Source: Bacteroidota bacterium (GTDB lineage Bacteria > Bacteroidota > Bacteroidia > Flavobacteriales > Flavobacteriaceae). From it: a stretch of DNA of 64,000 nt. Location of the stretch: assembly GCA_048498055.1 (NCBI GenBank), contig JBEHYS010000014.1, forward strand, positions 10,624-74,623. Reading direction: 5' to 3'. The notes under the pieces are model-generated. The model saw only the letters and a list, made by a program, of their open reading frames with translations, did no database searches and had not been told where the DNA came from. Both the position numbers and the translations under genes were made by a program. This document shows positions 1 to 64,000 of the stretch, piece by piece. Each line of letters begins with the position of its first letter. Positions within the stretch are counted from its first letter, which is position 1.

Positions 1-1
1 G

Positions 2-1009
2 GTTGGCCACGATTCCCACAGCCCAGCCATCGATCCGGGCATATCCGGTAATGATCGTTTGGCCGTAGCCGTCTTTGTAGGCCTCGAACTCGGAATTGTC
101 GACCAGCCGGTTGATGATTTCCATCATATCGTACTGCTCGTTCCGCGCCTTGGGCAAAATGCCGTAAATCTCATCTTCTTTCATTGCCGGTTTTTGCGGC
201 TTTATGCGGCTGAATCCGGCTTTGTCGAAATCGCCGATCTTGTCCACGATGTTTTTGATCTTATCCAGCGCATCTTTGTCGTCTTTTGCTTTGTAATCGG
301 TCACGCCCGAAATCTCGCAATGCGTCGTCGCACCGCCAAGGGTTTCATTGTCGATGGTTTCGCCGATGGCCGCTTTCACCAAATAACTTCCCGCCAGGAA
401 AATACTGCCGGTTTTATCTACGATCAGCGCTTCGTCGCTCATGATCGGCAGGTAAGCGCCGCCCGCGACACAGCTTCCCATGACGGCTGCAATCTGCGTA
501 ATTCCGAGGCTGCTCATCACGGCATTGTTGCGGAAAATCCGGCCGAAGTGCTCTTTGTCGGGAAAAATTTCGTCCTGCATCGGAAGGTAAACTCCGGCGC
601 TGTCAACGAGATAGATGATCGGCAAACGATTTTCGATGGCGATTTCCTGTGCGCGGAGGTTCTTTTTTCCGGTAATCGGGAACCAGGCGCCGGCTTTTAC
701 GGTCGCGTCATTGGCAACGACGATGCACTGTTTTCCTTTGATATAACCGATTTTGACGACAACGCCGCCGCTCGGGCAACCGCCGTGCTCGCTGTACATG
801 CCGTCTCCGGCAAAAGCACCGATCTCGATGCTTCTCGATTTCTCGTCGAGCAGGTAATCGATGCGTTCGCGCGCGGTCATTTTGCCTTCGCCGTGGAGTT
901 TTGCAATGCGTTTTTCGCCGCCGCCGAGCTTGACTTTGGCCAGTTTTTGTTTGAGTTCGGAAAGAAGCAGTTTGTTGTGGTCTTCGTTTTTATTGAAGTT
1001 CAGGTCCAT
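2..1009 (-). CDS. Acyl-CoA carboxylase carboxyltransferase (beta) subunit, methylcrotonyl/propionyl-CoA type; 3' end runs off the window
   Basis: Manual minus-strand translation from ATG at 1009 gives MDLNFNKNEDHNKLLLSELKQKLAKVKLGGGEKRIAKLHGEGKMTARERIDYLLD, and further on ANDATVKAGAWFPIT and YLVDSAG. These are typical carboxyltransferase motifs. Not in the ORF track because there is no stop codon inside the window. Confidence 0.9.
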   Translation of the reverse strand, partial: MDLNFNKNEDHNKLLLSELKQKLAKVKLGGGEKRIAKLHGEGKMTARERIDYLLDEKSRSIEIGAFAGDGMYSEHGGCPSGGVVVKIGYIKGKQCIVVANDATVKAGAWFPITGKKNLRAQEIAIENRLPIIYLVDSAGVYLPMQDEIFPDKEHFGRIFRNNAVMSSLGITQIAAVMGSCVAGGAYLPIMSDEALIVDKTGSIFLAGSYLVKAAIGETIDNETLGGATTHCEISGVTDYKAKDDKDALDKIKNIVDKIGDFDKAGFSRIKPQKPAMKEDEIYGILPKARNEQYDMMEIINRLVDNSEFEAYKDGYGQTIITGYARIDGWAVGIVAN

Positions 1010-1097
1010 AGATAAGTCGCGTCAAAGTTTATTTGCGTGGCTAAAATACGAAAACGGATGAATATTATACCGCTTGCCGCAGCAGGATTCAGGATAT

Positions 1098-1127
1098 AAA
1101 AAAGCCGGTAGTCCAAAAACCACCGGC
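1098..1127 (-). terminator. Intrinsic terminator of the Lys-rich gene
   Basis: Minus strand reads GCCGGTGG-loop-CTACCGGC followed by a T run, just downstream of the stop at 1145. Confidence 0.7.
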
Positions 1128-1144
1128 CGGGGAAGTAATGGCAG

Positions 1145-1660
1145 TTACTTTTTCTTTTTTCCCTTGCCTTTCTTTTTATCTTTCTTGGCTTTCGCCTTTG
1201 CTTTTTCTTTTGCCTTCGCTTTTTTGGCCTTTTCTTTGGCTTTTTTCTTTTTCTCTTTTTCCTTTTCCTTCTGTTTTTTTGCTTTCGCTTTTTCCTTCCT
1301 GTCTTTGTCTTTTATTTTTTTGTCTTTCTTTTTGCCGGATTTGTCCCCGATTTTGAAATCGGCTTTCGGTTTGTTTTCAGAAACGATTTCCGCTTTGGCA
1401 ATCTTGCTTTCGTCGGTTTTTTGGGAAGAAAGGCTTTCCCCAGTATTCATTTTGGGTTTTACCGCCGTTCTTGCGGCAGGTTTTCTCGTCGTTGTGGTTT
1501 TCGCTACAGGTTTCGCCGCTGAAGAAGTGCGCCTTACAACACGCTTTGCCGGCGCTTTCGGCGAAGCTTCAGCATTGTTTTCGGCCGGCAATTCGGATTG
1601 GGCTGCGGGTGCAATTTTTGCCGCCGCCCGCGATGCCGGTTTTCGTACGGGTTGTTTCAT
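1145..1660 (-). CDS. Lys/Ala-rich low-complexity basic protein (histone H1-like composition), 171 aa
   Basis: About 55 of 171 residues are Lys. The N-terminal half is PAK/ATK-rich and the C-terminal KEKAK-type tail has 38 K in 62 aa. It has its own TATCTTTG box (1710-1717, minus) and a terminator. Confidence 0.75.
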   Translation of the reverse strand: MKQPVRKPASRAAAKIAPAAQSELPAENNAEASPKAPAKRVVRRTSSAAKPVAKTTTTRKPAARTAVKPKMNTGESLSSQKTDESKIAKAEIVSENKPKADFKIGDKSGKKKDKKIKDKDRKEKAKAKKQKEKEKEKKKKAKEKAKKAKAKEKAKAKAKKDKKKGKGKKKK

Positions 1661-1906
1661 CGTGAGTTGATTTAGTTTTCTTGTTAATTGGATGTAAAGT
1701 TATTGTTACCAAAGATAAATGTTAAAGGGATACGGCAATGTTAAGTTTTTGAAACGGCAATCCGTAATCTTGATGAATTGCGAATTAAGCCCAATGCCCA
1801 TCGGCATAGCATTTCGGGGTTTCACTAAGTTAACTTTTTAATCGATGCAAATAGCTCCGTTTCATACTATTTCCGATAACTTAATATTGCGTTAACATTG
1901 AAAGAT

Positions 1907-1914
1907 TACTTTTG
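1907..1914 (+). promoter_or_regulatory. Bacteroidota sigma70 -7 box (TACTTTTG) for the DUF47-pit operon
   Basis: Exact match to the TAnnTTTG consensus, 24 nt before the ATG at 1939. Confidence 0.65.
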
Positions 1915-1938
1915 TCCCGAATTTAAAACATACTCACA

Positions 1939-2583
1939 ATGTCTTTGAACAATATTTTTCAATTCCTGGTCCCGAAAGACAAAAAGTTCTATCCGTTGTT
2001 TGAGCAGGCGTCGATGAATCTGATCCTTCTTGCCGAAACACTTCACGAAGGCGTCAATGCCGACCGTTCGTCGCGGGACGAATACTTCAAAAGGATTGAG
2101 GAACTCGAGGCCATCATTGAAGAAATTACGCACAAGACGCACATCGAGCTTTATAAAAACTTCATTACGCCGTTCGACCGCGAAGACATCCATGCGCTGG
2201 TAAAATCGATGGATGACGTAGCCGATTACATGCACGGTGCCGCAAGCCGTATGCGTTTGTACCAGGTCGAGAAAATCACCAAATCAATCCGTAAACTGAC
2301 CGAAATCAATCTGGAAGCCTGCCAGAATATCGGCCTGGCCATAAAGCAACTGAAAGACCTCAAAAACCTCAAGGCCATCAGCGACGCCTGCAAGCGGATC
2401 AACAAACTCGAAAGCAAGGCCGACAATGTTTTCGACAAAGCGGTTGCCGATATTTTCGAGAACGAAACCGATGCGAAAAACATCATCAAATACAAAGAAG
2501 TCCTTTCCGCGCTTGAATCGGCATCCGACAAGTGCAAAAGCGTGGCAAACGTCCTGGAATCGATCGTCGTAAAACACTCCTAA
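1939..2583 (+). CDS. DUF47 / PhoU-like phosphate transport regulator
   Basis: FITPFDREDIHAL and LE...DKC..VANVLE motifs; 214 aa helical protein directly upstream of a PiT transporter, the usual pairing. Confidence 0.9.
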   Translation: MSLNNIFQFLVPKDKKFYPLFEQASMNLILLAETLHEGVNADRSSRDEYFKRIEELEAIIEEITHKTHIELYKNFITPFDREDIHALVKSMDDVADYMHGAASRMRLYQVEKITKSIRKLTEINLEACQNIGLAIKQLKDLKNLKAISDACKRINKLESKADNVFDKAVADIFENETDAKNIIKYKEVLSALESASDKCKSVANVLESIVVKHS

Positions 2584-2603
2584 AAGGCAAACGGTAATCA
2601 ATT

Positions 2604-3881
2604 ATGGATTTTACGCTACTGATAATCATTATTGTACTTGCGCTGATTTTTGATTATATCAACGGTTTCCACGATGCTGCCAACGCGATCGCGACGGTCG
2701 TGGCCACCAAAGTCCTCACGCCTTTCCAGGCGGTCTTGTGGGCGGCTTTCTTCAACTTTCTGGCGTATTGGGTTTTCGGTTTCGGCGTTGCCGATACGGT
2801 CGCCAAAACGGCGAAAACCGAACATATCGACCTAATCGTTATTCTCTCAGGCGTCATTGCGGCCATTTGCTGGAACCTGTTTACCTGGTGGCAGGGAATT
2901 CCGTCGAGCTCGTCGCATACGCTCATCGGCGGATTCGCCGGTGCGGCGATTGCTCATGCCGGTTTTAATGTGGTTTCCTGGTATATGCCCGCGAAAGACG
3001 GCGGTGTGCCTTCCGGCGTACTGATTATCATTGCATTCATCGTGCTCGCGCCGTTGTTGGGCGCGCTGATTTCGTATTTGATCTCGATCTGGCTGCTCAA
3101 CGCCTCGAAGAAAAGCATCTATCCCAAAATATTTACGGCGCTGCTAATGATGCTGACCTATTGGTTCGTTGCCACGCAAGTCAAGACCGATATCGATAAG
3201 CCGCGGTTCGAATCGCATTTCTGGAGCGTCGCGTTCGATTCTCACAATATCAAATGGTTTCTCGTGGCGTTCATCATGACGGCAATCGGGACGTTCTGCC
3301 TGTTGTTCAGCAGCATCAGCCTGAGCAGGTCGGATTACTGGCTGAAAAAGATGCAATTGCTTTCATCGGCTGCATTCAGCCTTGGCCACGGCGGAAACGA
3401 TTCGCAAAAAGTTATGGGCGTGATTGCGGCGGCTGTCGCGGTTTTCATCAACACAAACCATATTTCGACCGGAACCCTGCCCGAATGGCTCAATGTGGTT
3501 TTGCCGAAAGACGGCAGCGAAGGGCATATGCCGGACTGGATTCCGCTGGCTTGCTATACAGTGATTGCCGCCGGTACGTTGAGCGGAGGCTGGAAAATCG
3601 TCAAGACCATGGGTTCGAAAATCACAAAAGTAACCGCTTTTGAAGGCGTTGCAGCCGAAACTGCCGGGGCGTTGACTTTATATTTCACGGAACATTTCAA
3701 GATTCCCGTAAGCACGACACATACCATCACCGGATCGATCATCGGCGTCGGGCTGACCAAGCGCATTTCAGCGGTTCGCTGGGGTGTGACGCGGAATCTG
3801 CTTTATGCCTGGGTGCTGACCATTCCGGTTTCCGCGTGTATTGCCGCTATTGTATATTACATCTTTAAGATTTTCCTATAA
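2604..3881 (+). CDS. pit: Inorganic phosphate transporter, PiT family
   Basis: Signatures NGFHDAANAIAT, GHGGNDSQK, PSSSSH and PVSTTH; many transmembrane segments. Confidence 0.95.
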   Translation: MDFTLLIIIIVLALIFDYINGFHDAANAIATVVATKVLTPFQAVLWAAFFNFLAYWVFGFGVADTVAKTAKTEHIDLIVILSGVIAAICWNLFTWWQGIPSSSSHTLIGGFAGAAIAHAGFNVVSWYMPAKDGGVPSGVLIIIAFIVLAPLLGALISYLISIWLLNASKKSIYPKIFTALLMMLTYWFVATQVKTDIDKPRFESHFWSVAFDSHNIKWFLVAFIMTAIGTFCLLFSSISLSRSDYWLKKMQLLSSAAFSLGHGGNDSQKVMGVIAAAVAVFINTNHISTGTLPEWLNVVLPKDGSEGHMPDWIPLACYTVIAAGTLSGGWKIVKTMGSKITKVTAFEGVAAETAGALTLYFTEHFKIPVSTTHTITGSIIGVGLTKRISAVRWGVTRNLLYAWVLTIPVSACIAAIVYYIFKIFL

Positions 3882-3909
3882 AAAAGCCGTTGGAAAAAGC
3901 GGCATTTTT

Positions 3910-5103
3910 TTATAGGAATTGGTAACGGGCGACCAACGCCATATTGTTGTAGGCGAAACTCACACTCGAATATGCCGTAGGATTTGACTGCGTATTGTAT
4001 CGCAGCTCCAGACTTGCTTTGCGGTAATTGAATCCTGCGCCCAGCCCGAAAGTAATGCTGTTGGATGCAGGATAATAGGCGAACCCGCTGTGGATGCTGA
4101 TCGGATATTTGATCACCGAGCTTTTTGAGATCGCCGCATAGTTCACGCCGCCGTTCACAAAAATTTTCGAATGTTCATTGAGGAAGAAGTAATGCCTGAA
4201 CCCTGCGGCAACCTGGATGTATTTCCACTCCGCCGAAACCGGTACGGTATCCGGATGCGGTTCTTCTTTCTTAAACGAGTTGTAGGTTGGCTCCACGATA
4301 ATGCTCCAACTGTTGTTCCAATAAGGCAGGACATATTCGGCTTCGATTCCGAAACTCATATAGGACTTGCTTCCGAAATCGTGCCCTTCAAGATCTTCGT
4401 CGTCGAAACTAAGGCTATGCCGGCCCAGGAAAACGGATGCTTTAAGGTTAAAACTGCCTTTTTTTGATTCGCGAACTATTTTGTCCGGCTTGTCGCCTTG
4501 GCAAAGATTCGCCGATTCGAAGAATTTTTTCAGGTCTTTTTCAGTATAGGACAGCTTTTCGACTTCCTGCATCGAAGTATTGCCGCATTTGACGTCGGTC
4601 CACAATTGCTGGCGGAACATATTATTCTTTGCAACATCGATCTTATAATGGTCGACGTAATATTTCTTGTAGACCAGCGGCAAGATTTTACCGCCGTTGA
4701 CCTGGTAAAAATAGCGCTCGAGGTTATTCAGCCTGTAATAGTACAGATTGTTGTGCCCTTCGACGATTTCCTTGAGGAATACCCGATTTTTGATGAACTC
4801 CGGATTTTTCTGAGTCGAAATCTGCGCCGGGATTTCACTGGATTGGTCGATATCGACTTCCGCGCTCGCATACGTTAGGCCGCCGACGGAAAATAACTTG
4901 ACGTCCGCTGCTTTTTTCTCTGCAGTGTCGCCATCAATTGCAGTTTTGTATTCAAAAGCTTCCGGCGAACTGCTCCAGTCGGAATTTTTGATCATGCATT
5001 CGGTCTTTGTTCCCGAATTATCGATAAAATAGCCGTTTTCAAATTTCGTTTGTGCCGTAGCGCACCAACTGGTCAGTAAAACCAGTGCATAAAGATATTT
5101 CAT
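3910..5103 (-). CDS. Outer-membrane beta-barrel domain protein (signal peptide, soluble N-terminal domain, C-terminal barrel)
   Basis: Signal peptide ending ATA-Q; amphipathic strands in the C-terminal half; ends ALVARYQFL, resembling a beta-signal. Confidence 0.7.
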   Translation of the reverse strand: MKYLYALVLLTSWCATAQTKFENGYFIDNSGTKTECMIKNSDWSSSPEAFEYKTAIDGDTAEKKAADVKLFSVGGLTYASAEVDIDQSSEIPAQISTQKNPEFIKNRVFLKEIVEGHNNLYYYRLNNLERYFYQVNGGKILPLVYKKYYVDHYKIDVAKNNMFRQQLWTDVKCGNTSMQEVEKLSYTEKDLKKFFESANLCQGDKPDKIVRESKKGSFNLKASVFLGRHSLSFDDEDLEGHDFGSKSYMSFGIEAEYVLPYWNNSWSIIVEPTYNSFKKEEPHPDTVPVSAEWKYIQVAAGFRHYFFLNEHSKIFVNGGVNYAAISKSSVIKYPISIHSGFAYYPASNSITFGLGAGFNYRKASLELRYNTQSNPTAYSSVSFAYNNMALVARYQFL

Positions 5104-5167
5104 TAGGGATTTTTTGCAAGTCTACGACTTTCCTGAAAATTTAAATACAGAAAATCTGCAATTTTTG

Positions 5168-6266
5168 CTATTCGTCATTTTTTTGCCCCATCATCATCAG
5201 GTAAGCTTTGAGGAATTCGTCGATTTCGCCGTTCATCACGCCGTCGACGTCGCTCGTTTCATAGCCGGTGCGGACGTCTTTCACGAGTTTGTACGGATGC
5301 ATGACGTAATTCCGTATTTGCGAACCCCATTCGATTTTCATCTTTCCCGCTTCGATGTCGGCGCGCTGCTCGAGACGTTTTTTGAGCTCGATCTCATACA
5401 ATTGCGATTTGAGCATCTGCATCGCACGCTGGCGGTTGTCGTGCTGCGAACGTGTTTCGGAACATTGGATCTGGATTCCGGTCGGCTTGTGCAAAAGCTG
5501 GACTTTGGTTTCGACCTTGTTGACGTTCTGCCCGCCGGCGCCGCTTGATCGCGCGGTCGTGATCTCAATGTCGGCCGGATTGATCTCGATTTCGATCGTG
5601 TCGTCGACCAGCGGATAAACGTACACTGAAACGAACGAAGTATGTCGCTTTGCGTTGCTGTCAAAAGGCGAGATGCGAACCAGCCGGTGCACGCCGTTTT
5701 CGCCTTTGAGATATCCGAATGCAAAATCGCCCTCGATTTCGAGCGTCACGGTCTTGATCCCGGCCACGTCGCCTTCCTGGAAATTGAGTTCCTTGACTTT
5801 GTAGCCTTGTTTTTCGGCATACATCAGATACATCCGCATCAGCATCGAAGCCCAGTCGCAGCTTTCGGTTCCGCCGGCGCCGGCCGTGATCTGCAGGACT
5901 GCGCTGAGCGTGTCGCCTTCGTCCGAAAGCATGTTGCGGAATTCGAGGTTTTCGACCTGATGGCTTGTAATGGAGTATTGCTCGTCGAGTTCTTCAACCG
6001 ACAAGTCGCCTTCTTTGTAAAAGTCGTAGGCCAACTGGAGTTCTTCAGCCATATCGACCGCTTTTTGGTAGTCGTCGACCCATTTTTTTTTGGTTCTCAG
6101 GTTCTTGACGATCGCTTCGGCTTCCCGGGCGTTGTCCCAAAATCCGGGCGCGAAGGTTTTTTCTTCCTCGTTGGTAATCTCTATCTGCTTGGCATCGATG
6201 TCAAAGATACCTCCTCAGCGCACCAAGGCGCTCTACAATACCTTTGATCTGTTCGGTATTTGTCAT
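5168..6266 (-). CDS. prfB: Peptide chain release factor 2, expressed through a programmed +1 frameshift (about 365 aa)
   Basis: ATG at 6266 gives 21 codons ([21 protein letters not shown]) ending at CTT-TGA-C (6206-6200). The +1 frame continues DIDAKQIE into the 5168-6052 ORF, which contains SPF and GGQ. Confidence 0.97.
6200..6215 (-). promoter_or_regulatory. prfB frameshift cassette: AGGAGG-TAT-CTT-TGA-C
   Basis: An internal SD-like AGGAGG (6215-6210) lies 3 nt before the slippery CTT TGA C, the canonical RF2 autoregulatory site. Confidence 0.95.
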
Positions 6267-6274
6267 AAATAATG

Positions 6275-6296
6275 TACTTTTGTTCGGACAAAAATA
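6275..6296. promoter_or_regulatory. Closely spaced divergent -7 boxes for ltaE (TACTTTTG, + strand, 6275-6282) and prfB (TATTTTTG, - strand, 6289-6296)
   Basis: Two TAnnTTTG matches in the 47-bp gap between the divergent starts. Confidence 0.55.
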
Positions 6297-6313
6297 CCAT
6301 TCATTTTTATTAT

Positions 6314-7336
6314 ATGGAAATTAATTTAGTCAGTGATACGGTCACCAAGCCGACGCCCGCGATGTTGAAGCAGATGTTCCACGCAAAAGTAGGCGACGAC
6401 GTTTTCGGGCAGGATCCGACGGTTAATGCCTTACAGGATCGTGTTGCACAGATGTTCGGGATGGAAGCGGCGATGTTTTTCCCTTCAGGGACAATGGCCA
6501 ACCAGACCGGCATCAAGTTGCTGACCAATCCGGGCGAGCAGCTGATCGCCGACAAATGGGCGCATATCTTCAACTATGAAGCCGGCGGCGTATCGTTCAA
6601 CAGCGGGGTTTCGTGCAGTCTGGTCGACGGGAACCGCGGTATGATCACTGCCGAACAGGTCAAGGCACACATCAATCCGCCCGATTTTTATCATAGCCCG
6701 ATTACCAGTTTGGTTTGTGTCGAAAACACGACCAATAAAGGCGGCGGCGCGTGCTACGAAATCGACGATCTGAAAAAAATACGCAAAGTCTGCGACGCGC
6801 ACAACCTCAAATTCCATCTCGACGGCGCGCGCATCTGGAATGCGATGGTTGCCAAAAATCAGGCACCGGAAGATTTCGGCAGCTTGTTCGATACCATTTC
6901 GGTTTGCCTGTCGAAAGGACTCGGAGCGCCGGTCGGTTCACTTTTGATTTCAGATAAGAAGACAATAGACAGAGCGCTCAGGATCAGGAAAATATTTGGA
7001 GGCGGAATGCGCCAGGCCGGCTATCTCGCGGCGGCCGGAATGTATGCTTTGGACCATCATATCGAGCGGCTGGCGGACGACCACCGCAGGGCGAAGGAAA
7101 TTGGCGCGGTGCTCTCGAAATTGCCATGGATCGCAAAGGTTGAGCCTGTTGAAACGAACATCCTGATTTTTTCGGTGCAGCCCAAAATCGATGAGAATTC
7201 GGTGATGAGCAAGCTCAAGGAAAAAGGCATTTCGATCAGTTCAATGGGGCAGGGCAAGCTCCGGATGGTGACGCACCTCGATTACAAGGAAGTCATGCAC
7301 GATTATGTGCTGGAAACGCTGCGAAAGCTGAAGTAA
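6314..7336 (+). CDS. ltaE: Low-specificity L-threonine aldolase (PLP)
   Basis: Motifs SDTVTKPT, PSGTMANQ, HLDGARIWNA and CLSKGLGAP. Start placed at ATG 6314 (MEINLVSD). Confidence 0.93.
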   Translation: MEINLVSDTVTKPTPAMLKQMFHAKVGDDVFGQDPTVNALQDRVAQMFGMEAAMFFPSGTMANQTGIKLLTNPGEQLIADKWAHIFNYEAGGVSFNSGVSCSLVDGNRGMITAEQVKAHINPPDFYHSPITSLVCVENTTNKGGGACYEIDDLKKIRKVCDAHNLKFHLDGARIWNAMVAKNQAPEDFGSLFDTISVCLSKGLGAPVGSLLISDKKTIDRALRIRKIFGGGMRQAGYLAAAGMYALDHHIERLADDHRRAKEIGAVLSKLPWIAKVEPVETNILIFSVQPKIDENSVMSKLKEKGISISSMGQGKLRMVTHLDYKEVMHDYVLETLRKLK

Positions 7337-7355
7337 CTCCGTAGTATGCTCGAAC

Positions 7356-7687
7356 TTATCTAAATAAATCCAATCCGGGAATATTCGGCATGCCTTCTTT
7401 TGCCACTGCGGCAAGTTCGGCTTCGTTGATCGATGTTGCTTTTTCGATCGCTTTATTCAGTACCAGAATCAGGTAATCTTCAAGTTGTTCTTTGTCCTGA
7501 AGCAGCAAATCATCAACAGTAATGCTCTTGATTTCGCGGTTGGCCGTCAAAGTTATTTTCAGCAAATCATCGCCGCTTTGTCAATAAGTATCGTGTTTAA
7601 ACGTTTTTTGGTTTCTTCGATCTTTTGCTGTCCCGAAGCGTCGGGATCGCGGAGCTTGCCCATCATGTCCATAACATCTCCAAACAT
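7356..7687 (-). pseudogene. ybaB: YbaB/EbfC nucleoid-associated protein, frameshifted (apparent 4-nt loss near 7578) and carrying an in-frame palindromic insertion
   Basis: ATG 7687 gives [36 protein letters not shown], then KAAMIC-stop at 7559. The family C-terminus ([17 protein letters not shown]...GMPNIPG) continues in another frame. The span is 332 nt, not a multiple of 3. Confidence 0.8.
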
Positions 7688-7753
7688 GTTGATAAATTTA
7701 AAATTAACGGAAACGCTAAATTATTATATTGCGGTAACCTGCCCAAACATTTG

Positions 7754-9889
7754 ATGAAAAACGCATCTGCGATATATTGTCTTTGTGTTATTTTTGCGGC
7801 TTCCTGCACTAAAAAAACCGACCAGAACATGGCTCAGAACATTCCCGCGCCGGTGGCGAAAAAAATCCCTAAAATCCTTGAAAAACACGGCGACAAACGC
7901 ATCGATAATTACTACTGGCTCAACGACCGCGACAATCCCGAAGTGATCGATTACCTCAAACAGGAGAACGCCTACTACAAGAAAAAAACGGCCCACACCA
8001 AAAATTTTCAAAAAGAATTATTCGAGGAAATGAAAGGCCGGATCAAGGAAGACGATGCGTCGGTGCCGTATTTCTACAACGGCTATTTTTATATTACGCG
8101 GTACGAAAAAGGTAAGGATTACCCGATTTACAGCCGCAAAAAAGGAAGTTTGTCCGCTCCGGAAGAAATACTTTTCAACTGCAACGAACTCGCGAAAGGA
8201 CATGCGTATTTTCAATTAAGCGGAATGAACATCAGCGAAGACAACAAGTTTGCGAGTTTCGGTACGGACACGGTCGGGCGGCGGATTTTTACGATCAAAA
8301 TCAAGAACCTCGAAACCGGGGAAATCCTGCCCGATGCCATCGAAAACACCAATGCTTACGCAGTTTGGGGCAGCGACAATGAGACATTGTTCTATACGCA
8401 CCAGGACAAGGTGACGCTGCGCTCCGATAAAGTCTACAAGCACAAACGCGGCAGCAACGTCTCGAAAGACGTCCTGGTTTACCACGAAAAAGACGATACG
8501 TTCAACGTTGGCGTCAACAAGAGTAAATCGCACAAATACCTGATGATCGAGTCCGAAAGCACGCTGACTTCCGAAGTCCGGATTCTCGAATCCGACAATC
8601 CGGACGGAAAATTCAGGGTGTTCCAGAAACGCAAACGCGGGCTCGAATACCACGTTTCGCATTTTGAGGACAATTTCTACATCATGACCAACAAGGACAA
8701 GGCGACGAACTTCAAGATCATGAAAACGCCTGAAAATGCAACGTCTGCGGAGAATTGGAAGGATTTGCTCCCGCATCGCGACGACGTGCTTGTGGAAGAT
8801 ATGGAAATTACCCGGAATTATCTTGCCGTGGGCGAACGCTCGAACGGGCTGAACAAGATACGCATCATTCCCTGGAAAGGAAAAGGCGACTATTACCTGC
8901 CGTTCAAAAGCGAAACTTACACGGCCTACATGACGGCCAACATCGAATTCGATACCGACATTTTGCGTTACAGTTATCAATCGCTGACCACGCCGCCGTC
9001 AGTGATCGATTTCAATATGAAAACCAGACAAAAGACGGTCCTGAAGGAGCAGGAAGTGCTCGGCGGCAAATTCGACAAAGACAATTACAAGGAAGAACGG
9101 ATTTGGGCGACGGCAAAAGACGGAACGAAAATCCCGATTTCGCTGGTTTATCGCAAAGGGATGAAAAAAAACGGAAAAAACCCGCTGCTGCAATACGCTT
9201 ACGGCTCGTATGGTTATTCGATGGATCCGGCGTTTTCTTCGACCCGGCTGTCGCTGCTCGATCGCGGTTTTATTTTTGCGATCGCGCACATACGCGGCGG
9301 CGAGGATCTGGGCCGCAACTGGTACGAAGACGGAAAACTGCTCAAAAAGAAAAACACGTTCACTGATTTCATCGATTGCTCGAAATACCTGATCGGACAA
9401 AAATACACTGCGCCGGAACATTTGTATGCCGAAGGCGGTTCGGCCGGCGGATTGCTCATGGGCGCCGTGGTAAATATGGCGCCGGAACTTTACAACGGCG
9501 TAATCGCGCAGGTTCCGTTCGTGGATGTGATCACGACGATGCTCGACGATACAATTCCGCTCACCACAGGCGAATATGACGAATGGGGCAATCCGAACAT
9601 CAAGAAATATTACGATTACATGTTGTCGTATTCGCCATACGATAACGTGGCCGCGCACGATTATCCGAATATGTATGTTTCGACCGGATTGCACGATTCG
9701 CAGGTGCAATATTGGGAACCTGCAAAATGGGTAGCGAAACTGCGTGCAATAAAAACGGGCAACCAACTGTTATTCCTTGATACTAATATGGATGCGGGTC
9801 ACGGAGGCGCATCGGGAAGGTTTGAAGCGCTGAAAGAGCTCGCCAGGGAATTCAGTTTTTTTTTCGATTTAGAAGGAATTAAGAATTGA
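7754..9889 (+). CDS. ptrB: Oligopeptidase B (S9A) with a lipoprotein-type signal peptide
   Basis: GGSAGG nucleophile, DSQVQYWEPAKW and AGHGG motifs. Start at ATG 7754 gives MKNASAIYCLCVIFAASC. Confidence 0.93.
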   Translation: MKNASAIYCLCVIFAASCTKKTDQNMAQNIPAPVAKKIPKILEKHGDKRIDNYYWLNDRDNPEVIDYLKQENAYYKKKTAHTKNFQKELFEEMKGRIKEDDASVPYFYNGYFYITRYEKGKDYPIYSRKKGSLSAPEEILFNCNELAKGHAYFQLSGMNISEDNKFASFGTDTVGRRIFTIKIKNLETGEILPDAIENTNAYAVWGSDNETLFYTHQDKVTLRSDKVYKHKRGSNVSKDVLVYHEKDDTFNVGVNKSKSHKYLMIESESTLTSEVRILESDNPDGKFRVFQKRKRGLEYHVSHFEDNFYIMTNKDKATNFKIMKTPENATSAENWKDLLPHRDDVLVEDMEITRNYLAVGERSNGLNKIRIIPWKGKGDYYLPFKSETYTAYMTANIEFDTDILRYSYQSLTTPPSVIDFNMKTRQKTVLKEQEVLGGKFDKDNYKEERIWATAKDGTKIPISLVYRKGMKKNGKNPLLQYAYGSYGYSMDPAFSSTRLSLLDRGFIFAIAHIRGGEDLGRNWYEDGKLLKKKNTFTDFIDCSKYLIGQKYTAPEHLYAEGGSAGGLLMGAVVNMAPELYNGVIAQVPFVDVITTMLDDTIPLTTGEYDEWGNPNIKKYYDYMLSYSPYDNVAAHDYPNMYVSTGLHDSQVQYWEPAKWVAKLRAIKTGNQLLFLDTNMDAGHGGASGRFEALKELAREFSFFFDLEGIKN

Positions 9890-9970
9890 TTAGAATATTT
9901 TTTTCTTAAATTTGCAAGGATTTGAGGTTTGCCACCAGTTGGTAAGTTCGCCTTGATTAACTATTTTTTT

Positions 9971-11011
9971 ATGAAAGAAGAAATAAAAGCTTACAATAGT
10001 GTCCTGGAGTTAATAGGCAATACGCCACTAATAAAGCTTAATAAGGTTACCGAAAATTTAGACGGTAATTTCTACGCAAAAGTAGAGGCTTTCAATCCCG
10101 GACATTCTACTAAAGACAGGATTGCCCTGTACATAATAGAGGAAGCTGAAAAAAGAGGGATACTTTCACCGGGCGATACCATCATCGAAACCACTTCAGG
10201 AAATACCGGTTTCAGCCTCGCGATGGTCAGCATCATCAAAGGATACAACTGCATCCTTGCCGTAAGCTCAAAATCTTCAGAAGACAAAATAGACATGTTG
10301 CGCAGCATGGGAGCCAAAGTATACGTTTGCCCGGCGCACGTATCGGCCGACGACGAACGATCGTACTACAATGTGGCGAAAAGGCTGCATGAAGACATCA
10401 AGGGTTCGGTTTACATCAACCAATATTTCAACCAGCTCAACATCGACGCGCATTATAAAACGACCGGACCGGAAATCTGGAAGCAGACCAACGGGAAAAT
10501 CACGCATTTGGTTGCCTGCAGCGGAACCGGCGGAACTATTTCGGGTGCGGCGAAATTCCTCAAGGAACAAAATCCGCAAATCAAAATTTTAGGTGTAGAC
10601 GCGTTCGGATCGGTATTGAAAAAATACCACGAAACCAAAGAATTCGATACCGACGAGATTTATCCGTACCGCATCGAAGGCCTTGGCAAAAACCTGATTC
10701 CGTCGGCGACCGATTTCGACCTGATCGACAAATTCATCAAAGTTACCGATGAGGAAAGCGCGCACGCCACACGCGATATCGCCAAACTCGAAGGCCTGTT
10801 CGTAGGCTATACTTCGGGTGCGGTTTTGCAGGCGATCAAGCAATATGCGGAAGAAGGCGAATTCGATGCCAACAGCAACGTCGTCGCAATTTTTCCCGAT
10901 CACGGCTCGCGCTACATGAGCAAGGTATTCAGCGACGAATGGATGAACGAACAGGGCTTTTTCGACAGTAACAAGACGGAGGAAGCGCAGCGTATCGAGT
11001 TCATTAAGTAA
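9971..11011 (+). CDS. PLP-dependent cysteine synthase / cystathionine beta-synthase family protein
   Basis: Motifs [27 protein letters not shown] and PDHGSRY; TAAATTTG box at 9907-9914. Confidence 0.9.
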
Positions 11012-11051
11012 TGAATAATTAATAGTGAAATAATTAATAATTAATAATGAA
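11009..11051 (+). repeat. Degenerate heptamer array (TAATGAA/TAATTAA)x6
   Basis: TAATGAA TAATTAA TAGTGAA A TAATTAA TAATTAA TAATGAA, starting at the stop codon. Confidence 0.85.
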
Positions 11052-11120
11052 GCTTCGGGAAAACCGGAGCTTTTTTGTTTAAATCCAGCAATAAAAAACT
11101 CTGCTATGAAAGCAGAGTCT
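11050..11120. terminator. Two terminators between convergent genes
   Basis: AAGCTTCGG/CCGGAGCTT with a T run on the + strand, and ACTCTGCT/AGCAGAGT with a T run on the - strand. Confidence 0.75.
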
Positions 11121-11145
11121 TAATTCAGCGCCATACCCAATTACT

Positions 11146-11172
11146 AATTATTCATTATTAACTATTAATTGA
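11146..11172 (-). repeat. 27-bp AT-rich motif directly after the yebC stop; near-identical copy at 28921-28947
   Basis: aattattcattattaactattaattga versus aattattcattattaattattaattga (26/27 identical). Confidence 0.9.
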
Positions 11173-11883
11173 TTACTCCTGCATCGTATGATAAACGTTC
11201 TGAACGTCATCGTCTTCCTCGATTTTCTCGAGTAGTTTCTCGACATCGGCAACCTGTTCCTCGGTAAGCTCTTTCGTGACCTGCGGAATCCGCTCGAATC
11301 CCGACGACAGGATTTCGAATTTCCGGCTTTCCAATTCCTTCTGGATCGCGCCGAAGCTCTCGAACGGCGCATAGATCAGAATGCCGTCTTCATCCTCAAA
11401 AACTTCCTCGACACCAAAATCGATCAGTTCCAACTCGAGCTCTTCCAGATCAATCGAACCTTTCGCGATGCGGAAATTGCAAATGTGGTCGAACATGAAT
11501 TCCACCGAGCCCTGCGTGCCCATGCTGCCGTTGCATTTGTTGAAATAGCTGCGAATGTTCGCGACCGTGCGGTTGTTGTTGTCGGTTGCGGTTTCGATCA
11601 GAATCGCGATTCCGTGCGGTGCATAACCTTCAAACAAGACTTCCTTATAATTGGCCGTATCCTTATCGGTCGCTTTTTTGATCGCGCGCTCGACGTTTTC
11701 CTTCGGCATGTTGGCCGATTTCGCGTTCTGGATCACCGCGCGCAGCCTCGAATTCGCTTCCGGGTTCGGTCCGCCTTCCTTGACGGCCATCACGATATCT
11801 TTCCCGATCCGGGTAAATGCCTTGGCCATCGCCGACCAGCGTTTCATTTTTCTTCCTTTCCTGAATTCAAATGCTCTTCCCAT
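11173..11883 (-). CDS. yebC: YebC/PmpR family protein
   Basis: Motifs MGRAFEFRK, GGPNPEANSRLR, EGYAPHG and EDDDVQNVYH. Confidence 0.95.
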   Translation of the reverse strand: MGRAFEFRKGRKMKRWSAMAKAFTRIGKDIVMAVKEGGPNPEANSRLRAVIQNAKSANMPKENVERAIKKATDKDTANYKEVLFEGYAPHGIAILIETATDNNNRTVANIRSYFNKCNGSMGTQGSVEFMFDHICNFRIAKGSIDLEELELELIDFGVEEVFEDEDGILIYAPFESFGAIQKELESRKFEILSSGFERIPQVTKELTEEQVADVEKLLEKIEEDDDVQNVYHTMQE

Positions 11884-11936
11884 TCCAAATTGTATTAATG
11901 CAGCGCAAAATTAGTGTTTTCTGTTGTTTCGTCCAA

Positions 11937-13964
11937 TCAATTTTTCAGGCAATCGCCGATGATGTTTACGGCTTCCTCGAGATACGGATTGCCTTGCACG
12001 TCTTTTATCTGATCTTCATTGATTTCCTTGAGCAATTTGTCTTTCCGTATTCTTTTGGCTTCAAACGAAGTGTTGCTTACCTTACAGCTCGTCGGTTTCG
12101 TATTTTCCTTTTTGATCGCTTTCCACAGGTTATTGATTTTCCTGATTTTGTCGAAGACATCCGTAAAATTAAGGCTCAGCGGCGGCATGTCGCCATTGTA
12201 CAATTCGTTGATCTCGTCATTGAGGCTGTCGATTTCCTTAAAATGGACATTTTCCTTGACTCTTTGCCGGCTTTGGGCAATGACGTTCGAAAAATCGTAG
12301 TCGTATTTCTTGAAATGAGCGGTGGTCTCGATGAAATCATGAGCCAACGCGGTTTTGAAACTCCGTTCGCGCGGCATGATGCTGTCGTATAGGACCGGCA
12401 TGAAGATATCGGGTACGACGCCTTTGATCTGGCTGCTTTCGCCCGTAATCCTGTAAAATTTCTGGATCGTTACCTTGACGAATTCCTGCTGTTTTTCGTC
12501 GAGCGGCTGGATGACCTGAATCGATGCCTTTCCTAACGATGTCGCCCCGACAACCAAAGCCCGGTTGTAATCCTGGAGCGCCGCCGTAAAGAATTCGCTT
12601 GCCGAAGCCGACGCGCCGTTGATCAGCACCACGACCGGACCGCTGTAGACCATTCCGCGCTCTGTGTCTCGCATGACGATTTTCTTATTGTCCTTATCGA
12701 CGGAAATCGAGATCGGCCCGTTGTCTATGAACATTCCGGCCAGCTTGATCGCTTCCTCCATCGATCCGCCGCCGTTGTCCTGTAGGTCTATGACAATGCC
12801 TTCGACGCCGTCTTTCCTGAGTTTGGCGATTTCCTTCGCCACATCATCTGCGCAGCCATTATTGCTGAATCCGTCGAAATCCGAATAAAAACTCGGGATC
12901 CGGATATAACCCACGCGCGCGTTTTTTTCTACGATGAAGCTCGTTACGCTGTTCTCGCTGGCGCGCATGACGCGTTTGCGGAGCAGTACGTCGAGCAGCG
13001 AGCCGTCTTTTTTTCGTACGGTAATCTTGATTTCGCGGTTCGCATCCGAAAAGATGATGTCGCCGATGGTTTCCAGCGGTGTGCACGACACGAGATATTC
13101 CGCGCCGTTCTTATCGGTTACCTTGACGATGATATCCTCTTTCTCGAATTTATGGCTTTCGTCGGCCGGTCCGCCGGGAATAATTTCCTCCACGACGATT
13201 TCCTCGTTTTCGTTCATCCCGAGTTCGAGTCCCAGCGACGGATTGTTGGTTGAGAGCGCCGACATGAAGCTCATTTTCGCGTCGAGAAAAAAGTATTCCG
13301 AATGCGGGTCGAAATACGTACAGAAGATGTTGAGGAAATTATTTTGCATCTCGTTTTCAAACCCGTCGGTGCTGTGCAGGATGTTGTCTATTTTGCAGAG
13401 GTTGTTCTGAAAAATCTTGGCCGATGCCGTTTTTTCAAGTTCGGCGAAATGCATTTTGAGCGAATCGGCCTTGCCGCCGGTTTTCGAGATTTCCTCGAGG
13501 ATTTCAAATCGGATGCGTTTTTTCCAGACGCGCTCGAAATCGGATTCCACAAGGTCGAACGGGAAATTGTCGCGGCTGAACCGGATGCTGTCCTTTCCCG
13601 AATAATCGAGCGTTTCGGATTGGATTTTAAGTATCGTGTTTTTCTTCCGCTCCAGCGCCTTTCGGTACAACCCGATGAAATCGTCCATAAACGAGCAGTC
13701 GTTTTTCAGGATGTCGTCGTCTAAAGTCAGCCGATGTTTGCAGAGGTTTTGATATTCGTCTTTTGTAAACAGGTTGCGGTTTTCGTCGAGCAGATCAACG
13801 TAGGAATCAAAAACAAAAACCGACAGGCTGTCGTCTATCGGTTTGGGCTTGAAATGTTCGCGACGCATCAAGTTGTCAATTTTCCCGAGCAACTCGCAGG
13901 TCTTGTCATTGGTCTGGCCGAAAGAAAGCAAAGGAAGTACGCAAATTAAAAAAAGCAATTTCAT
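11937..13964 (-). CDS. prc: Carboxy-terminal processing (tail-specific) protease, S41A, with PDZ domain
   Basis: Motifs DPHSEY, DLQDNGGGS, SASASE and GKASIQ; signal peptide. Confidence 0.9.
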   Translation of the reverse strand: MKLLFLICVLPLLSFGQTNDKTCELLGKIDNLMRREHFKPKPIDDSLSVFVFDSYVDLLDENRNLFTKDEYQNLCKHRLTLDDDILKNDCSFMDDFIGLYRKALERKKNTILKIQSETLDYSGKDSIRFSRDNFPFDLVESDFERVWKKRIRFEILEEISKTGGKADSLKMHFAELEKTASAKIFQNNLCKIDNILHSTDGFENEMQNNFLNIFCTYFDPHSEYFFLDAKMSFMSALSTNNPSLGLELGMNENEEIVVEEIIPGGPADESHKFEKEDIIVKVTDKNGAEYLVSCTPLETIGDIIFSDANREIKITVRKKDGSLLDVLLRKRVMRASENSVTSFIVEKNARVGYIRIPSFYSDFDGFSNNGCADDVAKEIAKLRKDGVEGIVIDLQDNGGGSMEEAIKLAGMFIDNGPISISVDKDNKKIVMRDTERGMVYSGPVVVLINGASASASEFFTAALQDYNRALVVGATSLGKASIQVIQPLDEKQQEFVKVTIQKFYRITGESSQIKGVVPDIFMPVLYDSIMPRERSFKTALAHDFIETTAHFKKYDYDFSNVIAQSRQRVKENVHFKEIDSLNDEINELYNGDMPPLSLNFTDVFDKIRKINNLWKAIKKENTKPTSCKVSNTSFEAKRIRKDKLLKEINEDQIKDVQGNPYLEEAVNIIGDCLKN

Positions 13965-13982
13965 AACCCTGGGTATTGGCGT

Positions 13983-14192
13983 TTATTTTTTCCGGGAAAA
14001 CAGTCTTTTCCAGAAATGCCTGTCGCTGTAATAGGCGGCAAGGCAAAAAACGATGAAGAGGACAATCCGGCCGGTAATGACGCCGTAATTGTATTCAAGC
14101 TGATTTTGCGTGATGAAAAGAAAATTCCTCATCAGCATGATGAGGTAATAACCCGCAAGAAGCGAAAAGAGTATAAGGGCAATTTTTTTCAA
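13983..14192 (-). CDS. Small hypothetical membrane protein (69 aa, two hydrophobic segments)
   Basis: TTG start, MKKIALILF, two TM-like stretches and a basic C-terminus; fills the gap between prc and the Bor-like gene. Confidence 0.55.
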   Translation of the reverse strand: MKKIALILFSLLAGYYLIMLMRNFLFITQNQLEYNYGVITGRIVLFIVFCLAAYYSDRHFWKRLFSRKK

Positions 14193-14239
14193 TGTGACAA
14201 AAAATTAAATCCGGGATTTTAGCCCCGGATTCTGATGAT

Positions 14240-14533
14240 TTACTTGGTGACAATTGTTGTTGTCGGGCTGTAAATGCCAAAAGTAATGACCGAAAGCAAT
14301 CCGTTTACAAACGAGTGTTTTACAGTCACGTTGTAATCGCTTGCACCGCCGGCCATAGCTTTCGAGTCGGAAACTCCTACAGGAATCAGGCCGTCAATCA
14401 GGTAGTGATTCCATTTTTTTACCTCGGTGTTTCCTTTTGCGCCGTTTCCTACGACACTGGTGTAAGTGTAGCATGAGGTCAGCATCATTGCAGCCGAAAA
14501 AGCAACGACTGTCATTTTGATAATTCTGTTCAT
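14240..14533 (-). CDS. Bor/Iss-family small lipoprotein
   Basis: Lipobox MLTSC; C-terminal SFVNGLLSVITFGIYSPTT resembles the Bor family; terminator hairpin AATCCGGG/CCCGGATT at about 14206-14231. Confidence 0.7.
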   Translation of the reverse strand: MNRIIKMTVVAFSAAMMLTSCYTYTSVVGNGAKGNTEVKKWNHYLIDGLIPVGVSDSKAMAGGASDYNVTVKHSFVNGLLSVITFGIYSPTTTIVTK

Positions 14534-14596
14534 AAAAATTAAATTGGTTATCCGCCAAAAATAACATAATATACGGATTGTGAAAGCCCCACGCGA

Positions 14597-15679
14597 TTAT
14601 TTTTTGTAAAAAGGCAACTTGACGACTTTTGCAGGCACGTCGTTCTTGCGGATACGGATGTAAATGTCGCTGTCCAAAGCGCTGTTCGCAGCACTAACGT
14701 AACCCAATCCGATCCCTTTGTTCATCGACGGCGACATCGTTCCCGAAGTTACGATTCCGATATTGTTTCCGTTTGCGTCGACAATTTCGTAATCGTGGCG
14801 CGGCACGGCGCGTTCCTGCATTTCGAAAGCGACGAGTTTCCGTTTAACGCCTTCTTCTTTTTGTTTTTTCAGATTTTCGCAGTTTGTAAAATCTTTCGTG
14901 AATTTCGTGATCCAGCCCAATCCGGCTTCCAATGGCGAAGTCGTGTCGTTGATGTCGTTTCCGTAAAGGCAGAAGCCCATTTCCAAACGCAGCGTATCGC
15001 GCGCGGCCAGTCCGATGGGTTTGATTCCAAATGATTTTCCCGCTTCGAATACTTTGTTCCAGATTTGTTCGACCTGGTCGTTCTTGCAATAAATCTCGAA
15101 TCCGCCCGAACCCGTATAACCTGTAGCCGAGATGATGATATCATCAAACCCGGCAAAATCGCCAATAGCAAAATGGTAGTACGGAATCGCGGCCAGATCA
15201 AGAGAAGACAACGGTTGCATCGCCTCTACGGCTTTCGGCCCTTGGATTGCCAATAATGAATATTCGTCCGACCTGTTTTCCATCGTCACGCCCAGATTGT
15301 TGTGCTTCGAAATCCAGTCCCAATCCTTGTCGATGTTGGAAGCGTTCACAACGAGCATGTATTTTTCCTCATCCATTTTATACACGATCAGATCATCGAC
15401 GATTCCGCCTTCGTTGTTCGGCAAACACGAATACTGCGCTTTTCCGACGGTTAAAACCGATGCGTCGTTCGAGGTCACTTTCTGGATCAGATTTAGCGCT
15501 TTCGGCCCGCTCAAAAAGAATTCGCCCATATGCGACACATCGAAAACACCGACGCCGTTGCGGACGGTTTCGTGTTCGGCATTTACGCCTTCGTATTGGA
15601 TCGGCATATTATAGCCTGCAAACGGCAGCATTTTCGCGCCCAGGCTTTCGTGGATGTGTTTCAGTTGTACGTCTTTCAT
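14597..15679 (-). CDS. gcvT: Glycine cleavage system aminomethyltransferase T
   Basis: Motifs [25 protein letters not shown] and [11 protein letters not shown]. Confidence 0.97.
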
Positions 15680-16152
15680 ATTGTTTTTTTAACGGCCTAA
15701 TGCTGTCGCTAGATTAGTTTAATGTTAGTTTATAAGATCGAGTGCAATCGCTGCTCTCGTTCCCTCGGGTTGCTTTTTGTGGCGCTAATTTATTGCTTTT
15801 TTGTGGAGTGGCAAAGAGAAAACGACTGAGAAGCTGCTTGCCTGAGTGCTTTGGATTTTGGCGCTGTTAGCGTTTACCGGCTCGCAAAAAGCTAATCGCA
15901 TTTTGCTCGCCCCGTCCGCTGGCTCCGGTTACTTGCCGCTGCAACTTTGGTTGCACGTGACAGCTTGTTGCAGGTTTTCTAATAATAAATGCGGTTTTCC
16001 CGCATTGGCATTTGCTTCTTTTTTTGTTGGGAAATCATCGGCCCTTTCCCCAAAGGGAACTTACGAAACCAAAAACTACCGGCCGTGCGGAAATCCCATC
16101 CCATTTGTTAATTTGCCCAACTGTATTTTTAAAATGCCTAACTTTAATCGAT

Positions 16153-16992
16153 ATGAAAATCACCAAAGCACAAATCTTCAAACGGCTCAAGCCCGTCGAT
16201 GAAAAATCGCATAAAGGAACGCTCGGGCATGCGCTCATCATCGGCGGCAGTCACGGAAAAATCGGCGCGGTCTGCTTGTCGGCCAAAGCTGCGCTCAAAA
16301 CCGGATGCGGATTGGTTACGGCATTTCTCCCCGAATGCGGTTATCCGATTATCCAGACTTTCATTCCCGAAGTTATGGCCATCACCGACGACAACGAACG
16401 GCACATTTCCCAAATAGTCTTTGATATCGAACCGCAAGCCATTGCAATCGGGCCGGGAATGGGGCAGGAGCCGGCCACGCAAAAGGCTTTTCACGAATTT
16501 CTCAAGCATAACCAATTGCCGCTTGTGCTTGATGCCGATGCGCTGAACATTCTGTCAAAGAACAAAACCTGGCTGAAACTGGTTCCGGGAAATTCGATAT
16601 TTACGCCGCATCCGAAAGAGTTTGAACGGTTGATCGGCAAATCGAAATCGGAAGCGCAAAAAATTGAATCGGCACAAAAATTCTCAAAAGAATACAAAGC
16701 CATTGTTGTTCTCAAAGGCGCGCCGACGCTCGTCGTAGATGGGGAAAAAGTTTACGAAAACACTACCGGAAATGCCGCGCTTGCGACAGCCGGAAGCGGC
16801 GATGTCCTGACGGGAATGATCGCAAGTTTAATGGCGCAATCGTACACCGCTGCTGACGCGGCTGTAATTGCGGTTTACCTGCACGGTGTGACTGCCGACA
16901 TCGCGTTGCCGAACATCGGGATGCAATCGTTTATCGCGTCGGACATCATTGAAAATATCGGGAAAGCATATCTGGAGTTGCAAAAAAAATAA
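16153..16992 (+). CDS. nnrD: ADP-dependent NAD(P)H-hydrate dehydratase (stand-alone YjeF-C domain)
   Basis: Motifs SHKGTLG, IGPGMG, LDADAL, TPHPKEF and ATAGSGDVL; start at ATG 16153; no epimerase domain. Confidence 0.9.
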
Positions 16993-17095
16993 TTCGTTGC
17001 TTGGTCCGATACTAAAATTTTTCTGATTAAAAACTTCGTCGTTTTGTTGCTTATTCGTCCGTATTTGCGGAATTTTGGGGCACAAATCAAAAGAC

Positions 17096-18604
17096 ATGGA
17101 TAATACCCATTATATAAGTACCGATGTCCTTTCTCTGGAAACGCTGAAGGAAATCATCGACCACCAGAAAAAAATCGGGCTTTCGGAAGAAGCCAAGATC
17201 AACATCCAGAAATGTCGCGAATACCTCGACCTGAAAATGGCTTCGCAGGACGATGCGATTTACGGGATCAATACCGGTTTCGGATCTTTATACAACATCA
17301 AAATATCTTCAGAAAATCTTTCAAAACTTCAGGAAAACCTTGTGATGTCGCACGCGTGCGGTACCGGCGACGAAGTTCCTTCCGAAATCGTAAAAATCAT
17401 GCTCCTGCTCAAAATCCAGTCGTTGAGCTATGGCAACTCGGGCGTGCAGCTGGCAACGGTCGAAAGGCTTATCGATTTTTACAACAACGATATTCTTCCG
17501 GTCGTTTATACCCAGGGTTCGCTGGGCGCTTCGGGCGATCTTGCGCCGTTGGCCCATTTGTCTTTACCGCTGCTCGGTATGGGCGAAGTCAATTTTGAGG
17601 GAAAAAAGACTGAAGCCTCTAAAATCCTGTCGAGATTCGGTTGGCAGCCAATAATATTGCAATCGAAAGAAGGTCTGGCGTTGCTCAACGGCACACAGTT
17701 CATGAGCGCTTACGGGATTTTCATTCTGATTAAAGCAGCCAAATATTCGTATCTGGCCGATCTGATCGGAACGATTTCGCTGGAAGGTTTCGATGGCAGG
17801 AAAGAACCGTTCAATGAACTCATTCATTTGATCCGTCCGCACAAAGGCCAGATCGTGACCTCGAGGCGCGTGCTCGACTTCCTAGACGATAGCCAGATAA
17901 TTTCGCAGCCGAAAAAACACGTCCAGGATCCGTATTCGTTCCGTTGCATCCCGCAGGTTCACGGCGCGTCGAAGGATGCGATCGATTATGTAAAGAAAGT
18001 ATTCAAGACCGAAGTCAATTCGGTGACCGATAATCCGAATATTTTTATCGATGCCGACCAAATCATTTCAGGCGGCAATTTTCACGGACAACCGCTGGCG
18101 CTGGCGCTGGATTTCATCGCAATAGCCCTGGCTGAACTGGGGAGTATTTCCGAAAGGCGTACTTATCAGCTGATTTCGGGATTGCGCGGATTACCTGCGT
18201 TTTTAGTCGAGAATCCGGGCCTGAATTCCGGATTCATGATTCCGCAGTATACGGCTGCTAGCATTGCCAGCCAGAACAAGCAACTCGCAACGCCAGCCAG
18301 CGCCGACAGCATCGTTTCGAGCAACGGGCAGGAAGACCACGTGAGCATGGGCGCAAATGCCGCGACCAAAGCGCTACAGGTCGTGAACAATCTGGAGCGC
18401 ATCCTGGCCATTGAGATGATGAACGCTTCACAGGCAATCGAATTCCGCAGGCCGCTAAAATCGGGCCCGTTTATCGAAGCGTTCCTCAAATCCTACCGCG
18501 AGGAAGTTCCGCCGGTGAAAGAAGACCGGATATTGCATTACGATATCGAGAAGACGATCCGTTTTCTCGGCAATCTGCAGATTGACGAAGAACTGCTCGG
18601 GTAA
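17096..18604 (+). CDS. hutH: Histidine ammonia-lyase
   Basis: YGINTGFG, the MIO-forming GASGDLAPLAH, QDPYSFRC and GGNFHG. Confidence 0.96.
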   Translation: MDNTHYISTDVLSLETLKEIIDHQKKIGLSEEAKINIQKCREYLDLKMASQDDAIYGINTGFGSLYNIKISSENLSKLQENLVMSHACGTGDEVPSEIVKIMLLLKIQSLSYGNSGVQLATVERLIDFYNNDILPVVYTQGSLGASGDLAPLAHLSLPLLGMGEVNFEGKKTEASKILSRFGWQPIILQSKEGLALLNGTQFMSAYGIFILIKAAKYSYLADLIGTISLEGFDGRKEPFNELIHLIRPHKGQIVTSRRVLDFLDDSQIISQPKKHVQDPYSFRCIPQVHGASKDAIDYVKKVFKTEVNSVTDNPNIFIDADQIISGGNFHGQPLALALDFIAIALAELGSISERRTYQLISGLRGLPAFLVENPGLNSGFMIPQYTAASIASQNKQLATPASADSIVSSNGQEDHVSMGANAATKALQVVNNLERILAIEMMNASQAIEFRRPLKSGPFIEAFLKSYREEVPPVKEDRILHYDIEKTIRFLGNLQIDEELLG

Positions 18605-18714
18605 ATCCAGATAAACTGGACAGGATCACAAACCAGTCAGGGTAAACATCAAAAAAATAAATCGGCGTGCCTATCTTTTAACGTGATAAAGTTGACTTCG
18701 TACGAATAGTTTTG

Positions 18715-18722
18715 TAAATTTG
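18715..18722 (+). promoter_or_regulatory. -7 box TAAATTTG upstream of small protein A (related TAAATTTA at 19047-19054 upstream of protein B)
   Basis: Consensus match 32 nt before the ATG at 18755; both small genes have GTAAATTT upstream. Confidence 0.55.
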
Positions 18723-18754
18723 ATAGCTGAACATCAATCATTTAGCAAATATTT

Positions 18755-18988
18755 ATGGAAACACACTTTAACGGGCTGCCGGACCAGGAAGGTTTGGGCA
18801 ACCTGCCGGATGCCAATCACATCCTGGCGCAGGAAAACAATCCGCTTGAATCGGTGCCGCAGCAGGAAGACGTAGCGCCCAGGGAAAGACACCGTCATCA
18901 CGAAGATCATCACGTGAACCGTAAATACCGGATGTTTTCCAATCATTCCTCAGCCGGCGACCAGCCACATACCAGTACAAGTTTTTAG
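18755..18988 (+). CDS. Small hydrophilic protein A (77 aa), paralog of 19072-19332
   Basis: ATG start, own promoter box, and a C-terminal motif NRKYRMFSNHSSAGDQPHTST shared with the next ORF. Confidence 0.7.
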   Translation: METHFNGLPDQEGLGNLPDANHILAQENNPLESVPQQEDVAPRERHRHHEDHHVNRKYRMFSNHSSAGDQPHTSTSF

Positions 18989-19071
18989 GAATTTAACAGT
19001 ATGCCAATCTTTCGCCAAAACGATTTTATTCTGTTGTCATTTTCCGTAAATTTAGGAGAACTTAAAAACAG

Positions 19072-19332
19072 ATGATCATGGAAAAAGATAAAAATGACCT
19101 GCGGAATCGGGAAGATTCGCAGCGTTGGCCCGACAGTGATGCGGCCGAACGGCATGCCGCCTCAGAAGCGGAAGAAGCACACGGAATCAATAAGGATGTT
19201 TCCGGAAATGACCTGACCGAGGAAAACCGCGACGAGACGCGTCATCATCAGGCATTCGGGAATCGGCACTACGAAGGTTTTAAAAACCATTCTTCCGCCG
19301 ACGACCAGCCGACGACCGATACCGGCGCGTAA
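19072..19332 (+). CDS. Small hydrophilic protein B (84-86 aa), paralog of 18755-18988
   Basis: A-rich initiation region; C-terminal NRHYEGFKNHSSADDQPTTDT. Confidence 0.7.
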   Translation: MIMEKDKNDLRNREDSQRWPDSDAAERHAASEAEEAHGINKDVSGNDLTEENRDETRHHQAFGNRHYEGFKNHSSADDQPTTDTGA

Positions 19333-19390
19333 CAAAAACGTTTCGAACAATAATCCAAATTCAGTCGACAAGGCAGGATTTGGATTTTTT

Positions 19391-19992
19391 TTATTGGATA
19401 ATGGTGCGGAAAGTCAGGTTGATTCTTGGTGTTTTGACTTTGGTGGATTTTGGGATAGCGTGCAGCCAATGCGCTTGTGTCGCGCCTTTCATGACCAAAA
19501 GACTGCCGTGTTCCAATAAAACGGAAACCGTTTCCTTCGTGATTTTATGCTTGAATGAAAATTTCCGCGGGGCGCCAAAACTCAATGAGGCGATGATGGG
19601 ATTTTCTCCCAATTCAGGTTCGTCGTCGCTGTGCCAGGACATTCCTTCGTTGCCGTTGTGGTAGAAATTGAGAAGGCACGAATTGAACGAATGTCCGGTA
19701 AGTTTTTCAACACTATTCTTGATTTCGAGCAATTCCGGTGTCCAGGGCAGTGCGGTTTTGGTCGTGTTCGAATAGCTGTACTCGAAAGCCGCGTCGCCGT
19801 ACCAGGCAGTTTTCCGTTTCGTGATGTAGCGTTTGCCGTACACGACTATTTCATCGGATTTCCAAAGAACCCGGTTCGCCAATTTTTCAAAGTAATCGTC
19901 TGCTTCCGCGTGGCTGAAAACCGGCCCGAAATAATTGGCGATGCCGTCTTGCAGTAATATATTTCTAAAGAATTGGCTGGAAAAAGGCTCAT
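19391..19992 (-). pseudogene. alkB: AlkB-like 2OG-Fe(II) dioxygenase with a 1-nt frameshift in a homopolymer right after the start
   Basis: HSD, H and RINLTFR motifs. ATG 19992, 3 nt after the upstream stop, is out of frame. One extra T in the T5 run (A5 at 19981-19985 on the + strand) gives MSLFSSQFFRNILLQDG and a 200-aa protein. Confidence 0.75.
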
Positions 19993-19995
19993 GAC

Positions 19996-21189
19996 TTATT
20001 CGGATTTTTTCGGCATCAAAAGGAAAATATTGCCCCGAACCTTGACAAGGTCATATCTGGTTTCGGAATATTTATATCCGGAATCCTCATCGTGGCTGTG
20101 ATAGGTTTCCCCGCTGTAAAAATCTCCTTTTTCGTCGCGTTGCAACCCGAAAAACTTCCACGGTTCCAGCGTATCAGGAGCTTTCGAATAGCTTTCAATT
20201 TGGTTGACTCTATAGGCATGCAGGTTTTTCAGGTCGATCGAGTAGAGGTAGCCTTGCGAATGTCCGTAAGTGTGATCGGAGTTTATATAAACGAAATCGC
20301 CGCCGTTTTTGCTGAAGGCAACCGCGTCCGAAACATACATGTCTGCAATTTGGATAGTCGCCAAATCGGTTCTCTTTCCGTTTTTTTTCGCGAAAATCCG
20401 GACATCTTCCGACATCGTGCTGCTGCAATTCAGGCAGTCATAAAATAGTTCGACGCCTTTCAAAATCCCTATCGGATTGTTGAGACTGTTGACCTGTTGA
20501 GCGCCATCGTCGGGATCGGGAGTCTTTTTTATCATTTTATCCGGTTTTGCGCCAACAGCAAATCCGGCGCTGGTTTTATTGATCAGCATCGGGGTTTCGA
20601 CGATGTAATTGATCGCGCCATTCAGCGAATCTTTGCTGACGGTGTAAATGAGCTTGATAACCGGCTGGGCTTTTGTCCGATTGACGGTAAACCGCAGCGG
20701 CAATTCCTTTAAACCGGTCGTGTCGACGCGTTTTTTTATATAGTTCCTGAAAATATCCATATCGAGTTCCGCGACATTTTTTTCGATGGATTTTGTCGCA
20801 GGATTGATATGAAGCAAGTGTTGGCTGTTGAAATACTCGGGTCGTTCGGAAAAGTTACCGCCCCAATACAGGAAATAATCATTTCCGTACCGGAAAGGAA
20901 CCATCATCCTGATTTGATAGGCATCATTGAAATAAGTGAGTAGCGTATCGCCGGTCTTGGCTGTCACGACAAGCAGTCCGTGATCGATCGTCTTTCTTTC
21001 TTTCTGCCGCCATATTCTGGCGTTACAGTCAAAAGCATATAACGTATCGGCTTGATCGAGCCCATAAGCAGACCTGATGGCGCTGACATTGAAAAGTTCG
21101 CGCTCGTCGGTTTGTTTCGAAGGTACCTGTTTGCATGAAACGTAAATTAAAGCCAATGCAAATAAGGCAAGGAAAGATTTTCTGGACAT
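19996..21189 (-). CDS. Hypothetical lipoprotein (397 aa)
   Basis: Signal peptide with lipobox YVSC; no family recognised. Confidence 0.75.
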   Translation of the reverse strand: MSRKSFLALFALALIYVSCKQVPSKQTDERELFNVSAIRSAYGLDQADTLYAFDCNARIWRQKERKTIDHGLLVVTAKTGDTLLTYFNDAYQIRMMVPFRYGNDYFLYWGGNFSERPEYFNSQHLLHINPATKSIEKNVAELDMDIFRNYIKKRVDTTGLKELPLRFTVNRTKAQPVIKLIYTVSKDSLNGAINYIVETPMLINKTSAGFAVGAKPDKMIKKTPDPDDGAQQVNSLNNPIGILKGVELFYDCLNCSSTMSEDVRIFAKKNGKRTDLATIQIADMYVSDAVAFSKNGGDFVYINSDHTYGHSQGYLYSIDLKNLHAYRVNQIESYSKAPDTLEPWKFFGLQRDEKGDFYSGETYHSHDEDSGYKYSETRYDLVKVRGNIFLLMPKKSE

Positions 21190-21271
21190 TGCATATTTGT
21201 GTTTCCCAAATGTCAGTAAATATTCGGCTCGAAATTTACTTGCCGAAAAAGAATTCTAAAAAAAAGCCTAC

Positions 21272-23818
21272 TTAAGTAGTAGGCTCTTCTGATTTCTGTA
21301 CGGTAACCGTCAGTTCCTGCGACGTATCGTCGGGAAGGTCCATGTAGATTTCGTCCCCGACATTGATTTTCGAGATGATGATTTCCTCCGCCAACGCGTC
21401 TTCGACATATTTCTGGATCGCCCGTTTGAGCGGTCTTGCCCCGAATTGCTTGTCAAAGCCTTTGTCGGCGATGAATGCTTTGGCTTTGTCTGACAGGGAA
21501 AGCTTGTAACCCAGTTCGGCAACGCGGGCATAAAGTTTTTTCAATTCGATATCGATAATCAGGTCGATGTGTTCTTTCTCGAGCGGATTGAAGACGATAA
21601 CGTCGTCAATTCGGTTCAGGAATTCCGGCGCAAATGCTTTCTTGAGCGCATTTTCGATGATGCTTTTCGCATTCTCATCGGCATTGGCAGTCCTTGCGGA
21701 TGTCCCGAAACCGACGCCTTGTCCGAAATCTTTCAACTGACGCGCACCGACGTTTGACGTCATGATGATGATCGTATTCTTGAAATCGATTTTACGGCCG
21801 AGGCTATCGGTCAGGAAGCCGTCGTCGAGAACCTGAAGCATCATGTTGAAGACGTCCGGATGCGCTTTCTCGATTTCATCGAGCAGTACGACGGCGTAAG
21901 GTTTCCTCCGGACTTTTTCGGTGAGCTGTCCGCCTTCTTCATAGCCGACGTATCCCGGAGGCGCGCCGACCAATCTCGAAATCGCGAATTTCTCCATGTA
22001 TTCGCTCATGTCGATACGGATCAAGGCATCTTCAGAATCGAATAATTCCTTTGCAAGCACTTTGGCCAATTGCGTTTTCCCTACACCGGTCTGTCCGAGG
22101 AAAATGAACGAGCCGATCGGGCGGTTCGGATCTTTCAATCCGGCGCGGTTCCGTTGGATCGAACGTGCGATTTTCATTACCGCTTCGTTTTGTCCGATGA
22201 CTTTATTTTCAATAAGTTCCGGAAGTTTAGCTAATTTATTGCTTTCGGTTTGCGCAACTCGGTTCACCGGTATTCCGGACATCATCGAAACAACGTCTGC
22301 AACATTGTCTTCGGTCACTAAAATCCGGTTGCTTTTGGAATCTTCTTCCCATTGTTCCTGGGCCAGCGCCAAGTCTTTTTCGATACGTTTTTCATCGTCG
22401 CGCAATTTGGCCGCTTCTTCGTATTTCTGTTTTTTGACCACCGTATTTTTTAGCTCGCGAACTTCTTCGAGCTGGCGTTCCAGATCGAGGATTTGTTTCG
22501 GAACGTCAATATTGGTGATGTGCACGCGGGAGCCGGCTTCATCCAAAGCATCGATTGCCTTGTCCGGAAGGAAACGGTCGCTCATGTAACGATTGGTGAG
22601 TTTTACGCAGGCTTCGATCGCTTCCGGCGAATAGGTCACGTTATGATGGTCTTCGTATTTGTTTTTGATGTTGTTCAGGATCGTGATGGTTTCCTCGACC
22701 GAGGTCGGCTCAACGATCACTTTCTGGAAACGCCTTTCGAGCGCGCCGTCCTTTTCGATGTATTGGCGGTATTCGTCGAGCGTGGTCGCACCGATACATT
22801 GGATTTCGCCACGCGCCAACGCCGGCTTGAACATATTGGAAGCGTCAAGCGAACCGGTTGCGCCGCCCGCGCCTACAATCGTATGGATTTCGTCAATGAA
22901 CAAAATGATGTCGTCGTTTTTCTCAAGCTCGTTCATTACGGCTTTCATCCGCTCTTCGAATTGCCCGCGGTATTTGGTTCCGGCGACCAAGCTGGCAAGG
23001 TCCAAAGTGACGACGCGTTTGTTGAACAGGATGCGGGATACTTTCTTCTGGATGATTCGCAACGCCAAACCTTCGGCGATGGCTGATTTTCCGACGCCTG
23101 GTTCGCCAATCAAAAGCGGATTGTTTTTCTTGCGTCGGCTCAAAATCTGGGAAACCCTTTCGATTTCCTTTTCACGGCCGACTACCGGATCGAGTTTGCC
23201 TTCTTCGGCCATTTCGGTCAGGTCGCGACCGAAATTGTCGAGTACCGGAGTTTTCGATTTTTTGTTTGACTTATTGGCGGGATTGTTGAAGCTGCTTTCC
23301 TTAAGACTGTCATCTTGTCCTGAATCTTCGTTGAATGATTCGTTTTTCGGCAGGTTTTCCATGAATTCTTCTTCGTTCGGGCTCATATTTAAATATTGTT
23401 CTTTGGCTGTGTCGTAATCGATTTTGAGTTTATTCAACAGCTTGGTTGTGGGATCGTTTTCGTTTCGCAGGATGCACAGCAGCAAATGGGCCGTGCTGAT
23501 GGAATTGCTCTGGAAAACCTTTGCTTCCAGAAAAGTGGTTTTCAGCGCCCGCTCGGCCTGACGCGTCAGGTGCAGGTTTTTCTTTTCGTTGCTGATATCG
23601 ATGTTGGGATTGGCCGGGCTTAAGATCTCGACTTTCCTGCGCAAATGGTCAAGATCGACCGACAGGTTGTTGAGTATGTTGATGGCCTTGCCGTTCCCGT
23701 CTCTTAATATACCTAACATGAGATGCTCAGTACCGATGAAGTCGTGGCCAAGGCGCAGGGCTTCCTCTTTACTGTAGGTAATCACATCTTTGACTCTGGG
23801 GGAAAAATTATCGTCCAT
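21272..23818 (-). CDS. clpC: ATP-dependent Clp protease ATP-binding subunit ClpC
   Basis: Clp-N repeats, two Walker A motifs (GEPGVGKS, GQTGVGKT), a UVR-like segment and FGARPL; start at ATG 23818 (MDDNFS). Confidence 0.96.
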   Translation of the reverse strand: MDDNFSPRVKDVITYSKEEALRLGHDFIGTEHLMLGILRDGNGKAINILNNLSVDLDHLRRKVEILSPANPNIDISNEKKNLHLTRQAERALKTTFLEAKVFQSNSISTAHLLLCILRNENDPTTKLLNKLKIDYDTAKEQYLNMSPNEEEFMENLPKNESFNEDSGQDDSLKESSFNNPANKSNKKSKTPVLDNFGRDLTEMAEEGKLDPVVGREKEIERVSQILSRRKKNNPLLIGEPGVGKSAIAEGLALRIIQKKVSRILFNKRVVTLDLASLVAGTKYRGQFEERMKAVMNELEKNDDIILFIDEIHTIVGAGGATGSLDASNMFKPALARGEIQCIGATTLDEYRQYIEKDGALERRFQKVIVEPTSVEETITILNNIKNKYEDHHNVTYSPEAIEACVKLTNRYMSDRFLPDKAIDALDEAGSRVHITNIDVPKQILDLERQLEEVRELKNTVVKKQKYEEAAKLRDDEKRIEKDLALAQEQWEEDSKSNRILVTEDNVADVVSMMSGIPVNRVAQTESNKLAKLPELIENKVIGQNEAVMKIARSIQRNRAGLKDPNRPIGSFIFLGQTGVGKTQLAKVLAKELFDSEDALIRIDMSEYMEKFAISRLVGAPPGYVGYEEGGQLTEKVRRKPYAVVLLDEIEKAHPDVFNMMLQVLDDGFLTDSLGRKIDFKNTIIIMTSNVGARQLKDFGQGVGFGTSARTANADENAKSIIENALKKAFAPEFLNRIDDVIVFNPLEKEHIDLIIDIELKKLYARVAELGYKLSLSDKAKAFIADKGFDKQFGARPLKRAIQKYVEDALAEEIIISKINVGDEIYMDLPDDTSQELTVTVQKSEEPTT

Positions 23819-24086
23819 AACTTGAGTAGGATTGTATTGTAAATTTAGTAATTTTTTTCGCGGGTTTGGCAAAAACCATACCCTAAGAACTACTGTCAGC
23901 TAAGTGACAAAAAAATACCATCGATTCACATCGGCCCGGAATTAATTTATCAACCGAAATTTGCCGCTATTTTGTTAATAAATACTGGCAAATTTCCATA
24001 TCCTTATATACGAAAAACAACGCGGAAAGGTTATATTAGCAGGATTTTTTTAACCAGTATAATTTTTTAAAAACTGACTATTACTT

Positions 24087-26663
24087 ATGGCTGACGGAGA
24101 CAAGTTAATTCCGATTAATATTGAGGATGAAATGAAATCAGCTTACATCGATTATTCGATGTCGGTTATTGTATCAAGGGCGCTGCCGGATGTGCGCGAC
24201 GGGCTCAAACCCGTTCACCGCCGGGTGCTTTTCGGAATGTATGAATTGGGCGTCCTTTCCAACAGGGCGCATAAAAAGTCGGCGAGGATTGTCGGTGAGG
24301 TTTTGGGAAAATACCACCCGCACGGCGATTCGTCCGTATACGACGCCATGGTGCGTATGGCCCAGGACTGGAGTTTGCGTTATCTTTTGGTCGACGGTCA
24401 GGGTAACTTCGGGTCGGTTGACGGCGACAGCCCTGCAGCGATGCGTTATACCGAGGCCCGGATGCGCAAAATCTCCGAAGAAATCATGGCCGACATCGAC
24501 AAGGAAACGGTCGATTTCCAGCTGAACTTCGACGACACGCTCGAAGAGCCGAAAGTCATGCCTACCAAAGTGCCGAATCTTTTGATCAACGGCGCTTCCG
24601 GAATTGCCGTCGGTATGGCGACCAATATGCCGCCGCACAACCTCACCGAAGTTGTTGAGGGAACGCTCGCTTACATCGACAACAACGATATCGAAATCGA
24701 CGAACTGATGAACCACATCAAGGCGCCGGATTTCCCGACGGGCGGTGTGATTTACGGTTATGAAGGCGTCCGGGAAGCGTTCAAGACCGGGCGCGGCCGC
24801 ATCGTGATGCGCGCGAAAGTCAATTTTGAGGAAGTGGAAGGCCGCGAAGCCATTGTCGTGACCGAAATCCCATATCAGGTCAACAAGGCTGAAATGATCA
24901 AAAAGACCGCTGACCTGGTCAACGAAAAGAAAATCGACGGCATTGCCAACATCCGCGACGAATCGGACCGTTCGGGCATGCGCATCGTCTATATCCTGAA
25001 AAGGGAAGCGGTACCGAATGTCGTGCTCAACACCTTATATAAATTCACGCAGCTTCAGTCTTCTTTCAGTGTCAACAACATCGCGCTCGTAAACGGCCGT
25101 CCGCAATTGCTGAACCTCAAAGACATGATTCATCATTTCGTCGAGCACAGGCACGACGTCGTGGTCCGCCGGACGCAGTTCGAACTGCGCAAAGCCGAAG
25201 AACGGGCGCACATCCTCGAAGGTCTGATCATCGCTTCGGACAACATCGACGAAGTCATCAAGATTATCCGCGGCTCGAAAGACGGCGACGAGGCACGGGC
25301 CAAATTGAGTGAAAGATTTTCGTTGTCGGACATCCAGTCTCGTGCGATTGTCGAAATGCGCCTGCGTCAACTGACAGGTCTCGAGCAGGATAAGCTTCGC
25401 GCCGAATACGAAGAAATCATGAAACTCATCCAGCGCTTGAAGGATTTGCTCGCGAGCAAAGACCTGAGAATGGAGCTCATCAAAGAAGAATTGACCGAAA
25501 TCCGTGAAAAATACGGCGATGCCCGACGTTCGACCATCGAATACTCTGGCGGTGACGTAAGCATTGAAGACCTGATTGCCGACGAAAGCGTCGTAATCAC
25601 GATTTCGCATGCCGGTTATATCAAGCGTACGCCGCTGACCGAATACAAAACCCAGAACCGCGGCGGAGTGGGCCAGAAAGGCGTGGCCACACGCGACCAG
25701 GATTTCCTCGAACACTTGTTCGTGGCGACCAATCACCAATACATGATGTTTTTCACCGGAAAAGGAAAATGTTTCTGGATGCGGGTTTACGAAGTGCCGG
25801 AAGGAAGCAAGACCAGCAAAGGCCGCGCGATCCAGAACCTGATCAACATCGAGAGCGACGACAAGGTAAAAGCTTTCATCTGTACGCAGGATCTGAAAGA
25901 CCAGCAATACATCAACAGCCATTACGTTATTATGGCGACCAAACAAGGCCAAGTCAAAAAAACGCTGCTCGAACAGTATTCGCGTCCGAGACAGAATGGT
26001 ATCGCCGCTATTACGATCCGTGAAGACGACGAGTTGCTCGAAGCCAAGCTGACGACCGGCGAAAGCCAGGTCCTGATTGCCGTGAAATCCGGGAAACTCG
26101 TCCGTTTCGAGGAAGGAAAAACCCGTCCGATGGGCCGGAGCGCTTCGGGTGTCCGCGGAATCACGCTTGCCGACGAAAAGGACGAAGTGATCGGCATGGT
26201 TTCGGTAAACGACATGAACAGCGAAATTTTGGTGGTTTCCGAAAAAGGTTATGGAAAACGCTCGTCGCTTGACGATTACCGGATCACCAACCGCGGCGGA
26301 AAAGGAGTGAAGACACTTAACATCACCGAAAAGACCGGGAAACTGATTTCCATTAACAGCGTGACTGATGCCGACGATTTAATGATCATCAACAAATCCG
26401 GGCTCACGATCCGCATGGAAGTTTCCGATTTGCGCGTTATGGGCAGGGCAACGCAGGGCGTCCGATTGATCAACATCAAGGAAAACGACTCGATTGCCGC
26501 CGTTACCAAAGTCATTCGCGAGGAAGAAGTCATCGAGGTCATCGACGGCGAGGAAGTACTGCATGTCAATGCGATCTCAAACCCTGAAATCACAGACGAC
26601 CGGATTGAAATGGAAGAAAACGGGCCGGAAGAGGAAGATGAAAACCCCGAAAACGAAGCATAA
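24087..26663 (+). CDS. gyrA: DNA gyrase subunit A
   Basis: YHPHGDS, the catalytic AAMRYTE and the GyrA box QNRGGVG. Confidence 0.98.
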
Positions 26664-26680
26664 ATTTAAATAACCCGAAT

Positions 26681-28033
26681 ATGAAAAACAGATTGATCAT
26701 AGTTGCAGCGGCATTGCTGATTTCGTCAGGCGCTTTTGCACAAAAGGATGAACTGAAAACCCTGAAACGGATTTACGACAAGGACGAACATTCAGACAAA
26801 GATGTGACCGAATACAAAGCCGCGGTCGCCAAAGCGGAAACTTATCTCGCGACTGCCACGGATCAGGACAAGGTTTACATTAATTATTATAAGGCCGAAA
26901 TTCCGGTTTTGGAATTGAATGTCCTGATGTCGAAGCCGGAAAATCAATCCAACCCGATGCTGGCCATGAAACTTTTTAATCCGCAGAACATCCACGAACT
27001 GGCAACGGCCTATTCGGATGTCAAGGCCTATGAGGAAAAGTCTGGCAAAAAGGTGTTTTCGGATGATATTGATGAAAGCGTGGCATTTTTCGGTCCGACG
27101 CTGCTTAACCTGGGTGTCGAAATGGGCAAACAGAAACAATATGCCGTTGCGACACAGATGTTCCACGATCTGTACCTGATGAACAAGAAAAACGCTGACT
27201 ATCTCTATTATGCGGCGAGCTATGCCGTCAACGGCGAGGATTACGATACGGCGCTGAAATATTACGATGAGCTCAAAGCCCTTAACTATTCCGGGGAAAG
27301 CACGGTTTACATGGCTACAAGCGTTTCCACAGGCAAAGTCGATACGTTCAACAATAAAGCCGACCGTGATAAAATGGTCGGCTTGAAAATGTATACGAAC
27401 CCGAAACAAGAAACTTTGCCTTCAAAACGCGGCGAGATTTATAAGAACATCGCATTGATTCTGGTACAGAAAGGTAAAACCGAAGAAGCCAAAGCCGCTT
27501 TCGCGGACGCTATCAAGGAAAATCCGAACGACACTTCGCTGTTGTCAAACGAAGCGACATTATACCTGCAACTCAAGGATTATGATACGTATAAAGCAAA
27601 GATTGCGGCCATTTTGGCCAAAAACCCGAATGATGCGACAATGATTTATAATCTTGGCGTCGTAGCGCTCGAGAGCAATCAGCTTACCGAAGCCGAAACG
27701 TATTTCAAAAGAGCGATTGAAATCAAGCCCGATTACTCCAACGCTTATATGAACCTGGCCGCGATCAAGCTCAAAGGCGATGAAAAAATTGTCGACGAGA
27801 TGAACAAGCTCGGCAATACCGAAAAGGACAACAAGCGTTATGCAGTTCTTAAAGCCCAGCGCGATACGTCTTTCAATGCCGCGTTGCCATACCTTGAAAA
27901 AGCGTTGCAGCTCGATCCGAAAAACGAGGCCGTCATAGACAACCTGCTCACGGTTTACAACTTCCTCGAGCAAACCGATAAATACAAGGCGCTCAAAGCG
28001 AAAAAGAAAGCGCTTGAAGAAAGCGGAAACTAA
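26681..28033 (+). CDS. Exported tetratricopeptide-repeat protein
   Basis: Signal peptide AFA-Q; repeated TPR patterns such as YNLGVV and AIEIKPDYSNAYMNLA. Confidence 0.88.
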   Translation: MKNRLIIVAAALLISSGAFAQKDELKTLKRIYDKDEHSDKDVTEYKAAVAKAETYLATATDQDKVYINYYKAEIPVLELNVLMSKPENQSNPMLAMKLFNPQNIHELATAYSDVKAYEEKSGKKVFSDDIDESVAFFGPTLLNLGVEMGKQKQYAVATQMFHDLYLMNKKNADYLYYAASYAVNGEDYDTALKYYDELKALNYSGESTVYMATSVSTGKVDTFNNKADRDKMVGLKMYTNPKQETLPSKRGEIYKNIALILVQKGKTEEAKAAFADAIKENPNDTSLLSNEATLYLQLKDYDTYKAKIAAILAKNPNDATMIYNLGVVALESNQLTEAETYFKRAIEIKPDYSNAYMNLAAIKLKGDEKIVDEMNKLGNTEKDNKRYAVLKAQRDTSFNAALPYLEKALQLDPKNEAVIDNLLTVYNFLEQTDKYKALKAKKKALEESGN

Positions 28034-28048
28034 TTTTATCTGAATAAT

Positions 28049-28080
28049 AAAAAACCGGAGCGAGCGTTCCGGTTTTTTTA
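28049..28080. terminator. Bidirectional intrinsic terminator
   Basis: AAAAAACCGGA-loop-TCCGGTTTTTT between convergent genes. Confidence 0.85.
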
Positions 28081-28842
28081 TTAAATATATTTTTTGATGA
28101 CTCTGAGTTTGTGTGTATGCCGGTTGGTCTCCGCATTGTAAATCCCCAAATGGTCAAGCCGGTCGATCCGTACCTTGCCGCTTGCGTGGATGATGTAGTT
28201 GTTCTCCATGATGATTCCGACATGCGTGATCCGGCCTTCCTCGTTGTCAAAAAAAGCAAGATCGCCCGGTTCGCTTTCCTCGATGAAGCTCAGCGCATCG
28301 CCCTGTGTGGCCTGTTGCGAAGCGTCGCGGAGCAATTTATAGCCGTTGAGCTTGTAAGCCATTTGTGTAAACCCTGAACAATCCAGCCCGAACGGCGTTT
28401 TCCCGCCCCATAAATAAGGTGCGTTCATATACATAAAAGCCGTGCTGATGATGTTCGATTTCGGTTTGATGCCATTGGTCTTCAGTCCCTCAAAATCGAA
28501 ATTCTGGACATTGATGCTTTCATGATTCAAAAAAGACAACGATGCGCCCAAAGGAATCGGAAGCAGGAAATTATTCTGCGCCGTAACGTATTCGATCAAA
28601 TCGCCGTTCAGGACAATCGGGTCAGCCGACAATTGATCATAATCTGCCTGCGAGATCGGCTGAAACTGCTTGGTATCGATCCAGCCTTCATAATCGTCGT
28701 ACTGCAATCTGATCCGCGTCCATTGCGCTTTTTGCTCGGTCACTTCGAAATGTTCGCCAAACAATACCTGCGATACGATTTCGCTTTTGTCGCTGGGTTC
28801 AGCGCGCATGGGTACGATGGCAAGGTTACAAATTCCGAACAT
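28081..28842 (-). CDS. SH3b plus NlpC/P60 (C40) peptidase
   Basis: YLWGGKTPFGLDCSGF and HVGI; N-terminal SH3-like domain. Confidence 0.92.
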   Translation of the reverse strand: MFGICNLAIVPMRAEPSDKSEIVSQVLFGEHFEVTEQKAQWTRIRLQYDDYEGWIDTKQFQPISQADYDQLSADPIVLNGDLIEYVTAQNNFLLPIPLGASLSFLNHESINVQNFDFEGLKTNGIKPKSNIISTAFMYMNAPYLWGGKTPFGLDCSGFTQMAYKLNGYKLLRDASQQATQGDALSFIEESEPGDLAFFDNEEGRITHVGIIMENNYIIHASGKVRIDRLDHLGIYNAETNRHTHKLRVIKKYI

Positions 28843-28847
28843 TTTTA

Positions 28848-28947
28848 TAATGAATAATTTATAATTAAAAATTAATAATGACTATGGTTTCAGGTAACGA
28901 ATATTTACCGATTTCAAGACAATTATTCATTATTAATTATTAATTGA
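28848..28947. repeat. Inverted pair of AT-rich heptamer arrays
   Basis: TAATGAATAATT (28848-28859) and AATTATTCATTA (28921-28932) are exact reverse complements; both arms have 7-bp periodicity. Confidence 0.85.
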
Positions 28948-30126
28948 TCAAGCTCTTTCAACAACAATTGCCGAAGCGCCGCCGCCGCCGTTGCAGATCG
29001 CTGCCGCACCGATTTTGGCATTGTTCTGTTCCAGGACGTTGATCAGCGTAATAATGATTCTCACGCCCGATGCACCCAGTGGATGTCCTAACGAAACAGC
29101 GCCGCCGTTGACATTTACTTTTTTATCGTCCAGCCCGAGAATTTGGCAGTTAGCAATCCCCACGACCGAAAACGCTTCGTTGAACTCGAAGAAATCCACG
29201 TCATCGATCGAGATTCCCGCTTTGTCCAAAGCTTTCGGCAACGCTTTCGCCGGCGAGGTCGTGAACCATTTCGGTTCCTGTTCGGCGTCGGCATAACTTT
29301 TAATATAAGCCAAAGGTTTCAATCCGAGTGATTGCGCTTTTTCCTCGCTCATCAAAACCACAGCGCCCGCGCCGTCGTTGATTGTCGAGGCATTTGCCGC
29401 CGTAACGGTTCCTTCTTTGGTAAAGGCCGGGTTCAGTGTCGGGATTTTGTCGAGTTTGACATTGCTGTATTCTTCGTCTTTGGTAACCATAACCGGTTCA
29501 CCGCGGCGTTGCGGAACGGCCACCGGTATGACTTCGTTATCGAATTTCCCCGCTTCCCAGGCTTTGGCGGAACGCTCGTAGGATTGTATCGCAAATTTAT
29601 CCTGGTCTTCGCGCGAGATTTTATATTCCGTGGCACAGGCATCGGCATGTACGCCCATTGCGTTGTTGTCGTAAGCGTCAGCCAAACCGTCTTTCTGCAT
29701 GGCATCAACCAAAGACGTAGGGCCAAATTTGACGCCGTTGCGCATGTGTACCAGGTGCGGGATCAGGCTCATGTTTTCCATACCGCCGGCCACGACGATT
29801 TCAGCGTCGCCGCACATAATAGCTTGTGCGCCCTGCGTTACGGCTTTCATTCCGGAAGCGCAGACTTTATTTACGGTCGTTGCGATTACGCTGTCAGGCA
29901 ATCCGGCCAATCTTGAAGCCTGCCGCGCCGGCGCTTGTCCGTTTCCGGCCTGGACGACGTTGCCCATGATGACTTCGTCTACGAGGTTGTAGTCTAATTT
30001 TATCTTGTCGAGCGCACCCTTGATGGCCACGGCGCCCAATTGCGGCGCGGTAACGGTTGATAAGGCGCCCATGAAACTTCCGATCGGCGTTCTTGCAGCA
30101 GAAACGATAACAACTTTTTTGCTCAT
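28948..30126 (-). CDS. Acetyl-CoA C-acyltransferase (thiolase)
   Basis: Motifs [22 protein letters not shown] and CNGGGG; start at ATG 30126 (MSKKVVIVS). Confidence 0.95.
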
Positions 30127-30308
30127 TGTAGTTTGTAATTTAAGGTGCGAATTTAAGGATTTTAAAATAAATAGTAAATTACATGAGCAGATTATTAAAT
30201 GGATGCGAATGCGAAGCCTATGCATTTGATTGTTAGCGATTTTAACTTGCCCTAAGAAAAATTCTTCAAAAAATATAGTAATTACTTGTAAAATATATAT
30301 TAGAAACA

Positions 30309-30316
30309 TACATTTG
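30309..30316 (+). promoter_or_regulatory. -7 box TACATTTG for the tRNA-Ser/tRNA-Pro pair
   Basis: Consensus match 37 nt before tRNA-Ser. Confidence 0.6.
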
Positions 30317-30353
30317 CAACCGCTTAATTTAATTGAGCGTTCTTAGAAAAACA

Positions 30354-30437
30354 GGAGAGGTGCCGGAGTGGTAACGGAGCAGATTGCTAATCTGTCGGCG
30401 TGCAAACGTCGCCAGGGTTCGAGTCCCTGTCTCTCCG
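30354..30437 (+). tRNA. tRNA-Ser(GCT)
   Basis: GGAGAGG acceptor, anticodon arm GCAGA-TTGCTAA-TCTGT, long variable arm, GGTTCGAGTCC T arm. Confidence 0.96.
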
Positions 30438-30449
30438 CTGTTTTTTTTT

Positions 30450-30524
30450 CGGGGTGTAGCGTAGCCCGGTCATCGCGCCTGGTTTGGGACCAGGAGGTCG
30501 CAGGTTCGAATCCTGCCACCCCGA
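30450..30524 (+). tRNA. tRNA-Pro(TGG)
   Basis: CGGGGTG/CACCCCG acceptor, anticodon arm CCTGG-TTTGGGA-CCAGG, GGTTCGAATCC. Confidence 0.97.
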
Positions 30525-30530
30525 CAGACG

Positions 30531-30561
30531 AATCCCGACTGCATTGCAGTCGGGATTTTTT
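30531..30561 (+). terminator. Terminator after tRNA-Pro
   Basis: Perfect 13-bp inverted repeat AATCCCGACTGCA-T-TGCAGTCGGGATT followed by a T run. Confidence 0.8.
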
Positions 30562-30780
30562 ATTTGAGAAAAAATGCCAAGCTCGCTTGAGCATTTTTGA
30601 CGAAAATAAAAAATCCGTCAACGCTGCGAAGCAGCGTTGGATTTGCCTGAATCAATCCCAAACTCAGGATCACGCGCTTGCGCGTAATCCTGAAAATCTT
30701 CAATGTTTACTTGAATTTCTCGAGATAGTTCAAATTAAAACGACAGGGGAAATCTAAAGACAATCCTTCCGGTAAGATCC

Positions 30781-30865
30781 GCCCGCGTTAGGGATTGTAG
30801 CGGAAAGCCCGGAGCGCAGCGAGGACTTGCAGCGAAAAGCCCGGCCCGCAGGGCAACGCCCAAAA
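30781..30865 (-). repeat. Dispersed structured repeat, copy 1 (same ends as 44108-44223; central module shared with 63184-63277)
   Basis: GCCCGCGTTAGGGAT...AAAGCCCGGCC...GGCAACGCCCAAAA; strand assigned by match to the 63.2-kb copy. Confidence 0.85.
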
Positions 30866-30906
30866 GCAAAAAATCCAAGACAATAAAGATTATCTTGGAT
30901 TTGGAA

Positions 30907-30923
30907 GTGATCGCACTAGGATT
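30907..30923 (-). repeat. 17-bp duplicate of the tRNA-Arg 3' end (att-like direct repeat)
   Basis: GTGATCGCACTAGGATT at 30907-30923 and at 31022-31038. Confidence 0.9.
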
Positions 30924-31022
30924 TGCTACGATATCCTTACAGCGCTCCGCGCTGAAAAACAAAAAACCGAAAATAAATCCGAAAGCGAGCTTTCATTTAT
31001 TTTCCGGTTTTTGTTTTATTCG

Positions 31023-31096
<74 letters not shown>

Positions 31097-31185
31097 ATTT
31101 TTCGAGGTGCAAATATAATCGTATAAATTGGATTTGGCAACAGAATAAAACCAATCGTCAAATTTTTATTACTTTTAAAACAAAA

Positions 31186-31797
31186 ATGCGTTTTCTCAAA
31201 TTTCTGCTTTTCTTTTTTCCTGTAGCGTTTTTCGGCCAGCCCAAGATCCCCGATACTACTTTTGTCAACCTCAAAGACTACAGCGCCGATTTCGTCTATG
31301 ACATGAAATACGCCACGACCGATAATTTCCTCAAGGCAAAAGTTTACGATTGTGCGCAGTGCTATCTTCGGTATAAAACCATCAAAGCGCTGATGGCGGC
31401 AAATAATGAATTTGAAAAGAAAGGATATCGGATTAAATTGTTCGATTGTTACCGGCCGCTTTCAATCCAGAAAAGGATGTGGACGATCGTTTCCGATCCG
31501 AAATACGTCGCCGACCCTGCGAAAGGTTCGATCCACAACCGCGGCGGCGCAGTCGATATGACCATCGTTGACGGAAGCGGCAAAGCAGTCGATATGGGAA
31601 CGCCGTTCGATTTTTTCGGCCCCGAGGCAGCGCACGATTTCAAGGGTTTGCCCGGGAAAGTAAAGAAAAACCGAAAATATCTGCGAAAAGTCATGGAACG
31701 CAACGGCTTCAAAACCTTCGAATCGGAATGGTGGCACTATAACCTGGACAATTCCGGGAAAGATGCGTTGTCCGATTTCCGCTGGCCCTGTGATTAA
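31186..31797 (+). CDS. M15 family D-Ala-D-Ala dipeptidase (VanX/DdpX-like), exported
   Basis: Motifs DCYRP, SIHNRGGAVD and EWWHY; signal peptide from ATG 31186. Confidence 0.92.
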   Translation: MRFLKFLLFFFPVAFFGQPKIPDTTFVNLKDYSADFVYDMKYATTDNFLKAKVYDCAQCYLRYKTIKALMAANNEFEKKGYRIKLFDCYRPLSIQKRMWTIVSDPKYVADPAKGSIHNRGGAVDMTIVDGSGKAVDMGTPFDFFGPEAAHDFKGLPGKVKKNRKYLRKVMERNGFKTFESEWWHYNLDNSGKDALSDFRWPCD

Positions 31798-32360
31798 TCT
31801 TCGAGGCAGTGCAGCGTATCGATGAAATAGTTTCCGGGCCGATAGGTTTGCCCGTCCAGTTCCGATTTCAGCTCTTCTTTAAAAATATAATCGACGGTTT
31901 CGGTCGTGTATTTTATCCGCATCAGCGAAACCGGTGAACTCTTCAACTCCGAAAAAGCATCTTTTGGAAAGAGGAAAAAACCCGTGAGTATGCCGTTATT
32001 GGCTTCGTCAATCCGAACGCCGGTGCCGCATTGCTGCTGGTCGATATGGAGCAGCGTAACGATTTTCCCATCATCGAGCTGCAGGTAAATCCTTGAATTT
32101 TTGTCGAGGCAGTTGGCCTTGATGAAATCCTTGCTCTTTTGCAGGAATTGCACGTTGAGTGTCGGCAATCCGTCGGTAAGGGCCAGCGAAAAATAGATAT
32201 AGGATTGGTTCCCGGCAAAATTCCGTTCGTAAACCGGATAGTTTTTCGTTGCCTTGTAATCGCCGATCGAATCCGTGACGTTGGTGCTGAAGTCGCAAGG
32301 GTTCTGCGCTTTGAGTGAAACGGCAAACAGAGCGATGGTAAAAGTGAGGAAGAATTTCAT
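31794..32360 (-). CDS. Hypothetical exported protein
   Basis: Signal peptide MKFFLTFTIALFAVSLKA-Q; protein-like composition; in an operon with the upstream genes. Confidence 0.75.
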   Translation of the reverse strand: MKFFLTFTIALFAVSLKAQNPCDFSTNVTDSIGDYKATKNYPVYERNFAGNQSYIYFSLALTDGLPTLNVQFLQKSKDFIKANCLDKNSRIYLQLDDGKIVTLLHIDQQQCGTGVRIDEANNGILTGFFLFPKDAFSELKSSPVSLMRIKYTTETVDYIFKEELKSELDGQTYRPGNYFIDTLHCLED

Positions 32361-32362
32361 GT

Positions 32363-33538
32363 TCAGATTTTGGTGCAAATTAAAACTATTTTATCGTTAT
32401 TGAGGTCGGTCGTAAAAAAACAGAAGGTTTGGCCGCCATCGGCAATTTTCCATTTTTTCCGGATCGTTTCGACCGTATCGGGGAAATTCCGCACCGTGAT
32501 GTTGGCTTGTGTTTTTTCCAACGGCTTCATTGTTGTTTTGCCGTAAGGCACTGTTTGATTGATCTTAAACACGCGTCCGGGAAAATCCGGAACGAATTCA
32601 TCGGAAGTATAAAGGTGCGAATGCCGATGCAGTTTCGGAATTCCGTACGCCGCGCCGATCTGCTCAAAACCGCCCGATTTCATTATCGCTGCATTGGGCT
32701 CATATAAATATTTCCCGGGCAGGGCGTAGGTTGCCGTTTCTTGTCGGCCCGCAAAAAAGCCGAAAACCATTTCTCCGTCTTTTGAAAAATCGACCGCCTC
32801 GATCCGGATTTCGCCTGAAAATCCTTTTTCCAATTCCCAAAGCAGTTCCTTGACTTCACTGCGGACTGAAACGATGTGGATGCTTTTTACCTGCGAAAGT
32901 TCTGATAATCCGGCTGAAATATCCAGCAGTGGCGCGGTTTTGATCAGAATGCGGTCCGAAAATGAAAAATACGATTCGAGATTTTCGGGAACATTCGGCA
33001 GGCAATCCGCGAGTAGGAAAACTTTGCCTTTTGCATCGCTGCGTCGCGACGGATCGATGTAGATCCAATCCCAAATGCAGTTAGATTTTTTGAGGATTTC
33101 GATACTGTCGCCGACTATACAGTTTATGTTTTCGGCGCCAAAAACCTTGAAATTGTGCGCGACGATTTCCGACAATTCGGGATTGATTTCACAATGTGCG
33201 ACACACTCAAAACGCTTGGAAAAATAAAAATCGTCCACGCCGAAACCGCCCGAAAGATCGATCAGCGTTTTTCCCGAAACGAGCCGTGATTTGTACTGAG
33301 CAGTGATTTCCGAGGAAGTTTGTTCAACCGAAACCTTGGAAGGATAAAGGATGTTCTTCGTATTGAACCATGTCGGGAGTTTGTCCTTGGCTTTGGTTTT
33401 CGCCGAAATCTGAGCGATAACCGCAATCCAGTCCGTTCCCGGAAACGGATTTTTGGACAGCGCGAGTTTCACGACATCGCTTCCGATATGGTCGTTTACG
33501 AATCGTTGGATGTCAGGATTTAACAACTCGCGGTTCAC
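32363..33538 (-). CDS. Class I SAM-dependent methyltransferase with a THUMP-like C-terminal domain
   Basis: IDLSGGFGVDD (SAM motif I), IYIDPSRR and YEPNAAIMKSG. Confidence 0.8.
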   Translation of the reverse strand: MNRELLNPDIQRFVNDHIGSDVVKLALSKNPFPGTDWIAVIAQISAKTKAKDKLPTWFNTKNILYPSKVSVEQTSSEITAQYKSRLVSGKTLIDLSGGFGVDDFYFSKRFECVAHCEINPELSEIVAHNFKVFGAENINCIVGDSIEILKKSNCIWDWIYIDPSRRSDAKGKVFLLADCLPNVPENLESYFSFSDRILIKTAPLLDISAGLSELSQVKSIHIVSVRSEVKELLWELEKGFSGEIRIEAVDFSKDGEMVFGFFAGRQETATYALPGKYLYEPNAAIMKSGGFEQIGAAYGIPKLHRHSHLYTSDEFVPDFPGRVFKINQTVPYGKTTMKPLEKTQANITVRNFPDTVETIRKKWKIADGGQTFCFFTTDLNNDKIVLICTKI

Positions 33539-34177
33539 CTAATTCCTGAAAATGTAATTGATGATGTTGGCGCCCATTTTCAGCGCCTTTTCGCGGACGT
33601 CGGCCGGATCGTTGTGTACTTCCGGATCTTCCCAGCCGTCGCCGAGGTCGGTTTCATACGTATAGAGCAGTACCAGCCGGTTATCGACGAAAATGCCGAA
33701 AGCCTGCGGCCGTTTTCCGTCGTGCTCGTGGATTTTCGGGCAACCGGCCGGAAACGGAAAGGGTTTTTGAAAAATCGGATGGCTTGCCGGAAGCTCGACC
33801 AAGTCTTTATCGGGAAAGATCCGCTTGATTTCGCGCCGGATGTATTGATCCATCCCGTAATTGTCGTCGGCATGCAAAAAGCCGCCGGAAGTCAGGTAAT
33901 TCCTGAGATTGATGATTTCGGCGTCGCTGAAAACCACGTTGCCGTGCCCGGTCATGTGCACGAACGGGTAAGAGAACAAATCCGGACTTCCGGGTTCGAC
34001 CGTCGGGATTTTGGTTTTCAGGTTTGTCCCGATTGTGCGATTGCAGTATTTGGCGAGGTTCGGCAAAGACGTCGGATTGGCATACCAGTCGCCGCCGCCG
34101 TTGTATTTCAACAGCGCGATTTCCTGCGAGAAACCACAGGCGGAAACAAATAACAATGCGAGGATAAATTTTTTCAT
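33539..34177 (-). CDS. DUF4159 domain protein
   Basis: Motifs GGGDWY, YLTSGGFLHADDNYG and DLGDGWED; start at ATG 34177. Confidence 0.85.
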   Translation of the reverse strand: MKKFILALLFVSACGFSQEIALLKYNGGGDWYANPTSLPNLAKYCNRTIGTNLKTKIPTVEPGSPDLFSYPFVHMTGHGNVVFSDAEIINLRNYLTSGGFLHADDNYGMDQYIRREIKRIFPDKDLVELPASHPIFQKPFPFPAGCPKIHEHDGKRPQAFGIFVDNRLVLLYTYETDLGDGWEDPEVHNDPADVREKALKMGANIINYIFRN

Positions 34178-35340
34178 GATTTGATTTGCTGCAGGATTTC
34201 GTCGGCCTTGTCGGTATTCCATTTGTAATTGACAGCCATGGCCCTGGCTTTTTCGCCCCATTCCCGAGCATTTTTCGTATCGCCGGCCTTGAGATAGAGC
34301 CGTGCGATGACGATGAGCGTGTCATACGATTCTTTCAGCTCAAGCGAACGTTTGCTCCATTCGATGGCATCGGCCAGTTCCTGTTTGCCGGAAAGGTCGT
34401 TCATGTAAACCATCGCGATTTCCTTGAGTTGCTGGGCGTTGTCCCAGGAAAATCTTTTGACGCCGACGGCAGTTGCTTTGCGGTAACTCTTCCAGTTTTT
34501 AGTGTTTTCGAGGATTTTCAGGTCGTAATTGTAAACCAGCGAATCGGTTTTGCGCAGCCCGATCATCGCCGCTGCGCCGCGTTTTTTGAAGTAATTCACC
34601 GTATCCGAAACTTCCACGTACGGATTGAGCCATTCCTGGACCATGTTGATAATTTTCTTTTCAACGCGCTTTTTCGAGGAAACGGTTGCGAATTGGTCCT
34701 GATTTTTGAGCACATACTGGAATTCCCGCGAATTGATGTCGCGGATGCCGTTGGCGATGATTCTCCAGTTTACCGCGCTGACGAGCTGCGGATCAGTTTG
34801 CGTGGACAGGTATTTTTTTGCCGCCGGTTCCGTATCCATATTGCTTCTTCGCAGCGCCGAAACGTACGAAAGGCATTTTTCGGCATTGGTGACGTCCTTT
34901 TCGAATTCCGATTTCAGGTAAGGGAATTGTTTTTTCTCATCGAGCGCGTTTTTGGCTTCCTGTATAATCTGATCCGCGGTGTATTCGGCCGAACTGCTGT
35001 AAAGGAATTCACCTTCTGGGCTAAAAAAGACGAATGCCGGATAAGATTTGATGTGCAATTCCTTCCGCAGCGCCGGACCTTCGCCCAATTCCATGTCCTG
35101 CCAAGCACAGACGAAATTCCTGTTGAAGAAATCGGCAACGACCGTATCGGTAAACACTTCTTTTTTCATTTTGTTGCAATGTGGGCACCAAGTGGCGTAA
35201 CCCATAAAAAACAAGGGTTTGTGCTGTGCTTTGGCTTCTTTCAGGTGATCGGCGAGCTTGCCTTCTCGAAAATTGACTTTGGGCTGCGCATGGGCTGCGA
35301 AGCAAAAAAGCGCCAGTAAAAAAACAATATTCCTTTTCAT
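34174..35340 (-). CDS. Exported thioredoxin-family protein with a helical/TPR-like C-terminal region
   Basis: Signal peptide AHA-Q; WCPHC motif and SYP cis-Pro loop. Confidence 0.85.
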   Translation of the reverse strand: MKRNIVFLLALFCFAAHAQPKVNFREGKLADHLKEAKAQHKPLFFMGYATWCPHCNKMKKEVFTDTVVADFFNRNFVCAWQDMELGEGPALRKELHIKSYPAFVFFSPEGEFLYSSSAEYTADQIIQEAKNALDEKKQFPYLKSEFEKDVTNAEKCLSYVSALRRSNMDTEPAAKKYLSTQTDPQLVSAVNWRIIANGIRDINSREFQYVLKNQDQFATVSSKKRVEKKIINMVQEWLNPYVEVSDTVNYFKKRGAAAMIGLRKTDSLVYNYDLKILENTKNWKSYRKATAVGVKRFSWDNAQQLKEIAMVYMNDLSGKQELADAIEWSKRSLELKESYDTLIVIARLYLKAGDTKNAREWGEKARAMAVNYKWNTDKADEILQQIKS

Positions 35341-35341
35341 A

Positions 35342-36046
35342 TTATTCATTGATGAAAACCACGGTATGACAGGCCGCGATGGCAGCGGTTTCGGTGCGCA
35401 GCCGCGTATTGCCCAAAGATACCGGATTGTAGCCGTTTTCCAATGCAAGTTTGATTTCGGCTGCCGAAAAATCGCCTTCCGGCCCGATCAGGATTGTCGC
35501 GTCCTGCCCGGCTATAACGGAATCTTTCAGCGATTTCTTATCGGTTTCCTCACAATGGGCGATGAAAAGCTGTCCGTTTTTTTTCGATTTCATGAAATCC
35601 TTGAATGAAACCGGCTCGTTCAGTTTCGGCAGATAATATTGAAGCGACTGCTTCATCGCCGACTGGATGATCTTGTCGAACCGTTCGGTCTTGATAATTT
35701 TCCGCTCCGAATGGTCGCAGATCAGCGGCGTGATTTCGCCGACGCCCATTTCGGTGGCCTTTTCGAGAAACCATTCGTAGCGATCGTTCATCTTGGTCGG
35801 CGCGACGGCGAGGTGCAGACGGTATTCCGGTTTTTCTTTTTGCTGGAAACCGACGATTTTCACGGTGCATTTGTTATCCGAAGCCAACGTGATTTCCGCT
35901 TGAAACAAAAAACCCAAACCGTTGGTTACATGCAAAATATCACTTTCTTTTTTGCGAAGGACTTTAACGATGTGACGGCTTTCTTCGCGGTCAAACGAAA
36001 AGCCTTCGGTGGTCTGGTCGATATCCGGATTGTAGAACAATTGCAT
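35342..36046 (-). CDS. rsmE: 16S rRNA m3U1498 methyltransferase
   Basis: Motifs HIVKVLR, EKATEMG, IGPEGDFS and RLRTETA. Confidence 0.95.
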   Translation of the reverse strand: MQLFYNPDIDQTTEGFSFDREESRHIVKVLRKKESDILHVTNGLGFLFQAEITLASDNKCTVKIVGFQQKEKPEYRLHLAVAPTKMNDRYEWFLEKATEMGVGEITPLICDHSERKIIKTERFDKIIQSAMKQSLQYYLPKLNEPVSFKDFMKSKKNGQLFIAHCEETDKKSLKDSVIAGQDATILIGPEGDFSAAEIKLALENGYNPVSLGNTRLRTETAAIAACHTVVFINE

Positions 36047-36047
36047 G

Positions 36048-37064
36048 TCAGAAGCGGGCTTTTGAAACGACCGAAGCCGTCTCGAAATCGCCGTTTAAAA
36101 ATTTATAATAGCCGGCAATCCCGATCATTCCGGCGTTGTCGGTCGTGTACTCGAATTTAGGAATGAAGGTTTTCCATCCGTATTTTTCCTCGGCCTCCTT
36201 CAGCGTTTTGCGGATGCCCGAATTGGCCGATACGCCGCCGCCGATCGCGATTTGCGTGATTCCGGTTTCGCCGGCTGCAAGTTTGAGTTTGTCCATCAGG
36301 ATTTCGATGATCGTATGTTGTACCGAAGCGCAGATGTCGTCAAGGTTTTCTTCGATGAACTTCGGATTTTCATCCACGTTTTTCCGGATGAAATATAAAA
36401 TTGCGGTTTTCAGTCCCGAAAAGCTGAAATCGAGCCCCGGAACTTTCGGTTTTGTAAAAGTGAACGCTTTCGGGTTTCCGGATTGCGCGTGCTTGTCGAC
36501 CAATGGCCCGCCGGGATAGGGCAGACCAATAATTTTGGCTGTTTTGTCAAACGCTTCGCCGACCGCGTCGTCAGTGGTTTCGCCGATGACTTCCATATCG
36601 AAATAATCATTGACCTTAACGATTTGTGTATGCCCGCCGCTGATGGTCAGGGCCAGGAACGGGAAATCGGGCTTTTGCTGCGTCGGCTCATCGATAAAAT
36701 GCGCCAAAATGTGCGCCTGCATGTGGTCGATCGCAATCAGCGGAATATCGAGCGCCAACGCAAACGACTTTGCAAAAGAACTGCCCACGAGCAGCGAACC
36801 CATAAGGCCCGGGCCTTGCGTAAAGGCAATCGCAGACAATTGCTCTTTTTTTATACCGGCTTTTTGCAACGCCGCATCAACCACAGGGACGATATTTTGC
36901 TGGTGCGCGCGCGAAGCCAGTTCGGGCACCACGCCGCCGTATTGCTGGTGGATTAACTGATTGGCCACAACATTCGACAGCATTTTGTCGTTCTCTAAAA
37001 CGGCTGCGGCCGTGTCGTCGCACGAGCTTTCCAGGGCAAGAATGAATACAGGGCTTTGAGGCAT
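36048..37064 (-). CDS. tsaD: tRNA N6-adenosine threonylcarbamoyltransferase
   Basis: Motifs ESSCDDT, GGVVPELASR, HMQAH, SFSGLKT and DNAGMIG; start could be 37064 or further upstream. Confidence 0.96.
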   Translation of the reverse strand: MPQSPVFILALESSCDDTAAAVLENDKMLSNVVANQLIHQQYGGVVPELASRAHQQNIVPVVDAALQKAGIKKEQLSAIAFTQGPGLMGSLLVGSSFAKSFALALDIPLIAIDHMQAHILAHFIDEPTQQKPDFPFLALTISGGHTQIVKVNDYFDMEVIGETTDDAVGEAFDKTAKIIGLPYPGGPLVDKHAQSGNPKAFTFTKPKVPGLDFSFSGLKTAILYFIRKNVDENPKFIEENLDDICASVQHTIIEILMDKLKLAAGETGITQIAIGGGVSANSGIRKTLKEAEEKYGWKTFIPKFEYTTDNAGMIGIAGYYKFLNGDFETASVVSKARF

Positions 37065-37236
37065 TGCAATTACTCGATATTTTTGGAGTTTTATTAACAA
37101 TCAGCTGTAAAAAAATCTTATTTTTACGGCGAAGCCAAAATTGTAGGTTTTGCAAAGCCGAAACGATACAATTTTGCGAAGCCAAAATTAAAGATTTTTT
37201 GCCTTGCCCAGCGATTCCGCAGGCAAAATAATTATC

Positions 37237-40200
37237 GTGGAGAAAAAGGTCAAAAGTACGCGTTCCAGAAGATTCCTGAAAATCACGCTCCGTATTATTC
37301 TCGGACTGCTGCTGCTTTTGTTGCTGTCGGGCATCGCGCTTACTTTGCCGATCGTGCAAACCCAGCTCGGGACATACGCCACCGACAAAATCAACCAGCA
37401 ATACCATACCGACATCAAAATCGACCAGATTGCGGTTTCGGTTTTCGGCGGGGTGAAGTTCAAGAAGGTCATGATCCGCGACCATCACAAAGATACTTTG
37501 ATTTATGCCAACCGGCTCCAGACCAACATCCTGAGTTTCCGGCAACTTTACAACGGCGATCTGCTTTTCGGTTCGATCCGCGGCGACAGGCTGATGCTGA
37601 ACATGAAAATCTACAAAGGCGAAAAAGACTCGAACCTCGACCGCTTCATCAAGTCTTTCGACAACGGAAAACCGTCCTCGGGAAAATTCCTGCTCAAATC
37701 CGACGACGTCTATCTTACCGACAGCCGGTTCGTCCTCGTCGACGAAAATTTGGCAAAACCCAAAACGCTCGACCTGACGCGGCTCAATGCAACAATCGGC
37801 GACCTCAAGGTACACGGTCCGGTGGTGACGATGAACATCAAGAAAATGGCGTTCCAGGACCATCGCGGGTTATATGTCCAAAACCTGACGACCGATTTCA
37901 AATACGACAAGACCAACATCAACCTGAAAAAACTTGATCTCAGGACCGAGCATTCGTTCTTTAATGGCGATGTGATTCTTTCTTACGACAAGACGTTCCA
38001 CGATTTCAACAACAAAGTCAAATTCGATGTCAGCGTAAAAAAAGCTTCGGTGGCCACCAACGACATCAACTATTTCTACGGTGAGCTTGGTCGCGACCGG
38101 CATTTCGATTTTACGGCAAATCTTTCCGGAACGCTCAACAACTTTACGGCGAAAAAGCTGAAACTCATCGATGACCGCAAATCGGAAATCGCCGGAAACG
38201 TGACGTTCAAAAACCTGCTCGGCAACGAAAAACAGGATTTTTACATGAGCGGCACGTTCAATAAAGTGATTTCGGATTACGACAACCTGACCGGATTGTT
38301 GCCGAATATTCTTGGTAAAAAACTGCCAACCGACCTGAAAAAACTGGGGCGTTTCAACCTGCGCGGCGTTGCCGAAGTCACGGCCAAAAAGGTCGATGCC
38401 GATTTTTACATGACCACAGCGCTCGGCAACATCCAGTCGCAACTTTTGATGACCGACATCGACAATATCGATCAGGCGTCGTATAACGGTTATGTGATCC
38501 TGGAAAACTTCCAGCTTGGGAATTTCCTCGGCCGCAAAGACCTCGGCAACGTGTCGCTGAATCTCGATATCAAAGGCAAAGGTTTTAAGGAGAAATACCT
38601 AAACACATCGTTTTCGGGCGATATCTACAAGGTCAATTACAACGGCTATACGTATTCGAACATCGACGTGAACGGCAAATTCAAAGAACCGGTTTTTACG
38701 GGGAAAGTTTTCATCAACGATCCGAATTTGTTCATGGATTTCGACGGAACGGCGACACTCGGCAAAAAAGACATCCTGTATGATTTTCATACGAAAATCG
38801 ATTACGCCGATCTGGTCAAGCTTCATCTGGTCAAAAAAGACACGATCTCGATCTTCAAGGGCGACGTCCGGATGAAGGTCAAAGGCAATTCGCTCGACAA
38901 TATGCAGGGCGACGTTTACATCACCCAGACTTCGTTCCAGAACCAGAAAGACACGTATTTCTTTGACGATTTCGCAATAAAATCGGAATTCGACGAAAAC
39001 CGTGTCCGGACGATTTCGATCAACTCGCCCGATATCATCCAGGGCAAAATCGTCGGGAAGTTCGAATTCGCGCAACTGCAGAAAATGGTCGAGAATTCCC
39101 TCGGCAGCCTGTATGCGAACTATTCGCCGAACAAGGTCAAGAAAGGCCAGTTCCTGCGGTTCGATTTCGCGATCTACAACAAAATCATCGAAATCTTTTA
39201 TCCCGGGATTTCGGTCGGCGCCAATACGGTTGTAAACGGCAACATCAATTCGGACAACAACGAGTTCAAGATGAATTTCACCTCGCCGCAGATCAATGCG
39301 TTCGAGAATTATTTCGACAAGGTCAGCATCAAGCTCGACAACAAAAATCCGTTGTACAACGCGTATGTCGAGATGGACAGCATCCGGACGAAATACTACA
39401 AAGTCTCCGATTTCAGCCTGATCAACGTCACGAAAAACGATACGCTCTACGTGCGCTCGGAGTTCAAGGGCGGCAATCAGGCGCAGGATTTCTACAATCT
39501 GAATTTTTACCATACCATTGACAAGAACCGGAACAGTATCGTCGGGATCAGCAAATCGGAGCTGAAATTCAAGGATTATCTCTGGTACCTGAACGAAAAG
39601 GACGAGGCCGACAATAAGATCGTCTTTGACAAACAGCTCAAAAACTTTACGATAGACAACATCATCCTGTCTCACGAAGGCCAGATGGCGCAGCTCAACG
39701 GCTCATTAAAAGGTAAGGATTTCAAGGATTTGCAGCTGACGTTCCACGATATCGACCTGGCCAAAATTACGCCGACGCTCGACAAGTTCACGATCAAAGG
39801 CCAGCTCAACGGTGTCGTGAACTTCAAGCAGGATAAAAGCATTTACCAGCCGACGTCGTCGCTCGTGGTGGAAAAACTCAACGTGAACAACGTCGATCTC
39901 GGAAGGCTCAACATCGATGTGCGCGGCGACGATACGTTCCGGAAATTCTACGTGAATTCGGAGCTGACCAACCGGGATCTCGAATCGTTCAACGCTGCCG
40001 GGTCGTTTACGATCCAGGACAAAGTGACCAACGCCGATCTCGATCTGCGGTTCGACCGGTTCAATCTTGGTGCGCTGGCTTCGCTCGGCGGCGACGTAAT
40101 TACCAATATCAAAGGTTTTGCCTCGGGAAGCGCACGAATCGAAGGCGATCTGAGCGACCCGGAAATCAATGGAAGGCTTTTCCTCGACGACGCAGGACTG

Positions 40201-41760
40201 ACCATTCCGTATCTGAATGTCAACTATGAACTGGAGCACAAATCGGTGGTCGACGTGACCGAATCGGCGTTCATCGTCCGGAACTCGCAAATCCGGGATA
40301 CGGCTTTCAACACCGTGGGCTATCTCAACGGCAGGATCCGGCACAACAAATTCTCGGACTGGCAGCTCGATCTCGATATTTCCTCGGACCGGCTGCTCGC
40401 GCTCAATACGCAGGACAGCGAAGACGCGGCCTATTACGGCACGGCTTTCATCAACGGCACGGCCCGGATTACCGGCCCGACCGATGGCTTGTTCATCAAG
40501 GTCGACGCCGAATCGGAAACCGGAACCAACATCAAGATCCCGATCAACGACGCGCAGGAAGTCGGCAGCAACAGCTACATCCATTTCCTGACACCGAAGG
40601 AAAAGCTCAACGAGAAAAAAGGCGTTGCGGAACAAGTAAAGAATTATAACGGCGTCGAGCTGAAGTTCAATTTCGACATCAACGAGAAAGCCAACATCGA
40701 GGTAATCCTCGACCGCAACACCGGCCACCGGATGGAAGGCAACGGCCGCGGAACATTGCTTTTCGACATCAATACGCTTGGGAAATTCAATATGTACGGC
40801 GATTTCCAGATCTATAAAGGAACCTATTATTTCAAATACGGCGGATTGATCGACAAGAAGTTCGACGTTAAAAAATTCAGCTCGATCACCTGGGAAGGCG
40901 ATCCGATGCGTGCCGTGCTGAATCTCGAAGCGACGTATAAAACGACCGCAAACCCGGCCATTCTGGTTGAAAACCCGTCGTTCAACAAAAAAGTCCCGGT
41001 CGATGTCGTCATCGGGATCAAGGGCAGCCTTTCGAGCCCCGAGCCGGATTTCAATATCAATTTCCCGACGGTAAGTTCGGTATTGAAATCCGAAATTCAA
41101 TATAAACTCGACGATAAGGACGTTCGCCAGACACAGGCGCTGTACCTGCTTTCTTCGGGCGCTTTCCTGAGCCCGGAAGGTGTGAGCCAGTCGGATTTTG
41201 CCGGAAATTTATTTGAGCGGGCGAGCGGCCTGTTCAACGACATTTTCCAGGACGAGGACGGAAAATTCGTCGTCGGGCTCGATTACGTATCGGCCGACAA
41301 AAGGCCCGGCATCGAAACCGATGGGCGCGTCGGCGTGAGCGTTTCGACGAAAGTCAACGACCGGATTACCATCAACGGCAAGGTAGGCGTGCCGGTAGGC
41401 GGCATCAACGAATCGGCGATCGTGGGCGATGTCGAAGTGCAATACCGCGTCAATGAAGACGGAACGCTGAACCTGAAGGTATTCAACCGCGAGAACGACA
41501 TCAATTACATCGGGCAGGGCATCGGTTATACGCAGGGCATCGGGATTTCGTATGAGGTCGATTTCGACACGTTCAAGGAATTCGCCAACAAGATTTTCAA
41601 GAACATCAAGATCGAGAAGGTATCTTCGGGCGACGACGATGTGATTCCCGATTCGCAGCCGCTGCCGGAGTACATCAGGATGGAAGACAAAAAACCGAAA
41701 AAGAAGGAGCCTGAAAAGCCGAAACCGGTGCAGGAGGCCGTTCCTCCGACGGACGATTAA
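37237..41760 (+). CDS. tamB: Translocation and assembly module protein TamB (AsmA-like)
   Basis: N-terminal TM anchor, long beta-rich body and a C-terminal TamB/DUF490-like region (WEGDP...LNLEATY); start codon uncertain. Confidence 0.88.
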   Translation: MEKKVKSTRSRRFLKITLRIILGLLLLLLLSGIALTLPIVQTQLGTYATDKINQQYHTDIKIDQIAVSVFGGVKFKKVMIRDHHKDTLIYANRLQTNILSFRQLYNGDLLFGSIRGDRLMLNMKIYKGEKDSNLDRFIKSFDNGKPSSGKFLLKSDDVYLTDSRFVLVDENLAKPKTLDLTRLNATIGDLKVHGPVVTMNIKKMAFQDHRGLYVQNLTTDFKYDKTNINLKKLDLRTEHSFFNGDVILSYDKTFHDFNNKVKFDVSVKKASVATNDINYFYGELGRDRHFDFTANLSGTLNNFTAKKLKLIDDRKSEIAGNVTFKNLLGNEKQDFYMSGTFNKVISDYDNLTGLLPNILGKKLPTDLKKLGRFNLRGVAEVTAKKVDADFYMTTALGNIQSQLLMTDIDNIDQASYNGYVILENFQLGNFLGRKDLGNVSLNLDIKGKGFKEKYLNTSFSGDIYKVNYNGYTYSNIDVNGKFKEPVFTGKVFINDPNLFMDFDGTATLGKKDILYDFHTKIDYADLVKLHLVKKDTISIFKGDVRMKVKGNSLDNMQGDVYITQTSFQNQKDTYFFDDFAIKSEFDENRVRTISINSPDIIQGKIVGKFEFAQLQKMVENSLGSLYANYSPNKVKKGQFLRFDFAIYNKIIEIFYPGISVGANTVVNGNINSDNNEFKMNFTSPQINAFENYFDKVSIKLDNKNPLYNAYVEMDSIRTKYYKVSDFSLINVTKNDTLYVRSEFKGGNQAQDFYNLNFYHTIDKNRNSIVGISKSELKFKDYLWYLNEKDEADNKIVFDKQLKNFTIDNIILSHEGQMAQLNGSLKGKDFKDLQLTFHDIDLAKITPTLDKFTIKGQLNGVVNFKQDKSIYQPTSSLVVEKLNVNNVDLGRLNIDVRGDDTFRKFYVNSELTNRDLESFNAAGSFTIQDKVTNADLDLRFDRFNLGALASLGGDVITNIKGFASGSARIEGDLSDPEINGRLFLDDAGLTIPYLNVNYELEHKSVVDVTESAFIVRNSQIRDTAFNTVGYLNGRIRHNKFSDWQLDLDISSDRLLALNTQDSEDAAYYGTAFINGTARITGPTDGLFIKVDAESETGTNIKIPINDAQEVGSNSYIHFLTPKEKLNEKKGVAEQVKNYNGVELKFNFDINEKANIEVILDRNTGHRMEGNGRGTLLFDINTLGKFNMYGDFQIYKGTYYFKYGGLIDKKFDVKKFSSITWEGDPMRAVLNLEATYKTTANPAILVENPSFNKKVPVDVVIGIKGSLSSPEPDFNINFPTVSSVLKSEIQYKLDDKDVRQTQALYLLSSGAFLSPEGVSQSDFAGNLFERASGLFNDIFQDEDGKFVVGLDYVSADKRPGIETDGRVGVSVSTKVNDRITINGKVGVPVGGINESAIVGDVEVQYRVNEDGTLNLKVFNRENDINYIGQGIGYTQGIGISYEVDFDTFKEFANKIFKNIKIEKVSSGDDDVIPDSQPLPEYIRMEDKKPKKKEPEKPKPVQEAVPPTDD

Positions 41761-41900
41761 TTCGATTATGTCGCATGTAACCGTTATCCCGAAAACTTAT
41801 CAACGAAAACGTTTGAATTTCTAAATCTTTATTAAATTAATAATAAGGCAAGACCGATAGTCTGTCATGTTTGCTAATTTTACACTTCAATACTTAATAA

Positions 41901-42887
41901 ATGCCAAAAACAATAAAGAAAATAGGTGTGCTGACTTCCGGTGGCGATTCGCCGGGAATGAATGCCGCCATTCGTTCGGTCGTCCGGACTTGTGCGTACC
42001 ATGGCATTGAATGCGTCGGGATTTACCGCGGTTATCAAGGGATGATCGAGGGCGATTTCAAGGAAATGGGCCCGAGAAGCGTCAACAACATCGTCAACAA
42101 AGGCGGAACGATCTTAAAATCGGCGCGCTCCAAGGAATTCATGACGCCCGAAGGCCGCAAAAAAGCGCATGAAAAACTCACGAAAGCGGGTGTCGATTCG
42201 CTGGTCGTAATCGGTGGCGACGGAAGCTTTACCGGCGCAGAGATTTTCAACAACGAATTCGGTTTCCCGGTCATGGGAATTCCCGGAACCATCGATAACG
42301 ACATTTTCGGCACGAGCCACACTTTGGGATACGATACGGCTTTGAATACTGTTGTCGAGGCAATCGATAAAATCCGCGATACGGCAAGCTCGCACAACCG
42401 GCTTTTCTTTGTGGAAGTCATGGGCCGCGATGCCGGACACATCGCACTCAATGCGGGAATCGGCGCCGGCGCCGAAGAAATCCTGATTCCTGAAGAAAAC
42501 CTCGGGCTCGACCGTCTGGTCGAATCGCTCCAGCGCAGCAAGGCTTCCGGAAAATCGTCGAGCATCGTCGTGATTGCCGAAGGCGACAAGATCGGGAAAA
42601 GCGTTTTCGGTCTCAAGGATTATTTTGAGGAGCATTTTCCGGAATACGACATCCGGGTTTCGGTGCTCGGGCACATGCAGCGCGGGGGCTCGCCAAGCTG
42701 TTTCGACCGCGTACTGGCCAGTAGATTGGGTGTAAAAGCAGTAGAATCGCTGCTTGAAGGCAAGTCGAATTTCATGGTTGGGCTCGGCGATGATAAAGTA
42801 ATCCTGACGCCGCTTGAGAAAGCCATCAAAGGAAAATCGCAGATTGACCGGGAATTGATCCGTGTGTCGGATATTATGACGACTTAA
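41901..42887 (+). CDS. pfkA: ATP-dependent 6-phosphofructokinase
   Basis: Motifs TSGGDSPGMNA, IGGDGS, TIDND, EVMGR and GHMQRGG. Confidence 0.97.
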   Translation: MPKTIKKIGVLTSGGDSPGMNAAIRSVVRTCAYHGIECVGIYRGYQGMIEGDFKEMGPRSVNNIVNKGGTILKSARSKEFMTPEGRKKAHEKLTKAGVDSLVVIGGDGSFTGAEIFNNEFGFPVMGIPGTIDNDIFGTSHTLGYDTALNTVVEAIDKIRDTASSHNRLFFVEVMGRDAGHIALNAGIGAGAEEILIPEENLGLDRLVESLQRSKASGKSSSIVVIAEGDKIGKSVFGLKDYFEEHFPEYDIRVSVLGHMQRGGSPSCFDRVLASRLGVKAVESLLEGKSNFMVGLGDDKVILTPLEKAIKGKSQIDRELIRVSDIMTT

Positions 42888-42890
42888 ATC

Positions 42891-42970
42891 TTAGTCGATG
42901 GTCGTTAGTCTATGGTCGTTGGAAGGAATCCAAAGACCAAAGACCAAAGACCAAAGACCAAAGACTAAAA
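42891..42970. repeat. Facing heptamer arrays: (TTAGTCG/ATGGTCG)x4 then (CCAAAGA)x5
   Basis: Five perfect CCAAAGA units at 42930-42964; the upstream array is partly complementary (TGGTC/GACCA, TTAGTC/GACTAA). Confidence 0.9.
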
Positions 42971-43011
42971 CAAATATTAATCGAAATCAGGATTTGATGT
43001 GAGGAAATTGA

Positions 43012-44043
<1,032 letters not shown>

Positions 44044-44055
44044 AATTTTAGATTT

Positions 44056-44094
44056 GGGAAATCCCGTTATCGTTAGCTGCAGCGGGATTTTTAT
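44056..44094 (+). terminator. Terminator after gap
   Basis: AAATCCCG...CGGGATTT followed by a T run. Confidence 0.7.
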
Positions 44095-44107
44095 TTTATA
44101 ACGGAAT

Positions 44108-44223
44108 GCCCGCGTTAGGGATAGAGGCATTGTAGGAGCTTTTGCGAGACCTGCAAGGTTTTTAAAACCTTGCAGGTCTGCAAAGCGACTGCCGAAAGCC
44201 CGGCCGTAAGGCAACGCCCAAAA
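44108..44223 (-). repeat. Dispersed structured repeat, copy 2, with a nested 33-bp REP-like palindrome
   Basis: Same ends as 30781-30865. AGACCTGCAAGGTTTT-T-AAAACCTTGCAGGTCT at 44147-44179 has perfect 16-bp arms. Confidence 0.88.
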
Positions 44224-44238
44224 ATAACAGCAATTAAT

Positions 44239-44273
44239 CTAGCCGCTAGCCACTAGCCGCTATCAACTAACCA
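44239..44273 (+). repeat. Heptamer array CTAGCCG-type x5 immediately upstream of a start codon
   Basis: CTAGCCG CTAGCCA CTAGCCG CTATCAA CTAACCA. Confidence 0.8.
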
Positions 44274-44275
44274 AA

Positions 44276-45127
44276 ATGAAATTACTCGTAGACAGCGGTT
44301 CGACCAAAGCAGACTGGATTTCGATCGACGACAGCGGCAAGGTATTGTTTACCACGCAAACCCTCGGGCTGAATCCCGAAGTGCTCGGCAAGGACCAGAT
44401 CATTGCGCGGCTCGACGACAAGTTCGACATCTCGCACAACAAGAAAAGCGTGACGCACCTGTACTTTTACGGCGCGGGCTGCGGCACCGACCGGATGAAA
44501 AATTTCCTCGCGGGCGTTTTTAAGGAATATTTCCCGACGGCGGTCGTTTCGGTACAGGAAGATACGTATGCCGCCGTGTATGCGACCACGCCGAAAGGCG
44601 AGCAGGCGATCGTCTCGATTTTGGGAACGGGCTCGAACTGTAGTTTTTTTGACGGTATCGTGCTCCACCAGAAAGTTCAGTCTTTGGGCTACATCGCGAT
44701 GGACGATTGCAGCGGCAACCAGTTTGGGCGGCAATTGATCCGCGGCTATTATTTCAACAAAATGCCGAAGGATTTGGCCGAAAAGTTTGAAAAAGCCTAC
44801 GACCTCGACGCGGATACGATCAAGCATCATTTGTACAAAGAACCGAACCCGAACGCGTATCTCGCAACATTCGCGAAATTCCTGATCGAGTACAAGGACG
44901 AAAAATTTTGTCACGACATCATTATTGCGGGCATGGAAGATTTTGTCGAGAACTACATCAAGCAATACGACAATTACGGGGACGTTCTGGTGCATTTCAT
45001 CGGGTCGATCGCTTTCTATCTGAAAGACGAGCTGAAAACCGTCCTCGACAAGCATGATATTTTGCTCGGAAACGTATTGCGCCGGCCGATCGACGGTCTG
45101 ATTGCGTATCATTCAATCAACAAATAA
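44276..45127 (+). CDS. BadF/BadG/BcrA/BcrD-type ATPase (N-acetylglucosamine kinase-like)
   Basis: Motifs DSGSTK, YGAGCG, ILGTGSN and GSIAF. Confidence 0.88.
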   Translation: MKLLVDSGSTKADWISIDDSGKVLFTTQTLGLNPEVLGKDQIIARLDDKFDISHNKKSVTHLYFYGAGCGTDRMKNFLAGVFKEYFPTAVVSVQEDTYAAVYATTPKGEQAIVSILGTGSNCSFFDGIVLHQKVQSLGYIAMDDCSGNQFGRQLIRGYYFNKMPKDLAEKFEKAYDLDADTIKHHLYKEPNPNAYLATFAKFLIEYKDEKFCHDIIIAGMEDFVENYIKQYDNYGDVLVHFIGSIAFYLKDELKTVLDKHDILLGNVLRRPIDGLIAYHSINK

Positions 45128-45495
45128 TGGAAATCGCGATCATTGCCCACGACCGGATGAAAGCCGACATGGTACAGTTCCTGAACAAGAACAAGCAAAT
45201 CCTGCAATCGGAAAACATCAAGCTCATCGCGACCGGAACCACCGGCGGCAAAGCGGAAGCCGTGGGTTTCAAAGTCAAAAAAATGCTTTCGGGCCCGATG
45301 GGCGGCGATGCCCAGATTGCGGCGCGCGTAGCCGAAGGGAAAACCAAAATGGTGCTCTTTTTCAAAGACCCGAATTCGAGCCATGCGCACGAGCCGGATA
45401 TTTCAATGCTGATAAGGGTTTGCGATGTGCATAATATTCCGCTCGCCACTAATGAGGCGACGGCGCAGTTGTTGTTGAATGCTTTGGAAAAATAA
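45127..45495 (+). CDS. mgsA: Methylglyoxal synthase
   Basis: Motifs IAHD, ATGTTG, SGPMGGDAQI and HEPDI. Confidence 0.95.
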   Translation: MEIAIIAHDRMKADMVQFLNKNKQILQSENIKLIATGTTGGKAEAVGFKVKKMLSGPMGGDAQIAARVAEGKTKMVLFFKDPNSSHAHEPDISMLIRVCDVHNIPLATNEATAQLLLNALEK

Positions 45496-45519
45496 ATGTC
45501 GGCGAAAAGCCGACATTTT
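45493..45519 (+). terminator. Hairpin after mgsA
   Basis: AAATGTCGGC-GAAAA-GCCGACATTT followed by T. Confidence 0.7.
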
Positions 45520-46040
45520 GTACTTATCTTCTTTTGTCTGCTAACAAAAGAAGCAAAAATAGCTGAGCGCTAAAATTTCAAACTGAAAAACTACCTCGAA
45601 TTTCCGTTCCGCGTACCAAGCCGCTCGCCTTACAGGCTCGATTCCAGGTACGCTGCCGCTTCAATTCTTCGTTGTTTTTTGAAGTTTGAAATTTCTATGC
45701 GCACTATTTGGAAGGTGTTACTTTATTTTCAGCTCGCTCCGCAGTGCTGAAAATCAAAACCGGAAGTTTTAGTTATGGATAAGCTGATTCTGAGAATTAA
45801 CTTCCGGCGACACGCAGAAGCTCACGCGGCGTTTTTTATTTGCGTAAGATTTTCAAGCTTTATTGCTTGGAAACAAGTCTTGCATGAGCGAAGCGAAAGA
45901 ATAAAGCTGGAGTAACGCCGGAGCGAGCCTGCAAAGGTAAGCGGCTTGCGTTGCGATTAAAGCAATAAACTTAGAAAATCAAACAAATTAAAATGCCGCT
46001 ACCGCCTTTTGCTACTTTGCGGCGAAGCAAAGTAGAAAGA
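45520..46040. other. Unassigned ~520-bp highly base-paired non-coding element with inverted hairpin ends (MITE/REPIN-like or structured ncRNA)
   Basis: At least six helices readable by eye (see findings); no credible ORF. Confidence 0.6.
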
Positions 46041-46043
46041 AAA

Positions 46044-46427
46044 TCACTTCACAGCAATCATCGAAATCTCAACATTAACGTTTTTCGGCAACACCGAAAC
46101 CTGAACCGTTTCCCGGGCCGGAGCGTTTTTTTCATCGAAATAGCTACCGTAAACCGAATTGATTTTTGCAAAATCGTTCATGTCGGTAATGAAAATCGTG
46201 GTTTTCACGACGTGCGCGAAATCCATATCGGCGGCGTTTAGGACCGCTTTGAGATTTTTCATGACCTGGGTCGTTTCGGCCTCGATGTTGTCAAGCACGA
46301 GTTCGCCGTTATTTTCGGGATCGATCGCAACTTGTCCCGAAGTGAACAGCATATTTTCCGAAAGAACCGCCTGGCTGTACGGCCCGATTGGTGCGGGCGC
46401 TTTGTCGGTGTAAATAATTTTCTTCAT
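46044..46427 (-). CDS. ridA: RidA family reactive-intermediate deaminase
   Basis: Motifs APAPIGPYSQA, PARETVQV and VEISMIA. Confidence 0.93.
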   Translation of the reverse strand: MKKIIYTDKAPAPIGPYSQAVLSENMLFTSGQVAIDPENNGELVLDNIEAETTQVMKNLKAVLNAADMDFAHVVKTTIFITDMNDFAKINSVYGSYFDEKNAPARETVQVSVLPKNVNVEISMIAVK

Positions 46428-46439
46428 AAATGATAAATT

Positions 46440-49184
46440 TTACCTGATTGTCCGGTCAGGCTGGTTCCGTTTTTCCCATTTCACGTCGCTGAGCACGCCG
46501 GCCTTGATGCCGATGAAGAAATTCCAATACGGATTGTCGCCAAACGGCGTCCAGTTGAAATCCATCCGCCAGCTCAGCAAATCTCTTTCGAAACGGAATT
46601 GCGTAAAGGTAACGCCTTTCTGGACGAAATCGTAGCCGGTCGAAACCCCGACTTTCCATTTGGACGTCACGTCGGCGTTGGCCGAAATCATCAGCGAGTT
46701 TCCGGTGATTTTCTTATCTCGACGTTCGTTGGAATAGGTGAGTGAGTAGGCAAGTGTCATGCTCCAGGGTAATTTGGCATTGAAAAACCCTGCAAATTCT
46801 TCTTGTTTGTCGTCGTCTTCGTCGTTGAACTGGCTTTCGCGCCGGTCGCTGAAATCGGTATTGCTCCCGAAAAGATCGTCTTCGCGGCCGCCGTTGCGCA
46901 AGCCCTGATTGTTGTCTTTTTTCTTGTTTTTCTCATCGCCGCCGCTTGCAAGCGAATAGCCCAAAGTCATGTTTCCGCTCGTCATCCGGAAAAGACTTCC
47001 TCCGTTATTGACATTGAACGTGTTGATCCTGCGCCCGCCATTGTCTATCGCATAAGGGTCGAGCGTTGCCGCAAAGTTCACGTTCATCTTTTCCTTGAAC
47101 AAAAGCGTTCCGCCGCTCACGCGCAACGGCGCCCATTTCAGGGAATCGGCAGCGACGTTATAACTTGTGGAAAAATTCAGGTTGTTGAGCAGCATGATTT
47201 TCTTGGGTTCGGTTTTCGTGCTGTCGCGGTCGGTGACTTTTGCCTCGAGCGTATTATTAAGGGAAAACCCGACGACATTGGAATATGTCCGGCCCGGCAC
47301 GCCGAAAATCCCGCCCTCAAAACGCGTATAATCCTTGAGCATCGTGCCGCTTCCGTCCGGATCGTACGTGTCATAATATTTGTCGAAACTCGGTACATAG
47401 CTCATTGAAACCGACGGACGCATGACGTGCCGGATCGATTTGATTTTCTTGTCCTCGCCGAAGTTGAACATCCCGTAAATCGTGGTTCCGATGCTCGATG
47501 AAAATGAATAGGTCCGGAACGCGTCGAATCCGTTGACGTTGCTGGTTACGAGCGAATCCAGGACCTGATCGTAAGCTTTACGTATGGTTTTGAGATACCA
47601 GACTTCCTGGTAATTTGCCGTCGCGGTCGCGCTGAAATACTTGAAAATCTTGAAGTTCGTACTGATCGGTATCTGATGCTGGAAACCAACTCTCGCATCG
47701 TCGAACATCTTTTTCGTAAAGAATTCGCTGTCAGTGGTTTGTATGTCGTTCTTGGCCAGCAGACTGTATTGCAGGTTGATGTTCTTGAAAATGCCTTTTT
47801 TGATGCCTTCCTTCGGCGCAAAAGGAAAAATGCGATCAACACTTACCTGAAGCGTCGGAAGCGTCATGTTGATGGTTTCAGTCTGGGTGTTTTGCGAATG
47901 CGTCGCCGTTACCGACATATTGACCTGCGGCACCGAATTGAATGTCTTTGAATAAGAAATCGACGAACTCAGCGTGTTGTTGAGCTGCGAGCCCACATTG
48001 ACCTGATTGATCGATTGCTGGTAATACTTGCTGCTCCCGAGGTTGACCGAGGCCGAAAACCGCGAATTGGGGTTCGATTTCGGGTCTTTCGAGTGCGACC
48101 ACTGGATGTTGTAGATGTTGGTTTTCGAATAATCGGGAAAACCGCGCTCGCTGTTGATCAGGTTCTCGAACCGCACGTTAATATTGCCGCGAAATTTGTA
48201 TCGTTTTGCATAATTCGATTCGAAACGCATTCCGTAACTGCCGTTCGTGTAATAATCGCCGAGTATCGCGAGGTCGTAATTGTCGCTCAGGGCGAAGTAA
48301 TATCCGCCGTTCTGGAGCGAATAGCCGCGCTGGGCCGAATCGCCGTAGGTCGGGACGAGAATTCCCGAAGTCGCTTTCTGGGTCATCGGAAAAAATGCGA
48401 ACGGCAACCCGAGCGGCGTCGGAACGTCTGCAATCACAAGATAGGTCAGCCCGACGACGACTTTCTTCTGCGGGACGAGCTTCACTTTTTGCGCCTGGAA
48501 ATAATACTCCGGGTGCTCGATGTCTTTGGCAGTCGTAAAGCGCGCATTTTTCATGAAATAGACCGAATCGTTTTCCTTTTTCGAGATTTCGGCCTTGACG
48601 TTGAACTCACCCTGATTGGTACGCGAATTCCAGACGAGCGCTTTTTTGGTCTTGAAGTTGAACCGGATCGAATCGGGTTCGACAACGTTCGTTCCCTGCT
48701 TGAAAACAGGCAGTTGCGTATAGTTTCCGGTGGAATCCTTTATGCGCCCGGCGTAGACTTCGTTCTTTTCGTAATCCATGATGATGACGCCCGATTTGAG
48801 CTCGATATCCTGGTAATACAATTCGGCCTGGTCATATAGCGTTATAAGCTTGTGCTTCTGGTCGATCTTGGCGTATTTTTCGGCTTTGTACTTGATTTTG
48901 TCGGAAAGCAGCGGCTTTTTGGCTTTGGTTGTGTCCTGCGGCTTGAGCGCTGCGGCGAGTCCGGGAACGTCGATGGTTTGCAGTTTGGTGCTATCGGGCT
49001 GTTTTTCAGCGGCTGCCGGAACGGTCTTCAGGACAGGTTCCTGGGCATGGACTTTCGCAGCGCAAATTGTTAGGAAAATTGCTGATAAAACGATATTAAA
49101 TAAGTTTGTCTGCAAAGGTTTAAATACTACTTTTGTAAAAATATGGTGTAATTTTGACGCAAACTTACTGCTTATTTTTGTCAA
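46440..49184 (-). CDS. lptD: Putative LPS assembly protein, Bacteroidota LptD-like
   Basis: OstA-like N-terminal region and a large C-terminal beta-barrel; divergent from an amidase and mlaD. Start is uncertain (TTG 49184 or slightly downstream). Confidence 0.78.
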   Translation of the reverse strand: MTKISSKFASKLHHIFTKVVFKPLQTNLFNIVLSAIFLTICAAKVHAQEPVLKTVPAAAEKQPDSTKLQTIDVPGLAAALKPQDTTKAKKPLLSDKIKYKAEKYAKIDQKHKLITLYDQAELYYQDIELKSGVIIMDYEKNEVYAGRIKDSTGNYTQLPVFKQGTNVVEPDSIRFNFKTKKALVWNSRTNQGEFNVKAEISKKENDSVYFMKNARFTTAKDIEHPEYYFQAQKVKLVPQKKVVVGLTYLVIADVPTPLGLPFAFFPMTQKATSGILVPTYGDSAQRGYSLQNGGYYFALSDNYDLAILGDYYTNGSYGMRFESNYAKRYKFRGNINVRFENLINSERGFPDYSKTNIYNIQWSHSKDPKSNPNSRFSASVNLGSSKYYQQSINQVNVGSQLNNTLSSSISYSKTFNSVPQVNMSVTATHSQNTQTETINMTLPTLQVSVDRIFPFAPKEGIKKGIFKNINLQYSLLAKNDIQTTDSEFFTKKMFDDARVGFQHQIPISTNFKIFKYFSATATANYQEVWYLKTIRKAYDQVLDSLVTSNVNGFDAFRTYSFSSSIGTTIYGMFNFGEDKKIKSIRHVMRPSVSMSYVPSFDKYYDTYDPDGSGTMLKDYTRFEGGIFGVPGRTYSNVVGFSLNNTLEAKVTDRDSTKTEPKKIMLLNNLNFSTSYNVAADSLKWAPLRVSGGTLLFKEKMNVNFAATLDPYAIDNGGRRINTFNVNNGGSLFRMTSGNMTLGYSLASGGDEKNKKKDNNQGLRNGGREDDLFGSNTDFSDRRESQFNDEDDDKQEEFAGFFNAKLPWSMTLAYSLTYSNERRDKKITGNSLMISANADVTSKWKVGVSTGYDFVQKGVTFTQFRFERDLLSWRMDFNWTPFGDNPYWNFFIGIKAGVLSDVKWEKRNQPDRTIR

Positions 49185-49243
49185 AAATAAACAAATAATG
49201 CAATTAGAGTCGGGCGTTTAAATTAAATTAACTTTTACTTCCA

Positions 49244-50443
49244 ATGGGTATATCAAATAAATTCTCCGCCGGTTTTTTTCTTTTTTTCGTTGCTTTTTCC
49301 CTTTCATCATACAGTCAGTCCAACAAATTCAAAGTGACGCTCGATGCCGGTCACGGCGGTAAGGATTTTGGCGCCTGCTACAACGGCCATATCGAAAAGA
49401 ACGTCGCGTTGGCCGTGACGCTGAAAGTGGGTAAAATCCTTGAAAATACCCCGGGCTTTGAAGTCAATTACACGCGCAAGACCGATGTTTTTATCGACCT
49501 GATCGAACGGGCGAACATCGCCAACCGCGTCGACGCCAACATTTTCGTCTCGATGCACTGTAACGCAAACAAGAATACCGCGGCCGCAGGAACCGAAAGT
49601 TATGTAATGGGTACGACCAAAAACGCGTCGAACCTCGAGGTTGCGAAAACGGAAAACGCCGTGATCACGCTCGAAAAGGACTACAAGCAAAAATATTCCG
49701 GATACGACCCAAAAGATCCGGCTTCCCTAGTCAGCACGTCCATCGTACAGGAAGAATTCATAGAAAACAGCATCACACTGGCCAGCAAGGTGCAGGATCA
49801 GTTCACCGACAAACTGGGGAAGAAAAGCCGAGGCGTAAAACAAGCGCCGTATATGGTTTTGCACAAAGCGTATATGCCGCGAATCCTGATCGAAATGGGT
49901 TTCATCTCAAATCCTGAAGACGGCGCCGACCTCGATTCGGATTCGGGACAGGACCGATTGGCCCGCGCGATTGCCGATGCGATCATCAGCTACAAAAAAG
50001 AATATTACGGCAACGGCGGCGAAATCGACAACGATGCGATAAAGCCTTCGCAAAGGGTAGAACCGGCTGTTGTTTCCAAGGAAGAACCCGCCGATCCGGA
50101 TTCGATTCCGGTTAAAGCGCCCGTCAAGGCTCCGGTAAAAACACCGCAAACAAAACCGGAAACACCGGTTGCGACAATACCGGAAAGCAATATCGTCTTT
50201 AAGGTCCAACTCGCGGTCAGCAGCAACAAGCTCGAACTGACGCCTGCCAATTTCAACGGGCTTGGCGCGCTTTCGGTGATTCAGGCCAATAACCTTTACA
50301 AATACATGTACGGCCAGACCGGCGATTACAACGAAGCGCGCAGATTGATGCAGGAAGCCAAATCCAAAGGCTACAATGAAGCGTTCGTCATCGCATTTAA
50401 GGACGGAAAGAAAATCAGCATACAGGAAGCCATAAAACATTAA
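49244..50443 (+). CDS. N-acetylmuramoyl-L-alanine amidase (Amidase_3) with a C-terminal SPOR-like domain
   Basis: LDAGHGGKD, E, SMHCN and IEMGFISN; Pro-rich linker; TAATTTTG box at 49149-49156. Confidence 0.92.
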   Translation: MGISNKFSAGFFLFFVAFSLSSYSQSNKFKVTLDAGHGGKDFGACYNGHIEKNVALAVTLKVGKILENTPGFEVNYTRKTDVFIDLIERANIANRVDANIFVSMHCNANKNTAAAGTESYVMGTTKNASNLEVAKTENAVITLEKDYKQKYSGYDPKDPASLVSTSIVQEEFIENSITLASKVQDQFTDKLGKKSRGVKQAPYMVLHKAYMPRILIEMGFISNPEDGADLDSDSGQDRLARAIADAIISYKKEYYGNGGEIDNDAIKPSQRVEPAVVSKEEPADPDSIPVKAPVKAPVKTPQTKPETPVATIPESNIVFKVQLAVSSNKLELTPANFNGLGALSVIQANNLYKYMYGQTGDYNEARRLMQEAKSKGYNEAFVIAFKDGKKISIQEAIKH

Positions 50444-50470
50444 CAACGAACCAATCTAAAATCCAAGCCA

Positions 50471-51442
50471 TTGAAAATCTCCAGAGAAATAAAAACCGCC
50501 ATCCTGGTCATCGCTTCCATCCTTTTGTTTATTTGGGGCTACAGCTTCCTCAAAGGACGCGATTTGCTGACCAGCTATAAAGAATTGTACGTGCGTTACG
50601 ACAACGTGGAAGGATTGGCGATGTCGGCGCCGGTAACCCTGAACGGGTTCGTGATCGGCAAGGTCAATAAGATCGAGCTTCAGAACAAAACCGGACATTT
50701 CATCGTACAAATGCAGATCAAAAGCGATTTTCCGATTGCCAAATCGAGCGAGGCCAACATCTACGAACCGGGATTCATCGGTGGCAAGCAGATCCAGATC
50801 GTACCGAATTTCACCGACCCGACGATTGCCGAATCGGGGGATTTCCTTCCGGGACATATCATTCCGGGCGCCATTTCCTCATTGGCCGAAAAACTGACGC
50901 CGCTACAGGAAAAAGTCGAGAAAATGGTTGTCAGCGCCGATGCCGTGCTCAAAAACGTAAATTCCGTGCTCGATGAAAAGACCAAGGCCAACCTCCGCAG
51001 CAGTATCGCAAACCTCGACGCTACGCTGGCCGAGTTCAAGACCGCTTCGCATAATGTCAACGATATGCTGGCCGACAACAAATCCAAAATCAATAATACG
51101 CTGACGAATTTCGATAAGGCGTCTGCGAATTTCTCGAAAATCTCCGATTCGATCGCGAAAGCGGATTTGGGAAAGACAATCAAAAAACTGGAAACCACGC
51201 TCGACAACACCAACAAGATCGTCGCCGACCTCAATGCCGGAAAAGGCTCGATGGGCAAGCTGCTCAAAGACGATGCGCTGTATACGAATTTTACGAAAAC
51301 ATCGAAAGAACTTGAGCTTTTGCTTCAGGATTTGCGGCTGAATCCGACGCGGTACATCAACGTGTCGCTGTTCGGAAAAAAGAACAAGCCGTATGTTGCA
51401 CCCAAAGTAACCGATACGGTTTCGACTGCGCTAAAAAAATAG
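50471..51442 (+). CDS. mlaD: MlaD/MCE family protein
   Basis: N-terminal TM, GL...APVTLNGFVIGKV MCE motif, helical C-terminus. Confidence 0.88.
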   Translation: MKISREIKTAILVIASILLFIWGYSFLKGRDLLTSYKELYVRYDNVEGLAMSAPVTLNGFVIGKVNKIELQNKTGHFIVQMQIKSDFPIAKSSEANIYEPGFIGGKQIQIVPNFTDPTIAESGDFLPGHIIPGAISSLAEKLTPLQEKVEKMVVSADAVLKNVNSVLDEKTKANLRSSIANLDATLAEFKTASHNVNDMLADNKSKINNTLTNFDKASANFSKISDSIAKADLGKTIKKLETTLDNTNKIVADLNAGKGSMGKLLKDDALYTNFTKTSKELELLLQDLRLNPTRYINVSLFGKKNKPYVAPKVTDTVSTALKK

Positions 51443-51445
51443 ATT

Positions 51446-52777
51446 ATGGCATATCTCGACAATATCTTATTTGCGGTTATATTGGCGATCGGCGTCGGTT
51501 ATTTTACGATAAACGTCAAAAAGCTGATCCGGAACATCAGGCTCGGACAGGATATCGACCGCTGGGATAATCCTGCGGCGCGCTGGGGCAATATGGCGCT
51601 CATCGCGCTCGGACAGTCCAAAATGGTCCGCCGGCCGATCGCGGGAGTTTTGCATATCATCGTTTATGCAGGATTTGTCATCATCAACCTCGAAGTGCTC
51701 GAAATCATCATCGACGGGCTTTTCGGGACGCATCGGATATTCTCGTTCCTTGGCGGTTTTTACAGCTTTTTGATCGGGTCGTTCGAGGTCTTGGCGCTGT
51801 TGGTTCTGGTTGCCGTCATTGTGTTTTTGATCCGGAGAAACATCATCAGGCTCAGGCGTTTTATCCATTCCGATCTTAAAGGCTGGCCGAAAAGCGACGC
51901 CAATTACATCCTGTATTTCGAAGTCGTATTGATGACTTTATTCCTTTTGATGAACGCCGCCGATTATCATTTGCAACATATCGATGGCGGATTCGGGCAT
52001 TATACGCAGGCCGGCGCGTTTCCCGTCTCGCAATACGTTTCGGCTATTTTCGACGGAATGAATCCGAGCGTCGTCGGATTGCTCGAACGTGGATTTTGGT
52101 GGTTGCATATTTGCGGAATTCTGGTATTTCTAAATTATCTGTATTTCTCGAAACACCTTCATATTTTGCTGGCTTTTCCGAACACTTATTTTGCCGATTT
52201 GAATCCGAAAGGCAAATTCGACAACCTCGAATCGGTGACCAATGAGGTCAAGCTGATGATGGACCCGAATGCCGATCCATTCGCAGCACCTGCAAATCCG
52301 GATGCAACCCCGGCAAAATTCGGGGCGAGCGATGTACAGGATCTGAATTGGGTGCAATTGCTCAACGCTTACACGTGTACCGAATGCGGCCGGTGCACTT
52401 CGTCCTGTCCGGCAAATCTGACGGGCAAGAAGCTTTCGCCGCGGAAAATAATGATGGATACGCGCGACCGGCTGGAAGAGGTCGGCAGAAATATCGATGC
52501 GAATAAGGGAGTTTTCGTGCCCGATAACAAGATGCTGCTCAACGATTACATTACGCCTGAAGAAATCTGGGCCTGTACCTCGTGCAATGCTTGCGTGGAA
52601 GAATGCCCGGTCAACATCAGCCCGCTGTCGATCATCATGGACATGAGGCGTTACCTGGTCATGGAGCAAAGCGCGGCACCGATGTCGCTGAACGCGATGA
52701 TGGCCAATGTGGAAAACAACGGTGCGCCCTGGCCGTACAACCAACAGGACCGGCTGAATTGGAAAAATGAAAATTAA
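51446..52777 (+). CDS. Membrane Fe-S oxidoreductase subunit (TM region plus 4Fe-4S dicluster)
   Basis: CTECGRCTSSCP and CTSCNACVEECP; SKHLH; multiple TM segments. Confidence 0.9.
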   Translation: MAYLDNILFAVILAIGVGYFTINVKKLIRNIRLGQDIDRWDNPAARWGNMALIALGQSKMVRRPIAGVLHIIVYAGFVIINLEVLEIIIDGLFGTHRIFSFLGGFYSFLIGSFEVLALLVLVAVIVFLIRRNIIRLRRFIHSDLKGWPKSDANYILYFEVVLMTLFLLMNAADYHLQHIDGGFGHYTQAGAFPVSQYVSAIFDGMNPSVVGLLERGFWWLHICGILVFLNYLYFSKHLHILLAFPNTYFADLNPKGKFDNLESVTNEVKLMMDPNADPFAAPANPDATPAKFGASDVQDLNWVQLLNAYTCTECGRCTSSCPANLTGKKLSPRKIMMDTRDRLEEVGRNIDANKGVFVPDNKMLLNDYITPEEIWACTSCNACVEECPVNISPLSIIMDMRRYLVMEQSAAPMSLNAMMANVENNGAPWPYNQQDRLNWKNEN

Positions 52778-52839
52778 TAAGCGAAAATTCTCTTATAAAG
52801 TGAGGTTAAGGGTGTTTTTAATGCAACATTAGAAACAAA

Positions 52840-53286
52840 ATGAAAACGAAAGACATTGACAAAAACCTCGTGGCGGCAACTGAAAACGGCAAGCACATCA
52901 GCCCGATTTTGCCCGAGGGAATCAAGAATTACCTGATCGATATCGACGGAACGATCTGCGACGATATCCCGAACGAGGAACCGGAGCGGATGCTGACTGC
53001 GGGAGTCTATCCGGACGCCCTGATTACGCTGAATAAATGGTATGATGAAGGTCACGTCATCTTTTTCTTTACCTCGCGAACCGAAGCGCACCGCGAATAT
53101 ACCGAAAGCTGGCTTAAAAAGCACGGGTTCAAATATCACGGGATGGTGATGGGAAAACCGCGAGGCGGCAATTATCACTGGATCGACAATCATTTGGTGA
53201 AGGCGACGCGGTATCGCGGGAAGTTTACCGATCTGGTCGAAAAAGAAGTCACGATCCAGGTTTTCGACGACGAAAAGCAAGAATAG
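52840..53286 (+). CDS. Small HAD-superfamily phosphatase-like protein
   Basis: DIDGTIC (DxD motif), FFTSR and MGKP. Confidence 0.75.
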   Translation: MKTKDIDKNLVAATENGKHISPILPEGIKNYLIDIDGTICDDIPNEEPERMLTAGVYPDALITLNKWYDEGHVIFFFTSRTEAHREYTESWLKKHGFKYHGMVMGKPRGGNYHWIDNHLVKATRYRGKFTDLVEKEVTIQVFDDEKQE

Positions 53287-53341
53287 TTATTGTGGATGTG
53301 GATTCGAAGGCTTCGGATTCCACAAAACCAAAATCATAAAA

Positions 53342-54130
53342 ATGGAAGAACTCAAAGTACCGACCATGGCCGAAATGCTGGCCGAAGGCAAACAGCCCGA
53401 AGTTTTGTTCTGGGTTGGCTGTGCCGGAAGTTTTGACGACCGGGCAAAAAAAATCACGAAAGCGTTCGTTAAGATACTGAACCGCGCAAATGTTTCGTTC
53501 GCGGTCCTCGGGACGGAAGAAAGCTGCAACGGCGATCCGGCGAAAAGGGCAGGGAACGAGTTTTTGTTCCAGATGCAGGCGCTGATGAATATCGAGGTGC
53601 TGAATGCCTATGAAGCGAAGAAAATCGTTACGGCCTGCCCGCATTGCTTCAATACTTTGAAAAACGAATACCCCGAACTCGGAGGTCATTACGAGGTCAT
53701 CCATCATACGCAATTCCTGAAATCGCTTTTGGATGCAGGGCGTTTGACGATCGAGGGCGGGCAATTCAAAGGTAAAAAAATTACGTTCCACGATCCGTGT
53801 TATCTCGGACGCGCAAACGGCGTTTATGAAGCGCCGCGCGAGTTGATCCGGAAACTCGACGCCGAACTAGTCGAAATGAAGCGCTCGCGTTCCAACGGGC
53901 TTTGCTGTGGTGCCGGCGGCGCCCAGATGTTCAAGGATGCCGAGCCGGGCGATAAGGAAATCAACATCGAGCGCACCGAGGAAGCGCTCGAAACCCAGTC
54001 GTCGATCATTGCTGCGGGCTGTCCGTTCTGCAATACGATGCTGACCGACGGCGTCAAAAGCAAAGAAAGGGAACAGAACGTGAAAGTGATGGACGTCGCC
54101 GAACTCATCGCAAACGCGCAGGACTTGTAA
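53342..54130 (+). CDS. CCG-domain (Fe-S)-binding protein, GlpC/HdrB-like
   Basis: Motifs WVGC, CNGD, TACPHC, HDPCYLGR, CCGAGG and GCPFC. Confidence 0.9.
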   Translation: MEELKVPTMAEMLAEGKQPEVLFWVGCAGSFDDRAKKITKAFVKILNRANVSFAVLGTEESCNGDPAKRAGNEFLFQMQALMNIEVLNAYEAKKIVTACPHCFNTLKNEYPELGGHYEVIHHTQFLKSLLDAGRLTIEGGQFKGKKITFHDPCYLGRANGVYEAPRELIRKLDAELVEMKRSRSNGLCCGAGGAQMFKDAEPGDKEINIERTEEALETQSSIIAAGCPFCNTMLTDGVKSKEREQNVKVMDVAELIANAQDL

Positions 54131-54153
54131 GTGCGGACATTAAGCAATCGACT

Positions 54154-54765
54154 GTGGATAAAAAGATAATATTACTCTGCCTTTTGGCTTTAACCGGAAC
54201 GATGTCTTATGCGCAGGACATTATCGAGACGCTGGCCAATGAAACCTGCAGCTGCCTGCAGGCCAGGAAACTCGATTTGGACAAGCTTTCGGGCGACCAG
54301 ATTGAAAACGAGTTCGTTACGTGTTTTTTTGCCAATTACGGCAAGCATACCGACGAAGTCCAGAAAGTCGAAAAGCTCGATTTCGGAAATGAAGAGCAGA
54401 TGACCAAATTCGGGGAAAAGGTCGCTTTGAAGATGATTACCGTCTGCCCGGATATAATCATGGCGATGGGACGCGCCGATGACGGCAATAATGTGGCAGC
54501 TATCGAACCGCAATTCCTGAGTGTTGACGGTGAAATCACCGAAATAAAGACCGACGGGTTTGTTACCATCGTCGTAAAGGACAAGAACGCGCGGCTGTAT
54601 AATTTTGCCCTGCTGAATTATTTCGAAACCGCGTCGTTATACACTAACGGCAAGCTGAAAAAAAACGACAAAGTGAAAGTGAGCTATTCCGAAATGGAAT
54701 TATATGATACGAAAGCCAAAGAGTTCCGGTACTACAAAGTAATCACCGGCCTCGAAAAAAAGTAA
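54154..54765 (+). CDS. Hypothetical exported protein
   Basis: Signal peptide SYA-Q; Cys pairs in a helical N-terminal part; beta-rich C-terminus. Confidence 0.7.
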   Translation: MDKKIILLCLLALTGTMSYAQDIIETLANETCSCLQARKLDLDKLSGDQIENEFVTCFFANYGKHTDEVQKVEKLDFGNEEQMTKFGEKVALKMITVCPDIIMAMGRADDGNNVAAIEPQFLSVDGEITEIKTDGFVTIVVKDKNARLYNFALLNYFETASLYTNGKLKKNDKVKVSYSEMELYDTKAKEFRYYKVITGLEKK

Positions 54766-54806
54766 TAACCTAAACACGATTAAACTGTATAGTTTATCTC
54801 CATACG

Positions 54807-55289
54807 ATGTATATCCCGTTTGAAAACCTGCCCGAAGAATCCCGGATCTGGATTTACCAGTCCAATCGAAAATTTACCGATGCCGAATTCGCCGAAATCG
54901 ATACCGCGACGCGCCGTTTCGTCGAAGGCTGGGCCGCGCACGGCGCCGGACTTGAAGCGTCATATCAGTTAAAATACAACCGATTCATTATCCTGGCCGT
55001 CAATCAGGAGCATCACGGGGCAAGCGGCTGCTCGATCGATGATTCAGTCCGATTTATCCAAAGTCTTGAAAAGCAATACGATGTAGATCTGCTCGACAAG
55101 ATGAACGTCACTTTCAGGCTCGGCGAGCACATCGCACACAAATCTTTGATGGATTTCAAGAAAATGGCCAAGGAAAAAGCCGTCTCCGGGAACACCATCG
55201 TCTTTAATAATCTCGTAAATACAGTAGGCGAGTGGAACGAATTCTGGGAAGTTCCGGCCCTGGAGAGCTGGCACAGCCGGTTTTTTTAA
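54807..55289 (+). CDS. Conserved Bacteroidota hypothetical protein
   Basis: Motifs SRIWIYQS, WAAHG and ASGCSID; no Walker motifs visible. Confidence 0.8.
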   Translation: MYIPFENLPEESRIWIYQSNRKFTDAEFAEIDTATRRFVEGWAAHGAGLEASYQLKYNRFIILAVNQEHHGASGCSIDDSVRFIQSLEKQYDVDLLDKMNVTFRLGEHIAHKSLMDFKKMAKEKAVSGNTIVFNNLVNTVGEWNEFWEVPALESWHSRFF

Positions 55290-55298
55290 AATTATCCG

Positions 55299-58211
55299 AT
55301 GAAATACTGCATTGCCATATTACTTCTGATCAGCCAGTTTGCCGCCGCGCAATTCCGGAAAATCGACGCGCCCTACGACCGGATGAAAGAATCGGTGTGG
55401 GTCGATAGCATCTACAACCACATGAGCTTCGACGAGCGCGTCGGGCAGCTTTTCATGATTTCGGCATTTTCCAACAAGGATTCGCTGCATGTCAAGCAGG
55501 TCCAGGAACTCATCAAATGCTATCATGTCGGCGGATTGCTGTTCCTTCAGGGCGGCCCGGGTCGTCAGGCGGTACTGACAAATCGGTACCAACAAATGTC
55601 GAAAGTGCCTTTGTTCATCGGTATCGATGCTGAATGGGGTTTGGCAATGCGGCTCGATTCGGTGAACCGTTTTCCGTGGAATATGACTTTGGGCGCGATC
55701 CAGGATTTGAGCCTGATCCGGAAAGTCGGCGTCGAATATGGGAAACAGGCCAGCCGGATGGGCGTCCAGTTCGATTTTGCACCGGTGCTCGACATCAATA
55801 CCAATCCGAAAAACCCGATTATCGGGAACCGTTCGTTCGGCGAAGACAAAGTCAACGTCACCGATCGCGCGATGGAACTCATGAAAGGCATCCAGAGCCA
55901 GGGCGTTTTTGCGACCGGAAAGCATTTTCCGGGGCACGGCGATACGGCCGTTGATTCGCATGTGACTTTGCCGATCGTGACTTTTTCGAAAGAACGGCTC
56001 GAAAGCACCGAATTCTACCCATACCGCAGGCTGTTCAACGAAGGACTGGCTTCGGTTATGGTCGCGCACCTCAATGTGCCGAGCCTTGAGCCGCGGCAGG
56101 GTTATCCCTCATCGATTTCGTACAATGTCGTGACGAACGTATTGCAGAAAGAACTCGGCTTTACCGGGCTGATTTTCACCGATGCACTCAACATGAAAGG
56201 CGCGAGCAATTTCAAACAGCCCGGCGAAATCGATCTCGAAGCTTTTCTGGCCGGTAACGATATTTTGCTGTTTCCCGAAAATGTTCCGGTGGCGCTGGAG
56301 AAATTCTGCGTCGCCTATCAGGATTCCATCATTTCGGAAGAAAGACTGGCACAGTCGGTCAAGAAAATCCTGAAATACAAGTACCGGGCAGGGCTTGACA
56401 TGTACCGTCCGATCAAGATGGAAAATCTCAACAGCGATCTCAATACCGTAGCCAACGACGCGTTCCAGTATGAATTGTACGAAAATGCGATTACTGTCAT
56501 CAAGAACGAAGATGAAATCCTGCCGGTCCAAAATCTCGAAAAGGAAAAAATCGCTTACGTCAAGCTTGGCGACGACAAGCACACGCCGTTTCTGACGACA
56601 TTGCAGAAATATACCGAAGTCACCGAAATCAACGAAGAAAACCTCGACAGCCTGCAGGTCAGGCTCAAACCGTATACGACGGTCATCGTCGGGTTTCACA
56701 AAGCCGACGGCGCCTGGAAAAACCACAATTTCAAACCCGAGGAAATCGCAAAGCTCGATTCGATCTCGAAATACAACAAAGTCATTCTCGACGTCTTCGC
56801 CAAGCCATATTCGCTGCTGCAGGTCGATAATTTCGTCAACATCAAAGGCATCGTCATTTCCTATCAGAATACCGACGTGTCGCAGGTGGTTTCAGCCGAA
56901 ATGATTTTCGGTGCGGTCGAATCGAAAGGCAAACTGCCGGTGACGATCAATGCGATGTTTCCGGTCAATTTCGGGCTGCAGACCAAGAAAATCAACCGGC
57001 TCGGATTTACCGCGCCTGAAAACGTCGGGATGGATTCGAAAATCCTCAACCGCATCGACGATTATGCGAAAAAGGCCATCGACCGGAAAATGACGCCGGG
57101 AATGCAGATTCTCGTGGCACGGAAAGGAAAAGTGATTTACCAGAAATCGTTCGGGACGCATTCGTATGACAACACGATGAAAGTTTCCAATTCCGATATC
57201 TACGACGTGGCTTCGATCACGAAAATGGTTTCGACCCTGCCGAATGTGATGCAGCTTTACGACCAGGGCAAAGTCACTATGGAAACCCGGCTCGGCGATA
57301 TGCTCCCGGTTTTTGCCGACAGCGACAAGAAAAACATCCATTTCAGGGATTTGCTTTCGCATTATGCGCGGCTGCAGGCCTGGATTCCGTTTTACAAATC
57401 GACCCTCGACAGCGCCGGACTGCCAAGCGAAAAGTATTACAGCAAAGTGCTCGATGCGCAGCATTCCAGGCAGGTTGCCGAAAATCTTTTCATCCGCAAT
57501 GATTACCACGATACGATTATGAAAGCCATTGCCGACAGCAAGCTTTTACCGAAAAAAGAGTACAAGTACAGCGATTTCACGTTCATCATCTTAAAGGATT
57601 ATCTCGAAAAGACGACCGGAAAAACCCTTGACAGCCTGAGCTACGACAACTTTTACAAATCGCTGGGGATGAACAACACGCTTTACAATCCGCTCATGAA
57701 ATACGACGCGAGCTCGATTCCGCCGACCGAAAACGACAATTATTTCCGCCATCAGACCATTCAGGGTTATGTTCACGATATGGAAGCGGCGATGGAAGGC
57801 GGAGTTGGCGGCCATGCGGGGATTTTTTCCAATACCATGGACATCGCCAAGATGATGCAGATGTACCTGCAAAAGGGAAATTACGGCAACCGCCAATATT
57901 TTTCGGCGCAAACCTTCGACGATTTCAATACGTGCTGGTTCTGCAAGGAAGGCAACCGGCGCGGGCTCGGTTTTGACAAGCCGCAATTGCCCGGACAGCC
58001 CGGCCCGACCTGCGGCTGCGTTTCGGCTTCGAGTTTCGGGCATACCGGATTCACGGGCGGAATCGCCTGGGCTGATCCCGAAACGGAAATCGTTTACGTA
58101 TTTTTATCCAACCGCACCTATCCGGACAGCAATGCGCCCAATACGCTTTCGAAGGAAAACATCCGCGAAGACATCCAGAAGGTCATCCAACAGGCCATCA
58201 TTAAGCCATGA
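55299..58211 (+). CDS. GH3 beta-N-acetylglucosaminidase fused to a C-terminal beta-lactamase-like serine hydrolase
   Basis: GH3 motifs KHFPGHG and FTDALNM; SxxK (ASITK), YSD and GHTGFTG in the C-terminal domain. Confidence 0.92.
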   Translation: MKYCIAILLLISQFAAAQFRKIDAPYDRMKESVWVDSIYNHMSFDERVGQLFMISAFSNKDSLHVKQVQELIKCYHVGGLLFLQGGPGRQAVLTNRYQQMSKVPLFIGIDAEWGLAMRLDSVNRFPWNMTLGAIQDLSLIRKVGVEYGKQASRMGVQFDFAPVLDINTNPKNPIIGNRSFGEDKVNVTDRAMELMKGIQSQGVFATGKHFPGHGDTAVDSHVTLPIVTFSKERLESTEFYPYRRLFNEGLASVMVAHLNVPSLEPRQGYPSSISYNVVTNVLQKELGFTGLIFTDALNMKGASNFKQPGEIDLEAFLAGNDILLFPENVPVALEKFCVAYQDSIISEERLAQSVKKILKYKYRAGLDMYRPIKMENLNSDLNTVANDAFQYELYENAITVIKNEDEILPVQNLEKEKIAYVKLGDDKHTPFLTTLQKYTEVTEINEENLDSLQVRLKPYTTVIVGFHKADGAWKNHNFKPEEIAKLDSISKYNKVILDVFAKPYSLLQVDNFVNIKGIVISYQNTDVSQVVSAEMIFGAVESKGKLPVTINAMFPVNFGLQTKKINRLGFTAPENVGMDSKILNRIDDYAKKAIDRKMTPGMQILVARKGKVIYQKSFGTHSYDNTMKVSNSDIYDVASITKMVSTLPNVMQLYDQGKVTMETRLGDMLPVFADSDKKNIHFRDLLSHYARLQAWIPFYKSTLDSAGLPSEKYYSKVLDAQHSRQVAENLFIRNDYHDTIMKAIADSKLLPKKEYKYSDFTFIILKDYLEKTTGKTLDSLSYDNFYKSLGMNNTLYNPLMKYDASSIPPTENDNYFRHQTIQGYVHDMEAAMEGGVGGHAGIFSNTMDIAKMMQMYLQKGNYGNRQYFSAQTFDDFNTCWFCKEGNRRGLGFDKPQLPGQPGPTCGCVSASSFGHTGFTGGIAWADPETEIVYVFLSNRTYPDSNAPNTLSKENIREDIQKVIQQAIIKP

Positions 58212-58729
58212 GAAAAATTATCCTGCTTTTTATTGTTTCGAATTTTGCCATCGGCTGCTCGGCCGACCAGGACAATCCGAATGGATTGCTTTATGATTCG
58301 CACCTGAAAGTTGACGACGCGCCGTTCGTCCCGACGAAATATACCGATGAAAACCCGACATGGAACATCACGACGACATTTCAGGGTGAGGACAATTTCG
58401 ATCCGGGATATGTAATCCGGACTTTCAGTCTTGTTTCGCGACACGACGAGCAAATGTATACCGATGAGATTTTTTTGGAAATCAAATATTCCTCGTCACA
58501 GGGAAAAATCAACGGCACGTATGATATTGCAGGAAATGAGGAAGTGGATGCGTATTATCGGAGCAGCACGGCCTTTTTTCATTTTATTTCGGGCTCGGTG
58601 ACAGTAGCCGACCTCGGCCACAACCGGTATTCGCTGAAATTCAACGATGTGCTTGCGCTGGATAATTATGACGGCGCGACCAAAACGGTCAGCGGCAACT
58701 TCAAAGGGACATTTTATCCGCTGAATTGA
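58208..58729 (+). CDS. Hypothetical lipoprotein
   Basis: Lipobox FAIGC followed by acidic residues; ATGA overlap with the upstream gene. Confidence 0.75.
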   Translation: MRKIILLFIVSNFAIGCSADQDNPNGLLYDSHLKVDDAPFVPTKYTDENPTWNITTTFQGEDNFDPGYVIRTFSLVSRHDEQMYTDEIFLEIKYSSSQGKINGTYDIAGNEEVDAYYRSSTAFFHFISGSVTVADLGHNRYSLKFNDVLALDNYDGATKTVSGNFKGTFYPLN

Positions 58730-58777
58730 TTTCAAATCCGGCAATTTTCGTTAAATTCGTAAGCCTAAACAATATCC

Positions 58778-58837
58778 GTGACACGAGCGAAGCGACTGCA
58801 TGAGACTTTTGAAAAACAAATATTAAATTTCGAATGA
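58778..58837 (+). CDS. Putative leader peptide 1 (MTRAKRLHETFEKQILNFE)
   Basis: GTG start; its TGA overlaps the ATG of the next small ORF (ATGA). Translation not demonstrated. Confidence 0.3.
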   Translation: MTRAKRLHETFEKQILNFE

Positions 58838-58871
58838 CACGAGCGCAGCGACTGCATGAGACCTTTGAAAA
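58779..58871 (+). repeat. Two 37-bp direct repeats (35/37 identical), period 56 bp
   Basis: TGACACGAGCG(A/C)AGCGACTGCATGAGAC(T/C)TTTGAAAA at 58779-58815 and 58835-58871. Confidence 0.95.
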
Positions 58872-58890
58872 CAATAACCAAAACGAATGA
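58834..58890 (+). CDS. Putative leader peptide 2 (MTRAQRLHETFENNNQNE)
   Basis: ATG start; its TGA overlaps the bshA ATG (ATGA at 58887-58890). Translation not demonstrated. Confidence 0.35.
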   Translation: MTRAQRLHETFENNNQNE

Positions 58891-60017
58891 AAATTGCCAT
58901 AGTCTGTTATCCGACCTTCGGCGGAAGCGGCGTCGTCGCGACCGAACTCGGTCTTGAACTCGCGCACCGCGGCCACGAAATCCACTTCATCACTTACAGC
59001 CAGCCCGTTCGCCTGGCGCTTTTGAACCCGAATGTACATTACCACGAGGTCAACGTGCCCGAATATCCGCTGTTCCATTATCAGCCTTACGAATTGGCGC
59101 TGTCGAGCAAACTCGTCGACATGGTCAAGCTGCACAACATCGAATTATTGCATGTACATTACGCCATCCCGCATGCCTATGCCGGTTACATGGCCAAGCA
59201 GATGCTCAAGACCGAAGGCATCGACCTGCCGATGGTAACCACGCTTCACGGTACCGATATTACGCTCGTCGGGAATCATCCGGTGTATAAACCCGCGGTA
59301 ACGTTCAGTATCAATGAGTCGGACATCGTCACCTCGGTATCGCAAAGCCTGAAGGACGAAACCTACCGGTTTTTCAACATTACCAAAGACATCCACGTGA
59401 TCCCGAATTTCATCGAACTCGATAAAAATTTCAAGGATCCCAATATTCCGTGCCGCCGTTCCGTTATAGCAAAGGAAAACGAACGGATTGTGACGCACAT
59501 CAGTAATTTCAGGAAAGTCAAGCGCATTCCCGATGTGATCAAGACGTTCCACAAAATCCAGCAGGAAATCCCGGCGCGGCTCATGATGGTTGGCGACGGA
59601 CCGGAAAAGGAAAAAGCCGAAAGCCTGTGCCGCGAACTGGGAATCCAGAATAAGGTTATCTTTTTCGGCAACAGCAATGAAATCGACATGATTTTGAGCT
59701 ATACCGATTTGTTCATGCTGCCTTCGGAAACCGAAAGCTTCGGATTGGCCGCCCTTGAGGCGATGGCTTGGGGCGTTCCGGTGATTTCGACCAACGGCGG
59801 CGGTTTGCCCGAGGTAAATTTTGACGGCGTTTCGGGATATCTCAGCAATGTTGGTGATGTCGATGATATGGCGCAGAACGCTCTGAAAATCCTCAGTGAC
59901 GAAGTCGTTCTTGCCAAGTTTAAGCAAAACGCGCTGGGTGTAGCCAGGCAATTCGACATTATGAACATTCTGCCGTTGTATGAAGCTTTATATCAACAAG
60001 CGATAGATAAAAAATGA
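58887..60017 (+). CDS. bshA: N-acetyl-alpha-D-glucosaminyl L-malate synthase (GT4)
   Basis: Motifs CYPTFGGSGVVATELG, HYAIPHA, TTLHGTDITLVG and ESFGLAALEAM. Confidence 0.93.
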   Translation: MKIAIVCYPTFGGSGVVATELGLELAHRGHEIHFITYSQPVRLALLNPNVHYHEVNVPEYPLFHYQPYELALSSKLVDMVKLHNIELLHVHYAIPHAYAGYMAKQMLKTEGIDLPMVTTLHGTDITLVGNHPVYKPAVTFSINESDIVTSVSQSLKDETYRFFNITKDIHVIPNFIELDKNFKDPNIPCRRSVIAKENERIVTHISNFRKVKRIPDVIKTFHKIQQEIPARLMMVGDGPEKEKAESLCRELGIQNKVIFFGNSNEIDMILSYTDLFMLPSETESFGLAALEAMAWGVPVISTNGGGLPEVNFDGVSGYLSNVGDVDDMAQNALKILSDEVVLAKFKQNALGVARQFDIMNILPLYEALYQQAIDKK

Positions 60018-60442
60018 GAAAAATTGTAGTCTGTTTCTTCACAATTCTGATTGTGGTTTCGTGTGCGCCGAAGCAAACCGCGACCGGAAAAAAACCTTTA
60101 TACGAAGTATTGACACATCAGGAAAACGGCGGCGGGAACATCCATTTTTTCGAGATTGTTTCGGAGCAGAAAGAGCTTCCGATGCTCCAGGGCGATGAAA
60201 ATCTCCGGAAAAAAATCAAGCCTTCCGATATCGACACGTCCAATTTTATCATCCTGAACATGGGCGAAAAAATGACAGGAGGTTATTCAATCGACGTCGT
60301 CAATGTCGAGGAAACAGCCGACAAAATCATCATCACCGTCCGGGAAAACGAACCGGCGCCCGGCGCTATGGTCACGCAGGCCATTACGTACCCGTATACG
60401 GTGGTCAAGATCAATTCAAAGAAACCGATCGAAGTAAAATAA
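60014..60442 (+). CDS. Lipoprotein with a PrcB C-terminal-like domain
   Basis: Lipobox VVSC; MGEKMTGGYSI and TQAITYPY motifs. Confidence 0.8.
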   Translation: MRKIVVCFFTILIVVSCAPKQTATGKKPLYEVLTHQENGGGNIHFFEIVSEQKELPMLQGDENLRKKIKPSDIDTSNFIILNMGEKMTGGYSIDVVNVEETADKIIITVRENEPAPGAMVTQAITYPYTVVKINSKKPIEVK

Positions 60443-60475
60443 AAAAATCCCGTCTTTTCAGGCGGGATTTGTTTT
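60442..60475. terminator. Bidirectional terminator
   Basis: AAATCCCGTC-TTTTCA-GGCGGGATTT flanked by A and T runs between convergent genes. Confidence 0.8.
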
Positions 60476-60485
60476 ATGGATTTGC

Positions 60486-60989
60486 TTAAAACGTAAAGCG
60501 GATTCCCAGTGCGATGTCCGGACCAAAACTGTGGTAATCGTCAAAATCGTCGCGGTCGTCGCCGAAATACAATTCCGGACGGAAATCGAGCGAGAGTTGG
60601 ATCGGTGCGCCGTCAAACAGGTATTCGATACCGAGGTCGCCCGCAGCCAGCAAAAACGTTCCGCTGTCCGGATCGGGATCGCCCGGGCCGTTATAACTCC
60701 AGCGTCCGATACCTGCACCAACTCCTGCATACCAGTTGAAATTCCCGTCAAGGTTCCAGACCCATTGGTACAAACCGACGAGTTTGGTTGCGTCGATGTG
60801 CTTGCTGTCCCGCCAGCCGAGGTCGAACTCGAGGCGGTTGTTGTCCGACAATCCGCGCTGGTAGGAAATCTCACCGCCGAAACCGTCGTTGTCGCCCAAT
60901 CGGAGCCCGAGTGCATTCTTCCTGATTTCCTGCGAATGTGCGCTGAATCCTAATCCGATTAGCATTGCAGCCAGAATGATTCTTTTCAT
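60486..60989 (-). CDS. Small outer-membrane beta-barrel protein
   Basis: Signal peptide AHS-Q; about eight amphipathic strands; C-terminal GIRFTF. Confidence 0.82.
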   Translation of the reverse strand: MKRIILAAMLIGLGFSAHSQEIRKNALGLRLGDNDGFGGEISYQRGLSDNNRLEFDLGWRDSKHIDATKLVGLYQWVWNLDGNFNWYAGVGAGIGRWSYNGPGDPDPDSGTFLLAAGDLGIEYLFDGAPIQLSLDFRPELYFGDDRDDFDDYHSFGPDIALGIRFTF

Positions 60990-61076
60990 ATTTTTATCTT
61001 TAGTTAGTGAAACAAATGTAACGATAAGCCACTATCTAAAAGTGCTGTTTCGTTAAAATTTAACAAATTTTAAAGG

Positions 61077-61910
61077 TCAATTTAGCTGTTTTGAAAAGAG
61101 CAAAGAAGCCAATGCCTGACGGTCGAGCAGCACTTCCATATCGAAAAGATCTTCCTCTTCCGTTTCGGTATTTTCGGAATGGCGGTAGAGTTTCCAGCGC
61201 TTCTTGGTATATTCCAACGCGGTGAGGTTTTCGACCCAGTCGCCCGAATTCAGGTAAAGCGTATCGCCGCTGCGGTTTTCCTTCCGGATGATTTTCGGCT
61301 CGTGGATGTGGCCGCAGATCACGAAATCGTATTTCTTCTCGATCGCCAGATCGGTTGCCGTGGTCTCGAAATCCGAAATGTACCGCACGGCTTTCTTGAA
61401 GCTCGACTTGATTTTTTTCGAAAAGGAGTAAGGCGATTTCCCGATCTTGGTCAACCACCAGTTGACAAAGCGGTTCATCAGGATCAGGTAATCGTAGCCA
61501 AGCCCGCCGAGCTTGGCGATCCATTTGGAATGCTGTACCGAAACGTCGAACACGTCGCCGTGGAAAATCCAGGCCTGCCGCCCGTCGAGCTCGAGTACGA
61601 GCTTGTCGAGGATCGAAATGTTGCCGATCGCTGTATCGCTGAATTTCCGCAGCATTTCGTCGTGGTTGCCCGTAATGTAATAGACCTTCGTGCCTTTGGC
61701 CGCAAAATCGACAATTTTCCTGATGACTTTCAGATGCGCCTTCGGGAAATACGATTTCCGGAATTGCCAGATGTCGATGATGTCGCCGTTGAGTACAAGC
61801 GTTTTTGGCTTAACAGACGACAGATATTGGAAGAGTTCTTTGGCATGGCAGCCGTAAGTTCCCAGATGGACGTCGGAAATCACGACGAGCTCGACTTTTC
61901 TTTTTTTCAT
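61077..61910 (-). CDS. Metallophosphoesterase of the LpxH/PlcP family (PlcP-like)
   Basis: Motifs SDVHLG, GDIID, GNHDE, HGDVFD and GHIH. Confidence 0.85.
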   Translation of the reverse strand: MKKRKVELVVISDVHLGTYGCHAKELFQYLSSVKPKTLVLNGDIIDIWQFRKSYFPKAHLKVIRKIVDFAAKGTKVYYITGNHDEMLRKFSDTAIGNISILDKLVLELDGRQAWIFHGDVFDVSVQHSKWIAKLGGLGYDYLILMNRFVNWWLTKIGKSPYSFSKKIKSSFKKAVRYISDFETTATDLAIEKKYDFVICGHIHEPKIIRKENRSGDTLYLNSGDWVENLTALEYTKKRWKLYRHSENTETEEEDLFDMEVLLDRQALASLLFSKQLN

Positions 61911-62120
61911 AAGAACGAGTTTTTATTCCGCTGCGCTCCATACAGTTCGGCTGGAGCCTCGGGTGAGGTTTAGCAAATTAACCTTCACAATGTGAATTGA
62001 ATCCAAAGGGAAGATTAAGAAAAAGGAAATTTCAAATTCCAATTTGTCAAACTTGGCATTTCGAGTTTCAGATTTGGGAATTTTAACCTTACATTTGTTC
62101 ACCGACGAAATAAAGACACT

Positions 62121-63182
62121 ATGGCCGGAAACAGTTTCGGAACGCTTTTTAAAATCACGACTTTCGGCGAATCGCACGGCGAGGCGCTCGGCGGAATCAT
62201 CGAAGGCTGCCCACCGGGAATCACGATCGATACCGACGCGGTCCAATACGAAATGTCGCGCCGCAAACCCGGCCAGTCCGCCATCGTTTCCCAGCGAAAG
62301 GAAGCCGACAAAGTTCAATTTCTCTCGGGGATTTTCGAAGGGAAAACCACCGGAACGCCAATCGGGTTCCTAATTTCCAACGCCGACCAGAAACCCGCTG
62401 ATTATTCGCACATCAAAAACACGTATCGTCCCGGCCACGCCGATTACGTTTACGAAAAGAAATACGGCCTGCGCGATTACCGTGGCGGCGGAAGAAGCTC
62501 TGCCCGCGAAACCGCAAGTCGCGTCGCAGCCGGAGCGGTCGCAAGGCAAATCCTGCCCGATGTAAAAATCAATGCATTTGTGTCTTCGGTCGGTGACATT
62601 TTTATCGACAAGCCGTATCAGGAACTGGATTTTTCGAAAACCGAAACCAATCCCGTGCGTTGTCCCGACGAACAGACCGCCGAAAAAATGGAAACGCTGA
62701 TCCGGGAAATCCGCAGCCAGGGCGATACAATAGGCGGAACGGTTACCTGCGTTTTGCAGAATGTTCCTATCGGATTGGGTGAGCCGGTTTTCGACAAGCT
62801 CCATGCCGAGCTCGGCAAGGCGATGCTTTCGATCAATGCGGTAAAAGGCTTCGAATACGGAAGCGGATTTTGCGGTTCCCGGATGAAAGGCAGCGAACAT
62901 AACGATCAGTACAACGCAGACGGCACGACAAAAACAAACCTGGCCGGCGGCATACAAGGCGGTATTTCAAACGGGATGGATATTTATTTTCGCGTCGCGT
63001 TCAAACCTGTATCGACTATAATGCAATCCCAGCAAACGCTCGACAATCAAGGAAATATCATTGATTTGCAGGGCAAAGGCCGTCACGATCCGTGCGTCGT
63101 GCCTCGCGCCGTACCCATTGTGGAAGCGATGGCGGCAATCGTGCTCGCCGATTTTTACCTGATCAATAAAATGTATAAATAG
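62121..63182 (+). CDS. aroC: Chorismate synthase
   Basis: Motifs [20 protein letters not shown] and GRHDPC. Confidence 0.97.
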
Positions 63183-63183
63183 T

Positions 63184-63277
63184 TTCAGGAGCCGTTTCCC
63201 GCTCTTCGCTGCAAGTCCTCGCTCGCTTACTCGCTGTGGGCTTTCCGCTTCTCCCGACGCTTCGGGACCGGGCTAGG
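63184..63277 (+). ncRNA. Dispersed structured element resembling the Flavo-1 RNA motif, interrupted by a 17-bp palindrome
   Basis: TCAGGAGCC...CCCGCT...CGCTGCAAGTCC-hairpin-GGGCTTTCCGCT...GGGCTAG. Family assignment is from memory, not a search. Shares 19-bp and 12-bp exact matches with 30781-30865. Confidence 0.55.
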
Positions 63278-63296
63278 GCTTTCCAATTCACGACAT

Positions 63297-64000
63297 ATGA
63301 CAAACGCAAACGAAACAAAAAAATCTTTCCTGTCCAATTTAACGGTCCAGATCCTGATCGCGATGGTTTTGGGCGGTATACTTGGAATCTGCATCCACAA
63401 CAATATGGCCGAAGACGCCGCGAAAAATTTCAGCGATTACATCAAGATGCTCGCGACGATTTTCATCCGGTTGGTCCAGATGATCATTTCGCCGCTGGTC
63501 TTTACGACATTAGTTGTAGGAATCGCGAAACTCGGCGACATCAAGGCCGTCGGCAGGATCGGAGGCAAGGCGCTCGGGTGGTTTTTTACCGCGTCGTTCA
63601 TCTCGCTTCTGATCGGGATGTTCTGGGTCAACGTCCTGCATCCGGGAACCGGACTCAATCTTTCAGGCCTCGACGTTTCGACGGCAGCCGAAGTCACCGA
63701 AAAAACGCAGGGATTTTCAGCCCAGAATTTCATAGAACACATCATCCCGAAAAGCATCGTCGAGGCGATGGCCGGAAATGAGATCCTGCAGATCGTCATT
63801 TTCTCGATTTTCTTCGGACTGGCCGCGGCATCGATTGGCGACACCGCAAAGCCGGTCATCCGTGCCCTCGATAAGACTTCGCACGTGATTCTGAAAATGG
63901 TAAACTATGTGATGAAATTCGCGCCGCTTGGCGTTTTCGGGGCGATTGCCGCAGTTTTTGCGATCCGCGACCTCAATGATCTGTTGCTGACCTACGTCAA
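63297..64000 (+). CDS. gltP: Dicarboxylate/amino acid:cation symporter (DAACS), runs off the window
   Basis: Manual translation from ATG 63297: LTVQILIAMVLG...FIRLVQMIISPLVF...NEILQIVIFSIFFG...MKFAPLGVF. Confidence 0.9.
   Translation, partial: MTNANETKKSFLSNLTVQILIAMVLGGILGICIHNNMAEDAAKNFSDYIKMLATIFIRLVQMIISPLVFTTLVVGIAKLGDIKAVGRIGGKALGWFFTASFISLLIGMFWVNVLHPGTGLNLSGLDVSTAAEVTEKTQGFSAQNFIEHIIPKSIVEAMAGNEILQIVIFSIFFGLAAASIGDTAKPVIRALDKTSHVILKMVNYVMKFAPLGVFGAIAAVFAIRDLNDLLLTYV

What the first reader, a model, noticed from the sequence alone, without database searches (positions are those of the whole stretch)
7630..7646. Identical 17-bp palindrome TCCCGACGCTTCGGGAC inserted in a gene and in an unrelated repeat 55 kb away
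Seen: the exact 17-mer occurs in ybaB (minus strand, 7646-7630) and at 63252-63268. In ybaB it reads in frame as D-P-D-A-S-G, about 4 extra residues relative to the GKLKETQQK pattern I recall for the family. In both places a 14-nt core CCCGACGCTTCGGG sits between T and A. Removing it at 63 kb leaves CCGCTTCTACCGGGCTAG, an uninterrupted stem. The tRNA-Pro terminator has related ends (ATCCCGAC...GTCGGGAT). Inference: an ultra-small mobile hairpin, possibly targeting T^A, that can add peptide insertions to proteins. It is conceptually like Rickettsia palindromic elements but much shorter. No mobilising enzyme is visible in the window.
Basis: partly seen in the sequence, partly recalled or inferred. 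Interest (0 to 1): 0.65.

Follow-up and report, generated by a model that had tools for sequence, protein, structure and literature searches.

The report
Tiny palindromic repeat inserted in ybaB
A 16-18-base DNA palindrome that is scattered through Flavobacteria-type genomes sits inside a gene here and adds four amino acids; the same cassette is present or absent in another protein of related bacteria, so it behaves like one of the smallest mobile DNA pieces known.

Summary
TCCCGACGCTTCGGGAC occurs exactly twice, at 7630-7646 (-) and 63252-63268 (+). In ybaB it coincides with a lineage-specific gain of 12 nt (4 aa) that every aligned homolog and every syntenic relative lacks.

It is not a private coincidence. 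The 17-mer belongs to a palindromic cassette family, (G)TCCCGA-N4-TCGGGA(T/C). The family is strongly over-represented in Flavobacteriales and is multicopy in a few genomes of other phyla. About 93% of copies are intergenic, with no strand bias. Copies often sit at the tip of other repeats: Flavo-1, GUCCY-type hairpins and partial tRNA duplicates.

Independent filled and empty alleles exist in Gillisia MnmE (PDASG, or PEASG in the other orientation). These also show a gain of 12 nt immediately 5' of CAG.

Three details are not. There is no T^A target and no target duplication. About 4-6 target bases are replaced. The 63-kb host is a weak Flavo-1-like element, not an interrupted stem. No transposase lies in the window or recurs near copies elsewhere.

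ybaB is also frameshifted and is probably decaying. The copying mechanism remains inferred. I rate it a new variant of the REP/RPE/SDR kind, of moderate to high interest.

The parts
7630..7647 (.). Cassette copy A. It reads GTCCCGAAGCGTCGGGAT on the + strand. Within ybaB (minus strand) it reads gaT CCC GAC GCT TCG GGA Cag = D-P-D-A-S-G.
   Evidence: Exact match. Hairpin in the DNA fold. 4-aa insertion relative to homologs. Empty in syntenic relatives, a net gain of 12 nt.
7356..7687 (-). ybaB/ebfC (PF02575), split into a 42-aa and a 69-aa ORF by a net loss of 4 nt near 7562-7572, in addition to the cassette insertion near the start of helix alpha-1.
   Evidence: ORF list. Alignment to homologs. 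The same split is called in the independent MAG contig L001, which is 99.96% identical. PDB alignment to YbaB 1J8B/1PUG.
63251..63268 (.). Cassette copy B. It reads GTCCCGAAGCGTCGGGAG on the minus strand. It lies in the aroC / dicarboxylate-symporter intergenic region.
   Evidence: Exact match. Flanking genes identified by Pfam. Hairpin in the RNA fold.
63191..63278 (-). Weak Flavo-1-like repeat that hosts copy B. The cassette occupies the position of the consensus ccGAUuG, 5' of AAGCGGAAA.
   Evidence: Rfam RF01705, 17.6 bits, E = 0.26, below the gathering score of 42. It shares a 19-mer with the 30.8-kb element.
30776..30850 (+). Second Flavo-1-like repeat, without the cassette. It serves as an empty comparison for the 63-kb element.
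   Evidence: Rfam RF01705, 29.3 bits, E = 1.5e-4, below the gathering score. Sequence.
30533..30555 (+). tRNA-Pro terminator whose stem uses the same TCCCGA/TCGGGA arms around a longer 11-nt centre. It is followed by a T run.
   Evidence: Pattern search. Sequence. tRNA-Pro at 30450-30525. Whether it is related to the family is inferred.

Best explanation
The 17-mer is one copy of a very small palindromic repeat cassette, (G)TCCCGA-N4-TCGGGA(T/C), 16-18 nt long with a 6-7 bp stem and a 4-nt loop. The family is dispersed, mainly intergenic, in Flavobacteriales, and is multicopy in a few genomes of other phyla.

New copies are made at the DNA level, in either orientation, by a short-patch event. 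About 4-6 target bases are replaced by the cassette. There is no target duplication and no transposase encoded nearby. The donor is presumably another copy in the same genome, here for example the identical copy in the Flavo-1-like element at 63 kb. Cassettes land or persist mostly in dispensable DNA: tips of existing stem-loops, other repeats and dead tRNA duplicates. Inside genes only in-frame outcomes survive. All three coding sites resolved at DNA level show a gain of 12 nt (4 aa) immediately 5' of CAG.

In this window one such event put DPDASG near the start of helix alpha-1 of YbaB. The gene also carries a frameshift, so it is probably a decaying gene and not a protein with a new function.

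Shown: family membership, over-representation, empty orthologous sites, filled and empty alleles in a second protein, both orientations, the net gain of 12 nt, and the absence of a linked gene.

Inferred: the copying mechanism (templated patch or trans-acting enzyme), the direction of transfer between the two window copies, and loss of YbaB function.
For: (1) Exact 17-mer twice, 0.01 expected. Three TCCCGA..TCGGGA palindromes against 0.31 expected.

(2) ybaB has DPDASG where 17 aligned homologs and 8 syntenic metagenome loci have K/R-E-T/A. Nearly all of the 120 best hits are 107 aa. No other protein in a database of 5.8 billion shares the insert.

64 are Flavobacteriales with about 38% GC. 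My arithmetic from composition expects fewer than 8 hits even if all 596 Gb had that composition. 17 genomes have the exact 17-mer in two or more separate 8-kb tiles. These include Thermodesulfovibrionia, Nitrospirae, Falkowbacteria, Acidiferrales and Balneolaceae.

(4) With the seed copies masked, TCCCGA-N4-TCGGGA is the commonest 6-bp/4-nt-loop hairpin in 491 kb of Flavobacteriales tiles: 16 copies with 12 different loops, about 0.01 expected.

(5) 64 of 69 copies are intergenic, with no orientation bias relative to flanking genes.

(6) Contexts are unrelated to one another. They include the apex or 5' part of bona fide Flavo-1 elements (L006, L010, L063), the apex of GUCCY-type hairpins, AT-rich tandem repeats, and partial tRNA duplicates in which the cassette replaces D- or T-arm bases. 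Flanks are complementary more often than in controls (p = 0.002).

(7) Gillisia MnmE. P0122 (475 aa) has SADKF-NPDASGQN-SE. P0123 (95% identical, 471 aa) has SADKF-KTQS-SE. P0124 and P0125 are filled. P0132 carries PEASG, the opposite orientation, and P0140/P0141 carry PDASG/LDASG at a second site that is empty in P0139, P0143 and P0144. The DNA reads AAAACT|CAG in empty alleles and AATCCC-GACGCTTCGGGA-CAG in filled ones. In the window, the ybaB relatives read GAAACC|CAA and the window reads GATCCC-GACGCTTCGGGA-CAG. On a tree of the rest of the protein, each filled allele has an empty allele as nearest neighbour.

(8) No recurrent gene family lies within 2.5 kb of 126 copies. No mobile-element gene was found in the window.
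Against: The copying mechanism is not observed, and no donor-to-recipient event is caught.

Target replacement is inferred from orthologs that are 65-95% identical. Insertion followed by point changes cannot be separated from true replacement, and the left arm differs among the filled MnmE alleles (TCCC, TACC, TCCA).

The patchy MnmE pattern could come from homologous recombination between strains and not from repeated insertion (one search shows a mosaic identity profile).

An unbiased 336 kb from 80 relatives contains none. The family is therefore lineage-patchy, and its copy number in the source genome is unknown: only 2-3 copies in 64 kb.

Some hits in high-GC genomes lie in ordinary coding sequence and are probably chance.
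Confidence: 0.62

Rival explanations
1. Trans-mobilised miniature transposon. A HUH/Y1 (RAYT or IS200/IS605-like) or other transposase encoded elsewhere in the genome recognises the hairpin in single-stranded DNA and inserts a 14-nt core at T^A.
For: The cassette is hairpin-shaped, dispersed, mostly extragenic and orientation-neutral, as REPs are. Some inverted doublets resemble REPINs: L002, L052 and L068. Multicopy occurrence in unrelated phyla would fit horizontal spread of an enzyme-and-substrate pair.
Against: Empty sites have no TA at the junction and no duplication. Four to six target bases are lost instead. There is no GTAG or CGTC tag. No Y1, GIY-YIG or other recurrent gene lies within 2.5 kb of 126 copies, and none was found in the window. 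IS200/IS605 and RAYT chemistry, as I know it, inserts next to a fixed 4-5-nt target without deleting it.
Confidence: 0.15
2. No element-specific machinery. The cassette spreads as filler copied during repair or replication, by template switching or microhomology-mediated templated patching from abundant extruded hairpins. Alternatively it spreads by ectopic gene conversion between hairpin tips.
For: Target bases are replaced with no duplication. The shared junction bases are short: A on the left and CAG on the right at three coding sites. Copies prefer tips of existing stem-loops and sit nested inside other palindromes. No gene is linked. This is the mechanistic reading I favour inside the best explanation. 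It is listed separately because it can be tested on its own.
Against: It does not explain why this one sequence, including its loop, is identical across phyla. It does not explain why three coding events all give exactly +12. Intergenic flanks show no clear microhomology.
Confidence: 0.3
3. A functional motif kept or created by selection at each site, for example a bidirectional terminator or RNA-stabilising hairpin, or a binding site for a dimeric protein (half-site TCCCGA, 4-nt spacer). On this view it is not mobile DNA.
For: Some copies form the core of terminator-like stems followed by T runs: L057, L073 and the tRNA-Pro terminator in the window. The variable centre with constant arms looks like a dimer-binding site. 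Some orthologous intergenic sites keep the cassette while the flanks are only 75-90% identical, though that set is biased by how it was chosen.
Against: Selection on point mutations cannot create a 12-nt block inside ybaB or MnmE. Coding copies occur in both orientations and are polymorphic among near relatives. There is no strand bias relative to transcription. Most copies lack T runs. Function and mobility are not mutually exclusive.
Confidence: 0.1
4. Chance identity or a sequencing or assembly artefact.
For: Several other exact repeats of 17 nt or more exist in the window. A uniform model gives about 0.2 such pairs per 64 kb by my arithmetic.
Against: The match coincides exactly with a lineage-specific indel. 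It is present in an independent MAG and in a Logan contig of a third strain with two nearby SNPs. It recurs in complete isolate genomes, with mutated derivatives inside genes. It matches no sequencing adaptor that I know.
Confidence: 0.02

Closest known systems
REP / REPIN elements with RAYT transposases (Bertels & Rainey 2011, PMC3116915; Di Nocera et al. 2013, PMC3733652)
   Same: Short GC-rich palindromes, dispersed and mostly extragenic. They sometimes occur as inverted doublets and occasionally inside genes. They are combined with other motifs into mosaic repeats, as in BIMEs.
   Different: The cassette is 16-18 nt, against 20-40 nt. It has no unpaired GTAG or CGTC tag or CCA tail. No RAYT was found. 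Insertion replaces target bases. It occurs in Bacteroidota and in several other phyla.
Rickettsia palindromic elements (RPE), as summarised in PMC3733652
   Same: Palindromic repeats inserted in frame into conserved protein genes, where they add a peptide segment.
   Different: By my recollection RPEs are roughly 100-150 nt and add tens of residues. This cassette adds 4 residues. The host lineage is different and the sequences are unrelated.
Cyanobacterial small dispersed repeats, SDR (Elhai et al. 2008, Genome Res 18:1484; cited in PMC3116915, PMC5861425 and PMC2884548; the paper itself could not be opened)
   Same: Very small (about 21-27 nt) repeats thought to be mobile. From memory, they are found nested in other repeats and in hairpin contexts, with no known enzyme.
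   Different: The sequences and the phylum differ; SDRs are reported only in Nostocaceae. This cassette is shorter and is a near-perfect palindrome. In-frame protein insertions with filled and empty alleles are documented here.
Flavo-1 RNA motif (RF01705) and the GUCCY-hairpin motif (Weinberg et al. 2010, PMC2864571 and its supplement)
   Same: These are the repeats that most often host the cassette. Flavo-1 hits in F. psychrophilum lie sense or antisense to transcripts, or outside them (PMC9723704), which fits DNA repeats. GUCCY hairpins share the ATCCYGA..TCRGGAT type of stem and are also read through in MnmE as HAELVSAS.
   Different: The cassette is a separate module. It occurs without either host. 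It lies at different positions within Flavo-1 (the apex in L006 and L010, the 5' part in the window). It lacks the GUC..CY flanks at both window sites.
Correia/NEMIS and other bacterial MITEs with a TA target
   Same: Small non-autonomous repeats that can be co-transcribed or inserted in genes.
   Different: MITEs are 70-300 nt with terminal inverted repeats and a target duplication. None of these features is present here.

Membership tests
REP/REPIN (RAYT-associated) | Imperfect palindrome of 20-40 nt in high copy number, mostly extragenic | tested here: inconclusive
   The cassette is extragenic in 64 of 69 Flavobacteriales copies and over-represented. However it is only 16-18 nt, and the copy number per genome could not be measured: 2-3 copies in this 64-kb window.
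REP/REPIN (RAYT-associated) | Conserved unpaired GTAG or CGTC tag at one end (PMC3733652) | tested here: not met
   The flank table shows only a closing G..T/C pair and a weak C(-3)/G(+3) pairing signal. CGTC occurs only inside the loop and stem in one orientation.
REP/REPIN (RAYT-associated) | A RAYT (Y1 HUH) gene in the genome, typically flanked by the repeat | tested here: inconclusive
   None was found in the window, and no recurrent gene lies within 2.5 kb of 126 copies. Whole genomes could not be searched.
REP/REPIN (RAYT-associated) | Inverted doublets (REPINs) as the replicating unit | tested here: inconclusive
   Three exact inverted doublets, in L002, L052 and L068. Most copies, including both in the window, are singletons.
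Rickettsia palindromic elements | Palindromic repeat inserted in frame in protein genes | tested here: met
   ybaB, and two MnmE sites with filled and empty alleles.
Rickettsia palindromic elements | Element of roughly 100-150 nt with RPE family sequence, in Rickettsia | tested here: not met
   16-18 nt with an unrelated sequence, in Bacteroidota.
   Empty and filled DNA compare as AAAACT|CAG against AATCCC-GACGCTTCGGGA-CAG, and GAAACC|CAA against GATCCC-GACGCTTCGGGA-CAG. There is no TA, no duplication, and target bases are changed or lost.
Flavo-1 RNA (RF01705), host of the 63-kb copy | Score at or above the Rfam gathering threshold of 42 bits | tested here: not met
   17.6 bits at 63191-63278 and 29.3 bits at 30776-30850. 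These are Flavo-1-like relatives, not certified members. Bona fide Flavo-1 copies (43-76 bits) carry the cassette in L006, L010 and L063.
GUCCY-hairpin motif (Weinberg 2010) | Hairpin flanked directly by GUC on the 5' side and CY on the 3' side | tested here: not met
   Window copy A reads ctG-UCCCGA..UCGGGA-Ucg and copy B reads ggG... on the canonical strand. Neither has GUC immediately followed by the stem and then CY. L043 and L092 (GTCA-TCCCGA..) do fit it.
Cyanobacterial SDR | 21-27-nt SDR1-8 sequence families of Nostocaceae | not testable with these tools
   The paper and its sequences are not held. The resemblance (tiny size, nesting, no enzyme) rests on memory and on citing papers.

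The most novel reading that the evidence does not exclude
A 16-nt palindrome is a self-propagating unit in its own right. It would be the smallest mobile DNA cassette so far seen in bacteria. It would spread by targeted replacement at sites of the form A-R-Y-Y|C(AG), without a target duplication and without a linked transposase. It would be shared, with an identical sequence, by Flavobacteriales, Nitrospirota, candidate-phyla-radiation bacteria and others. It would repeatedly write 4-residue PDASG or PEASG loops into conserved proteins such as YbaB and MnmE.
Probability: 0.3. Interest if true: 0.8.

Novelty: new variant of a known kind. Interest (0 to 1): 0.6.

Why it matters
If it holds, this cassette pushes down the lower size limit of DNA that behaves as a mobile, dispersed element. 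It does so in a major environmental phylum where such repeats are barely described.

It also provides natural filled and empty alleles, in ybaB and at two MnmE sites, that make the insertion chemistry testable. The replacement of a few target bases, with no duplication, points to a route other than classical transposition.

Practical consequences:
- It explains odd 4-residue PDASG/PEASG loops and spurious small ORFs in Bacteroidota annotations.
- It suggests that at least part of the Flavo-1 and GUCCY 'RNA motifs' are mosaic DNA repeats.
- It flags a source of contig breaks and indel polymorphism in metagenome-assembled genomes.

Tried and rejected
- Chance: rejected.
- Artefact: rejected. The cassette is present in an independent MAG, in a third strain's contig, and in complete genomes.
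- T^A target with a 14-nt core: rejected by the empty-site DNA.
- GIY-YIG (COG2827) association, suggested by the GUCCY literature: a motif scan of all loci found it only once, 5 kb away from the cassette.
- Any recurrent neighbouring gene: none.
- Phage carriage: 1 hit in 2.9 million viral contigs, at or below my rough chance estimate.
- Oriented RNA motif: no strand bias. Rfam finds nothing at copy A.
- Direct ungapped stem extension: weak, 8% against 0.5% in controls. A duplex-energy test shows only modest enrichment.
- Conservation at orthologous intergenic sites: discarded, because both members of each pair were selected for having the 17-mer.
- PDB alignments of MnmE and PyrD: too distant to define the indels.
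- Search for other YbaB proteins with the insert: only the window's own 42-aa fragment was found.
- Literature search for the sequence itself: no paper.
- The Elhai 2008 SDR paper could not be opened.
- Recombination or de novo insertion in MnmE: the identity profile is mosaic and does not decide between them.

Full report
**Observation.** The 17-mer TCCCGACGCTTCGGGAC occurs exactly twice in the window, at 7630-7646 on the minus strand and 63252-63268 on the plus strand. No further copy appears even with two mismatches, against 0.01 expected in shuffles. It is a 6-bp palindrome, TCCCGA/TCGGGA, around a 4-nt centre, and it folds as a hairpin in both contexts. The window also contains other exact repeats of 17 nt or more, so the identity alone would not be convincing. 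Its position is what matters.

**The ybaB copy.** ybaB lies on the minus strand at 7356-7687. Translated, the region reads GKLR-DPDASG-QQK. All 17 aligned homologs read GKL[RK]E[TA]QQK, and nearly all of the 120 best database hits are 107 aa long.

- Eight metagenome loci in which ybaB sits next to the same ltaE gene read ggN aaa ctN aaa gaa acc/gct caa/cag, which is GKLKE(T/A)Q. The window reads ggc aag ctc cgc gaT CCC GAC GCT TCG GGA Cag.
- The site is therefore empty in every relative, and the window has a net gain of 12 nt.
- The insert falls near the start of helix alpha-1 in an alignment to solved YbaB structures.
- No other protein in a collection of 5.8 billion shares the insert.
- The gene is also broken. 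A net loss of 4 nt near 7562-7572 splits it into 42-aa and 69-aa ORFs.
- Both the insert and the frameshift are present in an independent MAG contig that is 99.96% identical over 9.6 kb. A Logan contig from a third strain, with two nearby SNPs, also carries the hairpin.

**The 63-kb copy.** This copy lies between aroC and a dicarboxylate symporter gene, inside a repeat that Rfam aligns weakly to Flavo-1 (RF01705, 17.6 bits, gathering score 42). A second Flavo-1-like element at 30776-30850 scores 29.3 bits and lacks the cassette. In the alignment the cassette takes the place of the consensus ccGAUuG, just 5' of AAGCGGAAA. The whole region folds no better than shuffles, z = +0.79.

- 64 of the loci are Flavobacteriales, whose tiles average 38% GC.
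- From that composition the 17-mer has a probability of about 6e-12 per position. Even the whole collection at that composition would give fewer than 8 hits (my arithmetic).
- Seventeen genomes carry it in two or more separate 8-kb tiles. These include non-Bacteroidota: Thermodesulfovibrionia, a Nitrospirae MAG, Falkowbacteria, Acidiferrales and Balneolaceae.
- Hits inside ordinary coding sequence of high-GC genomes look like chance.
- Viral contigs hold a single hit.
- With the seed copies masked, TCCCGA-N4-TCGGGA is still the commonest 6-bp/4-nt-loop hairpin in 491 kb of Flavobacteriales tiles. There are 16 copies with 12 different centres, where about 0.01 is expected. The family is thus defined by its arms, and the perfect palindrome TCCCGAAGCTTCGGGA is one of its members.
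- In an unbiased 336 kb from 80 relatives chosen through ltaE, there is not one copy. The family is lineage-patchy, and this window, with 2-3 copies in 64 kb, belongs to a carrier lineage.

**Behaviour.**

- 64 of 69 Flavobacteriales copies are intergenic, and orientation is random with respect to neighbouring genes. This argues for a DNA-level element and against an oriented RNA.
- The contexts are unrelated to one another. They include the apex or 5' part of bona fide Flavo-1 elements and the apex of GUCCY-type hairpins, a motif defined by Weinberg et al. 2010.
- They also include AT-rich tandem repeats and terminator-like stems. In six loci from several phyla the cassette sits in partial duplicates of a neighbouring tRNA gene, where it replaces bases of the D or T arm.
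- Flanks are complementary more often than in controls, though only modestly.
- No gene family recurs within 2.5 kb of the 126 copies, and a GIY-YIG gene appears only once, 5 kb away.
- Pfam scans of 50 of the window's 57 ORFs of 80 aa or more found housekeeping families or no family at all, and no recognisable mobile-element gene. The seven ORFs not sent to Pfam include four already identified in L001 (PhoU_div, PHO4, RF-2, LtaE).

**Independent filled and empty alleles.** One genome hit lay in mnmE of a Gillisia MAG. Its closest homologs differ in length in steps.

- P0122 (475 aa) reads SADKF-NPDASGQN-SE. P0123 (95% identical, 471 aa) reads SADKF-KTQS-SE. P0124 and P0125 are also filled, with one mutated arm base each.
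- At a second site, inside a larger insert, P0140 and P0141 read PDASG and LDASG. P0132 reads PEASG, which is the cassette in the opposite orientation. P0139, P0143 and P0144 are empty at that site.
- The DNA confirms this. At site 1, empty alleles read AAAACT|CAG and filled alleles read AATCCC-GACGCTTCGGGA-CAG. At site 2, empty reads AAACCAGTT|CAG and filled reads AAATCTCCCGA(A/T)GC(T/C)TCGGGA-CAG.
- All three coding sites, ybaB included, gain exactly 12 nt, have CAG (or CAA) on the right, show no TA target and no duplication, and have 4-6 target bases changed or replaced.
- ybaB (GAAACC|CA) and MnmE site 1 (AAAACT|CA) even share the target AAAC-Y-CA.
- On a tree built from the rest of the protein, each filled allele has an empty allele as nearest neighbour. 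This means repeated gain, repeated loss, or recombination. The mosaic identity profile cannot decide among these.
- The same loop also reads through a GUCCY-type hairpin (HAELVSAS). In P0139 a further palindrome is nested at that hairpin's apex.

**How it most likely works.** The following are shown: a dispersed palindromic family, empty orthologous sites, polymorphic in-frame insertions in both orientations, replacement without duplication, and no linked gene.

I infer that new copies arise by a short-patch copying event from another copy. The route is either templated repair or template switching at hairpin-prone DNA, or an unlinked enzyme acting in trans. I also infer that selection leaves only in-frame (+12) outcomes in genes and tolerates copies at stem-loop tips, in repeats and in dead tRNA duplicates.

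Which of the two window copies, if either, was the donor cannot be told. Because ybaB is also frameshifted, the peptide insertion here is probably carried by a decaying gene.

**Comparison with known kinds.** The cassette works like REP/REPIN elements, Rickettsia RPEs and cyanobacterial SDRs, but it fails the defining tests of each:

- no GTAG or CGTC tag, and no RAYT found;
- far shorter than RPEs;
- a different sequence and phylum from SDRs, whose paper I could not open.

It is not a MITE. At both window sites it lacks the GUC..CY flanks of the GUCCY motif. The published remark that Flavo-1 hits lie sense, antisense or outside transcripts in F. psychrophilum fits a DNA repeat. A full-text search for the sequence found no paper.

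**Verdict.** The cassette is a new, unusually small variant of the palindromic dispersed-repeat kind.

**Main caveats.** The genome scan was truncated. The loci were chosen because they contain the 17-mer. The copy number in the source genome is unknown. The mechanism is unobserved.

Noticed in passing
window 7556-7575 (within ybaB, minus strand): ybaB is split into 42-aa and 69-aa ORFs by a net loss of 4 nt: LID-KA[gc]DDLLK, where homologs have LIDE(Q/K)S(S/A)D(G/D)LLK. The same split appears in an independent MAG contig, so it is probably a real pseudogene or split gene.
   Followed up: partly
window 30907-30923 and 31022-31038: A 17-nt direct repeat, GTGATCGCACTAGGATT. It is the 3' end of tRNA-Arg(TCT), duplicated 115 nt downstream of the gene and next to the Flavo-1-like element. 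It could be an att-like scar, or the same kind of partial tRNA duplicate that carries the cassette in other genomes.
   Followed up: no
window 9530-9550 and 42554-42574: An exact 21-nt inverted repeat, ATCACGACGATGCTCGACGAT, shared by the oligopeptidase B gene and the phosphofructokinase gene. The chance expectation is about 1e-3 by my arithmetic. It remains unexplained.
   Followed up: no
window 58779-58815 and 58835-58871: Two 37-nt direct repeats, 95% identical and spaced 56 nt apart (TGACACGAGCG[A/C]AGCGACTGCATGAGAC..), in the intergenic region upstream of a GT4 glycosyltransferase gene.
   Followed up: no
window 42898-42965: A heptamer array, (CCAAAGA)5, preceded by partly complementary GGTCGTT units, between pfkA and gap. 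It may form a long intergenic hairpin.
   Followed up: no
window 14240-14533 (minus strand): A 97-aa ORF matching the phage lambda Bor lipoprotein family (PF06291, 88 bits), in an otherwise housekeeping neighbourhood.
   Followed up: no
L207/L208/L209 (Gillisia mnmE, about 930-1010 nt into the gene): The MnmE G-domain loop is a hotspot for several palindromic repeats read in frame. A GUCCY-type hairpin, GTCATGCTGAACTTGTTTCAGCATCTC, is read as HAELVSAS. In P0139 its apex carries another palindrome, TTCCGATAGATATCGGAA (+15 nt). Relatives carry further inserts such as HPELVSGS and SPEGG.
   Followed up: partly
L033 7659-7751; L081 5345-5420; L007 7180-7260; L004 880-960: Partial tandem duplicates of tRNA genes (Arg, Leu, Met, Val) in MAGs of different phyla. 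In each, the 17-mer replaces D-arm or T-arm bases of the dead copy. In L033 the 45-nt unit repeats up to the end of the contig.
   Followed up: partly
window 5168-6140 (minus strand): prfB (RF-2; PCRF and RF-1 domains) appears as a 294-aa ORF with a short upstream ORF. This arrangement is compatible with the usual programmed +1 frameshift of this gene. It was not examined.
   Followed up: no

What the first reader, a model, noticed from the sequence alone, without database searches (positions are those of the whole stretch)
18755..19332. Tandem pair of small proteins with divergent acidic leaders and a shared C-terminal core (precursor-peptide-like)
Seen: protein A ends RERHRHHEDHHVNRKYRMFSNHSSAGDQPHTSTSF and protein B ends RDETRHHQAFGNRHYEGFKNHSSADDQPTTDTGA. 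The consensus is R-x3-RHH-x4-5-NRxYxxFxNHSSAxDQPxTxT. The N-terminal 40-50 aa are unalignable, acidic and disordered-looking. The shared residues often use different synonymous codons (AAT CAT TCC TCA GCC versus AAC CAT TCT TCC GCC), which points to selection on the peptide. Each gene has a GTAAATTT promoter-like box. There is no signal peptide and no Cys, and the core does not match microviridin TxKYPSD. Inference: a new short-motif family, which could be RiPP-like precursors modified in trans, His-rich metal-binding or stress hydrophilins, or peptide inhibitors docking on a partner protein. No modifying enzyme is adjacent; the neighbours are hutH and an AlkB-like oxygenase.
Basis: partly seen in the sequence, partly recalled or inferred. 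Interest (0 to 1): 0.75.

Follow-up and report, generated by a model that had tools for sequence, protein, structure and literature searches.

The report
Unannotated disordered small-protein pair, Flavobacterium
Two neighbouring genes in a Flavobacterium-like genome encode real, transcribed, structure-less small proteins that share an almost invariant C-terminal motif; they form a rare, unnamed family of unknown function that does not look like a modified-peptide precursor.

Summary

- **Family:** a profile search of 1.84 billion representatives found 48 hits at E<=1e-3, 46 of them stand-alone family proteins of 64-111 aa. About 20 Flavobacterium or Bacteroidota genomes carry it. Nothing matches in Pfam, NCBIfam, PADLOC, PHROGs, PDB or Rfam.
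- **Selection:** invariant residues use all synonymous codons, so selection acts on the peptide.
- **Subtypes:** A-type and B-type recur as a tandem pair in at least 10 lineages.
- **Structure:** AlphaFold2 gives no fold (pLDDT 58).
- **Transcription:** each gene has its own Bacteroidota -7 promoter box. B-type genes also carry an 18-nt box (TGCYAAT-NTT-NCGCYAAA). In a metagenome scan, 8 of 9 matches to this architecture preceded B-type genes.
- **Expression:** a metatranscriptome holds contigs covering only the pair within 12 kb of the F. longum locus.
- **Neighbours:** 23 loci show no conserved peptide-maturation genes.

Best reading: regulated, disordered cytoplasmic proteins whose C-terminal linear motif binds a cellular partner. 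The RiPP precursor idea is disfavoured. Function remains unknown, and interest is moderate.

The parts
18692..18697 (+). TTGACT, a -33/-35-like element of the gene A promoter
   Evidence: Consensus scan. It lies 17 nt upstream of the hexamer TAAATT and 21 nt from the end of its TTG to the -7 box.
18715..18722 (+). TAAATTTG, an exact match to the Bacteroidota sigma-A -7 box TAnnTTTG; promoter of gene A
   Evidence: Sequence; consensus from PMC9723704. The box is conserved as cGTAA[AC]TTTG in A-type orthologs. The predicted 5' UTR is about 28 nt.
18755..18988 (+). Gene A: 77-aa A-type family member (acidic disordered N-terminus; core R43-T75 at 18881-18979)
   Evidence: AF2 pLDDT 57.9 with no secondary structure.
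19002..19019 (+). TGCCAATCTTTCGCCAAA: family-specific 18-nt upstream box (direct repeat GCYAAW with an 11-bp period), a putative regulator-binding site for gene B
   Evidence: Conserved in the B-type upstream alignment A3. It occurs only once in the window, and 3-mismatch hits are at chance level. It is exact in 6 other loci. Together with the -7 box it matched 9 metagenome stretches, 8 of them directly upstream of B-type genes. No consensus RNA structure.
19047..19054 (+). TAAATTTA, the -7 box of the gene B promoter (7 of 8 to TAnnTTTG), preceded by CG
   Evidence: The TAAnTT columns are invariant or nearly so across 20 B-type promoters.
19078..19332 (+). Gene B: 84-aa B-type family member (an alternative in-frame ATG at 19072 gives 86 aa; core R51-T82 at 19228-19323; second motif NKDVSGND)
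   Evidence: AF2 pLDDT 58.2, pTM 0.19.
19352..19393 (+). Hairpin (stem AAUCCAAAU/AUUUGGAUU) followed by a U8 run: probable intrinsic terminator of B, facing the convergent AlkB-like gene
   Evidence: RNA fold MFE -15.9 kcal/mol, z -3.6, 0 of 200 shuffles as stable. Hairpin plus T-run terminators also follow B in L004, L013 and L015.

Best explanation
A and B are two anciently duplicated paralogs of a lineage-restricted family of small (64-111 aa), Cys-poor, very hydrophilic, acidic, intrinsically disordered cytoplasmic proteins.

The functional unit is the C-terminal module of about 30 residues. It consists of a basic, His-containing stretch ([RK]x[RK]HH..H[GH]-N-R-K-Y) followed by the nearly invariant N-H-S-S-A-x-D-Q-P-x-T-x-T. 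I infer that this is a short linear motif that becomes ordered only when it docks on a conserved intracellular partner, which could be a protein or nucleic-acid complex. The His and Asp residues may contribute a metal contact. The fast-evolving acidic N-terminal part would act as a solubilising, spacing or auto-inhibitory tail.

Each gene has its own promoter. A has a consensus housekeeping-type -7 box. B has a -7 box plus an 18-nt direct-repeat box specific to the family, which implies a dedicated regulator and conditional expression, most plausibly under stress or in stationary phase. The proteins are not processed into a peptide natural product.

Shown here: coding status and peptide-level selection, family limits, predicted disorder, promoter architecture, transcription, and the absence of clustered maturation genes. 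Inferred: partner docking, conditional regulation, and the stress role.
For: - **Real, constrained proteins:** there are 24 B-type and 3 A-type clusters at 90% identity. A profile search found 48 hits among 1.84e9 representatives, 46 of them stand-alone family proteins of 64-111 aa. Invariant Y, N, S, S, P and T positions are encoded by 2 to 6 different synonymous codons across 32 genes.
- **Conservation confined to a linear motif:** B orthologs are 50-80% identical and A orthologs about 55-58%. In the same loci the ClpC-like protein is 92-98% identical and the hutH-like protein 77-89%. The core is nearly invariant across 105 unique sequences.
- **Disorder:** AF2 mean pLDDT is 58.2 and 57.9, pTM 0.19 and 0.12, and the motif is modelled as coil. 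GRAVY is -1.34 and -1.79 (family mean -1.71), pI is about 5, and no hydrophobic run exceeds 5 residues.
- **Tandem A and B subtypes:** they recur in the window, L001, L004, L006, L008, L013, L015, L017, L024/L025, L027 and L041.
- **Separate transcription units:** each gene has its own -7 box. Terminators lie between the genes in L004, L013 and L015, and one follows B in the window.
- **Family-specific box:** the 18-nt box is conserved, and 8 of 9 metagenome matches to the box plus -7 architecture precede B-type genes.
- **Expression:** in metatranscriptome X12, three contigs at 95-99% identity cover only positions 5759-6237 of the 12-kb F. longum locus. That span runs from the 3' part of A through the intergenic region and most of B. 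Only fragmentary 90-95% matches fall on conserved genes elsewhere in the locus.
- **Neighbours outside the usual position:** where the family sits outside the hutH...ClpC interval, its neighbours are stress-flavoured. They include a general-stress-protein-26-like Pyrid_ox_like protein, DUF6526, an AhpD-like CMD protein, and TetR and Crp-type regulators.
Against: - No partner has been identified, and no co-evolving neighbour was found.
- The usual position between hutH and ClpC is probably just inherited synteny.
- Conditional regulation is inferred only from a conserved DNA box. Neither the regulator nor the signal is known.
- The expression evidence comes from one metatranscriptome, kept as assembled contigs, and from a relative rather than the window organism. 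No RNA run was found for the window itself.
- The residues invariant across the whole family (Y, N, S-S, P, T-x-T) are also typical sites of post-translational modification, so modification in trans is not excluded.
- A low AF2 confidence with a 26-sequence alignment does not prove disorder.
Confidence: 0.45

Rival explanations
1. Generic hydrophilin or metal-buffering proteins. On this view the proteins act in bulk during desiccation, osmotic or metal stress, either as protective disordered polymers or as His-rich Zn/Ni/Cu buffers, and have no specific macromolecular partner.
For: - The proteins are extremely hydrophilic (family mean GRAVY -1.71), and Gly is about 6%.
- A has 11.7% His, concentrated in HRHHEDHH, and the RHH pair is nearly invariant.
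- The carriers come from soil and rhizosphere samples.
- Expression appears high relative to neighbours.
- Some loci have stress-type neighbours.
Against: - Bulk protectants and metal buffers normally conserve composition rather than an exact 13-residue sequence.
- The residues invariant across the family (Y, N, S, S, P, T, T) are not metal ligands. The His of NHSS is replaced by Y, R or Q in several members, and the RHH pair degrades to RFH, KFH or RYQ.
- Gly content is at or below the hydrophilin threshold (5.2% in A, 6.0% in B, family mean 5.8%).
Confidence: 0.25
2. RiPP or graspetide-like precursors matured in trans. On this view the conserved C-terminal core (Ser/Thr/Tyr plus Asp) is cross-linked or otherwise modified by an enzyme encoded elsewhere, or by the RimK-like ATP-grasp that lies nearby in some genomes, and is then released as a peptide or cofactor.
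For: - The core is rich in hydroxyl and carboxyl side chains (Y, S, S, D, D, T, D, T), the chemistry used for omega-ester links (PMC8939145).
- Tandem divergent paralogous precursors are known among graspetides (PMC8939145, cluster 342).
- A RimB-like/RimK ATP-grasp lies one or two genes away in 9 of 23 loci.
- A subset of B-types carries P-Y-[IVL]-G-[AV], which loosely resembles the Phhx(1,2)h leader motif.
Against: - No maturation, peptidase or export gene is conserved across the 23 loci.
- The ATP-grasp is the RimK/S6-modification type (RimK, Rimk_N and RimB-like domains). It is on the opposite strand, missing from 14 of 23 loci, and has no homolog in the 64-kb window.
- The Phhx(1,2)h motif occurs in 3 of 72 proteins and GG in 3 of 72.
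- A-types have a single acidic residue in the core.
- The N-terminal 'leaders' differ between A and B although the cores are the same.
- At 64-111 aa, highly acidic and strongly expressed, the proteins are atypical for precursors.
Confidence: 0.07
3. Spurious ORFs. On this view the conserved element is really a non-coding RNA or DNA feature.
For: The ORFs are short and match no database family.
Against: - The synonymous-codon pattern at invariant residues shows selection on the amino-acid sequence.
- The reading frames and lengths are conserved in more than 100 unique sequences.
- There is no Rfam hit and no consensus RNA structure upstream of B.
Confidence: 0.01

Closest known systems
Bacterial hydrophilins and small stress-induced disordered proteins (LEA/dehydrin-like, KGG-repeat GsiB/YciG-type general stress proteins)
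   Same: Small, cytoplasmic, extremely hydrophilic, predicted disordered, Cys-free, expressed from their own promoters, and apparently highly transcribed.
   Different: - There is no sequence relationship: no Pfam or NCBIfam hit at E<=10.
- There are no repeats.
- Conservation sits in one exact C-terminal linear motif rather than in overall composition.
- Gly content is borderline.
- Induction by water deficit has not been tested.
Graspetide / microviridin precursors (ATP-grasp-modified RiPPs)
   Same: Short proteins with a C-terminal core rich in Ser/Thr and Asp. They occur as tandem divergent paralogs and are found in Bacteroidota.
   Different: - There is no cognate graspetide-type ATP-grasp.
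- There is no conserved hydrophobic leader motif (PFFARFL or Phhx(1,2)h).
- There is no TxKYPSD core.
- There are no peptidase or export genes (PMC8939145).
His-rich metal-binding proteins (Hpn-like, and the His-rich tails of metallochaperones)
   Same: A has 11.7% His in an HRHHEDHH cluster. The proteins are acidic, have no Cys and appear disordered.
   Different: - His content is far below that of Hpn-type proteins.
- B has only 7.1% His.
- The residues invariant across the family are Y, N, S, S, P and T rather than His.
- No metal-homeostasis genes lie nearby.
Disordered proteins that act through a conserved terminal docking motif (for example the SSB C-terminal tail, anti-adaptors, and small ribosome- or protease-binding factors)
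   Same: The architecture matches: a variable disordered body with one invariant terminal linear motif. The sequence evolves much faster outside the motif than in neighbouring genes.
   Different: The motif has no sequence similarity to any of these, and no partner is known. This is an analogy of mechanism only, drawn from general knowledge and not tested here.

Membership tests
Any curated protein family (Pfam-A 2025, NCBIfam 20.0, PADLOC 2.0, PHROGs v4, PDB sequences) | A significant profile or sequence match | tested here: not met
   There were no hits at E<=10 in Pfam, NCBIfam or PADLOC, none at E<=1 in PHROGs, and none at E<=10 in the PDB using the family profile.
Graspetide / microviridin-type RiPP precursor | Encoded next to, or conserved with, a graspetide-type ATP-grasp macrocyclase | tested here: not met
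   In the 23 loci the only ATP-grasp is a RimB-like/RimK fusion. It occurs in 9 of 23, on the opposite strand, and no homolog was found in the 64-kb window. An enzyme encoded elsewhere in the genome cannot be excluded.
Graspetide / microviridin-type RiPP precursor | A conserved leader recognition motif (PFFARFL or Phhx(1,2)h) in the N-terminal region, found in about half of known precursors (PMC8939145) | tested here: not met
   The regex matches 3 of 72 family proteins, and neither A nor B of the window matches. A GG motif occurs in 3 of 72.
Graspetide / microviridin-type RiPP precursor | A core containing Thr/Ser (or Lys) and Asp/Glu positioned to form rings; for microviridin, TxKYPSD | tested here: inconclusive
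   S, S, T, T and D, D are present in B-types, but A-types keep only one acidic residue in the core. There is no TxKYPSD.
RiPP precursors in general | Clustered maturase (radical SAM, YcaO, LanM-like, etc.), leader peptidase or exporter | tested here: not met
   The neighbours are hutH-like, AlkB, ClpC, gyrA, polyamine genes, DUF421, rhomboid and similar genes.
Hydrophilins (criteria recalled from Garay-Arroyo et al. 2000: hydrophilicity index >1 and Gly >6%) | Mean hydrophilicity >1 | tested here: met
   GRAVY is -1.34 for A and -1.79 for B. The family mean is -1.71.
Hydrophilins | Gly content >6% | tested here: inconclusive
   A has 5.2%, B has 6.0%, and the family mean is 5.8%. These values are at or just below the threshold.
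Hydrophilins | Accumulation under water deficit | not testable with these tools
   The only expression evidence is one metatranscriptome of unknown condition.
Bacteroidota sigma-A promoters | A -7 box TAnnTTTG about 20-30 nt upstream of the start codon, with a TTG-type -33 element | tested here: met
   A has TAAATTTG (exact) with TTGACT upstream. B has TAAATTTA (7 of 8). Both are conserved across orthologs (consensus from PMC9723704). Transcription start sites were not mapped.

The most novel reading that the evidence does not exclude
The invariant Y...N-H-S-S-A-D-D-Q-P-x-T-x-T module could be the substrate of chemistry encoded elsewhere in the genome, for example ester or amide cross-links made by the RimK-like ATP-grasp seen nearby in some genomes, or formation of a peptide-derived cofactor. 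That would define a RiPP-like or protein-derived product whose maturase is not clustered with its two differently regulated precursors.

A second reading, equally not excluded, is that the motif is a lineage-specific docking signal that controls a core machine such as the neighbouring ClpC-type unfoldase or the ribosome.
Probability: 0.08. Interest if true: 0.8.

Novelty: new variant of a known kind. Interest (0 to 1): 0.4.

Why it matters
If the docking-motif reading is right, this family gives a compact way to find a conserved regulatory target in Flavobacterium. The motif is a 13-residue invariant sequence on a disordered carrier, and it comes with a family-specific promoter box that should lead to its regulator. 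The family is missing from every curated protein library searched, yet it appears to be among the better-transcribed genes of its locus in an environmental sample. It is therefore a clean example of the unannotated small proteins that standard annotation labels only as 'hypothetical'.

Its narrow distribution limits its general importance. It was found in about 20 of 185,579 species-representative genomes and about 46 clusters at 50% identity. The species titles of the genome hits include none of the commonly studied Flavobacterium species.

Tried and rejected
- **Protein libraries:** Pfam, NCBIfam, PADLOC and PHROGs scans gave no hits.
- **PDB:** a sequence search with the family profile gave no hits.
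- **Rfam:** nothing on 18400-19600 at E<=1, and the B upstream alignment has no consensus RNA structure. An RNA element is rejected.
- **Structure:** AF2 on both proteins gave low confidence. I did not run a fold search because matches to such models would be meaningless.
- **RNA for the window:** no runs were found. The DNA runs listed are only rhizosphere, soil or unlabelled samples.
- **RNA for other loci:** For L018, only unrelated runs from the same study were listed.
- **Regulon search with the 18-nt box:** the window has a single exact site and chance-level near-matches. The metagenome scan returned 8 B-type promoters and 1 chance hit inside a coding region, L043. No additional regulon member was found.
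- **Shared operator with ClpC:** rejected. The ClpC promoter has TTTGCCAAA as its -33 element, at a different spacing.
- **Functional link to hutH, AlkB or RimK:** rejected as unsupported. Adjacency follows backbone synteny and is lost in L012, L016, L021 and L026.
- **Literature:** searches for a described Flavobacterium family of this kind found nothing relevant.

Full report
**1. What is in the sequence**

BLASTP of A against B aligns 33 residues with 18 identities and one gap (E 8e-8 for the single comparison). Over the 21-codon core, 14 residues are identical. Seven of these are spelled with different synonymous codons, and nucleotide identity is only 39/63. This is an old duplication held together by selection on the peptide. 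All homologs of B start with 'ME', and the called gene is 84 aa, so B most likely starts at 19078. Neither protein has Cys, and no family member has a hydrophobic run longer than 5 residues.

**2. A real but rare family**

- B has 24 homolog clusters at 90% identity that align over about 98% of its length. A has three, including its own.
- A profile of 26 sequences, scored against 1.84 billion representatives at 50% identity, found 48 proteins at E<=1e-3. Two weak outliers (P0071 and P0074, 250 and 842 aa) look spurious. The other 46 are stand-alone proteins of 64-111 aa and never appear fused to another domain.
- A scan of one genome per species (185,579 species) for the peptide NHSSA[DG]D[QS]P gave 21 loci. 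All are Flavobacterium species (F. longum, F. selenitireducens, F. agri, F. noncentrifugens, F. silvaticum), Flavobacteriaceae or Flavobacteriales MAGs, or Bacteroidetes MAGs.
- The window organism belongs to this group. Its ClpC-like protein is 96.6% identical and its hutH-like protein 86% identical to those of F. longum, and the window is 48% G+C.
- No curated library knows the family: Pfam, NCBIfam, PADLOC, PHROGs and PDB sequences all gave nothing. Literature searches found nothing either.

**3. Selection acts on the peptide**

In 32 genes taken from independent loci, the invariant residues of the core are encoded by every available synonymous codon. Each Ser of S-S uses four TCN codons, Pro uses four, Arg uses six, and Tyr, Asn, His, Asp and Gln use both of theirs. 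There is no Rfam match. The ORFs are therefore coding. The family-wide consensus from 105 unique sequences is [RK]x[RK]HH..H[GHS]-[NIV]-[RG]-[RK]-Y-[ERK]-[SM]-[FYH]-x-N-[HY]-S-S-[AY]-x-D-[QSM]-P-x-T-x-T, followed by a short variable tail (GA, SF, GW, GPGxx, DTTP and others). The Y, N, S-S, P and T-x-T positions are essentially invariant.

**4. Two subtypes, usually in tandem**

- B-types carry a second conserved motif, [DN]KDVSGND, and end in ...DQPxTDTGA or ...TNTGPGxx.
- A-types lack that motif. They have a denser His/Arg/Lys stretch (HRHHEDHHVNRKY) and a conserved N-terminal NG[LM]P[DN]xE[DE]LG, and they end in ...PHTNTSF or ...TGW.
- A+B pairs occur in the window, L001-3, L006, L008, L027-32 and L041, in the order A then B. 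They occur in L004, L013, L015 and L017 in the order B then A-like. In L024 and L025 the two genes are about 1.5 kb apart. The other loci show only a B-type within the DNA retrieved.
Each has its own moderately conserved N-terminal region.

**5. Physical character**

- AlphaFold2, run with the family alignment, gives mean pLDDT 58.2 and pTM 0.19 for B, with two weak helices at residues 24-36 and 50-62 and the motif as coil. For A it gives pLDDT 57.9 and pTM 0.12, with no secondary structure.
- GRAVY is -1.34 for A and -1.79 for B (family mean -1.71). The mean pI is 5.35. Gly is 5.2% and 6.0%. His is 11.7% and 7.1%.
- Outside the motif, the small proteins evolve much faster than their neighbours. 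B orthologs are 50-80% identical and A orthologs about 55-58%, against 92-98% for ClpC and 77-89% for the hutH-like protein in the same loci.
- This is the usual signature of a disordered protein that works through a short linear motif.

**6. Transcription signals**

- **Gene A.** TAAATTTG (18715-18722) is an exact match to the Bacteroidota sigma-A -7 consensus TAnnTTTG (PMC9723704). TTGACT lies upstream at 18692. The box and part of the 5' UTR are conserved in A orthologs.
- **Gene B.** TAAATTTA (19047-19054) is preceded 27 nt upstream by TGCCAATCTTTCGCCAAA (19002-19019). This is a direct repeat of GCYAAW with an 11-bp period. Together with the -7 box, it forms the most conserved part of the intergenic region across 20 B-type promoters.
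- **Specificity of the box.** It occurs only once in the 64-kb window, and near-matches are at chance level. It is exact in six other loci. A metagenome-wide scan for the box plus the -7 element at the observed spacing returned nine stretches. Eight lie directly upstream of B-type genes. The ninth is inside a coding region of a high-GC organism, and about one such hit is expected by chance.
- **DNA, not RNA.** The region has no consensus RNA structure, so it is a DNA-level element. I interpret it as the binding site of a dedicated regulator (inference). No further regulon members could be found with the data available.
- **Terminators.** Hairpin plus T-run terminators separate B from the A-like gene in L004, L013 and L015. 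In the window, a hairpin with MFE -15.9 kcal/mol (z -3.6) and a U8 run follows B at 19352-19393.

**7. Expression**

No RNA run holds the window sequence. For the F. longum pair (L008), one rRNA-depleted metatranscriptome (X12) holds a third of the sampled words. When laid on the 12-kb locus, contigs at 95-99% identity cover only positions 5759-6237. One 404-nt contig runs from inside A, across the intergenic region, into B. The hutH-like and AlkB genes have essentially no coverage. Only fragmentary 90-95% matches, probably from other organisms, fall on the conserved ClpC and gyrA genes.

With the caveats the tool states (contigs rather than reads, and possible DNA carry-over), this shows the pair is transcribed. 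It also suggests the pair is more abundant than its neighbours, and that at least some transcripts read through from A into B.

**8. Genomic context**

Clustering the neighbours of 23 non-redundant loci gives these counts: hutH-like 16/23, ClpC-like 15/23, RimB-like/RimK fusion 9/23, DUF421 8/23, AlkB 6/23 plus the window, and agmatine deiminase plus N-carbamoylputrescine amidase 6/23. The family usually sits in a variable slot of a conserved backbone: thrABC, AhpC/thioredoxin, hutH-like, [small genes], variable genes, ClpC, gyrA. This adjacency is best explained by vertical inheritance.

In four loci the family lies elsewhere, next to these genes:
- a Pyrid_ox_like (general stress protein 26-type) protein and DUF6526, in L016 and L026;
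- a TetR regulator and an MFS transporter, in L016;
- an S51 peptidase, Asparaginase_2, an AhpD-like CMD protein and a cNMP-binding regulator, in L012;
- fumarase and a YkuD transpeptidase, in L021.

No locus has a radical SAM, YcaO, lanthipeptide-type enzyme, graspetide-type ATP-grasp, leader peptidase or peptide exporter. tblastn with the RimK-like protein finds no homolog in the window.

**9. Interpretation**

*Best-supported reading (confidence about 0.45).* These are regulated, disordered cytoplasmic proteins whose C-terminal module is a docking motif for a conserved cellular partner. The acidic N-terminal parts act as variable tails. Two paralogs deliver the same motif under different promoter control. 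The docking step, the regulator and the stress connection are inferences.

*Bulk hydrophilin or metal buffer (about 0.25).* This explains the composition and the His cluster of A. It does not explain the exact conservation of residues that are not metal ligands, nor the loss of His at several positions.

*RiPP or graspetide reading (about 0.07).* It fails the tests that could be run:
- there is no cognate enzyme;
- the leader motif is absent, with Phhx(1,2)h in 3 of 72 proteins (PMC8939145);
- there is no TxKYPSD;
- A-type cores contain a single acidic residue.

It survives only in the form 'modified in trans'.

*Spurious ORFs.* This is excluded by the codon evidence.

**10. Novelty and score**

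The family is new to the curated resources and to the searchable literature. What can be shown is a new, narrowly distributed family of the broad kind 'small disordered hydrophilic bacterial proteins'. It has three unusual features: an invariant C-terminal motif, paired paralogs, and its own promoter box. I rate it as a new variant of a known kind and give it moderate interest (0.4). It is real, conserved and expressed, but its function is unknown, its distribution is small, and nothing yet points to unprecedented biology.

Noticed in passing
window 19391-20050 (minus strand): The AlkB-like 2OG-Fe(II) oxygenase aligns to the F. longum homolog (residues 14-204) in a single frame up to 19969. 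That frame has no ATG, GTG or TTG between the upstream stop (about 20050) and the TTG at 19882. The conserved N-terminal ~30-40 residues therefore lack a canonical start. This could be an unusual start codon, a sequencing error or a decaying gene.
   Followed up: partly
window 19996-21189 (minus strand): A 397-aa ORF with no Pfam match has a lipoprotein-like N-terminus (MSRKSFLALFALALIYVSC). It occupies a variable slot between AlkB and ClpC. Relatives have a rhomboid gene (L001) or two unannotated genes (L027) in this slot.
   Followed up: partly
window 17096-18604 (+): The hutH-like Lyase_aromatic gene stands alone, without hutU or hutI next to it. Upstream are an NAD(P)HX dehydratase and GcvT. 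It is the most constant neighbour of the small-protein family (16 of 23 loci). I did not check whether it is a true histidine ammonia-lyase or another MIO enzyme.
   Followed up: no
L004 8748-10636; also L009, L010, L013-L015, L017, L018, L020: In one Flavobacterium clade, a DUF421 gene and a 458-aa RimB-like/Rimk_N/RimK fusion (ribosomal protein S6 modification type) lie between the small genes and ClpC, on the opposite strand.
   Followed up: partly
L024 4077-6144, L025 3284-5354, L012 3037-6150: In L024 and L025, the A and B genes are separated by an Asparaginase_2 (isoaspartyl peptidase-type) gene and AlkB. L012 has an S51 peptidase plus Asparaginase_2 upstream of its B gene. The core contains invariant Asn residues, so a link to Asn or isoAsp chemistry is conceivable but untested.
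   Followed up: no
L008 5759-6162 (metatranscriptome run X12): A single 404-nt RNA-derived contig spans from inside gene A, through the intergenic region that contains the 18-nt box, into gene B. This suggests read-through A-B transcripts in addition to B's own promoter.
   Followed up: partly
window 23840-23875 (minus strand): The ClpC-like gene has a textbook Bacteroidota promoter: TTTGCCAAA as the -33 element, then TAAATTTA (23847-23840) about 20 nt upstream of its ATG at 23818. The GCCAAA here is at a different spacing from the box of gene B, so it is not a shared operator.
   Followed up: yes

What the first reader, a model, noticed from the sequence alone, without database searches (positions are those of the whole stretch)
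45520..46040. ~520-nt non-coding element with extensive pairing, inverted hairpin ends and an internal inverted module
Seen, helices: CTTCTTTTGT/ACAAAAGAAG (~45528-45553); a ~150-nt arm with AAATTTCAAACT/AGTTTGAAATTT (45573/45683) and GCGTACC/GGTACGC (45611/45647); ATTTTCAGC/GCTGAAAAT (45725/45746); CCGGAAGTT/AACTTCCGG (45760/45799); TTTATTGCTT/AAGCAATAAA (45859/45960) extended by GATTTTC/GAAAATC; and CTACTTTGC/GCAAAGTAG (~46012-46034). The two end hairpins are imperfect inverted copies (TTTTGCT-T/A-CTTT...CAAA...AG). CAAGCCGCT..CCTT..CAGGCTCG (45617-45640) recurs inverted at ~45925-45949. It lies between the 3' ends of mgsA and ridA, has no ORF and no obvious target duplication. Inference: either a large structured ncRNA or a non-autonomous element recognised through terminal hairpins (REPIN or HUH-type). 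I cannot assign it to a known family.
Basis: partly seen in the sequence, partly recalled or inferred. Interest (0 to 1): 0.7.

Follow-up and report, generated by a model that had tools for sequence, protein, structure and literature searches.

The report
Structured mobile-type repeat between two genes
The 520-base gene-free stretch is a real, highly folded DNA/RNA element made of two mirror-image copies of a previously uncatalogued repeat that is scattered through Flavobacteria and their phages, most likely a small parasitic (non-autonomous mobile) element rather than one large functional RNA.

Summary

It is not one RNA. It is a 512-nt composite (45527-46038) of two inverted units around a short centre. 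Each unit has:
- a 9-10 bp hairpin (TTCTTTTG/CAAAAGAA type);
- a 6-nt loop that pairs with 6 nt lying after an A-rich linker;
- a long imperfect arm with AAGCCGCUC...UCG at its apex.

The element is absent from this junction in about 45 other Flavobacterium species. Eight of the 11 shorter spacers I folded hold a single bidirectional terminator.

Relatives lie at unrelated chromosomal and prophage sites. Contigs often carry several copies, sometimes adjacent, and six other loci show the same composite layout.

A covariance model finds 50 units. In them 89% of cells pair, against 65% after shuffling, and 41 of 50 pairs show double changes. The loop-downstream pairing also covaries (0 of 20,000 permutations reach the observed value).

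No Rfam family matches. In two relatives Flavo-1 motifs flank the composite. I found no transposase, reverse transcriptase or target duplication.

Best reading: a non-autonomous, structure-constrained mosaic repeat of the MITE/REPIN kind, moved by an unknown enzyme. An RNA role is not excluded.

The parts
45494..45518 (.). Flanking feature, not part of the element. It is the bidirectional intrinsic terminator of the mgsA/ridA junction: AAATGTCGGC-GAAAA-GCCGACATTT, with an A run on one side and a T run on the other.
   Evidence: terminator-like site. Eight of the 11 element-free mgsA-ridA spacers of other Flavobacterium species that I folded hold one such hairpin.
45527..46038 (.). The whole composite element, 512 nt: unit L, centre, then unit R inverted. 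The S1 hairpins form the two outer ends.
   Evidence: nhmmer aligns element positions 9-536 with L136 8561-9067 (E 1e-28) and positions 33-270 with L142. Three-way alignment. The same layout occurs in L136, L142, L140, L138, L150 and L155.
45527..45711 (+). Unit L: 5' hairpin with pseudoknot-type pairing, followed by a long imperfect arm.
   Evidence: Covariance model R1 scores 147 bits, E 3e-35, over 45526-45702. The consensus fold of 8 units has 50 pairs, 26 with double changes.
45528..45553 (+). S1 hairpin of unit L: CTTCTTTTGT / loop CTGCTA (45538-45543) / ACAAAAGAAG.
   Evidence: I18. S1 is conserved and covaries across the 50 units, with 98% of cells paired (helix 1).
45554..45565 (+). 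A-rich linker CAAAAA (45554-45559) and S2b TAGCTG (45560-45565). S2b pairs with the S1 loop at 5 of 6 positions. This is either an H-type pseudoknot or an alternative helix.
   Evidence: Loop and downstream sequence change together across the family. Permutation test gives 0 of 20,000.
45566..45711 (+). Long arm of unit L, made of outer stems 45573-45590 with 45677-45694 and an apical stem 45611-45617 with 45647-45653. The apical stem encloses conserved AAGCCGCTC (45618-45626), a small hairpin (45627-45637) and TCGATTCCA (45638-45646).
   Evidence: The apical stem is helix 7: 96% of cells paired, and all 5 pairs show double changes.
45722..45757 (+). Central hairpin H3: TTTTCAGC / loop / GCTGAAAA. 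Its loop holds AGCTCGCTC (45731-45739), which resembles the 3' box AGCTTCACTC that closes units in relatives.
   Evidence: H3 is kept with compensation: L142 has TTTTCGGC/GCCGAAAA and L136 has TTTTAGC/GCTAAAA. The 3' box is seen in L141, L171 and the type-B units.
45760..45807 (.). Central hairpin H4: CCGGAAGTT / 30-nt loop / AACTTCCGG. It is specific to the window; I did not see it in L136 or L142.
45823..46038 (-). Unit R, a diverged inverted copy of the unit, read on the - strand.
- S1 is CTACTTTGC / TTCGCC / GCAAAGTAG (46035-46012).
- The linker is CAAAA (46011-46007).
- S2b is GGCGGT (46006-46001).
- The arm runs 45980-45848.
- CAAGCCGCT lies at 45948-45940.
- The box-like AGCTTCTGCG lies at 45822-45813.
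The unit begins 5 nt after the ridA stop codon.
   Evidence: R1 scores 31.5 bits, E 1e-5, over 46037-45870. Alignment with unit L and L039. Inverted repeats I1, I5, I11 and I20.

Best explanation
The stretch is one copy of a non-autonomous, structure-constrained intergenic repeat of Flavobacteriia. It is MITE/REPIN-like and mosaic.

**Shown**
- It is a 512-nt composite of two inverted units around a short centre.
- Each unit has a sharply bounded 5' hairpin (S1) whose loop pairs with a 6-mer after an A-rich linker, then a long imperfect hairpin arm. In many relatives a 3' box (AGCTTCACTC) closes the unit.
- The element is an addition to a junction where eight of the 11 shorter spacers folded in other species hold just a terminator.
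- Units and whole composites occur at unrelated chromosomal and prophage sites, often several per contig.
- Helices are kept through compensatory changes.
- No ORF, transposase, reverse transcriptase or target duplication accompanies it.

**Inferred**
- Units spread, or once spread, by an enzyme encoded elsewhere. That enzyme would recognise the folded S1/pseudoknot end and the 3' box in single-stranded nucleic acid. The logic would resemble that of HUH-type (IS200/IS605, RAYT/REP) or rolling-circle systems.
- The inverted pairing of two units makes a REPIN-like doublet.
- In this window the copy sits between the junction terminator and the ridA stop codon. It is therefore probably carried in the ridA 3' untranslated region, where its long hairpins could affect mRNA processing or stability as a side effect.
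For: 1. The helices are real and better than chance.
2. Insertion. Among 80 Flavobacterium mgsA loci, 52 keep ridA downstream. The spacer ranges from -4 to 3465 nt and is 150 nt or less in 31 of them. Eight of the 11 short spacers that I folded hold one bidirectional terminator. None of the 80 loci contains the element at this site.
3. Dispersed family.
   - A two-block pattern taken from the window and L039 found 34 metagenome contigs, about 24 of them true relatives.
   - Model R1 finds 50 units at E < 1e-5.
   - Neighbouring genes are unrelated: SpoU/OMP, accA/dnaB, pth, the PNPase C-terminal part, and phage terminase/portal.
   - Contigs carry 2-3 copies and adjacent composites (L138, L140, L144). 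One 29.5-kb prophage contig carries at least 7.
4. The composite travels as a block. The window, L136 and L142 align over the left unit, the H3 hairpin and the right-end S1 hairpin at different loci.
5. Structure is constrained.
   - 89.2% of cells pair, against 64.8% after shuffling and 41-51% with slid partners.
   - 41 of 50 pairs show double changes; 0 of 500 shuffles reach the observed values.
   - S1-loop/downstream pairing: 53 Watson-Crick pairs against 37.1 +/- 2.9; 0 of 20,000 permutations.
6. Sharp 5' boundary at the foot of S1. Flanks differ right up to the hairpin. Metatranscriptome contigs start matching at exactly that base.
7. No conserved ORF: tblastx similarity is equal in all six frames. 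No protein recurs next to units in non-syntenic loci, apart from an ATPase-like ORF on three contigs of one sample group.
8. Metagenome run X2 holds the window's own S1/pseudoknot variant (45529-45565, 1 mismatch) in a different context. This suggests further copies in the same or a closely related genome.
Against: - No autonomous partner and no mobilising enzyme was found.
- No filled and empty alleles of the same site among close strains were available, so movement is inferred from distribution only.
- Only one composite occurs in the 64-kb window. Among 80 Flavobacterium mgsA loci only one other unit was seen (L039).
- A pseudoknot-type pairing and a conserved apical loop are more typical of functional RNAs than of classical MITEs.
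- Units are present in metatranscriptome assemblies, so an RNA-level function is not excluded.
- G-U against A-C counts give no strand signal (42 against 80, driven by poorly fitted type-B copies).
- The covariation was counted on an alignment fitted to the model, which favours the structure.
Confidence: 0.6

Rival explanations
1. The units are genes for trans-acting structured RNAs. Each would be an sRNA or protein-bound RNA of about 190 nt with an H-type pseudoknot and a conserved apical loop. Their spread would reflect duplication of useful RNA genes or a mobile RNA gene.
For: - Compensatory changes occur in nearly all helices.
- The loop-downstream pairing has pseudoknot geometry: S1 of 9-10 bp, a 6-nt loop, an A-rich 5-7-nt linker and a 6-nt partner.
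- Invariant AAGCCGCUC...UCG is bracketed by a covarying stem.
- Units are present in metatranscriptome assemblies.
Against: - Nothing upstream of S1 is conserved in most copies, so there is no shared promoter.
- Units lie both sense and antisense to neighbouring genes, including antisense inside a phage operon.
- The arm is interchangeable between several unrelated types while the ends stay constant.
- Inverted doublets and adjacent composites are typical of repeats.
- Wobble pairs show no strand bias.
Confidence: 0.2
2. The units are orphan copies of the template or scaffold RNAs of a reverse-transcriptase system. They would resemble the UG27 reverse-transcriptase ncRNA units described in phages of Bacteroidota, acting with an enzyme encoded elsewhere.
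For: The published verbal description matches. It gives a basal hairpin, a pseudoknot, and a main hairpin interrupted by an asymmetric internal loop whose short conserved motifs bracket the central stem. Unit lengths there are about 149 and 167 nt, and the hosts are phages of Bacteroidota (bioRxiv 10.64898/2026.09.22.753630). Type-B units here are 165-169 nt and lie in prophages.
Against: - No reverse transcriptase was found next to any unit examined.
- Units are dispersed or in inverted pairs, not in tandem arrays within one spacer.
Confidence: 0.08
3. It is a cis-acting part of the mgsA and ridA transcripts, with no mobile history. It would be a set of terminators, RNase processing sites or stabilising hairpins.
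For: Unit R starts 5 nt after the ridA stop codon and has the same orientation as ridA. Unit L follows mgsA in the same orientation. Long imperfect hairpins are plausible RNase III substrates; this rests on general knowledge, for example of Correia elements.
Against: - The junction works without the element in at least 31 species.
- mgsA already has its terminator upstream of unit L.
- Relatives sit in promoter regions, between divergent genes and antisense to operons.
- Any such effect would therefore be a by-product of insertion, not the reason for the family.
Confidence: 0.1
4. It is a chance accumulation of palindromes, or the decayed remnant of a gene.
For: Some genomes do carry inserted genes at this junction: spacers of 1.3-3.5 kb in L029, L043, L044, L059 and L078.
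Against: - z-scores are -4.6 and -4.2.
- Homologues with covariation exist.
- No tblastx or protein signal links it to the inserted genes of other loci.
Confidence: 0.02

Closest known systems
REPINs (REP doublets mobilised by RAYT, an HUH Y1 transposase)
   Same: - Two inverted copies of a palindromic repeat form one larger hairpin-prone, ORF-less intergenic element.
- Copies are dispersed.
- Hairpin pairing is kept by compensatory change.
- There is no target duplication.
- The presumed enzyme is encoded elsewhere.
   Different: - Units are 150-255 nt, against about 20-40 nt for a REP.
- There is no 5' GTAG.
- The end hairpin has an extra loop-to-downstream pairing.
- Arms are modular.
- No RAYT gene was seen, and its absence cannot be tested on a 64-kb window.
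IS200/IS605-derived palindrome-associated elements (PATEs) and their TnpA logic
   Same: - Ends are asymmetric at unit level: a hairpin at one end and a short conserved box at the other.
- There is no target duplication.
- A short segment near the hairpin covaries with a second segment by base pairing. This recalls guide/cleavage-site pairing.
- Many loops read CTTGAT or CTTGAA.
   Different: - Here one partner of the pairing lies in the hairpin loop and the hairpin foot is the element boundary. IS608 has subterminal hairpins 10-19 nt inside the end.
- No conserved target tetranucleotide was found; there is only a T-rich 5' flank.
- No TnpA, TnpB or IscB gene was found.
- The Rfam HEARO and IS605-orfB models do not match.
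Mosaic or hairpin-forming intergenic repeats (BIME, ERIC, Correia, BOX)
   Same: - Modular combinations of several repeat types occur in one spacer. In relatives the units combine with Flavo-1 motifs and with CCCCTCTCC...GGAGAGGGG hairpins.
- They are located between genes.
- They fold as long RNA hairpins when transcribed.
   Different: - There is no sequence relation.
- The elements here are much longer.
- The pseudoknot-type end and the conserved apical motif have no counterpart.
- There is no TA duplication as in Correia elements.
Flavo-1 RNA motif (Rfam RF01705)
   Same: - Same taxon, Flavobacteriia.
- It is a hairpin motif of unknown function.
- In L136 and L142 a Flavo-1 copy lies outside each S1 end of the composite, pointing outward.
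   Different: The window element contains no Flavo-1 match, and the units do not match RF01705. Flavo-1 is 76 nt and has no S1/pseudoknot module.
UG27 reverse-transcriptase-associated ncRNA units (bioRxiv 10.64898/2026.09.22.753630)
   Same: The verbal architecture and size range match, and both occur in phages of Bacteroidota.
   Different: No reverse transcriptase lies nearby and there is no tandem array. Homology could not be tested because neither the model nor the sequences were available.

Membership tests
Any Rfam 15 family (including HEARO, GOLLD, ROOL, OLE, raiA, IS605-orfB, pistol, twister) | Covariance-model match at the gathering score. | tested here: not met
   The window at gathering score gives only 3 tRNAs. 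Region 45300-46300 at E <= 10 gives only weak matches to unrelated families, the best at 24 bits against a cut-off of 55. Relatives give nothing at the units themselves.
Flavo-1 (RF01705) | Match to the RF01705 model. | tested here: not met
   There is no hit in the window. Flavo-1 copies scoring 63-73 bits flank the composite in L136 and L142 but lie outside the units.
Classical MITE (derived from a DDE transposon) | Terminal inverted repeats. | tested here: met
   The outer ends are inverted S1 hairpins: 45547-45558 against 46007-46018, 92% complementary. The same holds in six other composites.
Classical MITE (derived from a DDE transposon) | Target-site duplication flanking the element. | tested here: not met
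   The left flank is GTACTTAT and the right flank is AAAGAAAA, with no direct repeat. None is seen in L136 or L142 either.
Classical MITE (derived from a DDE transposon) | Many copies per genome, and an autonomous IS with the same ends. | tested here: inconclusive
   Relatives show several copies per contig. The window has one composite in 64 kb. No element with an ORF between such ends was seen in any locus held. Whole genomes could not be scanned.
REPIN / REP-RAYT | Inverted doublet of a palindromic repeat that forms a hairpin. | tested here: met
   Units L and R are inverted copies.
REPIN / REP-RAYT | A short REP (about 20-40 nt) with a conserved 5' GTAG, and a RAYT gene in the genome. | tested here: not met
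   Units are 150-255 nt and start with (G/C)TTCTTTTG. The presence of RAYT cannot be tested on a 64-kb window.
IS200/IS605-type (HUH) non-autonomous element | No target duplication, hairpins at the ends, and asymmetric left and right ends. | tested here: met
   Each unit has the S1 hairpin at its 5' end and, in many relatives, an AGCTTCACTC box at its 3' end. No duplication is seen.
IS200/IS605-type (HUH) non-autonomous element | Insertion 3' of a conserved tetra- or pentanucleotide, and a TnpA gene. | tested here: inconclusive
   The 5' flanks mostly end in T (TT, CT or AT), but there is no fixed word. No TnpA was found in the loci held.
UG27 RT-associated ncRNA | A tandem array of units beside a reverse transcriptase and two accessory genes. 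| tested here: not met
   Pfam scans of neighbouring ORFs show terminase, portal, Clp protease and HTH proteins but no RVT domain. Units are dispersed or in inverted pairs.
UG27 RT-associated ncRNA | Match to the UG27 covariance models. | not testable with these tools
   The models and sequences are not in the paper text.
Intrinsic terminator | A G+C-rich hairpin followed by a T run. | tested here: not met
   Only 45494-45518, outside the element, fits. The S1 hairpins are A+T-rich and are followed by CAAAA.

The most novel reading that the evidence does not exclude
The unit is a new class of mobile structured RNA of Flavobacteriia and their phages. It would consist of an H-type pseudoknot, a long arm and an invariant apical loop. 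It would work with a protein encoded elsewhere, either as template or scaffold for a reverse transcriptase of the UG27 kind or as the folded substrate of a new HUH-type enzyme. The already catalogued but unexplained Flavo-1 motif would belong to the same system.
Probability: 0.15. Interest if true: 0.75.

Novelty: new variant of a known kind. Interest (0 to 1): 0.5.

Why it matters
- It adds an uncatalogued, well-supported structured repeat family to Flavobacteriia and their prophages. Non-coding elements in this group are poorly described.
- The family has features unusual for bacterial intergenic repeats: a sharply bounded hairpin end with covarying loop-to-downstream pairing, interchangeable arms between constant ends, and a conserved apical motif.
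- It gives a context for Flavo-1, an Rfam motif whose function has been open since 2010. Here Flavo-1 appears as the outermost inverted module around two relatives of the element. This fits the published observation that Flavo-1 hits lie sense, antisense or outside transcripts (PMC9723704).
- If the mobilising enzyme or an RNA partner were found, it could define a new single-strand-recognising system.
- For annotation, such spacers should not be called sRNA genes on fold energy alone.

Tried and rejected
- **Rfam.** Gathering and E-value scans of the window, the region and 39 relatives' loci gave no family for the units.
- **Self-similarity in the window.** blastn and nhmmer of the element against the window found no other copy.
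- **80 Flavobacterium mgsA loci.** blastn gave nothing. nhmmer gave only L039.
- **Plasmids and phage genomes.** blastn gave no match for the element. A type-B unit gave no match among phages.
- **Viral scan with the 16-mer CCAAGCCGCTCGCYTT.** It gave 50 hits, all unrelated sequence (apparently coding) from G+C-rich contigs.
- **S1-like hairpins with loops CATTGC, ACTCGC, TTACGC or CGAGTC in phage contigs.**
  - They are syntenic phage sequences without the loop-downstream pairing, so I do not count them as members.
  - The CATTGC type would read as coding sequence for an N-terminal signal peptide; this is my reading of the sequence.
  - They were still kept in the permutation test.
- **Search for a recurrent neighbouring protein.** None was found. 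No reverse transcriptase or transposase turned up in Pfam scans.
- **Strand inference from G-U against A-C counts.** Uninformative.
- **Empty-site comparison between related prophages L172 and L186.** The spacers are too diverged.
- **Exact-protein look-ups.** These gave only a 3.9-kb contig of the same strain.
- **RNA-seq.** No RNA run exists for the window organism. Metatranscriptome contigs carry no strand information.
- **Small ORF 45775-45915.** It has no Pfam hit and its frame is not conserved.
Full report
**Observation**

The window comes from a Flavobacterium. Its MgsA protein is 84-91% identical to those of Flavobacterium genomes.

The finding lies in the 548-nt spacer 45496-46043, between two convergent genes:
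- mgsA (45127-45495, + strand; Pfam MGS domain);
- ridA (46044-46427, - strand; Pfam Ribonuc_L-PSP).

So are the inverted recurrence of CAAGCCGCT..CAGGCTCG and the inverted relation of the two end hairpins.

The spacer folds to -174 kcal/mol on the + strand and -171 on the - strand. Dinucleotide shuffles give about -145 +/- 6, so z is -4.6 and -4.2.

The longest ORF is 46 aa. It has no Pfam match. No direct repeat flanks the region.

The hairpin at 45494-45518 is an ordinary bidirectional terminator, not part of the element.

**Not a known RNA family; not repeated in the window**

Rfam 15 finds only three tRNAs in the window at gathering scores. Nothing meaningful appears at E <= 10 in 45300-46300. 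blastn and nhmmer find no second copy in the 64 kb. Plasmid and phage genome collections hold nothing similar.

**It is an addition to this junction**

- I fetched 80 Flavobacterium loci around mgsA. In 52 of them ridA lies downstream.
- The spacer ranges from -4 to 3465 nt and is 150 nt or less in 31.
- I folded 11 of the shorter spacers (42-171 nt). Eight hold a single A-run/hairpin/T-run terminator, the counterpart of 45494-45518.
- None of the 80 loci has the element at this site.
- Longer spacers in other species are not homologous to it and mostly not to each other, so the junction is variable.
- The only exact-protein match in public assemblies is a 3.9-kb contig of the same strain, 99.97% identical.

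**Relatives elsewhere**

nhmmer found one relative among the 80 loci. It lies in L039 (Flavobacterium sp. XGLA_31), between the BadF/BadG-type kinase gene and mgsA, and aligns with element positions 3-204 (E 1e-7). The two share a hairpin ending in AAAAGAA(G/C)CAAAAA and, 56-57 nt further on, CCAAGCCGCTCGC.

A metagenome scan with that two-block pattern returned 34 contigs, where a rough estimate gave about five by chance (no calculation was run). About 24 of them are true relatives.

- **L136:** aligns with element positions 9-536 (E 1e-28).
- **L142:** aligns with positions 33-270 and carries an inverted hairpin at the far end.

Neighbouring genes differ at every site:
- SpoU methylase and an OMP beta-barrel (L136);
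- accA and dnaB (L142);
- OmpH and Tdi1 (L134);
- peptidyl-tRNA hydrolase (L147);
- the C-terminal part of PNPase and an FGE-sulfatase protein (L154).

A scan of viral contigs with the hairpin-plus-linker pattern found further copies in prophages, between terminase, portal and other phage genes. At least seven lie on one 29.5-kb contig.

**Anatomy**

The element is a composite:
- unit L: 45527-45711, + strand;
- centre: 45712-45822, with hairpins H3 (45722-45757) and H4 (45760-45807);
- unit R: 46038-45823, - strand.

Each unit begins with hairpin S1. In unit L this is CTTCTTTTGT / CTGCTA / ACAAAAGAAG. In unit R it is CTACTTTGC / TTCGCC / GCAAAGTAG. An A-rich linker (CAAAA or CAAAAA) follows, then six bases complementary to the S1 loop: TAGCTG in unit L and GGCGGT in unit R.

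The lengths are S1 of 9-10 bp, a 6-nt loop, a 5-7-nt A-rich linker and a 6-nt partner. These fit an H-type pseudoknot, but they also fit two alternative helices. I cannot tell which from sequence alone.

A long imperfect hairpin arm follows. Near its tip a covarying stem (GCGTACC/GGTACGC in unit L) encloses near-invariant AAGCCGCUC, a small variable hairpin, and UCGNYUC.

In L141, L171 and a second arm type ("type B") the unit closes with a box AGCTTCACTC. The window has related words at 45731-45739 (AGCTCGCTC) and, on the - strand, at 45822-45813 (AGCTTCTGCG).

The arm is interchangeable. At least four arm types, and in L172 even a short CCCTCTCC...GGAGAGGG hairpin, sit between the same S1/linker module and the same 3' box.

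Similarity starts exactly at the foot of S1:
- Flanks of different copies differ right up to that base.
- Contigs of four metatranscriptomes begin to match there too.

The composite layout, with S1 hairpins at the outer ends and units facing inward over 500-580 nt, recurs in L136, L142, L140, L138, L150 and L155. L138, L140 and L144 carry adjacent composites.

H3 is conserved with compensation: TTTTCAGC/GCTGAAAA in the window, TTTTCGGC/GCCGAAAA in L142, and TTTTAGC/GCTAAAA in L136.

**Is the structure selected?**

RNAalifold on eight units predicts 50 pairs, 26 of them with double changes. A covariance model built from that alignment (R1) gave:

| Target | Score |
|---|---|
| Window unit L | 147 bits |
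| L039 | 95 bits |
| Window unit R | 31.5 bits (E 1e-5) |
| Rest of the window and the 80 mgsA loci | no convincing match: four short partial hits at E 0.002-0.12, two overlapping the element's own end hairpins, two in L041 and L021 |
| Metagenome and viral loci | 50 units at E < 1e-5 |

On the alignment of those 50 units:
- 89.2% of cells form standard pairs, against 64.8% after shuffling the 3' partners and 41-51% with partners slid by 1-3 columns.
- 41 of 50 pairs show changes on both sides.
- No shuffle out of 500 reaches any observed measure.

The caveat is that this alignment was fitted to the model and the sequences are related.

For the loop-downstream pairing I compared the 12 distinct loop types. 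Four of them I do not regard as members, but I kept them in the test. The observed total is 53 Watson-Crick pairs, against 37.1 +/- 2.9 when loops are permuted among sequences; 0 of 20,000 permutations reach it. The conforming variants are:
- CTTGAA/TTCAAG
- CTTGAT/ATCAAG
- CTTGGC/CCCAAG
- CTGGCA/TGCCGA
- CTGGTG/CACCTG
- CCTGCC/GGCACGG
- CTGCTA/TAGCTG
- TTCGCC/GGCGGT.

Wobble (G-U, 42 cells) against A-C (80 cells) gives no usable strand signal. Most A-C cells come from type-B copies that fit the model poorly.

**What it lacks**

- **ORF:** none is conserved. tblastx similarity between the three composites is equal in all six frames.
- **Neighbouring protein:** none recurs next to units in non-syntenic loci, apart from an ATPase-like ORF on three contigs of one sample group (L138, L140, L164).
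- **Enzyme:** no reverse transcriptase or transposase appears in the Pfam scans of neighbouring ORFs.
- **Target duplication:** none.
- **Orientation rule:** units occur downstream of co-oriented genes (both window units, L039, L139, L154, L162), between divergent genes (L140, L148, L151, L155), and antisense between two genes on the opposite strand in a prophage (L186).

**Link to a catalogued motif**

In L136 and L142 the composite is flanked on each side by a Flavo-1 motif (RF01705, 63-73 bits). Each has its 5' end next to the S1 hairpin and points outward. The window copy has none.

Flavo-1 was proposed in 2010 as a probable non-coding RNA of Bacteroidetes without a known role (PMC2864571). 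A transcriptome study of F. psychrophilum found Flavo-1 hits sense or antisense of transcripts, and many outside transcripts (PMC9723704). Type-B units are likewise often followed by a CCCCTCTCC...GGAGAGGGGTTAGGGG hairpin module. These spacers are therefore mosaics of several repeat modules.

**Interpretation**

The best-supported reading is a non-autonomous, structure-constrained repeat. It has constant ends, an interchangeable middle and sharp boundaries. It sits at unrelated chromosomal and phage sites, with several copies per contig, in inverted doublets and adjacent composites. It has no coding capacity.

Selection for pairing, including a covarying short pairing next to a terminal hairpin, suggests recognition in single-stranded form. 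HUH enzymes recognise IS200/IS605 ends and REPs in this way. That step is inference: I found no enzyme.

In this window the copy lies between the junction terminator and the ridA stop codon. It is probably transcribed as a long ridA 3' untranslated region. Effects on processing or stability are plausible but untested.

A stand-alone RNA function is the main rival. A recent preprint describes UG27 reverse-transcriptase ncRNA units in phages of Bacteroidota in words that fit these units. Here, however, there is no reverse transcriptase nearby and no tandem array, and the UG27 model was not available for a test.

**Verdict**

- The "large single ncRNA" reading is not supported as such.
- The "non-autonomous element with terminal hairpins" reading is supported in kind, but neither its enzyme nor membership of REPINs is shown.
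- The family is absent from Rfam 15, and I found no description of it in the literature searched.
- I rate it a new variant of a known kind, of moderate interest.

Noticed in passing
L136 8480-8555 (-) and 9127-9208 (+); L142 4045-4120 (-) and 4772-4849 (+): Flavo-1 motifs (RF01705, 63-73 bits) flank the composite element on both sides in two unrelated loci. Each has its 5' end towards the S1 hairpin and points outward. This suggests Flavo-1 is a module of mosaic repeats rather than, or as well as, an sRNA gene. Flavo-1 also occurs upstream of the kinase gene in L004 and L012.
   Followed up: partly
window 45539: The only difference in 3920 aligned bases between the window and the same-strain MAG contig (GCA_048498615.1, L081) is T/C at 45539. 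That is the S1-loop position facing the single mismatch of the loop-downstream pairing.
   Followed up: no
L039 3901-3925 and 4001-4025: In Flavobacterium sp. XGLA_31 the first 25 nt of mgsA are duplicated (ATGGAAATAGCAATCATTGCACATG against ATGGAAATAGCAATTATAGCACATG). The copies are separated by a 75-nt insert containing a GGACTGCCGGTGGCAGTCC hairpin. It looks like a small insertion that rebuilt the gene start.
   Followed up: partly
L166, L169, L172, L176, L181, L186, within about 20-40 nt after type-B units: A second repeat module, TTCCCCTCT..GAGAGGGGTTAGGGGTGAGG (a G+C-rich hairpin), recurs next to the units. In L172 5981-6065 it replaces the arm between the S1 module and the 3' box.
   Followed up: no
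L013, L022, L024, L041 (mgsA-ridA spacers of 525-583 nt); L029, L044, L059, L078, L043 (1.5-3.5 kb): The mgsA-ridA junction is a variable spot across Flavobacterium. Several species carry other fillers of about 0.5 kb or inserted genes, none homologous to the window element. No Rfam hit falls in the four ~0.5-kb spacers.
   Followed up: partly
L138, L140, L150, L155, L156, L162: about 50 nt upstream of the S1 hairpin: In one subfamily (A+T-rich contigs, many near-identical copies) a further conserved segment precedes S1 in most but not all copies: CTGTTTTCCGCATTGGGACACCCTAAACACAAATATTTATAAAG. It also forms the link between adjacent composites.
   Followed up: no
window 45888-45894 and 46022-46028; L039 3685-3691: The heptamer GCGAAGC occurs twice in the element and once in the L039 relative. 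It is known from general literature as a very stable DNA mini-hairpin. This may be chance.
   Followed up: no
window 30354-30437, 30450-30524 (+) and 31023-31096 (-): Three tRNA genes are the only Rfam gathering-score matches in the 64-kb window.
   Followed up: no
Run X2 contigs laid on window 45529-45565 and 45995-46038: A metagenome that also holds this strain contains the window's own S1/pseudoknot variant (1 mismatch) and a relative of the right-end hairpin (6 mismatches). Both sit in different sequence contexts, hinting at further copies in this or a closely related genome.
   Followed up: no
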